From an uncultured Gemmatimonadales bacterium (lineage in GTDB: Bacteria > Gemmatimonadota > Gemmatimonadetes > Gemmatimonadales > GWC2-71-9): 64,000 bases of DNA. The DNA lies in NCBI GenBank assembly GCA_963821525.1, contig CAWGED010000012.1, forward strand, positions 96,001 through 160,000, written 5' to 3'. Shown piece after piece: positions 1 to 64,000 of the stretch (position 1 is the first letter of the stretch; each line of letters starts with the position of its first letter). Under the pieces are notes generated by a model. It was not told the origin of the DNA, made no database searches, and saw nothing but the letters and a program-made list of their open reading frames with translations. The translations under genes were made by a program, and so were the position numbers.

Positions 1-1962
1 TCTCCGCTGATGGCGCAAAACACGTTGAACCTGATGCCGGTGCCGGCGCATCTCGAGATCGGCACCGGGCAACTCGTCGTGGACAGCGGATTTCAGGTTG
101 GCATTTCCGGCTACAGCGACGCTCGGCTCGAAGCGGCGGTCGAGCGCACGCTGGTCCGACTGGAGCGGAGACTCGGGATCGGTATCACGCGGGCGAAGCC
201 AAAAGGCCCGCCGGATCTCGCGGTCGAAGTGCAGGGCCCCGGACAGCAGGTGCAGACACCCGAGGAAGACGAGTCCTACACCCTCACCGTCACTCCGCAG
301 GGAGCGGTCCTCAAAGCACCCACCGTAGTCGGCGCTCTGCGCGGGTTGGAGACCATCATCCAGCTGCTGGCGCAACAGAGCAGCGGCTTCTACCTGCCGG
401 CCGTTTCAATCGCGGATGCGCCGCGCTTCCCCTGGCGCGGGCTCCTGGTTGACGCATGCCGGCACTGGCAGCCGGTCGAAGTCATCAAGCGCACCCTGGA
501 TGGCATGGCGGCGGTCAAGCTCAACGTGCTGCACTGGCATCTGAGCGAGGACCAGGGCTTCCGGGTCGAGAGCAAGAAGTTCCCCCGGCTCCAGGAGCTG
601 GGCTCGGACGGGAACTACTACACCCAGGAAGAGATCGTCGACGTGGTCGCGTACGCGCGGGCGCGTGGCATTCGCGTAGTGCCGGAGTTCGACATGCCGG
701 GTCACACGACGGCGTGGTTCGTCGGCTACCCCGAATTCGCCAGTGCGCCGGGTCCCTATTCCATAGAAAGGAAGTTCGGAGTCTTCGATCCCACGCTGGA
801 CCCGACCCGGGATGAGGTCTACCGCTTCATCGAGGAGTTCATCGGCGAAATCTCACCGCTCTTTCCCGATCCCTACTGGCACATCGGTGGAGACGAGGTC
901 ACGGGACGGCAGTGGAACAGCAACATCCGCATCCAGAAGTTCATGCGGACTAACGGGCTCCGAACCAACGACGCGCTTCAGGCCTATTTCAACCGCCGGC
1001 TGGAGAAGATCCTCGAGCAGCACGGCAAACAGATGGTCGGCTGGGATGAAATCCTCCAACCCGATCTGCCCAAAACCGCCGTGGTTCAGTCGTGGCGCGG
1101 AGTCGAGTATCTCAGCCAGGCAGCGCGCAACGGGTACCAGGGCATTCTGTCGGCGCCTTACTATCTCGATCACATCAGTAGCGCCGAGGACCACTACCTC
1201 GCCGATCCGCTCCCGGTGGACAATCCACTCACCACGGAGGAAGCCGCCCGTGTCCTCGGTGGCGAAGCCTGCATGTGGGGCGAGCAGATCTCGCCGGAGA
1301 CCATCGACTCCCGGATCTGGCCTCGTGTGGTGGCTGTAGCTGAGCGATTGTGGTCTCCCGCCTCGGTGCGAGACGTGGATGACATGTACCGCCGGCTGTC
1401 CATCACGAGCCTGGAACTCGAAGGCCTCGGACTGACTCACGAGGCCCACACCTATCGGATGATTCGCCAGCTCACCGGCGCCCGTGGTGTCGGCCCGCTG
1501 CACGATCTCCTGCAATACGTCGAGCCCGTCAGCTTCAGCCAGCGTTATCGCCTCCAGGGTGCCACCCAGCTCACCCCGCTCACTCGGCTCCCCGATGCAG
1601 CGCGCCCCGATCCCTGGACCCGGAGCCGGCTCAACCGCCTGGCGCGGCAAGCACTGAACGATCCGCGAGGGCCTGCGGCCGACTCCCTGCGCGCAGTGTT
1701 CACCCTCTGGCGCGAGCTGCCCGCCCGCTATGCTGTTCTCGCAGATGTTCCACTCGCGCGCGACGGAGACCCCGCGGTAGCGACTCTCTCCCGGCTGGGG
1801 ACGGTGGGGACGGAAGCTCTTGATCGCCTGACCGCCACGGCGCCCGCCAACCCCGCGTGGACCAATAGCGTTCGCACGTTCCTGGATTCAGCGTCTGGTC
1901 CCCAGGGGCTTGTGCGCGTAGTCGGGGTCCAAGCAGTAGCCGCGCTTGCAGGAGTGCAGTGA
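1..1962 (+). CDS. beta-N-acetylhexosaminidase (GH20); N-terminus probably continues left of the window
   Basis: PRFPWRGLLVD, LHWHLSEDQGF, PEFDMPGH, HIGGDE catalytic motif, GGEACMWGE; the frame is open from base 1. Confidence 0.93.
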   Translation, partial: SPLMAQNTLNLMPVPAHLEIGTGQLVVDSGFQVGISGYSDARLEAAVERTLVRLERRLGIGITRAKPKGPPDLAVEVQGPGQQVQTPEEDESYTLTVTPQGAVLKAPTVVGALRGLETIIQLLAQQSSGFYLPAVSIADAPRFPWRGLLVDACRHWQPVEVIKRTLDGMAAVKLNVLHWHLSEDQGFRVESKKFPRLQELGSDGNYYTQEEIVDVVAYARARGIRVVPEFDMPGHTTAWFVGYPEFASAPGPYSIERKFGVFDPTLDPTRDEVYRFIEEFIGEISPLFPDPYWHIGGDEVTGRQWNSNIRIQKFMRTNGLRTNDALQAYFNRRLEKILEQHGKQMVGWDEILQPDLPKTAVVQSWRGVEYLSQAARNGYQGILSAPYYLDHISSAEDHYLADPLPVDNPLTTEEAARVLGGEACMWGEQISPETIDSRIWPRVVAVAERLWSPASVRDVDDMYRRLSITSLELEGLGLTHEAHTYRMIRQLTGARGVGPLHDLLQYVEPVSFSQRYRLQGATQLTPLTRLPDAARPDPWTRSRLNRLARQALNDPRGPAADSLRAVFTLWRELPARYAVLADVPLARDGDPAVATLSRLGTVGTEALDRLTATAPANPAWTNSVRTFLDSASGPQGLVRVVGVQAVAALAGVQ

Positions 1963-1964
1963 AC

Positions 1965-2006
1965 TGGTCTTGGGTCATGGGTCTTGGGTCGTGAGCCTTG
2001 CGTCGC
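1965..2006 (+). repeat. heptamer tandem array (TGGGTCN)n, left flank of the four-helix-bundle gene
   Basis: tggtct-tgggtca-tgggtct-tgggtcg-tgagcct-tgcgtcg; reverse complement of the array at 2467-2490. Confidence 0.85.
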
Positions 2007-2370
2007 TTGGCTGACGGCGACGAAGCAGGAATTCGTTCAAACGGTAAAGCTGCTTTTGAACGTGTCGACTCCTCGACAAGAGATCGTTCGCGGTCCTCTG
2101 ATCAAGGAACCTCAAGCGACCAGCTACAAGAATGAGAGCCTCGAGTTCGGTGGCCGAGCCCGCGGCGATCCGAGCGAATCGCGCGAGTTCCCGGTCCCCC
2201 AATCGCCCACAACCTTCCGCAATGTTGGCGCATACCGAACACGAAGCGCGTCGCATTTGCGAGACCAGTCCATAACGTTCACTGTTCGGGAATCTCGCCG
2301 TGGCTTGGTACACCCTCTCGACGAGGTCCTCTGCCGCGCTCCAGGCTTTGAGGTTCTTGAAGTCACCCAA
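1975..2370 (-). CDS. four helix bundle protein (23S rRNA IVP / Avd-like family)
   Basis: DFKNLKAW, FPNSERYGLVSQMRRASCSVCANIAEGCGR, IAAGSATELE; TTG start at 2370 with GGAGG upstream. Confidence 0.92.
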   Translation of the reverse strand: MGDFKNLKAWSAAEDLVERVYQATARFPNSERYGLVSQMRRASCSVCANIAEGCGRLGDRELARFARIAAGSATELEALILVAGRLRFLDQRTANDLLSRSRHVQKQLYRLNEFLLRRRQPSDARLTTQDP

Positions 2371-2466
2371 GTCGTCCTCCCGTTCGGCCGCTGCGAGAGT
2401 AGCACGAGTGTGGCCCCCGGTTCTCATCATTTCAACGCCCTTACCGACCCCGACGTGCGAGTTGCG

Positions 2467-2560
2467 GACCCACGACTCAAGACCCACGACCATCGACCAT
2501 CGACCATCGACCATCGACTATCGACCACCCGCCATCGACTCTCAACCCGGCATCGACTAT
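2467..2560 (+). repeat. junction of two heptamer arrays: (GACCCAN)n then (GACCATC)n
   Basis: gacccac-gactcaa-gacccac-gaccatc-gaccatc-gaccatc-gaccatc-gactatc-gaccacc... Confidence 0.9.
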
Positions 2561-2575
2561 TTTTTTGCCACCCGA

Positions 2576-3742
2576 ATGTGGATCCTACACAACGCCGACC
2601 TCTATGCGCCCGAGCCCCGCGGGATCAAACACCTGCTGGTTGCAGGCTCGAGCATCGTATGGATCGGCGATGATCCCCCAGCCCTCGACCCGTCGCTAGG
2701 CGTCAAGGAGTTTGACCTCGAGGGGCGGCGGATACTTCCGGGTCTGATCGACGGACACGTCCATCTCTCTGGTGGTGGCGGTGAGGCGGGATACCAGTCT
2801 CGAGTCCCCGCCGTCGCGTTGAGCCGGCTCACTCTGGGCGGTGTCACGTCGGTAGTCGGTGTGCTCGGAACCGATGATGTCACCCGCGCGCCGGCGGAGC
2901 TGGTCGCGACCGCGCGTGGCCTGATCGAACAGGGCCTCTCCGCCTGGTGCCACACCGGTGGCTATCACATTCCGCCGGTGACGATCACCGGCACGGTGCG
3001 GGGAGACATCATTCATATCGATCGCGTCATCGGAGTCGGTGAGATTGCGGTGAGCGACCATCGCTCGAGCCAGCCGACCCACGATGAGTTGCTGCGGATC
3101 GGCGCCGAGGCTCACGTCGGCGGATTGATGACCGGGAAAGCCGGCGTCGTGCACGTCCACATGGGCGACGGGCCGCGCGGCACCGAGCCGATTCTTCGCG
3201 CGATCGAAGGCAGTGAGATTCCAGCGCGGGTCTGGAATCCCACTCACGTGAATCGCCGCCGGGCCTTGTTCGACGACGCGATGGCGCTGGCGGAACGCGG
3301 CTGCACCATCGACATCACCGCTTTCCCAGTGGCGGAAGGCGAAGATGCCTGGGCAGCGGACGAAGCGCTGGTGCGGTATCTGGATGCGGGACTGCCGGCA
3401 GACCGCGTCACCGTCAGCTCCGATGGCGGCGGCTGTCTTCCGGCATTCGATTCTGAAGGCCGAGTGACCCATTTCGAGGTGGGCTCGCCGGGCGCGCTGG
3501 CGCAGACGTTGCTAGCACTCCTGGACCGGGGGCAGCCGCTGGACCGTGTGCTGCCCGCCTTTACCTCCAACCCTGCCCTGCTGCTCCGGCTTCCCCGTAA
3601 GGGCCGGATTGCGGTCGGCGCAGATGCCGACCTCGTTACCCTGGATCCGAAAGGACGGATCGTGGACGTAATGGCCAACGGCACCTGGTATGTGCAAGGC
3701 GGCAACCCTGTCATTCGCGGGCCCTTCGAGGGCCCCGCGTGA
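2576..3742 (+). CDS. iadA: isoaspartyl dipeptidase (beta-aspartyl peptidase)
   Basis: PGLIDGHVHLSGGGGEAG, GVLGTD, GEIAVSDHRSSQPT, HVHMGDG, PTHVNR, SSDGGGCLP; next to cyanophycinase. Confidence 0.93.
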   Translation: MWILHNADLYAPEPRGIKHLLVAGSSIVWIGDDPPALDPSLGVKEFDLEGRRILPGLIDGHVHLSGGGGEAGYQSRVPAVALSRLTLGGVTSVVGVLGTDDVTRAPAELVATARGLIEQGLSAWCHTGGYHIPPVTITGTVRGDIIHIDRVIGVGEIAVSDHRSSQPTHDELLRIGAEAHVGGLMTGKAGVVHVHMGDGPRGTEPILRAIEGSEIPARVWNPTHVNRRRALFDDAMALAERGCTIDITAFPVAEGEDAWAADEALVRYLDAGLPADRVTVSSDGGGCLPAFDSEGRVTHFEVGSPGALAQTLLALLDRGQPLDRVLPAFTSNPALLLRLPRKGRIAVGADADLVTLDPKGRIVDVMANGTWYVQGGNPVIRGPFEGPA

Positions 3743-4582
3743 GCCCGGCGCACGTGGGAGCGGGAGCACAGCGCGGTTTCATCATTCCGGTGGGTGGAGC
3801 GGAAGAGAAACTCGACCGTCCCGCAATTCTGAAGCGTTTTCTCAAGCTCTCGGGCGGAGGCAAGGCCCGCATCGCGATCATACCGACGGCCTCGCTGGCC
3901 GCGGATACCGGAGAGCGATACGAGGAAATCTTCGACGAGCTGGGTGCCCACAAGCGCCGAGTCGTTGGCGTTCGAGGAGCGCGGCGACGGAGATAACGAC
4001 GGACTGCTCGAGCGGCTGGAACATGCGACCGGAGTCTTTCTCACTGGGGGCAATCAGCTGCGGCTTGCCACCCATCTGGGCGGGACCCCGGCCGCGAAGG
4101 CGATCCGTCGGCTCAATGCCGCAGGGGTACCGGTCGCCGGTACCTCGGCCGGCGCAGCCTTCCTGTCCGAGCACATGATCGCCTTCGGCGACGAGGGGTC
4201 TTCCCCGCGCTCGGGCATCGTCACCCTCACACCGGGCCTGGGACTTACCAACCGCGTCATCATTGACCAGCACTTCCGGCAGCGTGACCGGATGGGGCGT
4301 CTCCTGACCGCGCTGGCCTACAATCCATTCGCGGTCGGCCTGGGACTCGACGAGGACACTGCGGCCTTCATCGGACCGGACAACGTGATGGAGGTAGTCG
4401 GCAGCGGGGCCATTACGGTCGTGGATCCATCCGCACTCGAGTTTTCCTCCATGGATGTGGCCAAGGTCAACGATCCGGTCTGCATGCTGGGGATCAAACT
4501 CCACATCCTGATCCAGGGAAGCCACTTCAACCTGCATACCCGCGAGGCGTCGGCGGGGACGGTGGGAGCGGCCAAGGGGTAG
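3739..4582 (+). CDS. cphB: cyanophycinase (S51 peptidase); apparent +1 frameshift near 3950
   Basis: IIPVGGAEEK and IIPTAS in the first frame; TGGNQLRL, GTSAGA nucleophile, IDQHFRQRDRMGRL, GLDEDTA in the second. Confidence 0.92.
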
Positions 4583-4740
4583 TCGATGGTCGATGGTCGG
4601 TGGTCGATAGTCCTTCAGGGGAGCCCGCCGCGGCTCCCCTGACTCTTCCGGTAAGCTTTCCCTGCCTGTAACCTCTCCGTAGGCCCTCACGGCTGACCGA
4701 CCGGTCCGACCATCGACTATCGACCACCGACTATTGACTG
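4580..4740. repeat. inverted pair of heptamer arrays, (TCGATGG)n at 4580-4612 and (GACCATC)n at 4708-4740, with an internal 10-bp hairpin near 4616-4640
   Basis: gtcggtggtcgatagtc is the exact reverse complement of gactatcgaccaccgac; caggggagcc/ggctcccctg hairpin. Confidence 0.88.
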
Positions 4741-4746
4741 CTGTCC

Positions 4747-7531
4747 ATGAAGATCATTGATCGGTCCGTCTACGTCGGGCCAAGCCTCTACGCCCACTTC
4801 CCGGTCATCCGTCTCGACGTAGACCTGGGACCGCTGGAAGAGTGGCCCACCGGCCGGCTCGGTCCGCAGTTCATCGACGGCCTGCTCGCGGCGCTCCCGG
4901 GGCTGGTTGAGCACGGCTGCTCCTACGGCGAGCCGGGCGGCTTCATCCGCCGGATGCGGGAGGATGGCGGCACCTGGCTGGGCCATGTGCTGGAGCACGT
5001 TGCCATCGAACTGCAACAGGCCGCCGGAGGAAAAGTCACCTTCGGCAAGACCCGCTCGGGCGATGTTCGCGGCCAATACCACGTGGTCTTTCAGTACGAC
5101 CAGTCCGACATCGGCCTCGAGGCCGGCAACCTCGCCCTCACCCTCCTGCACAGCCTGCTCCCCAGCGAGCTGCAGGAGCCGGGGAGCGTCCCCGGCGATT
5201 TTCACTTTCAGGCCGAGCTGGAGTCGTTCATCAAGTTCGCCCAGCGGCGGGATCTCGGTCCCAGCACCGCCTCGCTGGTCCATGCCGCCGAGGAACGCGG
5301 GATTCCCTGGATCCGGCTCAATTCGCAGAGCCTGATCCAGTTCGGGCACGGCAAGTATCAGCAGAGGATTCAGGCGACGATCACCAGTCGCACTCCGCAC
5401 ATCGCCGTCGAGCTGGCCTCCGACAAGGAGGAGACCAACAAGATCCTCGCCGGGCTGGGACTGCCGGTACCCAAGCAGGCGCTCGTCACTCGCGAAGAAG
5501 ATGCTGTCCGTTCCGCCGCCGAGATCGGCTACCCGGTCGTGGTGAAGCCGTACAACGCCAACCACGGGCGCGGGGTCGCGATCCACCTGACCGATGCCGC
5601 GCAGGTTCGGGCCGCGTTCCCGGTGGCCCAGCAGCACAGCCGCAGCGTGATCGTCGAGAGCTTCATCCGGGGAGACGATCACCGGATGCTGGTGGTGAAC
5701 GGGCAGCTGATCGCTGTCGCCAAGCGGGTACCGGGTCACGTCGTGGGGGACGGCGAGCACACGATCGAAGACCTGGTCAAGATCGTCAACAGCGACCCGC
5801 GCCGCGGCGTGGGCCACGAGAAAGTGCTCACCCGCCTCGAGTTCGACCATCAGGCCGAGCGGCTTCTCGCCAAGAAGGGCTACGACCGGCAACACCGTCC
5901 CTCCAAAGGGCGAGATGGTGTATCTCCGTTCGACCGGCAATCTGTCGACCGGCGGGACTTCGATCGACGTGACCGACATCGTGCACCCCGACAATGTCGA
6001 GATGGCGATGCGGACCATTAAGGCCATCGGGCTGGACGTAGGGGGAGTCGACTTCCTCACGCCGGACATCACCGTCTCCTATAAGGAAAACGGTGGCGCC
6101 ATCTGCGAGGTGAATGCGGCACCCGGCTTCCGGATGCATACCGCGCCGAGCGAAGGGACGCCTCGTGATGTCTCGGGTCCGGTGCTCGACATGCTGTTCC
6201 CGCCAACGACGCCATCGCGTATTCCGATAGCCGCCATCACGGGCACCAACGGGAAGACCACAACGGCCCGGATGCTGGCCCACATCCACAAGCTGGCGGG
6301 GCGCACCGTCGGCATGACCACGACCGACGGCGTCTACATCGACGGCCAGTGCACCATGAAGGGAGACATGACCGGTCCGGTGTCCACCCGGATGGTGCTG
6401 AAGGATCCCACCGTGGACGTGGCGGTGCTGGAGATTGCGCGTGGCGGGCTGGTGCGAGCCGGAATGGGGACCCGCTTCATCGATGTGGCGGCGGTGCTCA
6501 ACGTCCAGTCGGACCACCTCGGCCTGCGCGGCATCGATACGCTGGAGCAGCTCGCCGCCGTGAAGCGGATTCCGGTCGAGGTCGCGAAGGACACCGCGGT
6601 GCTCAACGCCGACGACCCTCACGTGCTCCGGATGGCGGACTACACCGAGGCCAAGCACGTCTGCTACGTCACCATGAACCCCGACCACAGCCTGGTGCGG
6701 GAGCACATCCGGGCCGGCGGCCGCGCCGTCTCTCTGGAGCGCGGAATCAACGGCCAGATGATCACGATCTACGATCGCGGCGCGCACATCCCGCTCCTCT
6801 GGACTCACCTCATCCCGGCGACGCTCGAGGGTCGCGCGACCCACAACGTCCAGAATGCCATGTTCGCCGCGGCGCTGGCCTTCAGCATGGGCGTGAAGCT
6901 GGAAGACATCCGACACGGCCTGCGGACCTTCGACACCACGTTCTTCCAGGCCCCGGGCCGGATGAACGTCTTCGATGAGCTGCCGTTCAAGGTGATCGTG
7001 GACTATGGGCACAACGCCGCGGCGATCGAGGTGATGTGCCAGTTGGTGGAGCGGCTGGAGCCCAAGGGCCGGAAGCTCGTGGTGCTGGCGGGCCCCGGGG
7101 ATCGCCGGGACGAGGATATCAAGCAGATCGCGAAGGTGGCCGCCGGCCGGTTCGACCGGTACATCGTGCGGCGGGATGACCAGCTCCGGGGACGGGCGCC
7201 GGAGGAAGTTCCCCACATGTTGCGTGATACCCTCATCGCGAGCGGGGTCTCACCCGACCGGATCGAGGTGATTCCGGAGGAGCCCACCGCCGTAGCCACC
7301 GCACTCGCGATGGGTCAGCCCGATGACCTGCTGCTCATCTTCGCCGATCAGCCAGTCCGCACCTGGAAGCAGGTCATTCAATTCCGGCCCGATGCTCAGG
7401 CCCCCGTGGAAAGGATTTCCCGGCCGGTGTTCGTCGAAGTGCCCCAGGTCCCCGCCTTGTCGCTCGGAGAGAGCGATGCCCTGGTGCGGGATGAACGGGG
7501 CGTAAGGCTGGCCCGCGAGACCGAAGACTAA
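4747..7531 (+). CDS. cphA: cyanophycin synthetase CphA1; apparent +1 frameshift near 5890
   Basis: N domain EHGCSYGEPGGF and HVLEHV; LGPST; ATP-grasp VVKPYNANHGRGV, TGNLSTGG, EVNAAPGFRMH; Mur domain ITGTNGKTTT, PGRMN, DYGHN. Confidence 0.95.
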
Positions 7532-7543
7532 GGTGGTCAGGCC

Positions 7544-9301
7544 ATGACGTCGCCCAGTCCCGCCGCCACGACTGGCCCGATCATTCAGAAGGACTCCCGC
7601 CGGCTTCCCGGCGTGAGCCTGCTGTGGGACCGGCCCGGGGCCATCCTCGATGTGGCCTTCTCCGATGACGTGGCGGAGCAGGCGGTGGTGCTCTGGGAGG
7701 CGGCGGCACGCGCCATGCTGGACGCCGTCGGCTGGAAGGACGAGGGAACCCGGGCCCGGCTCTTCCCCGGGGGCGCCAATCTGGTCCTCAGCGCCCCGAT
7801 CGACAGCCTCTACCCTGCTACTGAAGTGAACGAATGGGCCCTCGCGGCGGCCAATGCCGAGCTTGGCGGGCCGCCGGCACCGGCATTTGAGCTGGAGGCA
7901 CATCGACTCCGGCGGGCGATAGAGACTGAACGGAAGCCTCGCCTGCTGGCCATGCGCCAGGCGGCGCGCCGCCACGGCGTTTCATTCATCTGGGACGACT
8001 ATGTCACCTCGGTAGGATCCGGAACCGGAGCCCGGGTCTGGAATACCGAAGAACTTCCGGAGCCGGAAACCGTGGATTGGGCCAAGGTGCACGATGTGCC
8101 CACGGCGCTCGTCACCGGCTCAAACGGGAAGACGACAACAGTCCGGCTGCTGACGGCCGTGGCCACGGCTGCCGGTCGAGTGGCGGGTATGTGCTGCACC
8201 GACTCGGTGAGCATTGGCGGTGAGGTGCTGGCGGAAGGAGACTACGCCGGCCCGATGGGCGCCAGGATGGTATTGCGGGACCCCCGGGTGGAGCTGGCGG
8301 TTCTGGAAACCGCGCGAGGCGGAATTCTGCGCCGGGGCGTCACCGTGAGTCGGGCCGACGCGGCGATCGTCACCAACATCGCCGAGGATCATTTCGGCGA
8401 GTTCGGCGTATCCGATCTGCGTGCTCTAGCTGAGACCAAGCTGGTCATCGCGCGCCCGGTCGCCGCGACGGGTCGAGTGGTCCTTAACGCGGACGATTCG
8501 GAGCTGGTCGCCACGGGTGGCAAGCTCAAGAAGCCGGTCTGCTGGATCAGCCTGGATCCCAGGAATCCCGTGCTGCGCCAGAATCTGGCCCAGGGAGGCG
8601 AGGGAGTCTGGCTGGACGGGGGAGCCATTGTCGCCCTGCATCGAGGTGAGGAGCAGGTGATCACGACCCTGGACCAGGTCCCCATCACCCTCGGTGGGGC
8701 GGCACGACACAACGTCTACAACGCCCTGGGGGTGACGGCGCTCGCACTCGCGCTGCACCTCGATCCTGAGGCAGTGGCTCGCGGACTCCGAAGCTTTCAC
8801 GGCACTCCCGGAGAAAATCCCGGCCGCCTGAACCTGTTTGAGTTTGGTGGAACGCGGGTCATCGCAGACTTTGCCCACAACCCGCACGGGATGGACGCAC
8901 TGGTTGAGTTGGCTCGGGCGTTTCCGGCCGAGCGGCGTCTGATCATCCTGGGGCAGGCCGGGGACCGGGAAGATCAGGCCATCCGGGATTTTGCCCGGAG
9001 CGCCTGGGGTGCCCGTCCCGACCGGATCGTGTTGAAGGAGATGGAGAAGTACCGGCGGGGTCGTGCACCAGGGGAAGCCTCAGGAATTCTTTGCGAAGAG
9101 TTCCTTCGCCTCGGCGCGGCGCCCGAAAGCATCACCCGCGCGGACTCCGAATTCGAGGCGGTGCGGGTGGCACTGGCCTGGGCACGGCCAGGAGACCTGT
9201 TGATCCTCCTGCTTCATGCCGAACGAGACAGGTGCCTGGGGTACCTCGATCGGTTGCGGAGCCACGGGTGGACTCCGGGAGACGCGGTGCCAGAGCAATA
9301 A
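7544..9301 (+). CDS. CphA-related Mur-ligase protein lacking the ATP-grasp domain
   Basis: CphA-like N region, then VTGSNGKTTTVRL, LETARGGILRRG, TNIAEDHFGE, NPGRLN, DFAHNP, GDRED. Confidence 0.85.
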   Translation: MTSPSPAATTGPIIQKDSRRLPGVSLLWDRPGAILDVAFSDDVAEQAVVLWEAAARAMLDAVGWKDEGTRARLFPGGANLVLSAPIDSLYPATEVNEWALAAANAELGGPPAPAFELEAHRLRRAIETERKPRLLAMRQAARRHGVSFIWDDYVTSVGSGTGARVWNTEELPEPETVDWAKVHDVPTALVTGSNGKTTTVRLLTAVATAAGRVAGMCCTDSVSIGGEVLAEGDYAGPMGARMVLRDPRVELAVLETARGGILRRGVTVSRADAAIVTNIAEDHFGEFGVSDLRALAETKLVIARPVAATGRVVLNADDSELVATGGKLKKPVCWISLDPRNPVLRQNLAQGGEGVWLDGGAIVALHRGEEQVITTLDQVPITLGGAARHNVYNALGVTALALALHLDPEAVARGLRSFHGTPGENPGRLNLFEFGGTRVIADFAHNPHGMDALVELARAFPAERRLIILGQAGDREDQAIRDFARSAWGARPDRIVLKEMEKYRRGRAPGEASGILCEEFLRLGAAPESITRADSEFEAVRVALAWARPGDLLILLLHAERDRCLGYLDRLRSHGWTPGDAVPEQ

Positions 9302-9342
9302 GCCCTGATGCAACCTTTACAAACATCTGTTACCAAAAAGGC

Positions 9343-11232
9343 ATGACCAACCCTACCGCCACTACTTGCCCGAAGTGCCACGGCGCCATCGAGCCGGGCG
9401 AGCGTTTCTGCCGCAATTGCGGCACCTCGCTTTCGGGAGAGCAGCGTGCCCGTACCACGGAGCTCGACCTGTTGCAGCAGGCGACACTCGGGGACTACGA
9501 GATCATCCGGCTCCTCGGCCAGGGGGGAATGGCCACTGTCTATCTCGCGCAGGACCTGACGCTGGACCGCAAAGTTGCGATCAAGGTCATCTCGCCGGAC
9601 GTGGCGCGCGGGGCTGAGATGATCGCCCGGTTCCGGCGCGAGGCGAAGACCGCCGCGGCGCTGACCCATCCTCATATCATCCCGATCTATGCGGTGAAGG
9701 AGACGCAGGATCTCATCTTCTTCGTGATGAAGTACGTGCGGGGACGCTCCCTCGACGCCATTCTGCGCGAAGTGGGGCCGCTCCCCTTCCCCATGGTGCG
9801 CACCATCCTTACCGATATCGGCTCCGCCCTGGACTTCGCCCACCGACAAGGGGTCGTCCATCGTGACGTGAAGCCGGGCAACATCCTGGTCGAGGAGGAA
9901 GGCTTCGCGGTCATCACGGACTTCGGAATCGCCAAGGCGGCGGAGAGCGAGTCGCTCACGAGGTCGGGGACCACCGTGGGCACGCCGAGCTATCTGAGCC
10001 CTGAAGCTTGCGCCGGCGACCGAGTCGGCCCGGCGGCGGATCAGTACTCGCTGGGCATCGTGGGCTATGAGATGATCACGGGCCAACTCCCCTTCACCGC
10101 GGAGTCGAGCCTGGGGATGATGTATGCTCAAGTCCATACTCCGCCCCGGCCCAGCACCGACCTGCGCAGCGATTGCCCGCGCGATCTGCACGACACGATC
10201 ATGCGCATGCTTGAGAAATCCGCAGAGGACCGGTTCGCGAATCTCAAGGATGCGACGCTCGAGCTCTCGTTGGGCCAGCCTCCGGCCGACGAGCACGTGC
10301 GAAGCCACATCGGATTACTGGCGGTGCCTCGTGCCGGTCGGTCCGCAGCCGAAATCCGTCGGACTCCGAGCAGCCCGCTGTTCGTCGGGGCGGTCAAGCC
10401 GACTGCGCCCATCTCCTCGATCCGGCGGCGAAAGCGGGCCCAACGCCTCCGAATCCTGGCGGGCGCTGTCGGCGTCTTGGCAGTAGCAGCAGCCGTGTTG
10501 GGGATTCGAACCGCGCTCCGGAAGCCGGTGCCCGTGGTGGACAGCGTAACCATTGCACCGGATCCAGCCGATACGCTCTATCTTTCAGCACGAGGCGCCG
10601 CGAGCTACGCCCGCCAGCGAGCCATCGCGGCCGGGGTGAGCGCTGCGGCCCTGCGCCCGGGCGACTCCCTGCAAGCCCAGGCCGAGTCGCTAGCCAGCCA
10701 GGGACAACGCGCCGGAGCCGCCGTCCTGCTGACCTCGGCGGCCTCACTCTGGCAGGCGGCCGAACAGCGCGCGACGCCGACCGCGACGAAGGTTACGGTG
10801 AACCCGGCCGTTGCAACTCAACACCCGACCGCCGTGGCGCCGAAAGTCGATACCCCGACCACCGGCGCGGATCCGACACCGGCCGAGCCGGAGCCTTCCG
10901 ATTCCATGAAGATCGTTTCCTATTATCGGGAGCTGGAGGGAGCCATTCGAACCCGTCAGGTGAGCGAAGTGAAACGCCTGCTCCCCAATCTCACCGACAG
11001 CGAGGAGAAATACTGGCGTAATCTGTTCAGTGATAAGAATCTGACGGCGATCGACGCGGTCTACACGCTCGAATCGCTGGCCCGGGAGGGAGACCAGGCG
11101 ACGGCGCGTATCCGGCTTGAGCTTACTCTCACAAAGAAGGACAAGTTCGAGCATCGGGAGCGGCGGGAGCGCGCCATACTCACGGCCGGCGCACAAGGAT
11201 GGCGGCAAATCCGCTCGGAGAAATTGCAATAA
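9343..11232 (+). CDS. Ser/Thr protein kinase with N-terminal zinc ribbon, TM helix and extracytoplasmic domain
   Basis: CPKC...FCRNCG; GQGGMA, VAIK, HRDVKPGN, DFG, GTPSYLSPE; TM ILAGAVGVLAVAAAVLGI. Confidence 0.92.
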   Translation: MTNPTATTCPKCHGAIEPGERFCRNCGTSLSGEQRARTTELDLLQQATLGDYEIIRLLGQGGMATVYLAQDLTLDRKVAIKVISPDVARGAEMIARFRREAKTAAALTHPHIIPIYAVKETQDLIFFVMKYVRGRSLDAILREVGPLPFPMVRTILTDIGSALDFAHRQGVVHRDVKPGNILVEEEGFAVITDFGIAKAAESESLTRSGTTVGTPSYLSPEACAGDRVGPAADQYSLGIVGYEMITGQLPFTAESSLGMMYAQVHTPPRPSTDLRSDCPRDLHDTIMRMLEKSAEDRFANLKDATLELSLGQPPADEHVRSHIGLLAVPRAGRSAAEIRRTPSSPLFVGAVKPTAPISSIRRRKRAQRLRILAGAVGVLAVAAAVLGIRTALRKPVPVVDSVTIAPDPADTLYLSARGAASYARQRAIAAGVSAAALRPGDSLQAQAESLASQGQRAGAAVLLTSAASLWQAAEQRATPTATKVTVNPAVATQHPTAVAPKVDTPTTGADPTPAEPEPSDSMKIVSYYRELEGAIRTRQVSEVKRLLPNLTDSEEKYWRNLFSDKNLTAIDAVYTLESLAREGDQATARIRLELTLTKKDKFEHRERRERAILTAGAQGWRQIRSEKLQ

Positions 11233-11278
11233 TCGCCCGAAAACGTTTTTCTTCATTGCAGTAACGAAGGAGGTTGGG

Positions 11279-11872
11279 ATGGGAATCGCCGTACGATTCA
11301 CCTATACCCTTGCTGCAGCGCTCGTTACGCAGTCTGCCTCCGCTCAGGCTCCCGATTCTCAGCCGGCTCCCGCTCCGTCTGCCGCACAGCCCGCCGCCGA
11401 TCCCAACATCACGGCCGCAGTGCAGCAGGTGAAGCAGGCGACGAAGATGCTCGTCTACCCGGCGAATAAGCAGTCGGCGGATCAGCAGGCCATTGATGAG
11501 CGGGAGTGCTACGTCTGGAGCCAGCAGCAGACCGGGATTGATCCGATGGCTGCCGGGCCGAATGCCGACTCAGCGGCAGCGGCCTCGGCCGACAAGATGG
11601 ATTCGGCAACCACGGGTGCCGCGGTTGGCGGCGCGGCTCGGGGTGCCGCAGGCGGCGCGATAATCGGCGGGATCACGGGGGACGCCGGGGAGGGTGCCGC
11701 GGTCGGCGCCGTCGCCGGTGCAGTGTCCGGCCGGCGGGCCAAGAAGAGGGCCGAGAAGCAGGCGGCGCAACAGGGCGCGGCCCAGGCTCAAGGCATCTCA
11801 GCCGAGCGCATGGCAACCTTCAAAAAGGGAATGGCCGCCTGCCTCAACGGGCGCGGTTACACCGTTCAATAG
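11279..11872 (+). CDS. exported glycine-zipper protein (YMGG-like)
   Basis: signal peptide; YPANKQSADQQAIDERECY; GAAVGGAARGAAGGAIIG; CLNGRGYTV; AAGGAGG RBS. Confidence 0.82.
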   Translation: MGIAVRFTYTLAAALVTQSASAQAPDSQPAPAPSAAQPAADPNITAAVQQVKQATKMLVYPANKQSADQQAIDERECYVWSQQQTGIDPMAAGPNADSAAAASADKMDSATTGAAVGGAARGAAGGAIIGGITGDAGEGAAVGAVAGAVSGRRAKKRAEKQAAQQGAAQAQGISAERMATFKKGMAACLNGRGYTVQ

Positions 11873-11989
11873 AGAGTGATGATTTGAACTGTTCAGCAGC
11901 CAGGACGGACTCCGGGGATAGGACGAGACTTGAGCAGTGACGCAGCGTCGCGGGCAAAGCGTGAAGCGATGGAACGGAGCGGAGGCCGG

Positions 11990-13969
11990 ATGAAGGCCTG
12001 CCCTCGCTGCGGCGAGACGATTTCGCCCGGAACCCGCCAGTGCGGGCGGTGTGGCTTCGATCTGGTTTGGGAGCAGGGCTTCCTCAGTACCGCCCGCCTC
12101 AGCCTGGACCAGATTGCCCCGCAGGTCGTGGCCCAGATTGACCTCCTGCGCCGCGCGACCATCGGCGAGTTCGAGATCGTCACCGAGCTCGGGCGGGGCG
12201 GGATGGCCACGGTCTACCTGGCCCACGACGTCCAGCTCGACCGCAAGGTCGCGATCAAGGTCATCTCCCACAGCATCGCGCAGCAGGCAGACGTCGCGGA
12301 GCGGTTCAAGCGGGAGGCACGGACCGCGGGCGCCCTCAGTCATCCCCATATCATTCCGATTCACGCGGTCCGGCAGGAAGAAGACCTCCTCTACTTCGTG
12401 ATGAAGCATGTACCGGGTCGCTCACTCGACTCGGTGCTGGCGGAAATCGTCCCCCTGCCCTTCGCCATCGTCAGCGCGATCCTCACCGAGGTGGGTGCAG
12501 CGCTCGACTTCGCCCACCGCAACGGCGTGATCCACCGGGACGTCAAACCCGGCAACATCATGCTCGACGACGAGGGCTTCAGCGTCATCACCGACTTCGG
12601 CATTGCGAAGGCCGCCGAGGGCGACGGTCTGACCCAGGCCGGCACGGTTGTAGGAACCCCTGCCTACGTAAGCCCGGAAACCTGCGAAGGAAAAACCGCC
12701 ACCGCCGCCGCCGATCAGTACTCGCTCGGCGTCGTCGCCTACCAGATGTTGACCGGCGAGTTGCCGCTTCAGGCCGACTCGTCGATGGCGATGATGTACG
12801 CGCAGATTCACACTCCGCCGGAGTCGCTCTCCAAGAAGCGGCCCGACCTCCCGCGAGATGTGAACACCGCCATCATGCGAATGCTGGCCAAGAATCCGGA
12901 GGATCGCTGGCCCAGCGTGAAGGACGCCGTGGCAGCCATTGCGGCCGTAGCTCCGCCGGTGGACGAGGACGTTCGAGCCCGCATCATTGCGCTCGCGCGG
13001 AACCGGCCGGACCGCGCGGCGATCGAGTTCAGAACCCCACCCAGTCCGGCGCCGCCGCCGAGACGAACCCCCTCGCAGCCGCCGGAGGGCTTCGTTGAAC
13101 GCCGAGTAAGCGGCGCCAATACGCCGCCCCAAATCCAGATCATCCACAAGGCGGCGGCCTGGCCGATTGTCGTCGGCGGAATCCTGGCACTCGTCGCCGG
13201 CGGGTTCTACTGGCAAACCCGAACTCAGGCGACCGCTGCCCAGCAGCAGGACAGCCTCGCGGCGAATACGACGACGATGGGAGACAGCCTCTGGCTCGAG
13301 GCCCGAGGCAAAGCCGATCTCGCCCGTCAGAATGCGCTCTCGGCAGGGGTGAAGCCGGCAGCCCTGACCTCGGGGGACTCGCTCCGAGCCTTGGCGGAGT
13401 CTCTCGCCGGGACGGGACAGAAGGCGGAAGGCGCCGTGCTCCTCACCCAGGCGGTAACCGCCTGGCAATCGGTGGAAGCAACGGCGCGCCGCCCAGCACC
13501 AACTCCTCCGCGCTCCGTCATCGACTCGCCGGCTGCGACGACCACGGCGCTGGTGCCTCCGGAATCCCTGCCCCATCGGCCGGTCGTCACCGTGCCGCGC
13601 GTGGTAACCGACTCGCAGGGCGCCGCGGTGCTTCCCGATTCTCGGCAGGTGGGCGTCTTCTATGATCGGCTCGCCGGTTTCATCGCCGCCCGCCAGCTGG
13701 GCGAGATGCAACGGCTTCGGGCCAACATGACGTCCTCCGAGGAGCAACGCTGGCTCGACCTCTTCCAGGATGAAAAGGTCGAGGGCGTCCACGTGGTATT
13801 CACCGTCCTCGGCGTGAGCGCACAAGCGGGGAGGATCTACGCCCGGGTGCGATACAACCTCGCGGTGACCAAGGGCGGCAAGGTAGAAACGAAGAAGAGC
13901 ACACTGCGCGTCGAGTTGACCCGCGGTCCGGACGGACTGCGTGAAGTGAAGTGGGAGGAAGCTCATTAA
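11990..13969 (+). CDS. Ser/Thr protein kinase with zinc ribbon; paralog of 9343-11232
   Basis: CPRC...CGRCG; GRGGMA, HRDVKPGN, DFG, GTPAYVSPE; TM helix; GGAGG RBS. Confidence 0.92.
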   Translation: MKACPRCGETISPGTRQCGRCGFDLVWEQGFLSTARLSLDQIAPQVVAQIDLLRRATIGEFEIVTELGRGGMATVYLAHDVQLDRKVAIKVISHSIAQQADVAERFKREARTAGALSHPHIIPIHAVRQEEDLLYFVMKHVPGRSLDSVLAEIVPLPFAIVSAILTEVGAALDFAHRNGVIHRDVKPGNIMLDDEGFSVITDFGIAKAAEGDGLTQAGTVVGTPAYVSPETCEGKTATAAADQYSLGVVAYQMLTGELPLQADSSMAMMYAQIHTPPESLSKKRPDLPRDVNTAIMRMLAKNPEDRWPSVKDAVAAIAAVAPPVDEDVRARIIALARNRPDRAAIEFRTPPSPAPPPRRTPSQPPEGFVERRVSGANTPPQIQIIHKAAAWPIVVGGILALVAGGFYWQTRTQATAAQQQDSLAANTTTMGDSLWLEARGKADLARQNALSAGVKPAALTSGDSLRALAESLAGTGQKAEGAVLLTQAVTAWQSVEATARRPAPTPPRSVIDSPAATTTALVPPESLPHRPVVTVPRVVTDSQGAAVLPDSRQVGVFYDRLAGFIAARQLGEMQRLRANMTSSEEQRWLDLFQDEKVEGVHVVFTVLGVSAQAGRIYARVRYNLAVTKGGKVETKKSTLRVELTRGPDGLREVKWEEAH

Positions 13970-14005
13970 GTAGGATTCAGGTGCAGGTGAAGGGATTCGA
14001 GAGCT

Positions 14006-14362
14006 ATGCGATATCTCCGTCTTGCTCCACTCATCCTCCTCACAGCGGCGCAGGGGCAGAACTGCGTAGCGACCCTGGGGCCGGCAGGACTCTGCGCCAC
14101 GCTTACCCTTCAGCCCTCGCAGCAGCAGATGCAGGTGGGACAGAATCTGATCGTCCGAATCAACGGCAACCTCAGCTGTGGCCAACCCGTGGGTCAGGTA
14201 ACCGCGTTACAGTGGCGCTCCACCTCCCCCAAGATTGCAACCGTCGATTCGACGGGGGTGGTCCACGCCGTGAATCCGGGTCAGGCTACCATCGAAGTGT
14301 CCGCTGTGCCGCCTTCGCAAAGCATCTCCGTCAAGGCAATGCAGGTCACCGTAGTTCCCTGA
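14006..14362 (+). CDS. exported Ig-like (Big_2) domain protein
   Basis: signal peptide; [29 protein letters not shown]. Confidence 0.8.
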
Positions 14363-14399
14363 TTCTCTCGCTCGCGCCACCTCCCTCCCTGCGGTCCTG

Positions 14400-14837
14400 A
14401 TGCCCGGCATACCTCCTTTCCATCTCGCTTTTCCTGTCAACGACCTGGAGCAGGCACGCGCTTTCTACGGCGGACTACTGGGGTGTGCCGAAGGACGCAG
14501 CTCAGATCGCTGGGTGGATTTCGATTTTTACGGTCACCAGGTCGTGGCTCACCTCTCGCCCGCCGAAGTGGGTCGGAGTCAAACCAGTCCAGTCGATGGC
14601 CATGACGTGCCGGTGCGTCACTTCGGGGTGATCCTCGAATGGGAGGAATGGCACCGGCTGGCGGAGCGGCTCCGTGGAAAGGGCGTGGGGTTCATCATCG
14701 AACCGGGAATCCGATTCCAGGGCCAGGTAGGGGAGCAGGCAACCATGTTTTTTCTGGATCCGTCAGGCAACGCGTTGGAGTTCAAGAGCTTCAAGGATCC
14801 GAGCCAGGTGTTCGCGGTGAGCACTCTGACACCGTAG
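14400..14837 (+). CDS. VOC/glyoxalase family protein
   Basis: [37 protein letters not shown]. Confidence 0.9.
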
Positions 14838-14953
14838 ACCCGCACTTGAACCTGAAGTTGGACACCGAAACCCCGGGCGAGTCCATCGCCCGGGTTTTGG
14901 GACTTAGGAGACCAGCCCGGATGAACCTGCTGGTTGGAGGTATAGATGATTAG

Positions 14954-15529
14954 ATGCTTTGTGCTTCCGTCAGTTTCATTGCACTCCTTTTCTCCACCGC
15001 CTGCGACAAGCCAGGAACGTCTCGCGCCTCTCATGATTCGACTGCCGGCGCGCCGGTGAATACGCCGGATCCACCGCGGCGAGCGCACCCGAGACGACAG
15101 CGGTGAGTGTACCAGGTACGCCAAACCAGCACCCCCGACCCAACCGGCGAACCCGCCAGCGCACCGGAGACCACGACGGCCGAGGCGCCGCTTCGCGATC
15201 CCTACCACACGGCGCCGCTCGATACCGTGGACGCCAAGACCTACCAGGGGTGGAAGTACTACAGCCTCAATTGCGCCCGCTGCCACGGAGAGGACGTGCT
15301 GGGAACATCGATCGCGCCCCATCTCATTCTCTCGCTCAAGCCGGACGGACCCATACCCAACGAGGCGGTGTTCCTCCAGACCGTGTGCGGAGGGCGGCCC
15401 GACAAGGGCATGCCGGCCTGGTGCACTCTCGGCATGAGCACGGCACAGATCGACACCATATACGCCTACGTGAAGGCGCGAAGCGACGCCAAGATGCACC
15501 CCGGCAGGCCGGCCCGTCGAGGCGGCTGA
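14954..15529 (+). CDS. c-type cytochrome, probable lipoprotein; N-terminus frameshifted near 15070-15110
   Basis: CARCH heme motif and GMPAW axial Met; lipobox-like FSTAC in an upstream frame from ATG 14954. Confidence 0.75.
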
Positions 15530-15537
15530 TTCGGTCC

Positions 15538-15927
15538 ATGCCTCGCAAGCCCGCTCGTTCACGATCCTCGGTCAGTCCGCTCCAGGCGGCATTCGAACCG
15601 GTCCGCCGGGCGGCAACCGGATTGCCTGAAGTCGAGGAGAGCACCTCCTATGGAACACCGGCGCTCAAGGTCCGCGGCAAATTCCTGACGCGACTGAAGG
15701 AAGACGGAGAGACCATCGTGTTGCGGGTGGATTTCGACAGCCGGGACGCGATGATGCGAGTGCAGCCGGATGTTTTTTACATCACCGATCACTATCGCGA
15801 CTATCCCGCGGTCCTGGTCCGGCTCAAGGCGGTCAGCCGGGCCCAGCTCCGCGAGTTACTGGCCGATGCCTGGCGCCTCGTGGCACCCCGGAGCCTCGTC
15901 GCGAAGAAGAGAGCAGCAGCGGATTGA
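15538..15927 (+). CDS. MmcQ/YjbR family protein
   Basis: LPEVEESTSYGTPALKVRGK, FYITDHYRDYPAVLVRL, AWRLVAP. Confidence 0.85.
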   Translation: MPRKPARSRSSVSPLQAAFEPVRRAATGLPEVEESTSYGTPALKVRGKFLTRLKEDGETIVLRVDFDSRDAMMRVQPDVFYITDHYRDYPAVLVRLKAVSRAQLRELLADAWRLVAPRSLVAKKRAAAD

Positions 15928-16008
15928 CTTCGGTCCATAACGGCGTAATAGCTATTGGTGCAGGCAGTGATTTCGTAGCAGAGGCCAGACTCGACCTGGA
16001 AGGAAACC

Positions 16009-16488
16009 GTGCCGAAAAACACTACCCCATCAGGCGGCAATTCCCCGGCGATTAGCCGGGAGCAGCTCATCAAGAATCTGAATGAAGACCTGGCCAGGGA
16101 ATATCAGGCCATCATCGCATATGTGGTGTATTCTCAGGCCCTCAAAGGCGCCGCCTACCAGAACATCGCCAAGGAGCTCGAAGTACACGCGACGGAGGAG
16201 CTGGCCCACGCGCTGATCATCTCCAAGCAGATCGATTACCTCGGCGGCGACCAGGTGGTCACGCCGAAACCGGTCAAGACCTCACAGAAAGCGGTGGAGA
16301 TGCTTCGGTTCGATCTGGAAAACGAGACCGAGACCATCCGGCAGTACCGCGAGCGGGTGCGCCAGTGCGAAGCGCTGGGCGAATTCGCCATGGCGGAACA
16401 CATCCGGGAAATCCTGATCCAGGAGCAGGAGCATCAAATCGACCTGGCCACCGCCCTGGGGGAGGACCCACCCGACAACAGCGGGTGA
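16009..16488 (+). CDS. ferritin-like / bacterioferritin protein
   Basis: LNEDLAREYQAI, EELAHA, ENETIRQY-like segment, EQEHQ di-iron ligands; GTG start with AAGGA. Confidence 0.88.
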   Translation: MPKNTTPSGGNSPAISREQLIKNLNEDLAREYQAIIAYVVYSQALKGAAYQNIAKELEVHATEELAHALIISKQIDYLGGDQVVTPKPVKTSQKAVEMLRFDLENETETIRQYRERVRQCEALGEFAMAEHIREILIQEQEHQIDLATALGEDPPDNSG

Positions 16489-16579
16489 AGCCGGTTATCT
16501 TTAGAGCATCCCGGCCCGTCTGCTGGCATTCATGCTGACGCCATCTTCGGCTCGGTCCACTCTCAAGCCGGAGGTCCGG

Positions 16580-16898
16580 TTGTCCACGTTCAAGCCCCAG
16601 CAGCGGCGCCTTACCATAAAGGGCCGCGCCTTTCACTTTGTGTCCTATGAGGGAAGAGCGGCGAACGAACGCCGCGGTGAGAAGGCCGAGCCCTCCATGT
16701 GGTACCTGATGCTGGAGGGGCGGCGTTGTCCCACGGTCCCATGCCAACCCGATCAGCCCGAAACCGAGATAGACCAGGCTCTTCTCCGATGGGTGGAGGA
16801 ACAGGGCCTGAATGTCCTTCCGGCCGTGCGGCCCACCAAGGCCCCCAGCTGCCCGCGCCACGACCGATCGCAAGAGGGACTGGTGGGGAGCAAGCTGA
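16580..16898 (+). CDS. small hypothetical protein; reads in frame into the S9 peptidase as assembled, true end uncertain
   Basis: GGAGG plus TTG at 16580; globular-looking sequence AFHFVSYEG...MWYLM...LLRWVEE. Confidence 0.5.
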
Positions 16899-18878
16899 GT
16901 CAATTCAGGACCCTGGCGGCGCTGGCGGCTCTGACCCTCGCGTCAACCGTCTCGCCGCTCTCAGCTCAGGACGCCTCCCCAGTAATAGCCCCCGCAGACA
17001 ACCTCGTGATCGATGGCGTTCCCCCGCTGCCGGCCACTCTCTCCGGCGACGTGCGGCGCTATACCGAGTCGCGGAGCGCCTTCCTCTCTGACTGGCACCC
17101 TACCCGCCGGGAAATCCTCATCGCCACCCGCTTCGGCAACACGGTTCAGCTTCACGCGGTGAAGATGCCGGGAGGAGACCGGACGCAGCTGACGTTCTTC
17201 GAGGAGCCAGTGGCGGGAGGCATCTACGAACCGCGCACCGGGAAATACATCGTGTTCGGTCGAGATGTGGGAGGAAACGAGTTCAACCAGCTGTTCCGGC
17301 TGGATCTCGCGGATGGGACGATCACCCTGCTGACCGACGGCGGCCGCTCCCAGAACGGCGGTGTGGTGTGGAGCAACAAGGGTGACAGGATCGCCTACGG
17401 ATCGACCCGGCGAAATGGGGCCGACCGTGACCTCTATGTCATGGATCCCGCCAATCCCGCCTCGGACCGCATGATGCTCCAGGTCAGCGGAGGTGGATGG
17501 GGGGTCGCGGACTGGTCTCCAGACGACACGAAGTTGCTGGCCACCGAGGCGATCTCGATCAATCAGACCAACCTCTGGCTGGTTGATGCCGGTTCAGGCG
17601 AGCGTACGCTCCTCGCACCCGAGCCGGGAGATACGGTAGCGTACGGCACCGTGCGGTTCAGCCGGGACGGGAAAGGCGTTTACCTGACCTCCGACCAGGG
17701 GAATGAGTTCCTCCGGCTGGGCTACCTCGATCTCGCCACCAGGAAGGTGACGTGGCTCAGCGGCGATATTCCGTGGGACGTGGAAGGCTTCGCGCTCTCC
17801 CGCGACGGGAGTCGAGTCGCGTTCACCACGAACGAGGCCGGCATTTCGAGACTGCACCTTCTCGATACGAAGACCGGCCGGCACCACCCGGTTCAGGGTG
17901 TTCCGGTGGGCACGATCGGTTCGCTGCGATGGCACAGCAATAACCGGGATCTTGGCTTCACGGCAGGCAATGCGAGAGCCCCTGGAGATGTCTATTCGCT
18001 GGATGCGGGTACCGGCAAGGTGACTCGCTGGACCGAGAGCGAGCTTGGAGGCCTGGTCGCCGCCAATCTGGCCGAGCCAAGTCTGATCAAATGGAACAGT
18101 TTCGACGGGCTGGAGATCACCGGGTTCTATTATCGCCCCCCTGCTCGCTTTACCGGCAAGCGACCCGTCATCATCAACATCCATGGCGGACCGGAAGGGC
18201 AATCCCGCCCCGGCTTCCTGGGACGCACGAACTATTTCCTGAACGAGCAGGGCGTCGCGGTGATCTACCCCAACGTCCGCGGCTCGACCGGGTACGGGAA
18301 GACGTTCGTGAAGCTGGACAACGGCCTCAAGCGCATGGATTCGGTGAAGGATATCGGCGCCCTGTTTGACTGGATCGCGAAGCAGCCCGAGCTGGATGCG
18401 GGCCGGGTGATGGTGACGGGAGGCAGTTACGGCGGCTTCATGACCCTGGCCGTGGCCACGACCTACAACGATCGTATCGCCTGTTCACTCGACGTGGTGG
18501 GGATTTCCAACCTCGCCACTTTCCTCAAGAACACCGAGAGCTACCGGCGGGACCTGCGTCGAGTCGAGTACGGGGATGAGCGGGACTCGACCATGGCGGC
18601 ATTCTTCGAGGCCACCGCACCGCTCAACAACGCCCGCAACATCACCAAGCCGCTCTTCGTGGTGCAGGGCGGCAACGATCCGCGGGTGCCGCACACCGAG
18701 GCCGAGCAGATGGTGGCGAGGGTGAAAGCGAACGGGAGTCCCGGTCTGGTACCTCATGGCCAGCGACGAAGGCCACGGCTTCCGGAAGAAGAACAATGTG
18801 GACTTTCAGTTCTTCGCCACCGTGACCTTCGTGCGCCAATTTCTGCTCGGCGAGACTCCCTCGGGAGCAACGCCCTAG
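16883..18878 (+). CDS. S9 prolyl oligopeptidase family peptidase; apparent +1 frameshift near 18741
   Basis: signal peptide, beta-propeller, IHGGPEGQ, PNVRGSTGYG, GGSYGG nucleophile, NDPRV; DEGHGF in the shifted frame. Confidence 0.9.
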
Positions 18879-19969
18879 AAACTCACCTTCACGATCCGGC
18901 CTCCGGTTCCTACCAGCCATCCCGCCTTGGGACTGGCGAACGCGACGGCCCAGAAGTTCTTCGCCCCCGCCAGCAGGTTCCAGGTATCGCCTTCGTCAGG
19001 AGACCACGCCGCTCCTCCGGGACCGGTGATCACGACGGTTACTCCCAGTCCCTTCACATAGCTCGACCCGAAGATGGATCCGCGGAACGGAGCGTGGGTC
19101 GCGAGGGTCCAGGTCACCCCGCCGTCGCTCGAGCGCGCGACGTTGTCGCTGAAGGCATCTCCCGCGGCCAGCTCGCCGCCACCCAGGAAGCCGTGCAGCG
19201 CGTCACGGAAGGCCACGGTGAGCCCGCCGGAGCTTGGCGTGCCTTGAACAATCGGGGTGTCATATGCGTTCCAGGTATTCCCGCCGTCGGTCGTCGCGAG
19301 AATCCTGGACTTGGCCGCACCGCCGGTCGTGATCCAGGCCCGCTGCTCGCCCTGGGTCGCGACACAGGTGCCGCTCGCGGCGAAGGCGGCCTCGCCCGGC
19401 TGAGCCGGCGGCATGTTGTTGCTGATGAAGTTCCAGGTCTGGCCGTCGAGCGTCCGGATGACCGGGAAGACTCCGTTCACGGCGTCGCTCATCGTGATGG
19501 CGCGCCGCTTTCCCCAGAACGCGAAGCAATCGTAGAAGGCGAGCGGATCCTGATTGACGAACTGCAGGGTCCAGTGCGCGCCGCCGTCGTTGGTGTAGTA
19601 GATCCGTGAGAGTTGGCCCGGTCCGGCCGCCATGAGGTACGCGATCTTGTCACTCTGGGCCTCGACATCACGGAACTGGAGGTCGCCCGCGCCGGGAACA
19701 TGCGCGGCCTTCCAGGTATTCCCTCCATCGGTAGTAATGGTGTAGGTGCCACCGACGCCGCTCGCCCAGGCGACCTGATCGTTCACCGGGCTGATGGCCT
19801 GGAGCCGATTGGTGGTTCCGCTGTTCTGTGGTGTGAGAGTCGGTGTGTCGCTGGCTCGCACCGCGGGCAGCTCCGAAGGAGCGGGCGGCGCCGAGTTGTC
19901 GGAACAGGCGAAGAGGACCGCACCGGCGAGAAGACCGGCGGCGGTGGAGAATGGCGAACGAAGCTGCAT
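18875..19969 (-). CDS. BNR/Ycf48-like beta-propeller lipoprotein
   Basis: lipobox LFAC; repeated TxDGGxTW BNR motifs. Confidence 0.85.
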   Translation of the reverse strand: MQLRSPFSTAAGLLAGAVLFACSDNSAPPAPSELPAVRASDTPTLTPQNSGTTNRLQAISPVNDQVAWASGVGGTYTITTDGGNTWKAAHVPGAGDLQFRDVEAQSDKIAYLMAAGPGQLSRIYYTNDGGAHWTLQFVNQDPLAFYDCFAFWGKRRAITMSDAVNGVFPVIRTLDGQTWNFISNNMPPAQPGEAAFAASGTCVATQGEQRAWITTGGAAKSRILATTDGGNTWNAYDTPIVQGTPSSGGLTVAFRDALHGFLGGGELAAGDAFSDNVARSSDGGVTWTLATHAPFRGSIFGSSYVKGLGVTVVITGPGGAAWSPDEGDTWNLLAGAKNFWAVAFASPKAGWLVGTGGRIVKVSF

Positions 19970-20029
19970 GGTTGCCTCCGGGTGGGGAGAACCCTTGATG
20001 TGGTCAGGATGAGGCTCTGCGCCACAGAG

Positions 20030-21139
20030 TTATCCCGCGCCGCTCCCCGGGGCAAGTCCGTTCTGCGAGGGCCCGGGCCAGGAGGAGAGATAGCGGAGCA
20101 GAGTGTTCTCTTCAGGCCCCAATCCCTCTTCTGTCGCGGTACCGCTGCTCTGTTTCTGCCAGAGCCGAAAACTCTCCTCTCTGGTAAAGGCTTCGAGCAC
20201 GGCTGGATGGATGTAGCACTTGCGGCAGATCGCGACGGTGTTGCCCAGTTGCTCCGCCACGATACCGATCGCCGCGAGCGCCGCTGCCTTCCCCGCACTG
20301 TTTGACTCGAAGGCTTCACTCACCGCCAGGCACTGCGCCGCGATCAGGGTGCCGCCCCAGGTCCGGAAATCCTTGGCCGTGAAATCCTGCTCCGCAATCA
20401 GCTTGATATAGGCGTTGACATCCTCCGCGCCGATCGGCTGGGCCTCGCCCGCTTCGTCCAGGTACTGGAAGAGATCCTGGCCAGGCAGGTCCCGGGAACG
20501 CTTCACCAGCCGGGCGAGCCGACGATCGGTCACCTGCACTACATGGAATTTCCCGCTCTTTCCCCGGAACTTGAACTGGATCCGGGAACCCTGCACATCT
20601 ACATGGCGATTCTTGAGGGTGGTAAGCCCGAACGAGCTGTTGGTACGGGCGTACCATTCGTTGCCGACCCGGATGAAGGTGGTCTCCAGCAGCTTGACGA
20701 TGGTGGCGAGCAGCTTGTCCCGCGGGAGGCCCGGAAGCGCAAGATCCTCCTCCACTCGTTTACGGATCCTCGGAAGCGCCCGCGCGAACAGCACCAGCCG
20801 CTCGTACTTGGTCTCGTCCCGGACCTGGCTCCACCGCTTGTGGTAGCGGTACTGCTTGCGCTTACGCGCGTCACGTCCGGTGGCCTGGAGATGTCCTTCG
20901 GGAGCGGGAGCGATCCACACGTCGGTCCATGCGGGAGGGATCGCGAGGGCGCGGATCCGCGCGAGGGTGGCTTCGTCGCGCATCGGTTTGCCATCCGGCC
21001 CGCGATAGGAAAACCCGGTTCCGTTGCGGTGCCGGGTGATGCCGGGCTTGGCGTCGCTGACGTAGCGCAGCTGCGCGGCCTTCGCGGCCTCGACCGGTAG
21101 CATGAACGGGTCGGGGGCCGTGCGTTTACGTCGCGGCAT
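20030..21139 (-). CDS. DNA topoisomerase IB (bacterial)
   Basis: IPPAWTDVWI, KQYRYH, IRVGN, FRGKSG, TAKDFRTW, LGNTVAICRKCYIHP with catalytic Tyr. Confidence 0.93.
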   Translation of the reverse strand: MPRRKRTAPDPFMLPVEAAKAAQLRYVSDAKPGITRHRNGTGFSYRGPDGKPMRDEATLARIRALAIPPAWTDVWIAPAPEGHLQATGRDARKRKQYRYHKRWSQVRDETKYERLVLFARALPRIRKRVEEDLALPGLPRDKLLATIVKLLETTFIRVGNEWYARTNSSFGLTTLKNRHVDVQGSRIQFKFRGKSGKFHVVQVTDRRLARLVKRSRDLPGQDLFQYLDEAGEAQPIGAEDVNAYIKLIAEQDFTAKDFRTWGGTLIAAQCLAVSEAFESNSAGKAAALAAIGIVAEQLGNTVAICRKCYIHPAVLEAFTREESFRLWQKQSSGTATEEGLGPEENTLLRYLSSWPGPSQNGLAPGSGAG

Positions 21140-21158
21140 GGAGGTCGTGTGCCGGGGA

Positions 21159-21242
21159 GGGAGTGGGGAGTGGGTGTGTGGGGTTGTGGGGCGTAGGAGA
21201 GATTCAGTGCCCCCACTACCCACCACCCACTCCCTACTACCC
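21159..21242. repeat. inverted pair of G-rich/C-rich heptamer arrays (GGGAGTG-like)
   Basis: gggagtg-gggagtg-ggtgtgt... facing ccactac-ccaccac-ccactcc-ctactac. Confidence 0.75.
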
Positions 21243-21469
21243 TAGCTGGAACTCCCCCTTTTTCTAGGAACCTTGGCCCCCTTCTTTCTCGCCTCCGACA
21301 AGCCAATCGCGATCGCCTGCTTCCGGCTGGTGACCTTCCCGCCGTGGCCCTTGGGGCCGCTGCGAAGCGTGCCGTGTTTCCTGCGCCGCATCGCGGACTC
21401 GACGCTCTTGCTCGCGCCTTTGCTGTACCGTCGTCCCTTGCTGCTCCGGGATCTGCTGCGTGCTGGCAT
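21242..21469 (-). CDS. small basic protein, DUF6496-like
   Basis: AMRRRKHGTLRSG...KVTSRKQAIAIGLSEARKKGAKVP. Confidence 0.85.
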   Translation of the reverse strand: MPARSRSRSSKGRRYSKGASKSVESAMRRRKHGTLRSGPKGHGGKVTSRKQAIAIGLSEARKKGAKVPRKRGSSS

Positions 21470-21691
21470 TCGATACCTCACATTCTCGCAGCGGCAGTCC
21501 GCAACGCGAACCGCCGCATCATTGATGAGTTCGGGAGATGCACGCGCGCACCTCCATTCGCAATGTTGTCAATCGGGAATCGCGGTACAAGGGGCTTGCA
21601 AGATTTCACGGCATGACAAGGTGTCCGGTAAGTTGAACGGGCGGCCCTGGTGAGAGCCGCCCGCTCGAAAGAAGAACCGCCGCTTTGCTGC

Positions 21692-21820
21692 TTAGCGGAA
21701 AATCTGGAAATGGCCCAGGAGCCACCAGAGCAGAAGAAAGATCAAAATCGTGCTGATGCAGCCGCCGCCCAGCTTCTTGGCGCCCCAGCCCGCTGCGAAA
21801 CCGCGTAGGAGCTTGCTCAA
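21692..21820 (-). CDS. 42-aa small membrane protein (absent from the ORF track)
   Basis: MSKLLRGFAAGWGAKKLGGGCISTILIFLLLWWLLGHFQIFR: amphipathic N-terminus plus TM helix; GC hairpin downstream at 21638-21663. Confidence 0.7.
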   Translation of the reverse strand: MSKLLRGFAAGWGAKKLGGGCISTILIFLLLWWLLGHFQIFR

Positions 21821-21901
21821 CGCCGCCCTGCCTTTCGCTTCAGTGTGTCCTCCCCGCGCTCATCGCGGTTCGCCCAATATAGTCGCTACCTCGAGGCTCC
21901 C

Positions 21902-22437
21902 ATGCTGATCATCGCCATCGACTGGCACACGGCCTTCGTTCCGACGGTCAACCTTGCCGAGCTGTTCATGCGCGGGCTCGATCGTCTACCTGTTCCTCTT
22001 CTTCGCCTTTCGCATCCTGCCGCGACAGGCCGGCGCCGTCGGCGTGTCCGACCTTCTGGCACTGGTACTCATTGCCGACGCGGCACAGAACGCCATGTCA
22101 GCCGACTATCACTCGGTGCCGGAAGGCCTGGTCCTGGTAAGCACCATTTTGTTCTGGGACGTAGCACTCGACTGGCTCGCCTTCAAGGTCCCGGCTGCTG
22201 CGGAAGTTGCTGCACGGCCAGCCGCTTCCGCTCATTATCCGGGGTCGCTTGCAGCACCTGAATCTGGACCAGCAGCTGATCAGTGAGGAGGAGCTCGATT
22301 CTCACTTGCGGCAACACGGCGTAGCAGATCCTCGAGAGGTCGTGCTCTGCAATCTGGAGGGGGATGGACACATCAGTGTGCTGCAGGAGGAACCGAAGGA
22401 AGATTCAAGCCAGGAAGAAGCGAGGGGACTGACCTGA
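21902..22437 (+). CDS. DUF421 (YetF-like) membrane protein; frameshifts near 21975 and 22200
   Basis: DLLALVLIADAAQNAM, PLPLIIRGRL, EELDSHLRQHGV, LEGDGHISV. Confidence 0.85.
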
Positions 22438-22449
22438 GCCAAGTGTCCG

Positions 22450-22915
22450 TCAGCTCACTCCGGCCCGGGCCGTGAAGAAGGAGCGCACGTCGTGGGGAAT
22501 CCAGAGCAGCCAGAGCGCCGCGAGTCGCAGCGCGAAGCTCACCCCCTGCTCGATCGTGACACCGGTGACTTCAGCCGGGATCAGGGCGGACGAATCCCGG
22601 AGGAATCCATATCCGGCTATCGTCCCGATCACGAGCGTTGCCGTGGTGACCAGGCGGATCCAGCTCTTCCCCCGCGGCAGGACCAGCGTGAGCCAGGCGA
22701 ACAGGAGTGCCACGGCGGCGTGGACAATCACACTGCCGATGATCGTCTGGTTGGCGGCGTGTTCGACTTGCTCCGGCGTCAGGCTCGGCTGGCGGCGCGC
22801 CCAGGAGGCCGCGACCTCCGGCCGATGATTCACGGAACAGGAGGGCCACGACCAGCTGGAGCAGAGCGAGGACGGCCAGCAGGATCTGGGTCCAGCGAAT
22901 TTGTGCGGGGGCCAT
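22450..22915 (-). CDS. hypothetical membrane protein; frameshift near 22830
   Basis: four hydrophobic segments across two frames. Confidence 0.6.
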
Positions 22916-23132
22916 CTCAGGACAAGAGTTGGTACGCCACTAGGGCGAGGGTTCGCAAGGCATCATTGAATGTCAGCATCACATCCCTCCACGAGGATCA
23001 CGTCCCAGTATAACCACGGTCCGGCGATGACCGGACGGGTTCCTGGCATGGGACCGTGTGACCATTCCCCTTGCGATTCTGGGGATACTTACTAAGCTGT
23101 TCTGCACAAATACGGATGCCCTGCGCATCCAC

Positions 23133-23218
23133 CCTTGTCGAGCGAGGCGTTTGGCCGGCCCGCGAGACGAAGGCGTAATCGAGCTCCAACGGGAGACTTC
23201 GGTTGCGCTTTTTTGTTG
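23133..23218 (+). ncRNA. candidate cis-regulatory leader RNA (antiterminator/terminator), copy 1
   Basis: CCTTGTCG...AGACGAAGG stem overlapping a terminator (GCGTAATCGA/TCGGTTGCGC plus T6); upstream of the DUF4397 gene. Confidence 0.7.
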
Positions 23219-23239
23219 CACTTATTGTGGGAGGACAGG

Positions 23240-23998
23240 ATGACCAGGACAATGACATTCATGACCGCGCTCCTCGCCATTGGGTTGAGCGCGTCGTGCA
23301 AAGGTGCCAGGACCGATCGGCCCGTTGCCACCAACGCCGGAGGAGACACCACGCTTTCACCATCGGGCGACTCGGCGGCCGGGCAAGGGCGGTCGATGGT
23401 GCGGCTGGTGAATGCGCTGCCCGCCAATCAGTCGATTGACGTCTCGGGAGACGACCGCACGATCTTCAGCGCGGTCACCTACAAGAAGGTCACGCCTTAC
23501 GTCGAGGTGAAGGACAACCGCGTCACCTTTCGCCTTTTTCCAACGGCGAAGGACAGCGCAATAGCTGACAACAGTGAAATGATGGCGGACGGCAACCGTT
23601 ACACGATCGTAGCACTCCCCGACGACAAGGGCGGCGCGACGATGCGTATTCTAAGGGACGAGGTCGTGCCGGATTCCGGCAAAGCGCGGGTCCGGGTGAT
23701 CAACGCCTCTCCGGGCGTCAAGGACGCCGATGTGGCGCTGCAGGGACAAAAGGACCCGCTCTTTTCCGATATCGATTACAAGAGCGAGGCGGGCTACAAG
23801 GACATCACGCCGATCACGGCGACGGTCGAGATCAGGGGCGACGACCCGAACTCCAAGCCGATCCTGGTCAAGAACGTCCACTTCGAGGCCGGCAAGGCAT
23901 ACACAATCGTGTTGACCGGCTGGAAATCGAAGCCGGTGGAAGTCATCACTTTCGACGATAGCGAGACCGGCGGAGTGGCCGGGCTGTCGCTGCACTAA
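23240..23998 (+). CDS. DUF4397 domain lipoprotein
   Basis: lipobox SASC; VRLVNALP, ARVRVINASP, GKAYTIVLTG; GGAGG RBS. Confidence 0.85.
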   Translation: MTRTMTFMTALLAIGLSASCKGARTDRPVATNAGGDTTLSPSGDSAAGQGRSMVRLVNALPANQSIDVSGDDRTIFSAVTYKKVTPYVEVKDNRVTFRLFPTAKDSAIADNSEMMADGNRYTIVALPDDKGGATMRILRDEVVPDSGKARVRVINASPGVKDADVALQGQKDPLFSDIDYKSEAGYKDITPITATVEIRGDDPNSKPILVKNVHFEAGKAYTIVLTGWKSKPVEVITFDDSETGGVAGLSLH

Positions 23999-24465
23999 TG
24001 GAGTGTTCGATGATGAGCCAGGAAAACGCCTGGTTGACCGGCCGGGAGCTCCTGATCAGCGAGATCGAGATCAGGGTCGAGGCGATGAGAAGCGAAGCGG
24101 AAAAGACCCGCGGGTTTAGAGCCGGAGTGCTGGTGTTTCTCGAGCGGAGGCTCACGCGGGCCAAGAGCGCGCTGGCCACACTCCGGCATCTGCCGAGTGC
24201 TCTTTCCGAAGGCCGGCGTCAAACCGTCGACCGCATGGTCTCGGCTATCATCGGCACCCTGCGTCACGCAGAGATCACGCTTCGGGGTGAGTCCGGCACA
24301 CCACCTGAGCCGGATCAGGAGTTCCTTCGTGAACGCCGTCGGGCAGAACGGCGGCAATCTCCCTCGCGGCGCGCAACCAGACGTCCCGTGCCGGCAGGGC
24401 AGGACGAGGATCCCGCGAGTCCACCCGAACCGGACCGGGACCGGGATGTAGGTGACGGGAGCTGA
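23998..24465 (+). CDS. hypothetical helical protein with Arg-rich C-terminal segment
   Basis: TAATG coupling to the DUF4397 stop; ERRRAERRQSPSRRATRR. Confidence 0.6.
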   Translation: MECSMMSQENAWLTGRELLISEIEIRVEAMRSEAEKTRGFRAGVLVFLERRLTRAKSALATLRHLPSALSEGRRQTVDRMVSAIIGTLRHAEITLRGESGTPPEPDQEFLRERRRAERRQSPSRRATRRPVPAGQDEDPASPPEPDRDRDVGDGS

Positions 24466-24528
24466 CAGGCTGGCTCTTGCGGCGAAGCGGCTCGGTTCGT
24501 ATTGTCGTGGCGCGGTGAAATAGCCGAA

Positions 24529-24602
24529 CCTTGGCGCGCTGGCTTCCGGCCCGCGAGTCGAAGGCGCAGGAATCTTCGGATTCCTTGCGCCTTCTTGTTT
24601 TT
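24529..24602 (+). ncRNA. candidate cis-regulatory leader RNA, copy 2
   Basis: CCTTGGCG-hairpin-AGTCGAAGG; terminator AAGGCGCAGGAATC-TTCG-GATTCCTTGCGCCTT plus T-rich tail; TTGCGG-N17-TATTGT promoter at 24477-24505. Confidence 0.72.
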
Positions 24603-24646
24603 CCGGGCCGGACCAGCCTGCCGCCAAGGCATGGAAAGTAGGAGAA

Positions 24647-24868
24647 ATGGACGTGAGGGAACTCAACAGTTGTGCTCTATCTCTTCAGCGCTTCGACTGG
24701 TCCAGCGGAGTGGACCTATGCAAACGGTCGCCCGGTCCGGGTTCCTGCCAACGCCACGAATCAGGATGTAGATAGCCGCAACATCTGTCCTTCCTCGACT
24801 GGAGCATGGGATAAGCAGCCAGCCGCATTCTCGCCCTGGACCGGGCCGTCCTACTCACCGACCACTAA
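24647..24868 (+). CDS. possible small frameshifted hypothetical protein
   Basis: AGGAG RBS plus ATG just after the leader motif; continuity needs more than one frameshift. Confidence 0.3.
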
Positions 24869-25244
24869 CCGTTGCACTCCCTGCCTCCGCGCCCTCGGCG
24901 CGCTGACCGATGTTGTCGCGCCTTGAGTCCGAGCCTTCCGTTGTCTGGAACGGGTGGGGGGTCGCGTTCTGCGTGGCGGCGTTCATCCTCGGCATTGTTG
25001 CCGCCTCCGACAATGGGCCTTCTATACCACAGGCAACCGAGCTTCGGATCCGCGCCGATCCCAGGATTCGCGGTCGCTGCAGATCCAAAGTTGGTGAGCC
25101 GGAAGTAAGAATTGGGTTCCTGCCATCGGTGAGTAATCCCACCCTGAATTGATCTCCTAAGCCTCTCCGATTGGCATGTGCGCCAAGGCCTTGCGGTTCG
25201 CCTATAACGGGCCGTATAGTCCCTCGTTAGCAGGTGGCAGGAAT

Positions 25245-25323
25245 CCTTGGCGGGTCGGGCAGTCGGCCGACCAGTCGAAGGCGCGAAGGGGATCCTCAGA
25301 TCCTCCGCGCCTTTTTTTGTTTT
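25245..25323 (+). ncRNA. candidate cis-regulatory leader RNA, copy 3 (kai operon leader)
   Basis: CCTTGGCG-GGTCGG/CCGACC-AGTCGAAGG; terminator AAGGCGCG...CGCGCCTT plus T7; TTGCGG-N18-TATAGT promoter at 25191-25220. Confidence 0.72.
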
Positions 25324-25341
25324 CGGGAGGTGCGCCGCGAC

Positions 25342-27690
25342 ATGGAATCTCAAGTCGCCTCTCAGGAAAGCCCACCTCGGGACCTTCAAGGGCGCCCCAA
25401 CGACCAATGGCTCCAGGCCATCTTCGGCCAGGCAGCCGTGGGAATCGCCGTAATAGACGGCGAGGGGCATTTCCTTCACTGTAACCAGAAGCTCGCGCAG
25501 ATAACCGGCCGTGGCGTGGCGGAGCTCATTGGCCTCAAGTGCTCCGAGATCACGCATCCCGACGATTGGCCGGCCAGCCAGGCGCATGATGGAGGACCTG
25601 CGCAGAGGCATACGCACCGAATTCTCCGCCGAGAAGCGTTACCTGCGTCCCGACGGCGCGGTGGTCTGGGTAAATGTGGCTGTCTCGCCCTTGCGCGACG
25701 CGACCGGGCGGTTCGATCGCCTCATTGCCGTCGTCGAGGACATTACCGCCCGCAAGCGGGCGGAGCAGGCGGTTCAGGAACGGGAGCACAGGGTGCGCCG
25801 GGTGCTGGAGCGAATGCCCGCGGGCACCTACCTCTGCGATCGCCACGGTCTCATCACCTACTTCAACCATCATGCCGAGGCGTTGTGGGGACGGGCGCCG
25901 AAGCTCAATGATCCGATCGATCGCTACTGCGGATCCTTCAAGCTGTTCGCGGCGGACGGAACACCGATCAATCACTCGGAATGCTGGATGGCCCTCGCGC
26001 TGCGCGACGAGACCGCGTACGACGGGCAAGGAGATCATCATCGAGCGCCCCGACGGGAAGCGGATGACCGTCCTCGCTCATGCCAATCCGATCTGGGGAC
26101 GACGATGACGAGCTGATCGGGGCGGTCAATGTCCTGGTGGATATCTCAGATCGGAAGCACGCCGAGCAGTCGCTGCGCGAAAGCGAGGATCGCTTCCGTC
26201 ATCTGGCCGACAATGTTCCGGTGCTGATCTGGGTGTCCGGACCCGATGGCTACGAGTTCGTGAACCGCGAGTACCTCAAGTTTGCCGGCTGCGATTTCAG
26301 CCGGCTCGAAGGCGCCGGGTGGCAGGACCTGCTCCATCCATCCGACGCGCCGGGATTCATCGCCGCCTACGAGCGGGCTGGTCGCCAGCGCCAGCGCTTC
26401 GAAATGCAACTCAGGTTCCGGCGCGCCGACGGAGAATACCGCTGGCTCCGGGTTACCGCGGTTCCCCGCCTCGACGAGGATGGCGAGGTGCTCGGTTTCG
26501 TCGGCTCCTCGGCAGACATCACCGACATCAAGCGGTCGGAGGAGACTCTGCGGGAAGCGGATCAGCGGAAGGACGAGTTCCTGGCGACCCTGGCCCACGA
26601 GCTGAGGAACCCCCTCGCCCCGATCCGTAATGCACTCCAGATTATCCGCGTGGGCACCGACCAGGAGTCGGTGGGCAAGGTCCACGACATGCTGGAGCGC
26701 CAGGTGGATCAGATGGTACGGCTGGTTGACGACCTGCTTGAAGTCTCCCGAATCACTCGTGGAAAGATCGAGTTGCGCCGGGAGCGGGTAGACCTGGGTG
26801 CCGTGATTCGTAGCGCCCTCGAAACCAGCAAACCATTGATTGACGCAGCCCGGCATGAACTCACCGTCGGGCTCCCCATCGAACCGCTGTGGCTCGACGC
26901 CGATCCGGTCCGGCTGGCCCAGGTCTTCTCCAATCTCCTGAACAACGCCGCCAAGTACACCGAACCAGGCGGACGAATCTGGATCAACACCAACCGGCAC
27001 AACGACCAGGTCGTCGTCTCGGTATGCGATACCGGCATCGGGATCTCACCGGAGAAAATTCCCAAAGTCTTCAACCTGTTCGCCCAGCTCGATACCACGA
27101 CGGCGAAGGCGCAGGGCGGACTCGGCATCGGACTCGCCCTGGCCCGGCGATTGGTCGAGATGCACGGCGGGCGGATCGACGCCCGGAGCGGTGGTGAGGG
27201 AGAAGGAAGCGAGTTCCGGATCCATCTGCCGCTGGCTCGGGAGCAGGAACGCAAGCGGACCAGCAATCCCCCGCGCCTTGCCAAAGCGGACGAGGCGCCC
27301 TCAGTACACCGGGTCATGGTGGTTGACGACAACCGGGATGCCGCCGACAGCCTCGGAATGTTGCTCCGGCTCCGCGGGATGCAGGTGCAGGTCGCGAACG
27401 ACGGCCCCTCCGCCCTCAAGACCTTCTCCACCTTCCATCCCACGGTCATCCTGCTCGACCTTGGCATGCCGGGGATGGACGGATACGAGGTCGCCGAGCA
27501 GATCCGGCGTCTGCCGGACTCCGCGAACGTGGCCCTTATCGCACTCACCGGCTGGGGGCACGCCGAGTTCCGCCAACGCAGTCGGGAGAGTGGATTCGCT
27601 CATCACCTGGTAAAGCCGGTCGAGCTGGATGCTCTGCTGAGCCTGCTGGGATCCCTTCAGCCGGACGCCCCATTGGCGCCGGCCGACTAA
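25342..27690 (+). CDS. hybrid sensor histidine kinase (3 PAS, HisKA, HATPase, REC); frameshifts near 25580, 26030, 26095
   Basis: PAS/PAC segments; LAHELRNPL; NLLNNAAKY; GGLGIGL; VVDDN...LDLGMPGMDG. Confidence 0.9.
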
Positions 27691-27703
27691 ACAGGATGGA
27701 GCC

Positions 27704-29462
27704 ATGACCGACGTCGCGAGGAGAGAAGAAGTAGGCCGGACGAATGGGCATGCGGGGCAGGAGTTGGCCAAGTCGGCCACGGGCATTCAGGGGCTCGACG
27801 AGATCACCGGAGGCGGACTTCCTGCCGGCCGGCCCACCCTCATCTGCGGCAGTGCCGGATGCGGCAAGACTCTCCTTTCCCTGGAATTCCTGGTGCGGGG
27901 AGCAGTGGAATTCGGAGAGAACGGCGTGTTCCTGGCCTTCGAGGAAACCGCCGAGGAGTTGAGCCAGAACGTCCGTTCACTCGGCTTCGATCTCGACCAG
28001 CTGATCGAAGACGGCAAACTCGTTGTGGATTACGTCCATGTCGACCGCAGCGAGATCGACGAGACGGGCGAGTACGACCTCGAGGGACTCTTCATCCGCC
28101 TGGCAGACGCCATCGACCAGGTCGGAGCCAAGCGGGTTGTTCTGGACACGATCGAGAGCCTCTTCAGCCGGCCTCTCGAACGACGCCATCCTCCGCTCCG
28201 AGCTGCGCCGGCTGTTTCGCTGGCTCAAGGAGCGCGGCGTCACCGCCATCATCACCGGGGAGCGGGGAGAGAAGTCGCTGACTCGGCAGGGCCTGGAGGA
28301 GTACGTCTCGGATTGCGTGATCCTGCTGGATCACCGGGTCTCCGACCAGCTCTCGACCCGGCGGCTCAGGGTCGTCAAATACCGGGGCTCGACCCACGGC
28401 ACCAACGAGTATCCGTTCCTCATCGATCGAATTCGGCATCAGCGTCCTCCCGATCACCTCGCTGGGCCTGAAGCACGGAGCCACAAACGAACGGATTTCC
28501 ACCGGCGTCGCAGGCCTCGACGCGATGTTGGGCGGCAAGGGCGTCTACCGGGCCTCCAGCATTCTGATCTCGGGGACCGCGGGAACCGGGAAGACCACCA
28601 TCTCGGCACACTTCGCCGATGCCGCGTGCCGCCGGGGGGAACGCTGCCTGTACTTCGCCTTCGAGGAATCACCCGACCAGATCGTCAGGAACATGCGGTC
28701 GGTCGGCATCGACCTGCAGCCATGGGTGGACCGGGGCCTGCTCGTGATCCATTCCAGCCGTCCCAGTATGTACGGCCTGGAGACCCACCTCACCACGATG
28801 TACCGGGAGGTGCGGGCGTTCAACCCTCGGCTGGTCATCATGGATCCCATCACCAGTTTCCTTCGTTCGGACGGGGGCAACCGACGCGGAGGCGATGCTG
28901 GTTCGCATGATCGATTTTCTGAAGGGTTGCGAGATTACGAGCGTCTTCACCAGCCTGACCCGGGGAGGGAGCGCGCTGGAGCAGTCCGAGGTTGGGGTCT
29001 CGTCGCTCATCGATACCTGGCTGGTGGTGAAAGAGATCGAACAGCAGGGTGAGCGAAACCGCGGCCTCTACGTGATCAAGTCCCGCGGCATGAAGTCATT
29101 CCGACCAGATCCGGGAATTCCAGCTTACCGACGAAGGAGTGGAGCTCAAGGATGCCTACATCGGACCCGAGGGCGTCCTCACCGGATCGGCCCGCCTGGC
29201 GCAGGAAGCTCGGGAAGAGGCGGCCAAGGTCAAGCGCCAGGAGGACATCGAGCGGAAGCAACGGTCACTGGAACGGAAACGTCAGGCACTCGAAGCCCAG
29301 ATCGCCGCGTTGCGCCTGGAGTTCGAGGGTGAAGAACAGGAAGCCCAACGCATGCTCGTGGAGGATCAGCGCCGCGAGGAACGGCTCGAGGAAGACAGAG
29401 ATGACATGGCTCGCAGTCGGAAACTGGACCCTCAGCCTCAGAAAGCCCAGGAACCAACATGA
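27704..29462 (+). CDS. kaiC: KaiC (KaiC2-type, C-terminal coiled coil); four apparent +1 frameshifts near 28170, 28428, 28880, 29096
   Basis: two Walker A motifs GSAGCGKT and [47 protein letters not shown]. Confidence 0.93.
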
Positions 29463-29803
29463 CCGACATCTTGAACCGGGACGACACCGCGAAGCTTCCC
29501 TCTCCGCCGGCAGAGGCGGGCGAGGAGACATGGGAACTGCGGCTGTATGTTGCGGGTCAGTCTGCCAAGTCGGTAACCGCCTTCGCCAACTTGCGGGCGT
29601 TGTGCGAGCAATACCTGCCGGGCAAGTACGAGATCGAAATCGTCGATCTGCTGCAGAAACCTCAGCTGGCGCGCGGGGATCAGATCGTAGCCATCCCTAC
29701 TCTGGTACGGAAGCTTCCGGAGCCAATCCGGAAGATCGTTGGCGACCTATCCAACACCGAGAAGACCCTGGTGGGTCTGCAGCTTCGTCCCCGAGCCTGG
29801 TGA
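29459..29803 (+). CDS. kaiB: KaiB family protein
   Basis: [38 protein letters not shown]. Confidence 0.94.
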
Positions 29804-30148
29804 TTGATCGTGCGAGACCCTATTGGAAATCCAGACACCAAGGCATTTGAGGATCTGCTCAAACAACGGGGCCAGAGCCACTATAGCCTGCGTCTATATA
29901 TCACCGGCATGACGCCGCGCTCGACCGACGCCATCGCCGCCATCAAGAGCATCTGTGAAGAATTCCTCCAGGGGCGCTATGACCTCGAAGTGATCGACAT
30001 CTATCAGCATCCGGAACAGGCGAGAGCCGCCCAGATCATCGCCTCGCCCACCCTGCTCAAGCGCCTGCCGGTCCCGTTGCGTCGCCTGATCGGGGACCTC
30101 TCCAATCGGGAACGGGTCCTGATTGGACTCGACCTGGCCGAGACGTGA
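29804..30148 (+). CDS. kaiB: second KaiB family protein
   Basis: LRLYITGMTPRS, LEVIDIYQHP, IIASPTLLKRLPVPLRRLIGDLS. Confidence 0.93.
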   Translation: MIVRDPIGNPDTKAFEDLLKQRGQSHYSLRLYITGMTPRSTDAIAAIKSICEEFLQGRYDLEVIDIYQHPEQARAAQIIASPTLLKRLPVPLRRLIGDLSNRERVLIGLDLAET

Positions 30149-30158
30149 GTCCGACGCG

Positions 30159-31899
30159 ATGAAACCGCCCACCGAGCAGGGACCGAGCCGGGAGTCGCTC
30201 GCTAACAACCAGCCGGGGAGCCCCCGGGAGCAACTCGAAGCCGAGATAGCTGCTCTGCGCATCAGGCTGGAGGAGAGCGAGGAGACAATCCAGGCTATCC
30301 GGTCGGGAGCGGTGGACGCCTTTCTGGTCGAGGGTCCCGACGGAGAAAAGGTGTACGCCCTGGAATCGGCGGATCGTCCTTATCGGATCCTCGTCGAGTG
30401 CATGAACGAAGGGGCGATTACCCTGAGCGCCCAGGGCAACATCCTGTATTGCAACCCCCATTTCGCCGAGATGCTGGGGAGGTCCGCCGAAAGTCTCATG
30501 GGCCACGCCATGTGCGACGTGGTCGTCTCCACCGATCGCGACGAGTGCACCAGGATGCTCGAGGTCGCCAAGACGGTGCCGACGGAAGGTGAAGTCCTGC
30601 TCGAGCGTGGCGATGGAACCATCGATTCCGGTCCACCTCACCCTGAGCCCGCTTCCTATCGAAGGCGCCGCGGTCGTCTGCGGCGTCGTCACCGACCTCA
30701 CCGAGCACAAGCACAACGTGGAGCTGAGGGTCGCCCAGGCCGCGTTGCATGATAGCGAGGCACGCTACCGGCAGGCCGACAAGCAGAAGGACGAGTTCCT
30801 GGCGATCCTCGCCCACGAGCTCCGGAATCCGCTCGCCCCGGCCACCAACGCGCTGCACATTCTGCAGATCAAGGCGCCGCCGATCCCGGAGCTGCAATGG
30901 GCCCGGGAAGTCATCGCAACCCAGGTCCAGCGGATGACCCGACTGATCGACGACCTCATGGACGTCAGCCGCATCACCAGTAACAAGCTGACGCTGAGAG
31001 TGGAGCGGGTGGAGCTGGCCAGGGTAATCGAAGAAGCGCTCACCAACAGCCGTCCATTCATCGACGAGTCGCAGCACCAGCTGAGAGTGGTGCTCCCGAG
31101 GGAGTCGGTGCTGCTCAACGCCGACCTCGTTCGCATGGCCCAAGTTCTGTCCAACCTGCTGATCAACGCCGCCAAGTATACCAACCCCGGTGGTACCATC
31201 GCTTTGCGGGCGGAGCGCCAGGACGGAGAGGCCGTGATCTCGATCAAAGACTCCGGAATCGGCATTCCCCCGGAGTTGCTGCCCAGAATCTTTGACATGT
31301 TCATGCAGGGAGACCGGACCCTGACCCGCACTCACGGCGGCCTCGGTATCGGCCTCACCCTGGTGAAGCGACTGGTGGAAATGCATGGGGGAAGCGTCGA
31401 GGCATGGAGCGAAGGGAAAGACAAGGGAAGTGAGTTCACCATCCGGATCCCCGCCCTGGTGGATCCGCGCAACCGGGAGCGCGACGCCATCCCCGCCGAC
31501 GACTCCATGCCGAAGGGTCACCGGCGCATCCTGATCGTCGATGATAACGAGCTGTCGGCCAACAGCCTGAGCATTCTGCTGGGCATGGCAGGGAACGAGA
31601 CCCGCACCGCGTACGACGGAGCCGAAGCGGTTGCCACCGCCGAGACCTTCCGGCCCGACGTGGTGCTGCTGGACCTCGGCCTTCCCCTGATGGACGGCTA
31701 TGAGACCTGCACCCGGATCCGGCAGCAACCATGGGGCAAGGACATCCTGGTGGTCGCCTTGACCGGGTGGGGACAGGCCGAGGACCGCCGCCGCAGCACC
31801 GAAGCCGGGTTCGATCGCCACATCGTGAAACCGGCGGATCCGGTTCAGTTGATGAAGTTGCTGGCCGAGTTGGAGGCGGCAAAGGAGCAGGCTTCATGA
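30159..31899 (+). CDS. hybrid PAS histidine kinase; frameshift near 30620
   Basis: EETIQAIRSGAVDA, PAS, LAHELRNPL, HATPase, REC (VDDN, LDLGLP). Confidence 0.9.
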
Positions 31900-31921
31900 T
31901 CTGAGCAGTTTCCGCCGGCGC

Positions 31922-31976
31922 ACGATACCTTGACATCCGACAACAGCGTTCGTATTGTCGGATGTCGAGGTATCGT
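31922..31976 (+). promoter_or_regulatory. sigma70-like promoter inside a 22-bp inverted repeat (putative PadR operator)
   Basis: acgataccttgacatccgacaa / ttgtcggatgtcgaggtatcgt (21 of 22 match); TTGACA 31930, N17, TATTGT 31953. Confidence 0.8.
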
Positions 31977-31994
31977 CTTTTTTGGGAGAAACCG

Positions 31995-32324
31995 ATGGAT
32001 CAGCGCGCCGACTTGCTCCAGGGCACTCTGGACCTGCTCATCCTCAAGACGCTCGTGCTGGGACCGCTCCATGGCTGGGGCATCTCCAAGCGGCTGCGCC
32101 AGCTGTCGGACGAGGTATTTGAAGTCGGACAAGGCAGCCTCTACCCCGCCCTCTACCGGCTCGAAGACCAGGGCTGGATCACAGCCGAATGGGGCACCAG
32201 CCCGGATGGTCGTCGCGCCAAATTCTATACGTTGACGGCCGCCGGAAAAAAGCAGTTTGCCGCTGAGCGCTCTCAGTGGCGGCTCTTCTCCGGAGCAGTG
32301 GAGCAGGTCCTCAAGGCAACCTGA
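31995..32324 (+). CDS. PadR family transcriptional regulator
   Basis: [37 protein letters not shown]. Confidence 0.93.
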
Positions 32325-32326
32325 CG

Positions 32327-34975
32327 ATGGCGCTCTCCTGGTGGTCACGGCTGTCGCGTCGCTTCACCGCCCTTCGCAAAGGCGAGCGGCTCGACCACGA
32401 GCTGGACGCCGAGATCCGCTTGCACCTCGACTTGGAGGCGGAAGAGCTGGCCCGCACCCGGGGCCTCGACCCGGGAGAGGCGAGGCGCCAGGCACTGGTC
32501 GCCTTCGGGGGAGTCGACAGATATAAGGAAGCACATCGGGACGCGCGGGGAGTCCGCTGGGCGAGTGACCTGGGACAGGACCTCCACTATGCCGCCCGCA
32601 GCCTCCGGCGCAGTCCCGGTTTCTCGCTCTCCGCGATTCTCGTCCTCGCCCTGGGCATCGGAGCATGCACCGCGGTCTTCAGCGCGGTCAATACGGTTCT
32701 CCTCGATCCGAACTACGACAATCTGGTGCGGGTCTACCAGCAGAACTCACCCACCAATCTCTGGACCCTCTCGACCGTCGACTACCGCGCGATTGAAGCG
32801 CAGCAGAAGAGCTTCTCTGCCGTCGGGGTTCTCCAGTCTCGTAGCGTGGCAGTCTCCGCCGGCGCGGATCCGACCAGAGCGCAGTCCGGCTGGGCCAGCG
32901 CCGGATTCTTCCGCGCCCTCGGTATCGAGCCGCTCCGCGGCCGGGGAATCGAGCCTGCGGACGAGGTGGTCGGCGCGCCGCCGGTCGTGGTGATCGGCTA
33001 CCGGTTCGCGGTCCACAACTTCGGCGATGTTCGAGCCGCCGTCGGGCGCACCATCACCATTGATGGCGTCGCGTTCACGGTCATCGGGGTTCTCCCGCCC
33101 TCGGTTACCGATCTGGCCGGCCGCAGGGCGGAGATCTGGCCCGCGCTGCAACTGCGTCCTCCGGAGCGGCGAGGCCCCTTCGGACTGCTGGTCATCGGCC
33201 GGCTCACGCCGAACGCGACTCTCGAGTCGGCCCGTCAGGATCTGGCCGGAATCAGCGAGCGCATCTTCCCCGAGTGGGCGGCCAGCTTCCAGGACAAGAC
33301 GGCGCGTCTTACTCCTTACCCACTGCGGACGGCGGTGCTGGGGAATTCGAAACAGATGCTCACCATCTTCTCCGCCGCAGTCGGTCTGGTGTTGCTCATT
33401 GCCATCGCCAATGTCGCGAGCCTCATGCTGGTCCGGGTAACGGGCCGGGGACAGGAGATCGCTCTGCGCACGGTGCTGGGCGCAACCCGCAGTCGGCTGC
33501 TCCGGCTCCTGGTCACCGAGAGTGTCACCCTCGCGGCCGCCGGCGCCTTGCTCGGGATTCTCCTCGGCGCGCTGGCCCTCCAGGCGCTGGTCGCGTTCGG
33601 ACCTGCTCTCCCCCGTCTCAGCGAGGCTCGGCTCGATGGTCGAGCGGTGGCATTTGCGGCGGGGTTGGCGCTCTTCGCCGGGCTCATCATCGGCGCCTAC
33701 CCAACCCTCTCACTGATGCGGGGCAATCCCGCTCCCGGATTGCGAGAGGGAGAACGAACCATTGGCGGTACCCGGCGCTCGCAGGCGATTCGCGGAGCAT
33801 TCGTCGTGGCGGAGATCGCGCTCTCGCTCCCGCTCCTCGCCATCGCGGGACTTCTGCTCAACAGCTTCCTGCGGCTTTCCCGAGTGGATCCGGGATTCGA
33901 TCCAAGGCAGATCCTGACGCTGCGGGTTCAGCTTCCCTCGTCGCGCTACGCCAATGACACCACCATTTCGGGATATTGGGCCCACGCGATTCCTCTAGTG
34001 AAACAAGTGGCGGGAGTCGTGGATGCGGGACTCGGGTCATCCATCCCACCCGATGACCAGGGCTGGAGCAACAACAATTTCGATCTGGTGGACCGGCCAG
34101 TTCCCTCAGGCACTGCCCAACCTACCTCGGCCTGGCCGAGTGTGACCTCGGAATACTTTGCTGCGCTGGGAGTCCCGCTGCTCGAGGGTCGACTCTTCAC
34201 TCCGGGCGACACCGCATCGGGAGACAGCGTCTCGGTCCCTCCCGTAGTGGTGGTGAGCCGGACCTGGGCCAGGCGTTATTTCCCGGACGGAACCGCGGTT
34301 GGCCGGCGCCTCATTTCAGGCGGTTGCACGAGCTGTCCATTCACGACGGTGGTCGGAATCGTGGGAGACATCAAATACGAGGGACTGAGCGGCAGAGCCG
34401 ATGCAGTCTACGGCCCCGCCACGGAGGGCTGGGGGCAGGACATGACTCTCTTCGTACGCACCGCGGGCTCTCCCGCCGAGGTACTCGATCGAGTCCGCAC
34501 AGCGCTCCGGTCGGTGGACCCCGATGTCCCGCTCGACGACGCCGCGCCGATGGAAGACCGGGTGTACCGGTCGGTGGCTCAGCCGAGGAATTGGATGGTG
34601 TTGTTGAGCGGATTCGCCACGACCGCACTGCTTCTGGCCGGCGTGGGCATCTTCGGCATGCTCTCGTATACGGTGCGCGCTCGACGCAGAGAAATTGGCG
34701 TGCGGATGGCGCTCGGCGCTCGTCAGCCTGCCGTGGTGGGTATGATCGTGCGGCGCGGCATGCGGCACGCACTGCTCGGTACGGCACTCGGCTTGGCTGC
34801 CGCGCTCGCCGGAACTCGCGCACTCCACAGCACGCTGTTCGACCTCAGTACTACCGATCCGCTGACCCTCGCCGCCGTGACGCTCCTGCTCCTCGGCGTC
34901 GCACTCATCGCCTGCTGGCTACCGGCCCGCCAGGCGGCGGCGATTGATCCGGTTGAGGTGATTCGACTCGAGTAG
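32327..34975 (+). CDS. duplicated MacB/FtsX-type ABC permease (ADOP-like)
   Basis: [50 protein letters not shown]. Confidence 0.92.
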
Positions 34976-35075
34976 CCGTCAGGCATCAGCCATCAGCCGT
35001 CAGACCCGAGGCGACAGTCTACGCCGATTGTTGAGTGTTGATGACTGACCGCTGACGGCTATCGGCTGACGGCTG
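34974..35075. repeat. inverted pair of heptamer arrays (AGCCRTC)n / (CGGCTGA)n between convergent genes
   Basis: agccgtc-aggcatc-agccatc-agccgtc ... tgactga-ccgctga-cggctat-cggctga. Confidence 0.8.
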
Positions 35076-36020
35076 CAGTTCCAGCTCCCAAACCTGCCCC
35101 ACCAACCCCTCCCCGAAAAGCTGATGCGGTTCCTGGTGGACCAGCTGGTAGCCCGCTTCCTCATACAGGTGTCGAGCGGCGTGAAGTACGTCGTTGGTCC
35201 ATAGAGTGATGCGGTGATAACCAGCCTGGGTGGCGAAGCGAGTGCATTCGGCCACCAGCCTGCGCCCAATGCCACGGCCGCGCGCGGAAGGTTCCACCAG
35301 CAGCAGGCGCAGCTTGGCGGTGTCTGATCGTTCCGGGTGCTTCACCAGGAAGACCGATCCCAGAAGCTCTCCATGATCGCCCTCGGCAATCCAGCAGCGT
35401 TCTCTGGCAGGGTCGAACTGCTCGACGAAGTCGGCCACGATTCGTGAGACCAGCGCCTCGAACCGCCAATCCCATCCGTATTCCTGCGCGTACAGCGCGC
35501 CGTGCCGCTGCACCACCCATCCCATGTCGCCGGCCCGAGGCTCGCGCAGCATGATGATTCCGGGCTTCGGGGAAGATTGCTCCGAGGCCGGATCGAGTTG
35601 CCGCTGAACCGTCTCCAACGCTTCGACCAGCTTCGCCTGACTGGGTGCTGAAAGATCTCGCAGCCAGGTCTCCACCTGGCGATCCGCCTCCGCGTCGAGC
35701 GAGGCAAAGGCGCGCCGGCCCTTCGGGGTGAGACGAAGGGAGCGCTGGCGGCGATCCGTGGGCGAGGAAAGGCGAGCGATGAGACCGCGGCGTTCGAGAC
35801 CCCGAAGCATACGGCTCAGATACCCGGCATCGATCTCGAGTGCCCTGCCCAGCTCGGTAGCTGTCGAGGCTTCGCAATTGGCCAGCTCGTAGAGCAGGCG
35901 TACCTCGGCAAGAGAGAAGGGACTGTCGAGCAGTCCCTGGTTCAGGACTCCGATCCGGCGAGTGTAGAACCGATTGAACCGGCGGATGGCGTCGACGCGG
36001 GGATTAGGGGCTGCGGACAT
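35019..36020 (-). CDS. bifunctional MarR-type HTH / GNAT acetyltransferase
   Basis: IRRFNRFYTRRIGVL, IDAGYLSR, DRRQRSLRLT; GDMGWVVQRHG, LLVEPSARGRGIG, LWTND. Confidence 0.92.
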   Translation of the reverse strand: MSAAPNPRVDAIRRFNRFYTRRIGVLNQGLLDSPFSLAEVRLLYELANCEASTATELGRALEIDAGYLSRMLRGLERRGLIARLSSPTDRRQRSLRLTPKGRRAFASLDAEADRQVETWLRDLSAPSQAKLVEALETVQRQLDPASEQSSPKPGIIMLREPRAGDMGWVVQRHGALYAQEYGWDWRFEALVSRIVADFVEQFDPARERCWIAEGDHGELLGSVFLVKHPERSDTAKLRLLLVEPSARGRGIGRRLVAECTRFATQAGYHRITLWTNDVLHAARHLYEEAGYQLVHQEPHQLFGEGLVGQVWELELQPSADSRQRSVINTQQSA

Positions 36021-36062
36021 GGGGCCTCGACCACGTGGCTGATCAGGCCAATGTCAAGCAAT

Positions 36063-36081
36063 TACTTGCTTCTGTCAAGTA
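36063..36081. promoter_or_regulatory. palindromic operator upstream of the MarR-GNAT gene
   Basis: TACTTG-N7-CAAGTA overlapping a minus-strand TTGACA. Confidence 0.55.
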
Positions 36082-36193
36082 TATGCCCGGAGCACCCACT
36101 CGGGGGGCGGGCCCCCTCACCCGTCCTGGTGCGGCGAGAAACGCTGCCTGACGGAGTATGGCCTGCCGGGTCTGAGAACGATTAAGCTTAAAG

Positions 36194-36598
36194 GTGGCCG
36201 ATTCCACTCGTCTTCCGGCCCCCGCGTTCGCTCTGACCCCGCGCGAGGAGCCGGCTGCAACGCCGAATGTGCGCCCGGGCCGCCCGCACCTCGTAGTGGT
36301 CGTCACCCGCGAGGTAGGCCGGAAGGACAAGGCGCCGGCCAACGCTCTGCTCATGACCCGCTTCTGGCACCCGCGGGATCATCGCTGGAGCGAGAACTTC
36401 TTCGAGTCGTTGGAGCACGCGGTGCGGTTGTTCGTGGATGAGAGCGGATGGGTTCTGCGCCAGCAACAGGCGCTGGATGGCACGCATGCCTATGAGCTCG
36501 TCTTCGAAGCGCGCCGGGAGGACTTCACCGGCCCCAGCACCAAGCAGATCCTCGAGGAAGTGGGTCTGGATCCCTCAGAGGTGGAACGAAAACTCTAG
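36194..36598 (+). CDS. hypothetical protein
   Basis: intact ORF with globular composition filling the gap. Confidence 0.65.
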   Translation: MADSTRLPAPAFALTPREEPAATPNVRPGRPHLVVVVTREVGRKDKAPANALLMTRFWHPRDHRWSENFFESLEHAVRLFVDESGWVLRQQQALDGTHAYELVFEARREDFTGPSTKQILEEVGLDPSEVERKL

Positions 36599-36631
36599 CC
36601 CCTCCCTCGAACACAGCTACCTCAACGACTC

Positions 36632-37003
36632 ATGTCCCGAACGCTGCTCTGGCGTCTCGTCGCGCTCGCGCTTCCGCTCCTGACCGGCCTGCTCGGTGCC
36701 TTCAACGGCCCCGAGGCGTTCCGGGACGCGACGACGGCCGGCCAGCGGGTCGCCGCAGGGACTCAAACAGCATACGGAATCCTTGGCCTCACCAGTACGA
36801 TCGGCCTCGCCCAGGGTCGCGCGTGGGCTCGGATATCGCTTATCGCATGGGCAATTCTGCTCTGCATTACCGGAGGCATGGCACCGGTGGTCTGGGGTGG
36901 CACGGGAGTGAGCACGGGGCTGCTGGCACTCCTCGCTACCGCGACAATCGCCGCCGCTGCGGTCTGGCTCGGGTGGCGGGCTTTAGAGGTGCGAAATGAT
37001 TAA
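36632..37003 (+). CDS. small 4-TM membrane protein
   Basis: four hydrophobic helices. Confidence 0.7.
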   Translation: MSRTLLWRLVALALPLLTGLLGAFNGPEAFRDATTAGQRVAAGTQTAYGILGLTSTIGLAQGRAWARISLIAWAILLCITGGMAPVVWGGTGVSTGLLALLATATIAAAAVWLGWRALEVRND

Positions 37004-37361
37004 TCCACCGATCATCGTGGATGCTCGCGGAGGCATACTCATCTTCCGCAATCCGGCGGAAGTCCACCGGGAGCTGGATCCGGCGCGGGTCCGCAATGGC
37101 GACTATCCGGCCGCCTACGACTGGAACGGCCGTCTGTTGCGCATTCAGGTCCGGCTCGAGGAACATTCGTTCTTTGGGATGTTCAAGCGGATCACGGAAC
37201 ACATCGAGATTTTCGAGACCGAGCACATCCCCACCCACGAAATCGCCTTGCGGGAGCTGGTGTCCCGGTTCATTCATCCCGGGCCTGCCGCCCAGCCGGA
37301 CGGAACAGTCGAACCGCTGGCCGGCCTCATTCGAATCAAGGCCATCGCGGGAACCCGCTGA
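36996..37361 (+). CDS. hypothetical protein
   Basis: start overlaps the upstream stop; AYDWNGRLL segment. Confidence 0.6.
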   Translation: MINPPIIVDARGGILIFRNPAEVHRELDPARVRNGDYPAAYDWNGRLLRIQVRLEEHSFFGMFKRITEHIEIFETEHIPTHEIALRELVSRFIHPGPAAQPDGTVEPLAGLIRIKAIAGTR

Positions 37362-37390
37362 ACGGCCACCAAGGATGGAGCCTGGCTGCC

Positions 37391-38728
37391 ATGCCCCGGG
37401 GTCTACTGCTGTTCGGCGGATTCCTCGCGATGCTGGCCGGGCACCAGCCGCAGGCGATCATCGAAGGCCGGATCCTGGACGCCGCTGGGGGCCCGCTGGC
37501 CGATGCCGGCGTTGTCCTGATCCGCCCACCCATCCTCACCCTCGCCCAGTCCACCACGTCCGCGGACGGAACCTTCCGCCTGGAAGTCTCCGACACCGGC
37601 GCCGCGCAACTCCAGTTCTTCGCTCCAGGGAAAGGCTATTTCTATCTCCCGATTCTGGTTGACCCTGCCCTGCACGCGACGCTCGAAGTCCGCCTCGCCG
37701 CGCAGGACGACAGCGTCGCATCGCAGGCAACGGCGCTTCGCCCCTCATCGGCGTCGGCCCGGCTCCTGGCTGTGATGGCGGACGCGGTCTCGGAACAGAG
37801 TCGATACCAGTTCTGGTCCCGCCGCGGCACTGATTCGGCCGGATACGACTGGAGACCGGCAGTTGCCAAGGCGACGAAACAACTCGGCCAGGAACGCTCG
37901 GCTCTGGTCCGTCAGGCCCTCTACCTCGAGCTGCTGCGCTTCAGGCGGCTGGGCGCTCCACTGTCCGAATCGCTGCGATCGCGTGCGCTTCGCGAAGTGC
38001 CCCCCACGGCAAGAGTCTGGGCGCTGGAACCCAACATGGCGGCGCTGGCCGGTGAGCCGTGCCGCCCCGACAAACCGATCGCTCCCTGTCTGAACTACTT
38101 CAGCGATGCGGCCACCTCCCATCCCGACACTCTGGTCCAGCAGTGGATGCTGGTGGAAGCCGTGAACCTCTCGATGGTCACGGGAGACTCGGCCCAGGCC
38201 GAGGACTTCCTGCAACGGCTGGAGCAGGAACACCCAGAATCTCCGCTGCTTGGCTTCGCCCGCGGCATCCTTGAGCCCAGACCCACCGCCAGCGTTGGAG
38301 GGCCACTTCCGGACCTGAGAGTCTCGGCTCTGGAAGACTCATCGGTGGTTTTCGACAACGAGTCGCTGCTGGGAAAGACGGTGTTGATCGATGTCTGGGC
38401 GACCTGGTGCGACAGCTGCGTGGCCGAGCTCCCAGGATTGCTGCAGGCCTATCGCGACTATCACGACAGGGGACTCGAGGTCCTGGGAGTGTCCTTCGAC
38501 GATGACCGGCAGTTGGCCCGCGATTTCAGGCGGCAGCTCAAGATGCCATGGCTCGAGGCGTTCGCCGAAGGCAACTTCGAGTCGTCGGTCGCGAAGACCC
38601 TGGGGATTACGACATTGCCGCGCCGGTTCCTCGTGGACAGCGCAGGAATCATCGTCGCGGCGGATTCAGCGCTCTTTGGCCGGAACCTGATGCCGACTTT
38701 GGAGAAGATCCTCAGTCAAACGAGGTAG
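37391..38728 (+). CDS. TlpA/redoxin family disulfide reductase with N-terminal carboxypeptidase-regulatory-like domain
   Basis: signal peptide; IEGRILDAAGGPLADA; GKTVLIDVWATWCDSCVAELP; GITTLP. Confidence 0.88.
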   Translation: MPRGLLLFGGFLAMLAGHQPQAIIEGRILDAAGGPLADAGVVLIRPPILTLAQSTTSADGTFRLEVSDTGAAQLQFFAPGKGYFYLPILVDPALHATLEVRLAAQDDSVASQATALRPSSASARLLAVMADAVSEQSRYQFWSRRGTDSAGYDWRPAVAKATKQLGQERSALVRQALYLELLRFRRLGAPLSESLRSRALREVPPTARVWALEPNMAALAGEPCRPDKPIAPCLNYFSDAATSHPDTLVQQWMLVEAVNLSMVTGDSAQAEDFLQRLEQEHPESPLLGFARGILEPRPTASVGGPLPDLRVSALEDSSVVFDNESLLGKTVLIDVWATWCDSCVAELPGLLQAYRDYHDRGLEVLGVSFDDDRQLARDFRRQLKMPWLEAFAEGNFESSVAKTLGITTLPRRFLVDSAGIIVAADSALFGRNLMPTLEKILSQTR

Positions 38729-38740
38729 GATACCTCTACC

Positions 38741-38928
38741 AAAACTCACCGCGGAGCACGCGGAAACAAGCGGAAGAACGCGGAAGGGATTCATAAGTAT
38801 TCAGGAGAAGCCGCCACGCCGAAAAAGCTTACCCGGTATTGTTTGTAGCTTGATCCGTCTCCTGAATACCCATAAACCACTTCCGCGTGCATCCGCTTGT
38901 TTCCGCGTGCTCCGCGGTATGCAGTTTT
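38741..38928. repeat. long imperfect inverted repeat (about 67-bp arms), REP/MITE-like
   Basis: accgcggagcacgcggaaacaagcgga...gtattcaggaga versus tctcctgaatac...tccgcttgtttccgcgtgctccgcggt. Confidence 0.85.
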
Positions 38929-38944
38929 CTAACTCGTCTCAGTT

Positions 38945-39379
38945 TCAGCTTCCTTCACTCGAACCATGCCCTGCACTTCCCTCGAAGATCCCAGGCCCGC
39001 CCAACAGCCGGTACATCGCATAAAGCCCCGTGATCGCGAGCCCACCAGCCAGGGCCGTCTGGCTGACCGAAAACTTCCGCTGTTCCAGCCGGCCCAGCGC
39101 ATTCACCGGAATCGCCACCTGTTCACGCTGCCAGTCGGACTCGATTCCGCGGTTATTCGCGGTGGTAAGTATCGCGAGGCGGAGGGCGATCGAATCCGAC
39201 GGCAGTACTTCTCCCTGTACCTGGGTCACCCCGGGACCGAGCTGAGAAGTCATCTCGATGCTGCCCTGATCGGTGAGCTCAGCCGAAACCCGGGAACCAG
39301 TCTCGGGCGGCGTCGATGGAAGTGGGCGGTAGGTGTAGCAACCCACGATCAGCGGGACTAGCATGATTTCGGTACGCAC
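38945..39379 (-). CDS. hypothetical lipoprotein/membrane protein
   Basis: GTG start with GGAGG; LIVGCYTYRP; C-terminal hydrophobic helix. Confidence 0.7.
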   Translation of the reverse strand: MRTEIMLVPLIVGCYTYRPLPSTPPETGSRVSAELTDQGSIEMTSQLGPGVTQVQGEVLPSDSIALRLAILTTANNRGIESDWQREQVAIPVNALGRLEQRKFSVSQTALAGGLAITGLYAMYRLLGGPGIFEGSAGHGSSEGS

Positions 39380-39397
39380 ACCGGCCTCCCGGAAGAA

Positions 39398-39485
39398 GGA
39401 GTAGGGAGTGGGTGGTAGGAGGTAGGGCTGCAACCCCACGGTCAGGACGTGGGCCCTACTCACTACTCCCTGCTCCCTACCACCT
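39398..39485. repeat. inverted pair of heptamer arrays (GGAGTAG)n / (CCTACTC)n
   Basis: ggagtag-ggagtgg-gtggtag-gaggtag ... cctactc-actactc-cctgctc-cctacca. Confidence 0.8.
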
Positions 39486-39517
39486 GGCACTCATTTACCA
39501 GATCTCGAATCCCACAC

Positions 39518-41080
39518 TCAGTTGGCCAACGGCGTCGAGGTCGAATAGTTCAGCACCGTGCACGCGTTGGGGTCGTTCGCATTGCGACCCACCGGATCAA
39601 CGTTTGGCGTGTTGGGATTCGCGTTGATTTCGGTTTGCCCATAGGGCAGCCGCCCTGGAATGGGCGTGGTCGCAGGTTGGTTGCTGCCAACCGGAGCCGC
39701 AAAGGCCAGAGATGGCAGGCAGGTACGTTTGTAGTCGTTCCATACTTCCATGTTCAGGAAGAGCGTCACGTACTTCTCCTCCATGATGTTCTGCAGCGTC
39801 GCGGGAACCGATCCGAGGGCCGGGAACGTCACCGTAGCTCCTCCGGTCGACCCGTAGACCCGGTTGGCCCGCACCGCATCGAGATATGGCTGAGCCGCCC
39901 CTTGTCCGCCGGCGTGAAATGCCGCCTCGGCGCCGATCAATTGGGTTTCGGCCCAGGTGATGATCGGGTGACGGAAGTCTCCCGGAGAAATGTTGGGATC
40001 GATGAACGTGAAGCCGGAGTAGTGTCCCAGCGCTGAACCGTTGCCGTCATAAACTCCGCCCGTGGTGACCAGTCCGGTTGAGCCCGCTGGGCGATACCCG
40101 AAGAAGTCGTTGGGAGCCCCGGGCGGGTCCGCCGGCGTGAAGTAGAAGTTGAGCCGGGCGTCGTCCTCCAGACCCTGCGCAATACGCCGCTTCAGGATCT
40201 CGATGAGTGCCGCCCCAGGGGCGATGTCGGTCCGGGTGGCCTGGAACTGCCACCACACGCTCTGCCCGGTGGGGGAGAGATCGTGGAACCAGAGCATGTC
40301 GTTATCCGGCGAGCTGATCCCCTGCGGAACCTCGGCAAGGGCCAGCGCATAGTTGGCCGGATCCACCTCCGCCAGGTGCATGTAGAAGCGGGCCTTGAGT
40401 GAATGCGCTACTTCCAGGTAGGTGGCTTGAAGGTCCGCGGCATCCCTTCCGCCGTAGATGATTTCGGCGGCGTCGGCAACCGGCCCGGCGTTAAGGCCGC
40501 CGAGCTGGACCGCCAGATACACGGTGATGGCCGAATCGAGCTCGGCCAGCACGTCCTGATACACCTGGAGCTGAGGGTCAAAGGCCGGGGTTTCGTTATT
40601 TGAATCGGCGGCCTCGCGATAGGGAACGTCCCCCCACAAGTCGGCCGCGGTCCCCATCACGAGGGCTTCGTAGACCTTCCCGATGCCGACGTAGATGGAG
40701 TCTCCCAGACGATGACCCAGCTGCTCCATCTTGCGGATGTCGAGCAAGCCACCACCACCGGTGATGGTTCGCGAGGTTCCGTACACTGCGCTGAAGTAGG
40801 TGTCGATGTCCGGTGGCGCGATGAAGCCGCGGTCGTACCCCACCTGCTGCCGGCCGTTGCCCGAGATCTGCTGCATGTACATCAGAGCACTCCGGGCCAG
40901 CTGACCTTCGAACTGCACCGACTGCAGCGCCTGGATCGAAGTGTAGAGCGGGCCAGGTTTGGACAATTCAGTCGTCCCGTTGGGATTCTGGTCGATGCCG
41001 GGTCCGGTGAGGAAGTTGTCGCACGCGGTAGACAGCATCGTCAGGGCCGCGCACATGACCAGTTTGCGAGAGCGTGTCAT
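39518..41080 (-). CDS. SusD/RagB family outer-membrane lipoprotein
   Basis: lipobox STAC; DLWGDVPYREA; AHSLKARFYMH; EVWNDYKRT; downstream of the SusC-like gene. Confidence 0.9.
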   Translation of the reverse strand: MTRSRKLVMCAALTMLSTACDNFLTGPGIDQNPNGTTELSKPGPLYTSIQALQSVQFEGQLARSALMYMQQISGNGRQQVGYDRGFIAPPDIDTYFSAVYGTSRTITGGGGLLDIRKMEQLGHRLGDSIYVGIGKVYEALVMGTAADLWGDVPYREAADSNNETPAFDPQLQVYQDVLAELDSAITVYLAVQLGGLNAGPVADAAEIIYGGRDAADLQATYLEVAHSLKARFYMHLAEVDPANYALALAEVPQGISSPDNDMLWFHDLSPTGQSVWWQFQATRTDIAPGAALIEILKRRIAQGLEDDARLNFYFTPADPPGAPNDFFGYRPAGSTGLVTTGGVYDGNGSALGHYSGFTFIDPNISPGDFRHPIITWAETQLIGAEAAFHAGGQGAAQPYLDAVRANRVYGSTGGATVTFPALGSVPATLQNIMEEKYVTLFLNMEVWNDYKRTCLPSLAFAAPVGSNQPATTPIPGRLPYGQTEINANPNTPNVDPVGRNANDPNACTVLNYSTSTPLAN

Positions 41081-41088
41081 GGCCGGCC

Positions 41089-44000
41089 TCACCGGTTCAG
41101 GGTTAGTGAGAAGACCCACGACCTGGTCTGCGGGTTGTTGAAGTAATCAACCCCTCGCAGCGCCGAGGCCGAGCCAAGCACGGAGGTCTCGGGATCGATG
41201 CCGCTGTAGCCGGTCCAGGTATGCAGGTTCCGTCCCGCGACGCGGACCTCCATCGAGTTGAATCCGAGGCCGCCCAGCACCCACGCGTCGTCGAACAGAT
41301 ATCCGATGGAGATTTCCCGCAGCTTGGCATAGGACGCATCTTCCAGGAACTGGGAAGTTGCGCCGTTGAAAATGCCGCCCGCTCCGGTGAACCACCCCTC
41401 ATTGAGCGGTACCGCCAAGCCGGCGCCCGGACCGGCGACGTGCTCCTTCTTGAAGTAGTCGCTGCCGAAGGTGTAGGTGCCGCCGTCGCGCAGGACTTGT
41501 GTTTCCTTCGACGTTCCGAAGTGATTGAGCGCGCCGCGCGTCCCGTTATGGGCCTGGCCGCCGTACCGCACGTCCAGCAGCCCGGTCACCGAGACCTTCT
41601 TCCAGCGGAAGCCCATCCGGAACGATCCGGTCCAGTCGGGATTGGGATCACCGATGATGTAGTTCTTCGACTGGTCGAGGAGTGGATACCCCTGTGAGTC
41701 GATGTACAACGAATGGTCCGCGGCGCCCAGACAGTGCCCGGCGGTGTGGTCGATATCGACCCCATTGACCGTGAGTCCGCGACCGCAGCGAACGAAGTCC
41801 GAGCCCAAAAAGACCCCAAGCCGCTGGTTCACCGCGGCAACCGACTGGACGCTCAGGCCGTTGGTTCCGCCGCTGAAGGGCAATGGGGCGAACTGAACTC
41901 CAGCCAGATCGGTCACCAGGCTCTTGTTCGTGGCCCACTGCAGGCCGAAATCGAATCCCCACTCCCGTTTGTTCACCGGACGCGCGTTCAGCGCGATTTC
42001 CCAGCCGAAGTTGCGAAGCTCGGCCGCGTTCGCCGGCTTCTCGGTATACCCGCTGCTCCCCGCGACCGGCACGTTGAGAATCACGTCGGTCGAGAAGCTG
42101 CGGTAATAGGTCAAGCTCAGATCCGCTGCGTCCCGAAGAAGACCGACGTCGAAACCGGTCTCGAACTCCTTGACCCGTTCCGGACCGAGCTCCTGGGTGG
42201 GAAGGTTGTAGTTGGTGACCAGCCCTCCCGCGCCACCCTGACTGCTGCCTATGGACGGTCCCCAGCCTCCGTCGGCCGCCGCCCAGGTCACGAGCGTGCT
42301 CGCGAGCAAGTAGGGCGCGGGTTGGGTACCGCTCTGCCCGTAGGCCGCGCGGAGCTTCCCGTAGGTGAGGAACTTGTTCTCTCCTACTTCACCGCGGTGG
42401 AAGGTCCAGGCGGCGCTCGCCTTGGGATACCAGTTGCGCCGGTTCTCCGCTCCGAAGGTGCTCGCACCGTCATTGCGCAACGCGGCGGTAAGGAACAGCT
42501 GATCCCACAGGTCGGCGCTTAGCTGCGCAAAGTAGGACTCGAGCCGCACCGTTGACTCGAAGTCGTACGGAGGACGCTGCGCCGCGGTGTTACCCAGATT
42601 GAACGGCTTCGGCGTGATCAGCGTCGTACCCACGACCTGGCGGGTGCGATAGGTCTGCGAGTTGAGGTTCTGGCCGATCATGACCGTACCGGCCCACTTC
42701 GGCGATATGCTGTACTTGGCCGTCGCCGTGAAGGTCTGGTCGACTTGAGAATTCCTGATGTACCCGGCGTTGAGTCCGCCAACGCCGTTCACTCCTGCCA
42801 CCGTGGTATTCGAATTGGACCAGGGATAGCCCTGCAGCCGTTCGTCGTTGGCGTAGTCGTAGCCCAGGTTCTCGCTGAAGGTCAACCACCCGTTTGCATT
42901 CCAGTCGGCGCTGACACCGCCGTAGACCCGGCTCACATCCGTGGTGGACTCGGCCTCGTTGGCCACGAAGAATGGATTGTCGTAGCTCCGGGAGAGCTGC
43001 TCGGAGCCCGGACCTGGATTGGGGAACCGGAACGAACGGTGGAGCCCGGACACCGGATCGAGATACGGCTTGTTGTTGAAGTCGGGCGGTGTGCGCCAGG
43101 CGCCCAGCAGCAGGCCGTCGGTACTGTTGCGGCTTACCACGGCGCCGCCTTGGGCATCCACGTAGGAGATGTTGGCGCCGACCTTCAGGTTCTCGAAAAC
43201 CCGGTGGGCACCGTTGAACCGGAGGGCGATGCGCCGGTAGCTGTTGTTGTCGCCAACGACGATGCCGCGGTTGTTGTTGTACTCGCCCGAGAGATAGAAC
43301 GTGGTGCGTTCGCCACCGCCGGACACGGTCAAGGCATTGTCCGTCTGGTAGCCGTCCTGGAACATCTCGGCGGAGTGATCGAAGGTCGGGGTTCCCGCAG
43401 CCAGCAACGGCCCCCAGCTCCCCGCTTCGCCGAATCCGACCCGGCAATTGGTCGCGCCTCCCGCGACGCAGGCCGGCGGTGCGCCCCCAGTCCCCAGCCC
43501 GTACTTGTTCTGGAAATCCGGGAGATTGGCGTGCTGATCGACCGAGAGGGACGTGCGGAGGGAGTAGCGGGTCGGGCCGGGACGGCCCTTCTTCGTCGTA
43601 ATCAGGATCACGCCCGAGCCGGCACGCGAGCCGTACACCGCGCTCGAGGCCGGGCCCTTCAGCACTTCCACGTTCTCGATGTCGTTGGGATTGATATCGA
43701 TGGCCCGGTTCGCCGGCGCCGAGCTGCTGTTGAGCGCGCCGGATATCGGGTTGTTGTAGCTGATGGAATTGTCGACCGGTACGCCGTCCACCACGATGAG
43801 CGGCTGGCCATCCTGAGCGCTGATGGTTGTCAGGCCGCGGACCTGGATGAACGACGATGCGCCTGGCTCTCCCGACGTCGAAGTCACGGTGACGTTGGGA
43901 GCCTTGGCGGCAAGACTGTTGATCAGGTTCTGCTCGCCGCTCCGGATGATCTGCGCCGAGTCGATCGAGCTTCGCACCGTGCCAAGCTTCTCCACTTCGG

Positions 44001-44376
44001 AGACCCCGCCCAGGCCGGTGACGACGATCTCACCGAGCTGGAGCGGATTGGCTTCGAGGGAGAAATCGAGGGTCTGTTCGACCCCGGCCAGCACGACGCG
44101 AGTGGTGCGGGGTTTGTATCCGATGAGCCGCGCGGTCACGCTCACCGTGTCGCCGGTGAGTCGCGCCGTCGGCAGCGCGATGGTGTACCTGCCGTCCGCC
44201 CTGGTGGTGGCGCCGAGACCCCAGCGCTCGATCACCACGGTGGCTTGTCCCAGCGGGTCGCCGTCGGCCGAGCTGACTCGACCAATCAACGATGCGCCTT
44301 GTTGCTGAGCTAGAACCGATTCGCTAAGACCTCCGAGGGACAAGAACAGGACAACCGAACGAAGCCATCCTTTCAT
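41089..44376 (-). CDS. SusC/RagA family TonB-dependent transporter
   Basis: PLIVVDGVP, DINPNDIENVEVLKGPASSAVYGSRAGSGVILITTKKG, EDASYAKLREISIGY. Confidence 0.94.
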   Translation of the reverse strand: MKGWLRSVVLFLSLGGLSESVLAQQQGASLIGRVSSADGDPLGQATVVIERWGLGATTRADGRYTIALPTARLTGDTVSVTARLIGYKPRTTRVVLAGVEQTLDFSLEANPLQLGEIVVTGLGGVSEVEKLGTVRSSIDSAQIIRSGEQNLINSLAAKAPNVTVTSTSGEPGASSFIQVRGLTTISAQDGQPLIVVDGVPVDNSISYNNPISGALNSSSAPANRAIDINPNDIENVEVLKGPASSAVYGSRAGSGVILITTKKGRPGPTRYSLRTSLSVDQHANLPDFQNKYGLGTGGAPPACVAGGATNCRVGFGEAGSWGPLLAAGTPTFDHSAEMFQDGYQTDNALTVSGGGERTTFYLSGEYNNNRGIVVGDNNSYRRIALRFNGAHRVFENLKVGANISYVDAQGGAVVSRNSTDGLLLGAWRTPPDFNNKPYLDPVSGLHRSFRFPNPGPGSEQLSRSYDNPFFVANEAESTTDVSRVYGGVSADWNANGWLTFSENLGYDYANDERLQGYPWSNSNTTVAGVNGVGGLNAGYIRNSQVDQTFTATAKYSISPKWAGTVMIGQNLNSQTYRTRQVVGTTLITPKPFNLGNTAAQRPPYDFESTVRLESYFAQLSADLWDQLFLTAALRNDGASTFGAENRRNWYPKASAAWTFHRGEVGENKFLTYGKLRAAYGQSGTQPAPYLLASTLVTWAAADGGWGPSIGSSQGGAGGLVTNYNLPTQELGPERVKEFETGFDVGLLRDAADLSLTYYRSFSTDVILNVPVAGSSGYTEKPANAAELRNFGWEIALNARPVNKREWGFDFGLQWATNKSLVTDLAGVQFAPLPFSGGTNGLSVQSVAAVNQRLGVFLGSDFVRCGRGLTVNGVDIDHTAGHCLGAADHSLYIDSQGYPLLDQSKNYIIGDPNPDWTGSFRMGFRWKKVSVTGLLDVRYGGQAHNGTRGALNHFGTSKETQVLRDGGTYTFGSDYFKKEHVAGPGAGLAVPLNEGWFTGAGGIFNGATSQFLEDASYAKLREISIGYLFDDAWVLGGLGFNSMEVRVAGRNLHTWTGYSGIDPETSVLGSASALRGVDYFNNPQTRSWVFSLTLNR

Positions 44377-44413
44377 ACAACCTCCGGGGTTCGGTGGTGG
44401 GCCAGCCCCGGCC

Positions 44414-44863
44414 TTATTGCTGAAACCGGTAGCCGAGATTGAGGGCGGTGAGGATGTGACGGGGCTGCGCCGGTTCCGCCTCGAGCTTCCGGCGCAGTCG
44501 GGCGATGTGGGTGTCGATAACCCGGGGACCGATCGCCGCGTCCGGCCCCCAGACTTCCTCCATCAGTTCGGGCCGCGTGACGACACGGCCCTCGCGCCGC
44601 ATGAGCGCGTAGAGCAGTCGGAGTTCCTTGGGTGTGACGGGGATGTAGCGGCCGGCCCGGACGATGCGCTGGGTCGCGTATTCCACGACGACCTCACCAA
44701 ACCGCGCCATGCCGCCCCACAGTGAGTCCGCCCCGCGGTTTCCATCGAGCCGACGTCTCAGTTGATCGAGCAGCGCTTCCGCTTCGGGTCCATCAGCGAC
44801 AGCCGCTCCCGCCGATGGAGTCAGCGCTCCCGCGGCGTCGTCCTCGATGATCAGGATTCGCAC
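44414..44863 (-). CDS. OmpR-type winged-helix regulator with vestigial receiver domain
   Basis: MRILIIEDD followed by only about 30 aa before VTPKELRLL...EVWG...IDTHIARLRRKLE...GYRF. Confidence 0.85.
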   Translation of the reverse strand: MRILIIEDDAAGALTPSAGAAVADGPEAEALLDQLRRRLDGNRGADSLWGGMARFGEVVVEYATQRIVRAGRYIPVTPKELRLLYALMRREGRVVTRPELMEEVWGPDAAIGPRVIDTHIARLRRKLEAEPAQPRHILTALNLGYRFQQ

Positions 44864-44905
44864 GAATCTCCCTCCCGAGAGCTTTGGCCCAACCTAGGAG
44901 TGGCA

Positions 44906-45042
44906 GGGATGAGCCGGAACGATTTCGGGACGGGTGGAGGAGCGAGTGGGACGAACTGCACCGTACGAGGGATGAATTGCGTGCTATGTGATCGTCCCCA
45001 CAACCTGACGACTCATCCCCGCACCAAAGCGATTCATCCCCG
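44906..45042. promoter_or_regulatory. 21-bp-phased direct repeat array in a divergent promoter (putative LytTR sites)
   Basis: GGGAYGR at 44906, 44927, 44948, 44969; inverted TCRTCCCC copies near 44988, 45009, 45030. Confidence 0.75.
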
Positions 45043-45127
45043 GTTCGTTGGCAGGCAGGTGCAGACACGCCATCGTGATCGCGCCGGACGTACTCCGTCA
45101 GTTCCGGCTCATCATGTGGAGGTGCAT

Positions 45128-46165
45128 ATGTCCTATCGTCCCCTGACCCGGGCCGCGCTGGTCGCCTTTCTGGCCGGCTCGGCGGCATGCGCCCGCATGT
45201 CGCGCATGGAATCGCCTTACCTCTCTCAGGTAACGACGGCCGACCCGGCCGCGGGGCAGGTAGACCAAGCCATGAAGTCCTTCGCCGCCCAGGGATTCAG
45301 CGGAACCGTGCTGATTGCTGAGGGATCTCGCGTGATCATCTATAAGGGGTATGGGCAGGCCAATCGCGCCCGCGAGCTCCCCAACACCGCGGAAAGCCGC
45401 TATCCCCTCGGCGCGGTCGAGAACGTCTTCACGGCGGCCGCGATGCTTCGCCTGGAGGAGGAGGGAAAGATCTCGACTCAGGATCTCGTGAGCCGCTTCG
45501 TGCCGGCGCCCACGGATCTCCGCATCGATGATCTCCTTAGTCGCAATCGGGAAGTGACCGCGGTGGCATATGCAGGCGGGATGGCGAGCATTAACGGACC
45601 GGCTGATCCGTTGGCCGAGCGCTTTGCGGAGACGGGGGCCAGCTATGTCACGCTGCGAAAGGTGATCGAGCAGGTGACCGGCGAATCATATGAGAACTAC
45701 ATCAGCAACCATCTGCTGATTCCCAATGGTCTCACCCGGACCTTCTGGGACAACGGAGCGGTGGGTGATTCCCTGGTTGCGCGGGGTTATCGGGAGCCAC
45801 TGGGAGAGACGGTGATCGCCAAGGGGATGGTGGCTCCCCTGGCGGACCTCTACCAGTTCCGTCTCGCCCTGCGCGACAACAAGGTGGTCTCTCCGGACTC
45901 CAAGCGCCGGATGTTCGCCCCGGCCCCGAACGGCTATGGCTACGGGTGGGTAGTCAGCACCACGCCGGGAGGGGTCCGGGTCACCGAACACGCTGGAGAT
46001 CAGGTGGGATTCCAGACCTGGATCGCGTACTACCCGGACAAGGACGTGCTGATCCTGCTCGGCGTGAACAATGATGGTGGATGGCGTCGGCCGATCTCCG
46101 AGCGGCTGACCCAGATCATGGTTGATAGTGCGTCGGCGAAGGGGGCTGTCGTCTCCTCCCAGTAG
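45128..46165 (+). CDS. beta-lactamase-family (serine hydrolase fold) lipoprotein lacking SxxK and YxN
   Basis: FSGTVLIA, GYGQAN, LGAVENVFTAAAML, IEQVTGESY, YGYGW, HAG. Confidence 0.82.
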   Translation: MSYRPLTRAALVAFLAGSAACARMSRMESPYLSQVTTADPAAGQVDQAMKSFAAQGFSGTVLIAEGSRVIIYKGYGQANRARELPNTAESRYPLGAVENVFTAAAMLRLEEEGKISTQDLVSRFVPAPTDLRIDDLLSRNREVTAVAYAGGMASINGPADPLAERFAETGASYVTLRKVIEQVTGESYENYISNHLLIPNGLTRTFWDNGAVGDSLVARGYREPLGETVIAKGMVAPLADLYQFRLALRDNKVVSPDSKRRMFAPAPNGYGYGWVVSTTPGGVRVTEHAGDQVGFQTWIAYYPDKDVLILLGVNNDGGWRRPISERLTQIMVDSASAKGAVVSSQ

Positions 46166-46299
46166 AGCCGACCCACAAGAGAGTGTCGCCCTTGCGTGGC
46201 GGCAGGCGCAATTCGCCCGCCGCCATCCGGCGTTGGTGCTCGTTTCACCGAGCGAAACGCTGAAACACTTGAGGAGCCGCGTCCGTCGCGGAGCATGGA

Positions 46300-47463
46300 A
46301 TGCCCGAACACTCCGTGGTCCTCAACCGGGACGCCGTCCTGCGGCGGAAGAGCTTCCGCCTGCAGGCGGCGTTGGTCTTTGGCGGCTGGACGCTGTTCGG
46401 CCTCTTCTCCTATTCCCAGACCGTGCTTTACTACTCGCTCCCCGCGCGCGACCCGATTCCCTGGGGGCCGCTGTTCGCGATATCGCTGGGAAGCGCCTGG
46501 ATCTGGGCGGCACTGACCCCGGCGGCCCTCTGGGTAGCGAACCGCCTGCGGTTCGAGCCAAACCAGCGGATGCGAAGCCTGATACTCCATGGAATCGCAG
46601 GGCTCACTTTCGTGCTGGTTTCGACCGTGCTGGAGCGGGCCATCGTTGCCTCCATCAGCGATTCACCGCTCAAGCCCTTCGTGCAGGGTCTGCTCTACCG
46701 GTTCGACAGCCGTCTCCTGGCCTACCTCTGCATCGTCACCGTCGCCTCCGCGGCGCGATATGCCCTGCTTTACCGGGAGCGCGAGGTGCAGGCCGCCGAG
46801 CTCGAAGCCCAGCTGGCCCGCGCCGAGCTGCAGGTGCTCAAGATGCAGCTGCAGCCTCATTTCCTGTTCAATGCTCTTAACACCATCGCCGAGCTGGCGC
46901 ACGATGACCCCAACAACGCCGACCGCCTGATCGCGCGGCTGGGACATCTGCTGCGACTCTCGCTGGAGCAGGCGGGCCACCAGGTCGTCCCGTTCCGCCA
47001 GGAGCTGCAGTTCCTCACCGCCTACCTGGAGATCGAGCAGACCAGGTTCCAGGACCGCCTCGCCGTCGACACCGACGTCTCGCTCGACGCGCTCGAGGCC
47101 GGAGTGCCGGCGCTGTTGCTGCAACCCATCGTCGAGAACGCGATCCAGCACGGAACCTCTCCTCGGACCGGCGCAGGAGTGATTTCCATTCGGGCCCGGC
47201 GCCAGGGAGCCATGCTCACGGTGGAGATTCGCGACAATGGCCCTGGTTTTCCCAACGGATCAACGGCGTTAAAGGAGGGTGTCGGTCTGAGCAACACCCG
47301 AGAGCGGCTCCGGCAGCTCTATGGTGACCGGCACGCCTTCGCTTTGGCCAACAGCCCCGAGGGCGGAGCGCTGGTGACCATCGCGATGCCCTACATCGAA
47401 TGCCACGAAGCCCACACTCCGCTGCACCTCCAGGTGGTGCGGATGGCTGGAGCATCGGCATGA
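46300..47463 (+). CDS. LytS-type membrane sensor kinase
   Basis: TM helices; LKMQLQPHFLFNALNTI; LQPIVENAIQHG; GVGLSNTRERL. Confidence 0.93.
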   Translation: MPEHSVVLNRDAVLRRKSFRLQAALVFGGWTLFGLFSYSQTVLYYSLPARDPIPWGPLFAISLGSAWIWAALTPAALWVANRLRFEPNQRMRSLILHGIAGLTFVLVSTVLERAIVASISDSPLKPFVQGLLYRFDSRLLAYLCIVTVASAARYALLYREREVQAAELEAQLARAELQVLKMQLQPHFLFNALNTIAELAHDDPNNADRLIARLGHLLRLSLEQAGHQVVPFRQELQFLTAYLEIEQTRFQDRLAVDTDVSLDALEAGVPALLLQPIVENAIQHGTSPRTGAGVISIRARRQGAMLTVEIRDNGPGFPNGSTALKEGVGLSNTRERLRQLYGDRHAFALANSPEGGALVTIAMPYIECHEAHTPLHLQVVRMAGASA

Positions 47464-48227
47464 CGGTTCGAGTCGTGGTAGCGGATGACGAGCCTCTGGC
47501 TCGCCGGCGATTGGTCCGCCTCCTCGAAGGCGAGCCGGACGCGGAGCTGGTCTCCGCTTGCGCCAACGGCGCCGAGGCGGTGGAAGCCATCCGTGCCCAG
47601 TCTCCCGACCTGCTCTTCCTTGATGTGCAGATGCCCGCGCTCGACGGCTTCGGCGTGCTCGAGGCGTTGCGGGACACCCAGCTGCCGGCCGTGGTCTTCG
47701 TAACCGCTCACGACAGCTACGCCTTGCAGGCCTTCGAGGCGAACGCGCTAGATTACCTGCTGAAGCCGTTCGACGCGGACCGCTTCCACCGGGCGTATCT
47801 CCGGGCCAAGGAACGGCTGCGTGCCACCACGCCGGATTCCGACGCCGGAAAGCTCGCCGAGCTGCTCGCGTCGCTGAACAAGCCGCGGGCCGGGCAGGAC
47901 CGGATCGCCATCCGGAGCGACGGCAAGGTGTACTTCGTGCGCGCCGCCGACGTGGATTACATCGAAGCCGCGAGTAACTACGTACGACTGCACACCGGGA
48001 AGACGGAGCACCTGCTCCGGGAGTCGCTGACCAACATCGAGAGCCGGCTGGACCCGGCCCACTTTCTCCGCATTCACCGCACGACCATCGTCAACGTCGA
48101 GCGCATTCGCGAGCTGCAACCGTGGTTCTCGGGAGAATTCATCGCCATCCTGACGGACGGCACCCGGCTCAAGGTGAGCCGGGGGTACCGGGATCGCGTC
48201 TCGCGCTGGTTGGGCCAGTCGCTCTGA
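47460..48227 (+). CDS. LytTR family response regulator
   Basis: ADDEPLAR, FLDVQMP, DYLLKPF, FLRIHRTTIVN, KVSRGY; ATGA overlap. Confidence 0.94.
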   Translation: MTVRVVVADDEPLARRRLVRLLEGEPDAELVSACANGAEAVEAIRAQSPDLLFLDVQMPALDGFGVLEALRDTQLPAVVFVTAHDSYALQAFEANALDYLLKPFDADRFHRAYLRAKERLRATTPDSDAGKLAELLASLNKPRAGQDRIAIRSDGKVYFVRAADVDYIEAASNYVRLHTGKTEHLLRESLTNIESRLDPAHFLRIHRTTIVNVERIRELQPWFSGEFIAILTDGTRLKVSRGYRDRVSRWLGQSL

Positions 48228-49976
48228 GCGCTGGCGCGGAGCTGAATCCCGCGCTTCTGCAGGCGACGATCATCCTCGCCCTCGTTGGGCTCTGCGTCTT
48301 CCTCTACCGCCGCTATCGCAAACGCTACCTGTTATGGTGGGCCGTGGCGTGGAGCCTCTACCTGCTCCGACTCGCCGCGATCATCACCTTCGTCGGTACC
48401 CACCACCAGATTTGGCTCTTTGCCCACCAGGTGCTGACCGGCTGGACGGCGCTGGCCCTGCTCTGGAGCGCGCTGGTGTTTTCTCGCGATCCCCCGCTGC
48501 GGCCGGTGTACCTGGTCCTGGTGCTGGTGCCATTGGCCTGGTCGCTGGTTGCAGTGCGAAACCCTGGGCAGCTCACGGCTCTTCTATGTCGCCGCGGTTC
48601 CGGCCGTGGTCTTCCTTTCCGCCGCGACTCTTTGGACCTCCCGGGTTTTTCTCCGGTTCCGTCGCCAGACCGGTTCTCGCGCCGCGATGCTGCTCGGCGG
48701 CGCCTTCCTTCTCTGGGGCCTGCACCATCTCGACTACCCGCTTCTGCGGGCTCGCGGCGCCTGGAATCCCTGGGGCTATTACCTCGACATCCTCTTCGCG
48801 CTGGCGGTCGGGTTCGGCATGGTCCTCCTGGTCCTCGAGGATACCGACCGGGGACTCGGCGCCCTCGCGGCACTCTCGGGCGATCTCCAGCGCACCGATG
48901 GCGGTGCCGATGTGCTGAGCGGACTCCTCGCTCGCCCGCTGGGATTGGCCGGCGTCCGCGGTAGCGTGATGTATCTGAGGGAGTCTGGACGCTACGTCCG
49001 GGGAGCGGGGGTTGCCTCTCAATGGGCTGGGCGGGAGCCCTCTGCCGAAGCGCGTCCCGCGATTCGATCTGCGGTAGAGGGAGGCAAGCCGGTCTCGGTG
49101 TCCGGATGGCGGGAGGGCGTGTCGGCTGAGGGAGCCTTTGCGTTCGCGGCGGTGCTGCCGGTATTCCGTCGGCGTGAGGTTACCGGCGCCATGATCATCG
49201 TGGGAGACGCTCGGGATCCGTTCACCGCGCTCGATCAATCGTTCCTGCTGGCGCTGGGACAGCAAGTAGGCGCGGCATTGGAGAATGCCGAGCTGTACCG
49301 GAGCCTGCGTGCACGGAGCGAAGATCTGGAACGACTGTCTGCGCGGATGATCCACCAGCAAGAGGAAGAACGCCGGAGACTTTCGCTCGAGCTGCACGAC
49401 GAAACTGCCCAGGTGTTTTCGGCGGTGAAGCTGCAACTCGGCATGCTGAAGGAAAAACTCCCGGCGGCACACACTGCGCGGCTGGAGCGGATCATCGCTC
49501 TGGTGGATGCCGGGATGTCCAGCATCCGGAGCGTGACCGAAGCACTGCGCCCGTCGCTCCTCGACGACCTCGGCCTGATCCCTGCCCTGCGGGCTCTGGT
49601 GTCCGACTTCGGTAGCCGCTCCGGTCTGAGTACCCGGTTCACCGCACCGGACGCGCTGCCGGGTCTCGAGAAGGATGCTGAGCTCGCTCTCTTCCGGGCC
49701 GTACAGGAGGGGCTCGCCAATGTGGCGCGGCACGCCAAAGCGAAGAGTGTTGAAGTCACACTGAGAGATGAGGGAGACCGCGTGCTACTGGAGCTGGTCG
49801 ATGATGGACACGGGCCCATCAATCTGGATCCAGCCGGGAACGGTGTTGGACATATGGGTCTCGTGGGAATGCGGGAGCGGTTCGCCTCGCTGGGTGGACA
49901 AGTGGAGTTGGAGGCGGGAAGCGCGGGAGGAGCGCGCCTCATTATTGCTCTTCCGCGGGAGGCACCCTCGCCATGA
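48224..49976 (+). CDS. membrane GAF sensor histidine kinase (HisKA_3); frameshift near 48570; start approximate
   Basis: multi-TM N-terminus; EEERRRLSLELHDE; LRPSLLDDLGL; QEGLANVARHA; GLVGMRER. Confidence 0.88.
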
Positions 49977-50633
49977 CGACGTCTCCTATCCGGGTCATGA
50001 TCGTTGACGACCATCCCCTGGTCCGCGAAGGCATTCGTTCGATCGTGGCGGCCGAGGATGGCTTCGAGATCGTGGCGGAAGCCGGAAGCGGTGAGGAGGC
50101 GGTGGAGACGGCGGGACGGCTCCTTCCTGACGTCGTGATCCTCGACCTTTCGATGCCAGGGGAGGGCGGGCTTCGCGCCGTCGCCCGGCTGCGGGAGGTG
50201 GCGCCCGCTGCCCGGTCGCTGATCCTGAGCGTCCATGATCACCCCGAGTATGTCCTCGAGGCAGTTCGCGCTGGTGCTCAGGGCTATATAAGGAAAGACA
50301 CGTCCCCAACCGAGCTGCGGCAGGCCATCCGAACGGTACATCGGGGAGAGGCGTTCTTCAGCAGCCCGGTCGCACACCAGCTCTCGGCGGCGGTTCGCCA
50401 GGAGACGCTCCGGGGAGGAGCAGGGAGAAAAACTCGAGCGCCTCACCGACCGGGAGCGCCAGGTCCTCGCGGGAATTGCGGCGGGATCAACGAGCAAGAT
50501 CATCGCCCAGCAGCTCGGCCTCAGCCCCAGGACAGTCGAGGCCTATCGGGAAAACCTCATGCGCAAGCTCGCGATTCGAACCGTGGCGGGGCTTACCCGC
50601 TTCGCTGTTGAAAGCGGACTCGTCGCCGAATGA
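49973..50633 (+). CDS. NarL/LuxR response regulator; apparent +1 frameshift near 50415
   Basis: VDDHPLVREG, LDLSMP; LTDRERQVL...LGLSPRTVEAYRENLMRKL in the shifted frame. Confidence 0.9.
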
Positions 50634-50668
50634 ACCTGGTGACACCCACCAGGGATTGGCGGGTATCA

Positions 50669-51517
50669 TCATGTTTCGATGACACCCCGTTTCGTGACCC
50701 ATTCGGTCCACGATCCGTCGTACAGTGTTGCTCCCTCAACCCCCAGGGTATCCAGCGCCAGTAGAAACGCGCACGCGCTCACTCCCGATCCACAACTTCC
50801 AATGATCGGCCGGTCGAGTCGAATGCCGGCGCCCGCTATGCGCTGACGTAGTTCATCCGGCGGGAGTAGCGTCCCGTCGGCTGCTACCAGACTGCCGTAC
50901 GGCAGGTTCAGTGCGCCAGGCATGTGGCCACTCGGCAGACCAGGACGCGGCTCGGAGTCGGATCCTTCGAACCGCCCGCGGCTTCGCATGTCCACGACCT
51001 GCGCCGAGCCAGAGCGCAGCGCGTCGGCGACCTCGTCCATAGTGCGCACAATCCCCGGGCGAAGCTTCGCGGTGAAGACCGCGGGCTCGACGCGCGGGGC
51101 TCCCGTCTCCATCGCCCTTCCCTCCGCCTTCCACTTCTTACTGCCACCATCCAGTACGGCGACCCGATCGTGGCCAAACGCCCGGAACAGCCACCAGGCC
51201 CGGCCGGCGCTCAGGTTGGCGCCCGAGCCGTCGTAAACCACCACGGTGCTGTCGTTCCCCACTCCCAACGCACCCACCTGCTCCGCAAAGCGGATTGCGG
51301 TCGGAAGCATGTGCGGCAACGAAGTCCGGTCGTCGCTCGCCGCGTCCAGATCGAAATACCGGGCGCCAGGAATGTGTCCCGCCACGAACTCGCTTCTACC
51401 GTCCCGTCCCGTCGATGGCAGGTACCACGAGGCGTCCAGCACCCGCACCTCGACCTGGTCGAGCCGTGCGGCGAGCCAGTGGGTGGACACTACTGAAGGA
51501 AGTACAGAATCGTTCAT
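50669..51517 (-). CDS. sseA: 3-mercaptopyruvate sulfurtransferase (rhodanese)
   Basis: LDASWYLP, GHIPGA, LPHMLP, EPRPGLPSGHMPGA, CGSGVSA, LYDGSWTEW. Confidence 0.92.
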   Translation of the reverse strand: MNDSVLPSVVSTHWLAARLDQVEVRVLDASWYLPSTGRDGRSEFVAGHIPGARYFDLDAASDDRTSLPHMLPTAIRFAEQVGALGVGNDSTVVVYDGSGANLSAGRAWWLFRAFGHDRVAVLDGGSKKWKAEGRAMETGAPRVEPAVFTAKLRPGIVRTMDEVADALRSGSAQVVDMRSRGRFEGSDSEPRPGLPSGHMPGALNLPYGSLVAADGTLLPPDELRQRIAGAGIRLDRPIIGSCGSGVSACAFLLALDTLGVEGATLYDGSWTEWVTKRGVIET

Positions 51518-51537
51518 AACCGACAACCGACCAATGA

Positions 51538-51603
51538 ATTGACTCCGCGTATCCAGAGGTTGACCGATGCTTGTGCCGTACACCTTAGCTTGGGTCCCGA
51601 AAA
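51538..51603 (+). promoter_or_regulatory. conserved promoter copy A
   Basis: TTGAC at 51539 and 51560, TAGCTT at 51586; same spacing as copy B. Confidence 0.7.
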
Positions 51604-51659
51604 CATTGTCGAGCGACAATTACCCGCTGCCAGAGGTGGCGGTTACCAGGGAGGGAACC

Positions 51660-51896
51660 ATGTCGGTCAAACATGTGCTATGGATCGGCGCCAGCCTGAT
51701 GCTGGCGGCTTGCGATTCGACCAGCGGCCCCAATGTGGACGGGGTTCCCGACAACCGTAGCGGGCCGCCGCAGGTCCCCGCGCTCCCGGTGGAGACTACC
51801 CCGACCTGCCAAGTCTCAACGCAACCGGTAAGCTCGCGTATCTCGTCGGCGAGGGCGATACCCTGCCCGAACCAGCCGCAGAGACCGGTGCTTTAG
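51660..51896 (+). CDS. small lipoprotein A (78 aa)
   Basis: MSVKHVLWIGASLMLAAC lipobox; Cys-x18-Cys; GGAGG RBS. Confidence 0.8.
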   Translation: MSVKHVLWIGASLMLAACDSTSGPNVDGVPDNRSGPPQVPALPVETTPTCQVSTQPVSSRISSARAIPCPNQPQRPVL

Positions 51897-51953
51897 TCCC
51901 TCGAATCCGTGAGCGAAGCTTGGCCGAAGTCGCAAGTGCCTGCATGCGAAGGG

Positions 51954-52017
51954 ATTGACTCCCCCGGCCCGACGATTGACTGGGGCTTGGCCGCCGAGCT
52001 CTAGCTTGGCCTCGAAA
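51954..52017 (+). promoter_or_regulatory. conserved promoter copy B
   Basis: TTGAC at 51955 and 51976, TAGCTT at 52002. Confidence 0.7.
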
Positions 52018-52070
52018 GCTGATCCCACAACTCGTTTCCCGCCGCTTCGCGGCCTGGCCTGGGAGGCCCT

Positions 52071-52289
52071 ATGTCGGTCAAGCAAGCGCTCTGGATTGGT
52101 GCGACCCTGTTGTTGGCTGCCTGTAGCTCCACTACTGAACCCAACGTTGTCCAAGCCGGCGGCACGACACCCGGTTCTGGCACAGGGACCCAGTGTGTTC
52201 CGGTTTCCCCCCGGACACCCCTGCTGAGGGCATCGGCGGAGCCGCGGTGCAAGCCGGCAGAGTTCGGCCTCAAGACTCTGCCCCGGTAA
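52071..52289 (+). CDS. small lipoprotein B (72 aa), paralog of A
   Basis: MSVKQALWIGATLLLAAC; Cys-x17-Cys; GGAGG RBS. Confidence 0.8.
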   Translation: MSVKQALWIGATLLLAACSSTTEPNVVQAGGTTPGSGTGTQCVPVSPRTPLLRASAEPRCKPAEFGLKTLPR

Positions 52290-54396
52290 CCGGGTCTCCT
52301 CCCCTGGCATCGAGACGCGCGCGAAGCGTCGCAAGGATCGCCCGAGCATCCTGCTGTAACTCGGCGCCATAAGCCTCGGCGCTGACCAGGCAGCGCCGGG
52401 CGGTCCTGCGATCGCCAGTCGCCAGCGCATCGGCGGCGATCTGCAGCAACCCCGAAAAAGTCTCGGGTGTCGGTGAGAGCCGCACCTGCAATTCCGCCCG
52501 CAATACCCGAGAGGCGAGGTCTACTCGACCGGTGAGAAGCTCGACGGCTCGCCGCCGAAGGTCCCTTACCTGTCCCGGCGTGAGCATGGCACGCTCGACA
52601 ACCGTCTGGATGAGCGGCGTGGCGAACGCGTAACGGTCACCCTCCAGCACCAGGAAGTGATGCTGTTCGAGCCTCGTCAGCTGGGAGGGGAGGTCACCCG
52701 CGGCATCGCCAGACAGGGCGGCAACCATGGAGAGATCGAGGACCCGAGTTCCTATCGCAGCGGAGGCGAGAAGGATCCGTGACCTTGCATCGAGCCGCGC
52801 GATTTGGGCAAGGACGGCCGACCTTACCAGCTGAGGAACTTCGACCGGCAGCAGGCTCTCGAAGGTTTCTTCTGGTGGGGGCCACACCACTGCTCGCTCG
52901 CGCAGGGCGATACTCTCCGAGAGACTGCGCAACAAGGCCACGGCCAGGAGTGGCCGGCCGGCTGTCTCGACCATGAGTCGGCGAACCAGGCGATTGCGTG
53001 CCGACGACTCGTCACACCAGGGCGCCATTGCGGTTACCAGATCGGTCATCGCCTTGGCATCGAGCTCTTCCAGAGTGAAGACCTGACCCGGGAGCGCGCG
53101 ACCGATCTGGGCCTGCAGCTCGATCAGCTGACGGGGAGTGTCGGGATCGCCGGCGACCGCGGTCAGCAGCAGAAAGGCCCGCGTGTCGGTGAGACTCTCC
53201 ATCGCGTCGCGCAGCGCACCGAGCGAGGCATCGTCGGCAAATTGTGCCTGGTCCAATCCGATCACCACCGGCACTTCCTCGGTGACGGCGCGCAGCATCA
53301 TCCCCAGCGCGAGTGCGATTTCCCCCTGATCCCGCGGTTCTCGAGGAGCTACCCGCGAGGCAAGCTCGGGAATCACCGCGGCGAGAACCGCCAGAGCGCC
53401 GGGATCCGTGGCGGCGAGTCCCGGTGCGCTCAGCAATCCGCGCCGGACCACGCTCCTGAGAGTGCTCCACGGTATGGTCTGGTCCGCCTCGATCGGGCGG
53501 GTAACGCATGTGGTGGCACCCTCAAGCGCCAGTCGCAATATCGTTTCGCTGAACAACCGGGTCTTTCCGATCCCCGGCTCGCCCTCGAAGAGCAGGGTCG
53601 CTCCGCGCGACCCGGGAGCGAGCCAGCGAGCCAGCTCCTGCAGTGTCCCGGCCCGCCCCACAAGCTGCGGCTCGTCGAGCGGCTTCCCCGCGGAGTCGAG
53701 CCACCGCCCCTCGCGGATTCGCTGAGCCAACGCAGAGAGTTCGGGACTCGGCCGCTCCTCCAGCTCCCCCAGGCCTTCGGCGAATCGGTGAAACTCCCGC
53801 AGGGCCCCGGAGGCATCCCCGCCCAGGGCCGCGGCTCGCATCGCCAAACGAATGGCCGGTTCCGAGTACGGCTCCAGGCCGAGCGCGTGTCGAGCGGCTT
53901 CCAACGCCTCCGTTGTCTTGCCCAGGGCAAGAAGCTCCTGAGCGGCCTCCACGAACGAATGTGTTGCTTGCGTGCGGAAACGGGTCCGCGCCGACTCCAC
54001 CCACTCCTCGAATGCGGGGGCGTCATCGAGGGTAAATCCCTCGAGGAAGACCCCGCTCGGACGGGCGGCACCAGACACGACCAGGGCATCGATTTCGAGA
54101 TTGCCAGGCGCCAGTCTTACCGAGTCAGTCTCCGTGATGATTCGCTCAGACCCGAGACTCACTCGCAACCGACGCAGAGCCTCATTCAGAGAGTGACGGG
54201 CCTTCGCGTCGTCTTTATCCGGCCAGAGGAGGCCGAGCAGGTGCTCCCGGCTTCGCGTCATCCCGGGGGAAAGGGCCAGATAGATGAGCAGAGCCAGGTG
54301 TTTCCGCCACAAGACGTCGGGCGGAGGCACCTCGCCGGAGAGCCGGGCGGTAGGCGCCCCGAACGTGATCAGCCGAAGCGGAGGAGGCGAGGACAT
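52270..54396 (-). CDS. SARP-like wHTH-BTAD regulator fused to an AAA/STAND ATPase
   Basis: LALLIYLAL...LLGLLWPD...ARHSLNEALRRLR; FEEWV; LEPYSE; GEPGIGKT. Confidence 0.88.
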   Translation of the reverse strand: MSSPPPLRLITFGAPTARLSGEVPPPDVLWRKHLALLIYLALSPGMTRSREHLLGLLWPDKDDAKARHSLNEALRRLRVSLGSERIITETDSVRLAPGNLEIDALVVSGAARPSGVFLEGFTLDDAPAFEEWVESARTRFRTQATHSFVEAAQELLALGKTTEALEAARHALGLEPYSEPAIRLAMRAAALGGDASGALREFHRFAEGLGELEERPSPELSALAQRIREGRWLDSAGKPLDEPQLVGRAGTLQELARWLAPGSRGATLLFEGEPGIGKTRLFSETILRLALEGATTCVTRPIEADQTIPWSTLRSVVRRGLLSAPGLAATDPGALAVLAAVIPELASRVAPREPRDQGEIALALGMMLRAVTEEVPVVIGLDQAQFADDASLGALRDAMESLTDTRAFLLLTAVAGDPDTPRQLIELQAQIGRALPGQVFTLEELDAKAMTDLVTAMAPWCDESSARNRLVRRLMVETAGRPLLAVALLRSLSESIALRERAVVWPPPEETFESLLPVEVPQLVRSAVLAQIARLDARSRILLASAAIGTRVLDLSMVAALSGDAAGDLPSQLTRLEQHHFLVLEGDRYAFATPLIQTVVERAMLTPGQVRDLRRRAVELLTGRVDLASRVLRAELQVRLSPTPETFSGLLQIAADALATGDRRTARRCLVSAEAYGAELQQDARAILATLRARLDARGGDPVTGAES

Positions 54397-54467
54397 GACC
54401 AGATATCATACCAGCAGATCACAGCTCCGTCACGCTGGGGCCCGGACTCGGCGCAGGATCTGTCATG

Positions 54468-54502
54468 AAAAAACCCGGGCCCATGACTTCAGGCCCGGGT
54501 TT
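54468..54502 (-). terminator. intrinsic terminator of the BlaI-M56-HEAT operon
   Basis: aaacccgggcc/ggcccgggttt stem with A6 on the left (U-tract on the minus strand). Confidence 0.75.
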
Positions 54503-54525
54503 CGATAGTTCGCGGCGGGAAGGAA

Positions 54526-55848
54526 CTATTCCTTGTGCTCGCCCAGCGCCTCCGCGGCTGCTTTCCTCACCTCGGCATCATCATCCTTGATGGCGGTAAC
54601 GAGGTAAGTCGTCACTCGCGAATCCTCCATCTGGCCGAGGGCCTCGATCACCTTCCGGCGTACCTCGACCCGCTCGTCGTGAATCGCAGCACCCAGCCCG
54701 GGCACGGCCGCGGCATCGCCGATGTTGCCAAGCGACTCGGCCGCCTTTTCCCGGATCTCCCAATCGGAATCCTTGAGTGCGGCGATCAAAGCCGGCGGAG
54801 CCCGATTCAAGTCGTCGAGGTTCCCCAACGCCTCGACCGCGGCGCGCCGTACCTCTTTGTCCGAATCGTTCAATGCTCCTCCTAGAGCATCGGCCGCCGC
54901 GGGATCCTCGATATTACCCAGCGCTTCGGCGGTAGCGCGGCGTACCTCGGAATCGGAATCGTTAAGGAGCTTGAGCAGGGGTCGAGTAGCCTTCTTGTCT
55001 TCGATGTCCCCCAGGGCCCGGACCACCGCGAGGCGCACTTCGACATCGGGGTCTCCAAGGATCGCCGTGAGACCACCAGTTGCCCGAGCGTCTTCGATAT
55101 CTCCCAACGCCTCTGCCGCCAGTCTGCGGGTTTCGGTGTCCTGAGACTTGAGCATCGGCAGGAGCGGATCCACGGCCTTCGGATCCTCGATCTGTCCGAG
55201 CGCCCAGATCGCGGCATGACGGAGGCCGGCGTTCTGGGTCTTGAGTGCATCGACCAGAGGCGGGATGGCCTTGGCGTCTTCGATTTCACCGAGCGCCCAG
55301 GCCGACATGCGGGCCACATCGCCATCCGGATCGCGCAACGATTTGGTGAGCGCATCGAATGAGCCCATGTCTTCCGCGTGCCCCAGCCCGAGTACCGCCG
55401 CTTCGCGAAGCTTCCCATCGGAGCTCTTCATTGCCTCACGGAGCGTCCGCACCGCCTCGGCGTTGTTGCTCCCACCCAGGAGCTGAGCGGCGGTACGGCG
55501 CAGACAGGGATTCGGGTCGGACAAATGACTCCCCAGTACCCGGATCGCCTTGGCATCTTTCACATCCTGGTTGAACATGTCTTTGACCGCGCGGTCGTCC
55601 GCGGTGTGATCCCGCAAAGCCGCAATCTGGCTCGCGTCACTGCTCCAGCTCCAGCCATTGCGCAGCTGATCGGCGGTGAATTCGCACACCACAGGATCGG
55701 CACTACCCAAGGCGCCGAACATTCGCACTATCGCGGCGGAATCCGGCCCCGGCCGATTGGAATGATCCGGCGACCGGACGCTACCGACGACTCCCACACC
55801 GGCGCCCAGCGTGACCACTCCGGTTGCTGCAAGGAGGAATAGCTTCAT
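54526..55848 (-). CDS. exported HEAT-repeat protein
   Basis: signal/anchor, then many D-xx-VR-xx-A-xx-ALG repeats. Confidence 0.9.
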   Translation of the reverse strand: MKLFLLAATGVVTLGAGVGVVGSVRSPDHSNRPGPDSAAIVRMFGALGSADPVVCEFTADQLRNGWSWSSDASQIAALRDHTADDRAVKDMFNQDVKDAKAIRVLGSHLSDPNPCLRRTAAQLLGGSNNAEAVRTLREAMKSSDGKLREAAVLGLGHAEDMGSFDALTKSLRDPDGDVARMSAWALGEIEDAKAIPPLVDALKTQNAGLRHAAIWALGQIEDPKAVDPLLPMLKSQDTETRRLAAEALGDIEDARATGGLTAILGDPDVEVRLAVVRALGDIEDKKATRPLLKLLNDSDSEVRRATAEALGNIEDPAAADALGGALNDSDKEVRRAAVEALGNLDDLNRAPPALIAALKDSDWEIREKAAESLGNIGDAAAVPGLGAAIHDERVEVRRKVIEALGQMEDSRVTTYLVTAIKDDDAEVRKAAAEALGEHKE

Positions 55849-55867
55849 GAAGCCCTCAGTTGAGCCA

Positions 55868-55926
55868 CAGCTCTTAGCTTTTAGCTGTTAGCTGTTCAAT
55901 CTGCAATCTGAAATCTTCAATCTTCA
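55868..55926. repeat. two abutting heptamer arrays (TAGCTGT)n and (NCAATCT)n
   Basis: cagctct-tagcttt-tagctgt-tagctgt-tcaatct-gcaatct-gaaatct-tcaatct. Confidence 0.8.
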
Positions 55927-58132
55927 ATTCGACTCATCCCTCTGCCCCAGCGCCTCAGCCGCCTGCCTTCTGACATTGGGGTCGGTCGACTTGAGTGCGG
56001 CGACCAAGGCATCCAGCGCCGACGAATCCCGAACCTCACTCAGGGCGTCGATCGCGGCATCGCGGACGTCGGCGTTCGAATCATTCAATGCGACGCGCAG
56101 CGTCGGGACGGACTTGGGGTCCCGAATCTGGCCCAGTGCCTGGATCGCGTTCTGCCGGACGTCAGGGTTCTTGTCCTTGGTGGCTTCGATCAGAGCCGCC
56201 GGGAGCAGTAGTAAGACCGAGCTGGGATAGCGACTGGGCCGCAGCACTCCGAACGTCGGCATCCGAGTCGCGCAGTGCCGCGGCAAGCGGTTCAGCAGCC
56301 GCAGGGTCTTCCAGGTTGCCCAACGCGTGGGCCGTCTGGTGCCGCACGTCAGCCGAAGGGTCCGACAGCAGCTTGATCAGCGGACGGACCGCCCGCTTGT
56401 CCTGCACTTCGCTGATGGCTTCGACCGCCGCCTCGCGCACTTCGGCATTGCTGTCCGACAGCGCCGCGATGAAAGCATCCACCGGCTTGTTCCCGCCCTC
56501 CATGTTGCTGATGGCGGAGATAGCACGACGGCGCACTTCGGGAGAGCTGTCCTTGATCGCCGCAGTCAGCCCGGGGATGGCGCGCGGATCTTCCATGTTC
56601 CCCAGCGCATCCGCGGCGCAGGCGCGAACCTCGCTGTCCGTGTCCCGCAGGGCCTCGATCAACGCAGGGACCGACCGGGGATCCTCGAGGTTGCCGAGCG
56701 ATGAGGCGGCCGCACGACGCACTTTCACATCGGTGTCCTTGAGGGCCGCGATCAGAGCGGGCACCGCGGTGTTCGTCGTGTCACCCGCGTGCTTTCCACC
56801 GAACTCGACGCCACCCTTGATCCCTTTAAGCTTGGGCATCACCATGGAGCTGACCTCTACATGAGGCATCGGCTCGATCGGAGTCCGCGCCAGCGCAGCC
56901 TTGACCTGCCGCATCGCGCGCCGCTCGATCTCCCTGGTGTGAATGTGCATCTTGTTCAGCGAGAACTGCATCGAACGCTCACCAGTGTCCGACACGACGG
57001 CCTTGGAGTCCTCCTCCTGCTGCACGTCCGTCGGGACGGCCGAAATCCCCGGCACCGAGAACGCCGTGATGAGGACCAGGGCCACCGCAGCAGGGATCAA
57101 CCAGAACCGGCGAGGCTGTGGGCGCATTGCGTGATTCTCGATGAGACGGTGAATACGGGAAACCAGCTGGCTGCGACGCTCGGCCATGGCCGACAGCGGC
57201 ACCGGTTGGGGTGAGGTATCGATCCATTCGGCCACCTTCACCAGGCACTTGGCGAGCACCAGGCCGGACCCTGTCCGGCGTGCGGCCCAGTCGTCGCAGA
57301 CGAATTCCGCCGCTTCCTGAATCCGGAGCCGAGCCAGCCGGTTGAGCGGCTGGAAGAAGAAGACCCGCTCGATGATGCATCCGAGGGTGAGCCACTGCGG
57401 ATCGCGCCGGGCGAGGTGGGCCAGCTCGTGCGCCAGCATGCTCTCCTGCGCTTCGGGCCCGAGCTCGGTCAGCGCTGCTTCAGGCAGGGCGATTTCGGAG
57501 CTACCCAGCGCTACAGGGCTGGAAAGACCGGGAGCTGCCGTCAAGCTGACGCTGCGACGGATTCCGGCATCGACCCGGAGCCGGTTGAGCACCAGTGCCA
57601 GACGCGGATCGTCGATCGGCCGGCGGGAACCCAGCCGGTAGAAGAGCCGGAGCCGGTTGGCACCATACAGGATCAGCAGCAGGCCGGCACTCACCGCCCA
57701 CGCGATCAGCGCGAACGGCTGCGCGCGATTAACCTGCTCGGGCACCGGTTGCATCGCCGCGTCCACAGGAGCCGTCGGTGTCGAGGTTCCCTTGGCAGCG
57801 TTGAAGAGCGGCCCAGTGACCGGCATCTCGTCGATCGCTTTCTTTTCTACTGCGGGGCTCACCGCCCGATCGGCTTTCAGTGGAGCGGTGGCGTGCCTTT
57901 CAGCCGGAGCGGCACCCATACCGACGATTGAAACCAGGCCGCCGACGGGCACAAACCCTAAACCAGCCTGAAGCGTGGTGGTGATGAGCGACCCCACGAG
58001 AGCAGATTTCCAGATCACGTCGCGCACATCATGAGACCGTACCAGGCGCCAGGTGACCAGCCACGCGGCGGCCAGAAGGACGGTGCTGTGGAGCGCGTAG
58101 GTGAAGAGCCAGGAGGCGATGTGTTCAGTCAT
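55924..58132 (-). CDS. M56 (BlaR1-like) metallopeptidase fused to HEAT repeats; frameshift near 56200
   Basis: LHSTVLL, LAHELAHLARRD, FFFQPL, EFVCDDWA; HEAT repeats continue in ORF 55924-56286. Confidence 0.9.
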
Positions 58133-58523
58133 GGCGGGGTCCCTCGGTGCCGGCTTCGTGTTCGGCTATCAGCTCTTTGATGCGTTCAAGATCGCCCGAA
58201 CTGACTTCGCGGGCGGAAAGCAGGTGGGTCATCAGCGCGGCGACGTCGCCATCAAAGAGCCGCTCGGTAAGCTCGGTGACCATCGAACGCTGAACTTCCG
58301 ATTCGGTGACCAGCGGAGCATAGACGAACTGGCGGGCTCGGGTCCGGTGGGAGACGACACCGCGGCGCTCCAACCGCGAAAGTAGGGTAGCGATCGTGGT
58401 CTGTGCCAGTCCTCGCTCGTCCCGGAGCGCGTCCGCAATCTCGGCCACCGTCGCTTCTCTCCGTTCCCAGAGAATCCGCATGATGGCGATCTGAAGATCA
58501 GTCAACTGATGAGTCTCGGGCAT
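58125..58523 (-). CDS. BlaI/MecI/CopY family repressor
   Basis: LTDLQIAIMRILWE, LAQTTIATLLSRLERRG, LFDGD. Confidence 0.93.
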   Translation of the reverse strand: MPETHQLTDLQIAIMRILWERREATVAEIADALRDERGLAQTTIATLLSRLERRGVVSHRTRARQFVYAPLVTESEVQRSMVTELTERLFDGDVAALMTHLLSAREVSSGDLERIKELIAEHEAGTEGPRHD

Positions 58524-58545
58524 ATCCCCTCGGGGTTTGGCTTGA

Positions 58546-58573
58546 ACTACATGTGTAATATTACACCAGTAGT
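58546..58573. promoter_or_regulatory. tandem BlaI/CopY-type operator boxes
   Basis: TACA-TG-TGTA at 58548-58557 matches TACAnnTGTA; TACA-CC-AGTA at 58562-58571. Confidence 0.8.
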
Positions 58574-58694
58574 CAATCTGTCAAGACCAAGGCGATCTGT
58601 CGCCGAGTGGGCGGTCTTACGAGGCCGTGCAACGACAAGTGTCAAAGCGGAACTTTCCCTGCCCGAGATGCCCGACAAGAGATAGACTATCCGT

Positions 58695-59195
58695 ATGCCC
58701 CCCAGGTCGTTGTCCTCCGGCGCCGGTCTGGCAGACCTCTGGACCAAGCTCAGCCCAATCCCGGGTGGCAGCTGGCTGTTCAGCCGCGCCCTGGGCTTCA
58801 TGGTCCCCTACTCCGGTAGTATCGGGGCCCACATCCGGGCGCTCGAACCCGGATACGCGCGCGTCGAATTGCGTGACCGCCGCGGAGTCCGGAATCATCT
58901 CGGTTCAGTTCACGCCATCGCACTGGCCAACCTGGGTGAGGTGACGACGGGACTCGCGACGCTGGTGGGCCTGCCCGAAAATGTCCGCGGAATCCTCACC
59001 GGGCTTTCCATCGAGTACATGAAGAAGGCACGCGGCACGCTGATCGCCGAATGCCGGACCGCGATTCCCGTGGTAACTGCATCCATTGATCACGACGCGA
59101 TTGGGGAGATTCGGGACGGCGCCTCCGACCTGGTGGCGCGAGTGACCGCGAAGTGGCGAATCGGCCTGATCGAACCCAAGGCCCGAGCGACGTGA
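58695..59195 (+). CDS. hotdog-fold thioesterase (DUF4442/PaaI-like)
   Basis: VPYSGSI, VRNHLGSVHAIALANLGE, IEYMKKARG. Confidence 0.88.
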   Translation: MPPRSLSSGAGLADLWTKLSPIPGGSWLFSRALGFMVPYSGSIGAHIRALEPGYARVELRDRRGVRNHLGSVHAIALANLGEVTTGLATLVGLPENVRGILTGLSIEYMKKARGTLIAECRTAIPVVTASIDHDAIGEIRDGASDLVARVTAKWRIGLIEPKARAT

Positions 59196-60214
59196 CCTTC
59201 TCAACCTCGCTCACCGCACATGCAGGCATCGAAGTCCCGCTGATCTGCGGTGCCATGTATCCCTGCAGCAATCCTGAACTGGTCGCGGCGGTCTCGGAGG
59301 CCGGCGGGATCGGGATTGTCCAACCCATTTCACTCACCTACGTCCACGGTCACGATTTTCGGGAGGGACTCCGTCTCATCCGGCGGCTGACTTCCAAGCC
59401 GATCGGCATGAACGCCCTGATCGAGCAATCGTCCCGCACCTACCATGAGCGCATGTCGCGCTGGATCGATATCGCTCTGGAGGAAGGAGTTCGCTTCTTC
59501 GTGACCTCGCTCGGGAACCCGCGCTGGGTTGTGGAGCGCGTGACCCCGGTCGGGGGCGTGGTCTACCACGACGTGACCGAGCGCAAATGGGCGGACAAGG
59601 GGCTCGCGGGAGGAGTGAAGGGACTGATCGCGGTCAATCGCCGAGCGGGCGGGCACGCCGGTCCAAGATCAGCCGAGGAGCTGATCGAAGAGCTGGGTCC
59701 GTTGGGGGTTCCTCTGATCTGTGCCGGGGGAATCGGGGATCCGGCGGAGTTCGCCGCAGCGTTGAGAATGGGATACGCCGGTGCCCAGCTCGGCACCCGG
59801 TTCATCGCCACGCCGGAGTGTCATGCGAGCACCGCTTACAAGGAGGCGATTCTCCGAGCGACGGAAGCGGATATCGTCCTGAGCGAGCGAATCACCGGAG
59901 TCCCGGTCGCTGTCATCCGTACGCCGTTCGTCGAACGGATGGGACTCAAGGCAGGACCGATCGCCCGCTGGATGCTGCGCGGTCGCAGGACCAAGCACTG
60001 GATGCGCACCATCTACGCGCTCAAGTCACTCTGGCAGCTCAAGAAGGCGTCGCTGGACGAGTCGGGAGAGCGGGACTACTGGCAGGCTGGTAAGAGTGCC
60101 GGGAAGATCACCGCGATTGAACCGGCGGGTGAGATCGTCCGCCGTTTCGCGGAGCGTGCGGCGGAAGAGAAGGCTCGACTGCCTCAGGGTGAGCGCCCGA
60201 CAATCAGGCGGTAG
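59192..60214 (+). CDS. nitronate monooxygenase family flavoprotein
   Basis: PLICGAM, LVAAVSEAGGIG, AGGHAG, AGGIGD, GTRFIAT, WQAG; GTGA overlap. Confidence 0.9.
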   Translation: MTFSTSLTAHAGIEVPLICGAMYPCSNPELVAAVSEAGGIGIVQPISLTYVHGHDFREGLRLIRRLTSKPIGMNALIEQSSRTYHERMSRWIDIALEEGVRFFVTSLGNPRWVVERVTPVGGVVYHDVTERKWADKGLAGGVKGLIAVNRRAGGHAGPRSAEELIEELGPLGVPLICAGGIGDPAEFAAALRMGYAGAQLGTRFIATPECHASTAYKEAILRATEADIVLSERITGVPVAVIRTPFVERMGLKAGPIARWMLRGRRTKHWMRTIYALKSLWQLKKASLDESGERDYWQAGKSAGKITAIEPAGEIVRRFAERAAEEKARLPQGERPTIRR

Positions 60215-61335
60215 CTCGCGGGATCAGTTGCACCCTCAGTAGAAATCAGCAGGACCCGGGCTTCAGGCCCAACCTCAAGTGCCTCGCGCACCCGGCGCGT
60301 TTCGACTCCTTTCATCAACTCGAGCAGGCCTCCGGTGGATGCGGCGCCGGATTCCCCCGCGACGACACCGGACGCGGCCAGCAGGCGCATCGCCTCGCGT
60401 GCCCTCTCGTCTTCGATCGCCAGATAGGCATCGATCCCATCTTCCAGCGCGGTCCAGGCGGCGGTTGATGGAGTCCCGCAGTTGAGACCGGCCATGATGG
60501 ACGCATCGGCGCCGGCGTGGAGCATGACCGGCTTCCCCGCCTCGATCGAGTGAAGCGCACACGCCGCTCCAGTCGGTTCGACACCCACCAGGGTTGGGAA
60601 CGTTGCGCGTCCCTCAGCCCTGTAATGCGCAACCACCGCACTCGCCAGCGTGCCGACTCCGATCTGTACCAGCACCAGATCCGGTGGCGCGATTTGCTGC
60701 TCCGCGATCTGCCGCTCGATCTCCAGGAAAATCGTCTCGTAACCCTCTGCGACCCAGGACGGAACTTCCTCGAATCCCGGCCAGCCATGGTCGGAAACCA
60801 GGATTACCCCAGGGGCGACAGAGGAGGCCGCGCGCTCGACCGCATCGTCATACGTCCCTGCGACGATCGTCACTACCGCTCCCTCGGATTCGATTCCCTC
60901 GATGCGAGCCTGAGCGGTTCCCCGGGGGACAAATATTTCCGCCGCGTAGCCGAGCCATCGGGCAACCCGTGCGACGCCGCGCCCATGATTGCCATCGGTC
61001 ATCGTGATGAGTTTGAGCCGGCCGAGCGGCGCTAACCGCTCACGAAGCTGGTCGACGTTCGTCCAGGGTTCGAGCGCTGAGCCCAACAATCGCTCGAGGA
61101 TTCGCAGTGTTGCCCACGATGCTCCGAGGATCTTGTAGGCCGGAAGACCAAACCGATTCGACTCGTCCTTCAGGTGAACCGAGCGTACCCCTGCAGTGCG
61201 GGCCAGGTCATCCAGCTGCCGGAGCGGAGTGGGCTGGTAGCCGGGGAGTTTCTGGTGGATCACCCACGGTTCCGGGCTCGGGGCCGGGGTCCGAAGCCCT
61301 TGCCGCACTTGGGGATTGAGGATTGCGTGGGGCAT
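60184..61335 (-). CDS. dpaL: diaminopropionate ammonia-lyase (PLP-dependent)
   Basis: KDESNRFGLPAYKILGASWA, TDGNHGRGVA, SIMAGLNCG, GESGAA, STEGATDP. Confidence 0.9.
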   Translation of the reverse strand: MPHAILNPQVRQGLRTPAPSPEPWVIHQKLPGYQPTPLRQLDDLARTAGVRSVHLKDESNRFGLPAYKILGASWATLRILERLLGSALEPWTNVDQLRERLAPLGRLKLITMTDGNHGRGVARVARWLGYAAEIFVPRGTAQARIEGIESEGAVVTIVAGTYDDAVERAASSVAPGVILVSDHGWPGFEEVPSWVAEGYETIFLEIERQIAEQQIAPPDLVLVQIGVGTLASAVVAHYRAEGRATFPTLVGVEPTGAACALHSIEAGKPVMLHAGADASIMAGLNCGTPSTAAWTALEDGIDAYLAIEDERAREAMRLLAASGVVAGESGAASTGGLLELMKGVETRRVREALEVGPEARVLLISTEGATDPASYRLIVGRSP

Positions 61336-61478
61336 CTCTCCTCTAGCAAACCGCCTAAATAGTGATCTATCGCACCGTCTAAAAAATAGACAAGCTATTG
61401 GTATATAACGAGTTAAGTTTCGGCCTGAGTGTTGCTTATATTGACACTCACAGCACTAACGCCCTGCGGAGAGCCGTC

Positions 61479-63405
61479 ATGTACCGTATCCGTTCGAGCT
61501 CAGGCGAAGAGGCGGTCTTCAAGACCCTCGAGGAGTTCAACGCGGCCGTTCGCAGCGGCATCATCGCTGCTGAAGACGAAATATTCCACTCGCGGGCCAA
61601 CAAGTGGCTCGACGTAAGGAGTCACCCTCACTACCGCTCCGCCCTCGGCTTGGGTGAGGAGAACGGGAACGGCCACGCTCCCCGTCTCACACCTCCGAGC
61701 AGTGCGAAACCTACCCTCAGTCCATTTGGTGTTCAGGCGGCACCGCCGTCCCTCTCGAAGCCGGCTCGCCAGCACTCGGGACAGCGGCCCGCGATCGGGA
61801 CTGCTCCCCGGCCCGATCTCGGGGATAGCCAGAAGCAACCTGCGCTGACGAGCTCGGGTGCTCGCCCCGCAGTGACCCAGGCGCGTCCCGCCCTGAACGG
61901 GCCGGCAACGGCACCGAAGCCGACGATCCCGTCGACCCCTGCGGCGGCTGCCACGAACTCGTCCATGGATGCCCAGCCGGTGGCGGCTCCGCAGAGCTCC
62001 CAGTCTCAGGCTGTCGCTCCTGCTGCGCCGGCAGAGCCGGCTCCTCCACCCAAGCCAAAGAAGAGCAAGGAACTGCTCTTCCTCGACGTGGAACTTCCCA
62101 AGCCCAAGCCAGCACCGAAGCCGGAACCAGCTCAGGATGAATTCCTCATCGCGGGCGATGGGATTGATAGCCCGATCCGCAATTCGAACGGGCATCGGAC
62201 CATGAACGACAGCGCGCCCGTCGAGGTCCTACCCCGCCCCGAACTAGCCCAGGAGAAGAAGGCTTCGGCCAAGCCCGCCGAGAACGGAGGGAACGTCTGG
62301 ACTCCGACTCTCGACCGCACTCCCTTCAGCAATATCGCGGTGCAGCCGAGTGTGCCAAAGCCGCGGGCCCACGTGGATCTCGAGGTGGAGGCACCGCGGG
62401 TCGAACCGGCCCAGCCTCCCGCCCCGATTCACCAGCGGCCGGAGAAGAGCAAGATGGGTTTCGTGGCGGGGGGCGTTGGCGCCCTGGCTTTGCTCGGCGT
62501 GGTCGCGTTCTGGAAGCCGTGGGCTTCGAATGGCTCGAAAACCGCCGTGACGACCGTAGCCACCGCTGCCGATCCCGCGACGACCGCTGGAAAACCGGCG
62601 AACGGCTCCCAGTTGGTTCAGACAGGAAGCGCGCAGAGCACGCCCAACGCCGGAAAACCGGGCGACGCAGCAGAATCCTGCGGCCGGGGCTGACAAGCCG
62701 ATTCCCGCTCCGGTTGACTCGGGGCAATCAGAACAGATCGTCGCGGCCGTGCGCCCCGATTTCCGCTCGGCGAAGCTCGACATGAGCGCTCCCAGCGTCG
62801 AAGTGGCCGCCATTACGAGCGGCGGATCGGGTGTCGCACCGAGTGAACTTACCCGCCGCTACGGTGCAGCCGCGACGGCAGTCCGCGAGGACCTCTACAG
62901 CAAGCTTATGGCGGCCGGCTTCATCCGGATCTTCTCCGCATCGCGCCTCTCCACGTCGGAGGGAATTACCGATGCGGCCTCGGCCTGGAGCGCCGGCTCG
63001 GAAGCCATCGCTCAGTACCGGACCCGGATTACGCGCATCGAGAAAGCCTACGACGACAGCGTCCTCGCCTCGCAGCGGTCGGGCAAGTGGCCGACCAACG
63101 AGATGCGCGCCTGGGCGGGACGGACCTCCTTCGTCGAGCCCACGGACCTGACGCAGGCATCCGACCTGATGTTCAAGCAGGTGAACGAGCTTCTCGCGTT
63201 GCTCGACAAGCAGCACGGGCAGTTCGAGGTCAAGGGAGGCGCCTTCGCCTTCAAGGACCTGAACGCCAAGCAGGAGTACAAGGCCAAGCGCATCTGGATT
63301 GCTCAGCGGATGGACTCCTGGTCAAGCACGCCGGAGAGCGCGAGGCCTCTGACCGTGACTCAAATCTTGAAGGCGCTGGGTGATGGGCTGCCCGGGGTCC
63401 AGTAG
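61479..63405 (+). CDS. hypothetical bitopic membrane protein (GYF_2-like N-terminus, Pro-rich linker, TM, helical C-terminal domain); frameshift near 62670
   Basis: compact N-terminal domain, long P/A-rich linker, TM GFVAGGVGALALLGVVAFW, continuation in ORF 62749-63405. Confidence 0.7.
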
Positions 63406-63414
63406 AGAGGCACA

Positions 63415-63432
63415 CAGCCGTCAGCCGTCAGC
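63415..63432 (+). repeat. short (CAGCCGT)n heptamer array
   Basis: cagccgt-cagccgt-cagc just after a stop codon; same family as 34974. Confidence 0.55.
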
Positions 63433-63516
63433 GATTCCAAAAACGATCGACCCTCCGAGTGCTTTCTGAGCATTCGGAGGGTCGACTGATTTTGGAGCAG
63501 CTTATGGCCTAAGGGC

Positions 63517-63810
63517 TCACAACCCACATGCTCGCAACAGCGGGCCGAGGGTGCGGTCCGCTCCTCGAAGAACAAAATCCGCGGTAATCGGGGTTTGGCC
63601 ACGCGGGGTTACTTGAACCGTAAAACGTTCTGCCTTGAGCAGCGTCTCGATGAACAGTTTCGCTTTGCCCAGAAAATAGAACGCTTTATGGTCGGCGCTG
63701 AACTGCGAGTCCAGCCTGACTGACCTATCGTCCACTCGAGTCGACGCCGCCGGCGACATTCGCCCCGAACGGACCCCCAATTGTGCGAAAGGAATTGCGC
63801 GCCCGGGCAT
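63517..63810 (-). CDS. C-terminal fragment resembling VasI/TagO-like exported proteins
   Basis: FIETLLKAERFTVQVTP...ITADFVLRG...LGPLLRACG; N-terminus not recoverable. Confidence 0.4.
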   Translation of the reverse strand: MPGRAIPFAQLGVRSGRMSPAASTRVDDRSVRLDSQFSADHKAFYFLGKAKLFIETLLKAERFTVQVTPRGQTPITADFVLRGADRTLGPLLRACGL

Positions 63811-64000
63811 GCCGGTTGCCCTCTGTGAGAGTGTCTAACTGGGGTCCGTCTCCGCGTCCCCCGGTAACTCTCTGAGACATGAGGCGATGGCATGCGGTCC
63901 CTCTACGCCCTCGGAATTGCATACACCGCGGTTTGCGGGGTGCTGGCGTATCGAGTCACTCGAGCGACGCCAGCTCCAACCCCCGCCCCCTCACCCGTGG

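Follow-up and report, generated by a model that had tools for sequence, protein, structure and literature searches.

An irregular RNA hairpin that competes with an intrinsic terminator in front of general-stress genes of Gemmatimonadota, and its genomic link to a kinase-regulator pair

Three leaders in a Gemmatimonadota genome carry an RNA element that constitutes a family without a match in Rfam 15. The element is an irregular hairpin, CCUUGKCG-P2-AGWCGAAGG, whose AAGG also starts an intrinsic terminator, and it is tied to a histidine kinase and response regulator gene pair. If the pair acts on the element, general-stress genes would form a regulon controlled by two-component antitermination. 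The window, that is, the whole stretch of 64,000 nt that was analyzed, holds the three leaders with the following features.

23071..23098, + strand: putative promoter of leader 1, TTGCGA-N16-TAAGCT (sequence reading; 7 of 12 sigma-70 consensus positions)
23133..23175, + strand: motif copy 1 (exact pattern match; covariance model R1, 52.5 bits)
23169..23218, + strand: terminator of leader 1 (ViennaRNA hairpin of -21.2 kcal/mol, then UUUUUUGUUGC)
23240..23998, + strand: DUF4397 lipoprotein gene, the first behind copy 1 (Pfam PF14344, E 5.4e-33)
23998..24465, + strand: P0002, a 155-aa protein with an Arg-rich C-terminus (ORF; its start overlaps the DUF4397 stop)
24477..24505, + strand: putative promoter of leader 2, TTGCGG-N17-TATTGT (sequence reading)
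24529..24566, + strand: motif copy 2 (exact pattern match; R1, 50.8 bits)
24560..24604, + strand: terminator of leader 2, with a C(UUCG)G loop (hairpin of -21.8 kcal/mol, then CUUGUUUUUCC)
24605..25190, + strand: remnant region without a conserved gene, behind copy 2 (alignment with relatives G001 and G004)
25191..25220, + strand: putative promoter of leader 3, TTGCGG-N18-TATAGT (sequence reading; 8 of 12 consensus positions)
25245..25283, + strand: motif copy 3 (exact pattern match; R1, 55.7 bits)
25277..25323, + strand: terminator of leader 3 (hairpin of -22.8 kcal/mol, then UUUUUGUUUUCG)
25342..31899, + strand: operon behind copy 3 (Pfam matches)

The initial annotation had described three leaders of common architecture, and this description is confirmed. 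The pattern CCTTGKCG-N(8-38)-AGWCGAAGGCG has three matches in the 64-kb window, all on the + strand, while dinucleotide-preserving shuffles of the window yield matches in 0 of 100 cases. Copy 1 runs from P1 (CCUU/AAGG) through P1b (GUC/GAC) and G.A to the P2 hairpin. In each lower stem, which is topped by a G opposite an A, the K/W pair is U-A (copy 1) or G-U (copies 2 and 3), and the inner hairpins differ in sequence among the copies while keeping their pairing. Both sequence and folds place a G+C-rich hairpin starting at AAGG, then a U-rich tract, behind each copy; the terminator of leader 1 opens its 5' arm with the motif's GAAGG, and the terminator loop in copy 2 is C(UUCG)G. Upstream of the leaders, TTGCGR and TAnnnT hexamers stand 16, 17, and 18 nt apart, and a ribosome-binding site and an ATG are found downstream of copies 1 and 3 (GGGAGGA before the ATG at 23240 for the DUF4397 gene). 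The three leaders, taken whole, are more stable than their shuffles, with z = -1.86, -3.59, and -2.81. The isolated P1-P2 hairpins are not more stable than shuffles, as 47, 47, and 11 of 200 shuffles equal them, and it is because these hairpins alone fold no better than shuffles that the structure rests on covariation.

The initial annotation had not recognized the element as a known riboswitch class, and Rfam 15 indeed gives no match at the gathering score in the 64-kb window. Between 22900 and 25600, a search at E<=10 returns three unrelated low matches, the best being mir-4743 with 23.7 bits against a cut-off of 72. Searching relatives with the exact pattern proved unsuitable: it gave false positives in coding sequences, a terminator being absent from 6 of the 38 distinct matches (L011, L012, L013, L015, L016, and L017). 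Covariance models were used instead, and they recover the element in relatives in a 5'-UTR orientation. The motif is present at E<=1e-4 in 19 of the 151 sampled genomes of the host's family, with up to 13 copies each (11 in the genome of the window), and covariance model R2, at this threshold, picks out exactly the 19 genomes that have strong R1 matches. Weak R1 matches (E 1e-4 to 1e-2, 14 genomes) were distrusted; two that were inspected look false, one being coding-like (G009) and the other lacking a terminator (G153/L108). Tandem motif units also occur, each with its own terminator. In a second family, a single motif copy is found in three genomes (genus g45), two of which are single-contig assemblies.

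Covariation, assessed on 64 sequences, supports the hairpin: compensatory changes are found at 12 of 15 pairs, and 90.0% of the paired cells can pair, versus 76.0% for shuffles, while sliding the partners leaves no more than 56%. The 15 pairs are modeled in a single hairpin, the terminal loop of which is variable in both length and sequence. P1 is nearly invariant in sequence (59-64 of 64), and G8, C10, G11, A36, G37, G40, and A41 are strictly conserved. In this wider family, the K/W position has no standard pair in 24 of 64 sequences, U opposite U being common. Paralogous copies have diverged in their P2 sequences with the pairing retained, and are therefore not recent repeats. A DNA operator, namely an inverted repeat recognized by a DNA-binding regulator, was considered and rejected, as P2 varies in length, P2 pairs covary, G-U is frequent (14 of 64 at pair 9-63 in alignment A4), and every motif copy is co-oriented with the downstream gene. 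A K-turn was also discarded as an explanation of the G.A/A.G pairs, inspection showing that the non-bulged strand has four extra nucleotides between the GA and the lower helix.

This conservation pattern bears on the main rival reading, possible though rather unlikely, of the element as an ON-type small-molecule or ion riboswitch, the ligand of which (for instance a stress alarmone, cyclic dinucleotide, or ion) would stabilize P1 against the terminator via the irregular lower helix. The conserved nucleotides concentrate at the non-standard pairs and the bulge, much as in an internal loop, while P2 is free to vary, and a structured conserved domain lies upstream of the expression platform and overlaps it. 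Beyond this one irregular helix, however, there is no conserved loop or junction that could form a pocket, and a nearly invariant P1 is more usual for a protein site, although the three-way constraint on this strand could account for the invariance.

The hairpin and the terminator are mutually exclusive, GAAGG being common to both. Among 197 unique matches, 170 show a hairpin from the P1 3' tetramer to its complement, followed by at least four U in 9 nt; under earlier, looser definitions, a terminator was found for 47 of 62 matches. The competition proposed in the initial annotation is borne out by sequence variation, since departures from CCUU/AAGG are matched by a change at the 3' end of the terminator: CCCU/AGGG/CCCU occurs six times, CCUC/GAGG/CCUC twice, and CCCG/CGGG/UCCG once among the 197 unique matches, and a diverged copy in genome G025 reads CUCG/CGAG/CUCG. 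For the window copies, the full hairpin is predicted in nascent RNA ending at AAGG, and the terminator state is calculated to be more stable than the P1 state by 3.8, 8.9, and 6.2 kcal/mol (leaders 1, 2, and 3), only 4-5 pairs being in competition. A consensus scan of 22900-25500 returned no terminator-like sites, probably because the terminator stems in the window are bulged. Hairpin covariation and terminator competition together support the earlier suggestion of either a riboswitch or a protein-bound antiterminator; the sharing of the P1 3' strand with the terminator, as in ON riboswitches, is compatible with the former.

In the preferred reading, each leader would be a conditional intrinsic terminator. 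Transcription would start at an ordinary-looking promoter, and the nascent RNA would first form a hairpin consisting of P1 (CCUU/AAGG), a bulged G, P1b (GKC/GWC), G.A, and the variable P2, often with U opposite U in the middle of P1b and with a second A.G after the G.A. On emerging, the 3' arm of the terminator (...CGCCUU) would strip GAAGG from P1, and the terminator stem would then reach the U tract and stop transcription, which would make OFF the default. Were a trans-acting factor to clamp the hairpin in its lower part, where the sequence is conserved, GAAGG would stay in P1, leaving the terminator stem 4-5 pairs shorter and away from the U tract, with read-through (ON) as the predicted result.

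The switch could also be read by a genomically unlinked protein, or respond to a physical or kinetic input (for example the speed of the polymerase, ionic strength, or temperature), which we consider improbable. An exchange of 4-5 pairs might be tipped by modest inputs, and the downstream genes are stress genes. Nevertheless, the calculated bias of 3.8-8.9 kcal/mol toward the terminator is large for a passive sensor, the seven strictly conserved nucleotides listed above argue for specific recognition, and the link to the kinase and regulator would be left unexplained.

It is very hard to believe, for several reasons, that the leaders serve no regulation at all, as constitutive attenuators, trans-acting terminated small RNAs, or a dispersed repeat. 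A putative promoter followed by about 80-100 nt and a terminator has the outline of a small RNA, and copy 2 has no gene behind it, but the three-way covariation maintains two exclusive helices that a plain terminator does not need. Furthermore, an ORF starts on the same strand at most 300 nt from the motif in 50 of 60 unique matches, and the P2 sequences of paralogous copies differ and yet still pair, which does not fit recent repeats. An RNA-library contig that takes in copy 2 together with its terminator (24523-24886) also speaks against a lack of regulation, if weakly, as DNA may be present in the library. Contigs from three RNA-library runs cover parts of 24523-25019, likewise at low depth and with DNA possibly present. 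Regarding the promoters, a consensus scan of 22900-25500 gave no promoter-like sites, the leader hexamers matching 7-8 of 12 positions; matches to at least 8 of 12 consensus positions were found in 67 of 195 upstream regions versus 33 of 195 shuffles, a modest enrichment.

The genes behind the motif define the regulon. DUF892, CsbD, DUF1328, OMP_b-brl, DUF4397, PAS kinases, and LuxR regulators recur among the 107 downstream ORFs that were scanned; tabulating downstream genes, as had been recommended, thus reveals a general-stress set (CsbD, DUF892, DUF1328, porins, and DUF4397). CsbD is termed a general stress family in the literature (PMC11109978). These 107 ORFs have a stress theme in common, but nothing related to metabolism or transport that would single out a ligand, which may speak against a riboswitch, while the presence of up to 13 copies per genome and of tandem units with their own terminators is also typical of riboswitches. 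In the window, P0002 has no Pfam or NCBIfam match. The possible small ORF that had been proposed behind copy 2 has no conserved counterpart in the two relatives compared (G001 and G004). In G001, the leader equivalent to copy 2 precedes a long ORF, which reads as a PQQ-dehydrogenase-like lipoprotein, and alignment indicates that the gene behind copy 2 has been lost.

The candidate for the trans-acting factor comes from the gene pair to which the motif is tied. Its regulator comprises a REC domain, a long helix, and a helical (three-helix) C-terminal domain of about 125 residues belonging to no known family. In the family sample of 151 genomes, the motif is found in 19 and the regulator C-terminal domain in 22: both occur in 18 genomes, the motif stands alone in 1 and the regulator alone in 4, and 128 lack the two, these being related genomes rather than independent observations. 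In three of the four regulator-only genomes, a motif that is weak or has diverged is found close to the regulator gene, and motif and regulator are present or absent together within genera g5, g13, g18, and g77. The association also appears when loci are picked by regulator homology alone: among 80 such loci (best 150 of 156 matches), the motif lies at most 4 kb away in 73, on the same strand and at most 600 nt past the regulator gene in 58, and before the kinase gene in 33.

If the element were a riboswitch, the kinase-regulator operon could merely be its most conserved target, and the co-occurrence could reflect nothing more. The position before the kinase gene in 33 of these 80 loci (best 150 of 156 matches) is that of a target, and two genomes have the motif without the regulator: G243 (97% complete, 3 contigs) lacks a regulator domain at E<=1 although its motif copy is good and is accompanied by a terminator, and G175 (90% complete) has two motif copies and no regulator domain. 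Both genomes would equally suit an unlinked protein or a physical signal. However, of the 129 sampled family genomes without the regulator, only 1 has the motif (E<=1e-4), and in the single-copy genomes (G031, G124, and the three of g45) the copy is placed directly behind the regulator gene rather than ahead of the kinase gene.

The tight two-component link therefore tilts the choice toward a protein-bound antiterminator, and the factor would most likely be the response regulator of the linked pair, once it has been phosphorylated by the membrane kinase. The operon of the two genes would in many cases control itself. That this regulator binds and clamps the hairpin to give read-through is, in our estimate, an evenly balanced proposition. 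The regulator family counts 713 proteins in one search and 609 clusters at 50% identity in another, and none of 74 members convincingly matches Pfam beyond receiver-type families. NCBIfam and PDB profile matches to the regulator stop by position 164, and fold searches, PDB profiles, ESM Atlas (best score 0.82), and NCBIfam return nothing on the C-terminal domain, about which these searches are uninformative because the receiver domain fills the match lists. As the fold searches used the whole regulator, this domain may have a DNA-binding or protein-binding role. A first AlphaFold2 model, built from 9 sequences, was set aside, with a pLDDT below 50 for the C-terminal domain. A metagenome scan with the distant G177 regulator gave almost exclusively receiver-domain matches, the C-terminal part being covered in 2 of 80 loci.

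In its full form, the preferred two-component reading describes a general stress response of Gemmatimonadota that acts after transcription initiation, and this fuller picture is tentative, falling slightly short of an even chance. A membrane kinase would phosphorylate a regulator whose helical C-terminal domain would serve as a new type of RNA-binding module for antitermination, with no sequence relationship to ANTAR or CAT. In up to 13 leaders of a genome, a dimer of this regulator would clamp the pseudo-symmetric irregular helix, whose two strands both read GUCGA with a U.U in the center. One genus would have captured KaiC-KaiB, so that Kai proteins would be produced on stress.

Several known systems offer points of comparison. 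The pbuE adenine riboswitch is of the ON type, and the 3' strand of its P1 is the start of the terminator 5' arm. The element resembles it in that P1 stabilization would lead to read-through and in that tandem arrangements also occur; it differs in the absence of a ligand suggested by gene context and of a multi-helix junction, and in its conserved P1 sequence. As for proteins, RNA-binding antiterminators are described as belonging to very few families, namely CAT, ANTAR, and HutP (PMC12591593). ANTAR proteins target two tandem short hairpins with hexanucleotide loops bearing A at position 1 and G at position 4 (PMC3369931), whereas here one long irregular hairpin has a variable loop and conserved stem nucleotides. 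The ANTAR two-component systems of EutV/EutW, AmiR, and NasR share with the present one an antiterminator and an intrinsic terminator that are mutually exclusive, and a REC domain in the linked regulator, the action of which on RNA is presumed here; their regulons consist of nitrogen or ethanolamine genes instead of stress genes. The ANTAR domain (PF03861) is found in none of 74 regulator family members at E<=0.1, nor in regulator P0001 at E<=1, and a search of the whole genome of the window gave no match, though the control was equally silent.

The RAT of BglG/SacY/LicT is described as an imperfect palindromic hairpin of about 30 nt, in partial overlap with the terminator, on which a dimeric protein acts as a clamp (PMC12591593). 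The initial annotation had invoked this logic, and an imperfect hairpin does overlap the 5' arm of the terminator here too, the likeness being one of logic only: the two sequences are not related, and the motif is not followed by PTS or sugar genes. The CAT RNA-binding domain (PF03123, CAT_RBD) has no match in the window's genome (81% complete), the control being positive in 4 of 14 genomes.

General stress systems share with the proposed regulon the same kinds of targets (CsbD, YciE/YciF-like DUF892 proteins, small membrane proteins, and porins) and an input by phosphorylation. The alphaproteobacterial PhyR-NepR-EcfG system, sigma-B, and RpoS rely on alternative sigma factors acting at promoters, while the common element here is an RNA hairpin-terminator behind ordinary-looking promoters. 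The position of the element ahead of stress-related operons, about a dozen in this soil bacterium, and its nearly constant association with one sensor-regulator gene pair point to a so far undescribed mode of activating a stress response once transcription is under way. If the two-component reading is true, antiterminators would gain a further class, a receiver-domain regulator whose RNA-binding domain and RNA target are both new, and a large unannotated regulator family would gain a function. If the element is a riboswitch instead, it would be a new class on a general-stress regulon, with a stress signal as its ligand. Either way, it provides a first handle on the control of stress genes in an abundant and little-studied soil phylum, as well as an ON switch that is portable and, at about 80 nt, compact.

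The operon behind copy 3 encodes, in order, a PAS-PAS-PAS-HisKA-HATPase-REC kinase, KaiC, two KaiB proteins, and a PAS-HisKA-HATPase-REC kinase. The initial annotation had inferred a regulon that includes this Kai system; the regulon exists, but it is a general-stress set of which the Kai operon is a member only in this genus, where it would have been recruited. Under any of the regulatory readings, a non-cyanobacterial Kai system is placed within a defined regulon. The first kinase and KaiC of this operon are split over several frames by what look like frameshifts.

The initial annotation described three leader RNAs of common design, and all three are present as claimed, with the pattern CCTTGKCG-N(8-38)-AGWCGAAGGCG:

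23133-23175, + strand: copy 1, before the DUF4397 gene and a 155-aa protein not assigned to any family
24529-24566, + strand: copy 2, with nothing conserved behind it
25245-25283, + strand: copy 3, before the kinase-KaiC-KaiB-KaiB-kinase operon

These matches are the only ones in the window, and none of 100 shuffles yields any. As proposed, each copy runs into a terminator, a G+C-rich hairpin starting with AAGG and followed by a U-rich tract. A ribosome binding site and ATG, annotated behind every leader, were found for copies 1 and 3; for copy 2 this part did not hold, and its 42-codon ORF is not conserved when the genome carrying the window (G000) is compared with G001 and G004. The view that the motif belongs to no known riboswitch class agrees with Rfam 15, none of whose models matched the window at its gathering score; at E<=10, 22900-25600 gave just three low, unrelated matches. 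The P1-P2 hairpins alone are not better folded than shuffled sequences (47, 47 and 11 of 200 shuffles are equally stable), and a consensus scan reported no promoter-like or terminator-like sites in 22900-25500.

Two covariance models were built, R1 from 29 copies out of five genomes (alignment A1) and R2 from 64 copies (alignment A4). In A1 columns, P1 comprises C4-G44, C5-G43, U6-A42 and U7-A41, and is separated by a bulged G40 from P1b (G8-C39, K9-W38, C10-G37); G11 faces A36, positions 12 and 35 form A.G, G-C or C-G, and the P2 hairpin has 5-8 pairs and a loop of variable length. Covariation is found on checking: in the 64 sequences, whose alignment was fitted to the model and is therefore biased in its favour, 12 of 15 pairs change on both sides, and standard pairs fill 90.0% of cells versus 76.0% in shuffles, a level that 0 of 500 shuffles attain. 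With the partners displaced by 1-3 columns, no more than 56% of cells are standard pairs. A MAFFT alignment of 29 sequences gives 86.4% versus 76.5%, and changes on both sides in 8 of 15 pairs. P1 is almost invariant yet covaries, from U-A to C-G at both inner positions. Among the 64 sequences, G8-C39 is replaced by A-U in 2 and by G-U in 14, and the central K9/W38 forms no standard pair in 24. On our reading of the alignments, the commonest form appears pseudo-symmetric, with GUCGA on both strands (G8-A12, G37-A41) around a central U.U.

Pooling A4 with the motif set A6 gave 197 unique matches, 170 of which have a terminator hairpin whose first 4 nt are the P1 3' tetramer, whose last 4 pair with them, and which has at least 4 U within the following 9 nt. 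The three sites read CCUU/AAGG/CCUU in 118 of these 170, and tetramer variants shift at all three (CCCU/AGGG/CCCU six times, CCUC/GAGG/CCUC twice, CCCG/CGGG/UCCG once); a diverged copy in G025 reads CUCG/CGAG/CUCG. Such three-place changes indicate that two mutually exclusive helices have been kept by evolution. Forced folding of window leaders 1-3 places the terminator state below the P1 state by 3.8, 8.9 and 6.2 kcal/mol, and RNA truncated at AAGG forms the whole hairpin. Once P1 has formed, the terminator stem is short of the 4-5 pairs at its base, which leaves 5-6 nt between it and the U tract; from the established behaviour of intrinsic terminators, termination should be weakened. The simplest reading is that the default would be OFF, and that stabilising P1 would turn it ON. 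The motif is, with high confidence, a cis-acting antiterminator/terminator switch; that it exerts no regulation at all fits the data more poorly than control by a response regulator or by a ligand, and is highly improbable.

In the G000 assembly (4.33 Mb, 19 contigs, 81% complete), where the window is C12:96001-160000, an exact-pattern search gave three further copies, on contig C4; R1 finds 11 copies in all, and R2 the same 11 with no extra at E<=0.1. Judging by the organisms named for homologues of the response regulator described below, G000 belongs to Gemmatimonadota/Gemmatimonadales. The motif is recovered in related genomes: R2 at E<=1e-4 detects it in 19 of 151 genomes of the same family, belonging to 9 of 78 genera, with the highest copy numbers in G162 and G165 (13 each) and in G000 and G011 (11 each). 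A phylum-wide sample of 151 genomes, searched with R1 at E<=0.001, has it in 12 of the 71 that belong to this family and in 3 of the 31 from a second family, these 3 being of a single genus and having one copy apiece; the 48 genomes of ten further families gave no match. An unpublished genome, G225, supplies just a receiver-domain match to one tally, and no claim depends on it. A full-text search of articles found no account of the motif or of the regulator family described below; the sole CsbD-linked candidate it found, in the text of PMC11109978, is the Streptococcus yjbJ motif, which has two hairpins.

The expected 5'-UTR orientation is general, 50 of 60 unique matches having a same-strand ORF start within 300 nt of the model end. 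The G000 copies outside the window stand before the following genes:

one copy: 991-aa membrane PAS kinase and 243-aa response regulator
two tandem copies: CsbD, small membrane protein, DUF892
one copy: porin-like beta-barrel
one copy: second CsbD, with iron permease
one copy: short ORF, read as a putative small exported or membrane protein
one copy: a DUF892
one copy: M48-like peptidase

Among 107 downstream ORFs scanned in other genera, DUF892, DUF1328, CsbD, OMP_b-brl, DUF4397, LuxR-type regulators and an orthologous PAS-PAS-HisKA kinase recur; isolated cases include topoisomerase IB alongside a hybrid kinase, a HAMP array, MsrA and DUF2383. Such gene sets are elsewhere under sigma-B, RpoS or EcfG. 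CsbD is termed a general stress family in the text of PMC11109978. The regulon that had been postulated to include a Kai system thus survives as a recurrent general-stress set, its Kai part only in this genus. KaiB lies downstream of the motif copy, at about 4.2 kb in G000 and G001 and at 2.7 kb in G003; among five many-copy genomes of other genera, it occurs in G109 only, on a contig without a motif match. As KaiB is absent or unlinked in the other genera checked, the Kai link is specific to this genus.

In several genera the CsbD operon is preceded by two full tandem units, spaced by 130-205 nt and each comprising a motif and a terminator:

locus L033: 7347-7620
locus L100: 151-399
loci L141, L142, L148 and L166: about 4841-5089

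Copy 1 has a bacterial type IB topoisomerase gene 2 kb upstream, on the opposite strand (window 20030-21226, - strand), and in G011 such a gene (L071 1408-2511), then a hybrid kinase, immediately follows a motif copy. The 155-aa protein behind copy 1 (window 23998-24465) has an Arg-rich tail, and its start overlaps the DUF4397 stop.

The response regulator of G000 (P0001) is closely linked to the motif. With its C-terminal part alone as query, homologues were found in 22 genomes of the 151-genome family sample, including 18 of the 19 with the motif; the exception is G175 (90% complete, 260 contigs). Four genomes have the regulator without a motif at E<=1e-4. Two of them, G140 and G075, have a diverged copy with terminator, CCUGAUCG...AGGUAGAAGG, found by eye before a CsbD gene 1.9 kb from the regulator; G025 has its diverged copy immediately behind the regulator gene, and G149 just a 13-bit match. 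Within genera g5, g13, g18 and g77, motif and regulator are jointly present or absent. As an independent test, 80 loci from public Gemmatimonadota assemblies were picked by regulator homology alone and searched with R2, giving 156 matches in 641 kb, versus 11 in 4.33 Mb genome-wide. Counting the best 150 of the 156 matches, 73 of the 80 loci have at least one, 58 a same-strand motif within 600 nt past the regulator stop, 33 a motif before the kinase gene, and 17 of the 80 a divergent one there; almost none falls within either gene. In single-copy genomes (G031, G124 and three of genus g45 in the second family), the copy lies immediately behind the regulator gene. At L128 1-1545 (- strand) in G230, a second-family genome in a single 5.3 Mb contig, the sole copy has the kinase-regulator pair on one side and, on the other, an NtrC-type sigma-54 activator, which it precedes; this arrangement suggests that antitermination feeds into sigma-54 control as a cascade.

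In P0001 (243 aa), a receiver domain is followed by about 125 residues without a Pfam match. Its family is large, with 713 proteins at E<=0.001 and with 609 clusters at 50% identity; the top 120 of the 713 are all about 240 aa with REC as the sole Pfam domain. In 74 diverse members, CxxxxCP and TKxxFxSKxLxxLR are near-invariant; in P0001 they form a cysteine pair at 195-201 and a basic stretch at 220-233, and the cysteines could constitute a redox or metal site. Neither ANTAR nor any DNA-binding family matches among these 74 at E<=0.1, and NCBIfam and PDB profile matches end by position 164. AlphaFold2 with 74 sequences (pLDDT 88.4) predicts REC, a long helix (109-147) and helices at 156-186, 201-219 and 227-242. 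The kinase N-terminus reads as several hydrophobic segments ahead of the PAS domains.

Three things favour the regulator as the effector: near-perfect co-occurrence, its position next to the motif where a genome has one copy, and the lack of a recognisable output domain in this receiver protein. The chances that it acts on the RNA switch are about even. In G243 (97% complete, 3 contigs), a small membrane protein is preceded by one good motif copy (48 bits) and its terminator, and the regulator domain was not found in that genome at E<=1, which disfavours strict dependence on the regulator. A riboswitch for a small molecule or ion would accommodate both G243 and G175, as well as the many, partly tandem copies and the conserved non-standard pairs, and is a possible, if doubtful, explanation. 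Other effectors or passive sensing fit more poorly than either the regulator or a riboswitch, and are unlikely. In G177, from another family of the phylum (48% GC, L237), a plain hairpin, CCUUCA-N15-UGAAGG, stands just behind a regulator homologue; it directly adjoins the Shine-Dalgarno sequence for a small Cys-rich protein, lacks a terminator, and may represent the same principle at the level of translation, or else coincidence.

Copy 2 is an orphan leader in G000. In G001 its leader precedes a long ORF, read by eye as a putative PQQ-dehydrogenase-like lipoprotein; a mere remnant is left in G000 and G004 (window 24605-25190), ahead of the promoter of copy 3. Soil metatranscriptomes of four studies include contigs that match parts of the region. 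One such contig, X1 (363 nt, 1 mismatch), runs across copy 2 and its terminator (24523-24886) and is weakly compatible with read-through, as these libraries may include DNA and a contig does not reveal where a transcript ends. Downstream of the Kai operon, on the same strand, come a PadR-type regulator and an 899-aa permease of MacB/FtsX type (window 31962-34975). Frame changes affect several genes: within window 25342-29462, the first PAS kinase extends across three frames and KaiC is in at least three pieces, and on C4 (L033 8141-8807, 9671-11025) DUF892 and a nucleoside symporter are interrupted in the same way. At 23208, 23996 and 24718/24719, RNA-library contigs and the window disagree by 1-nt indels; assembly indel errors seem more likely than pseudogenes.
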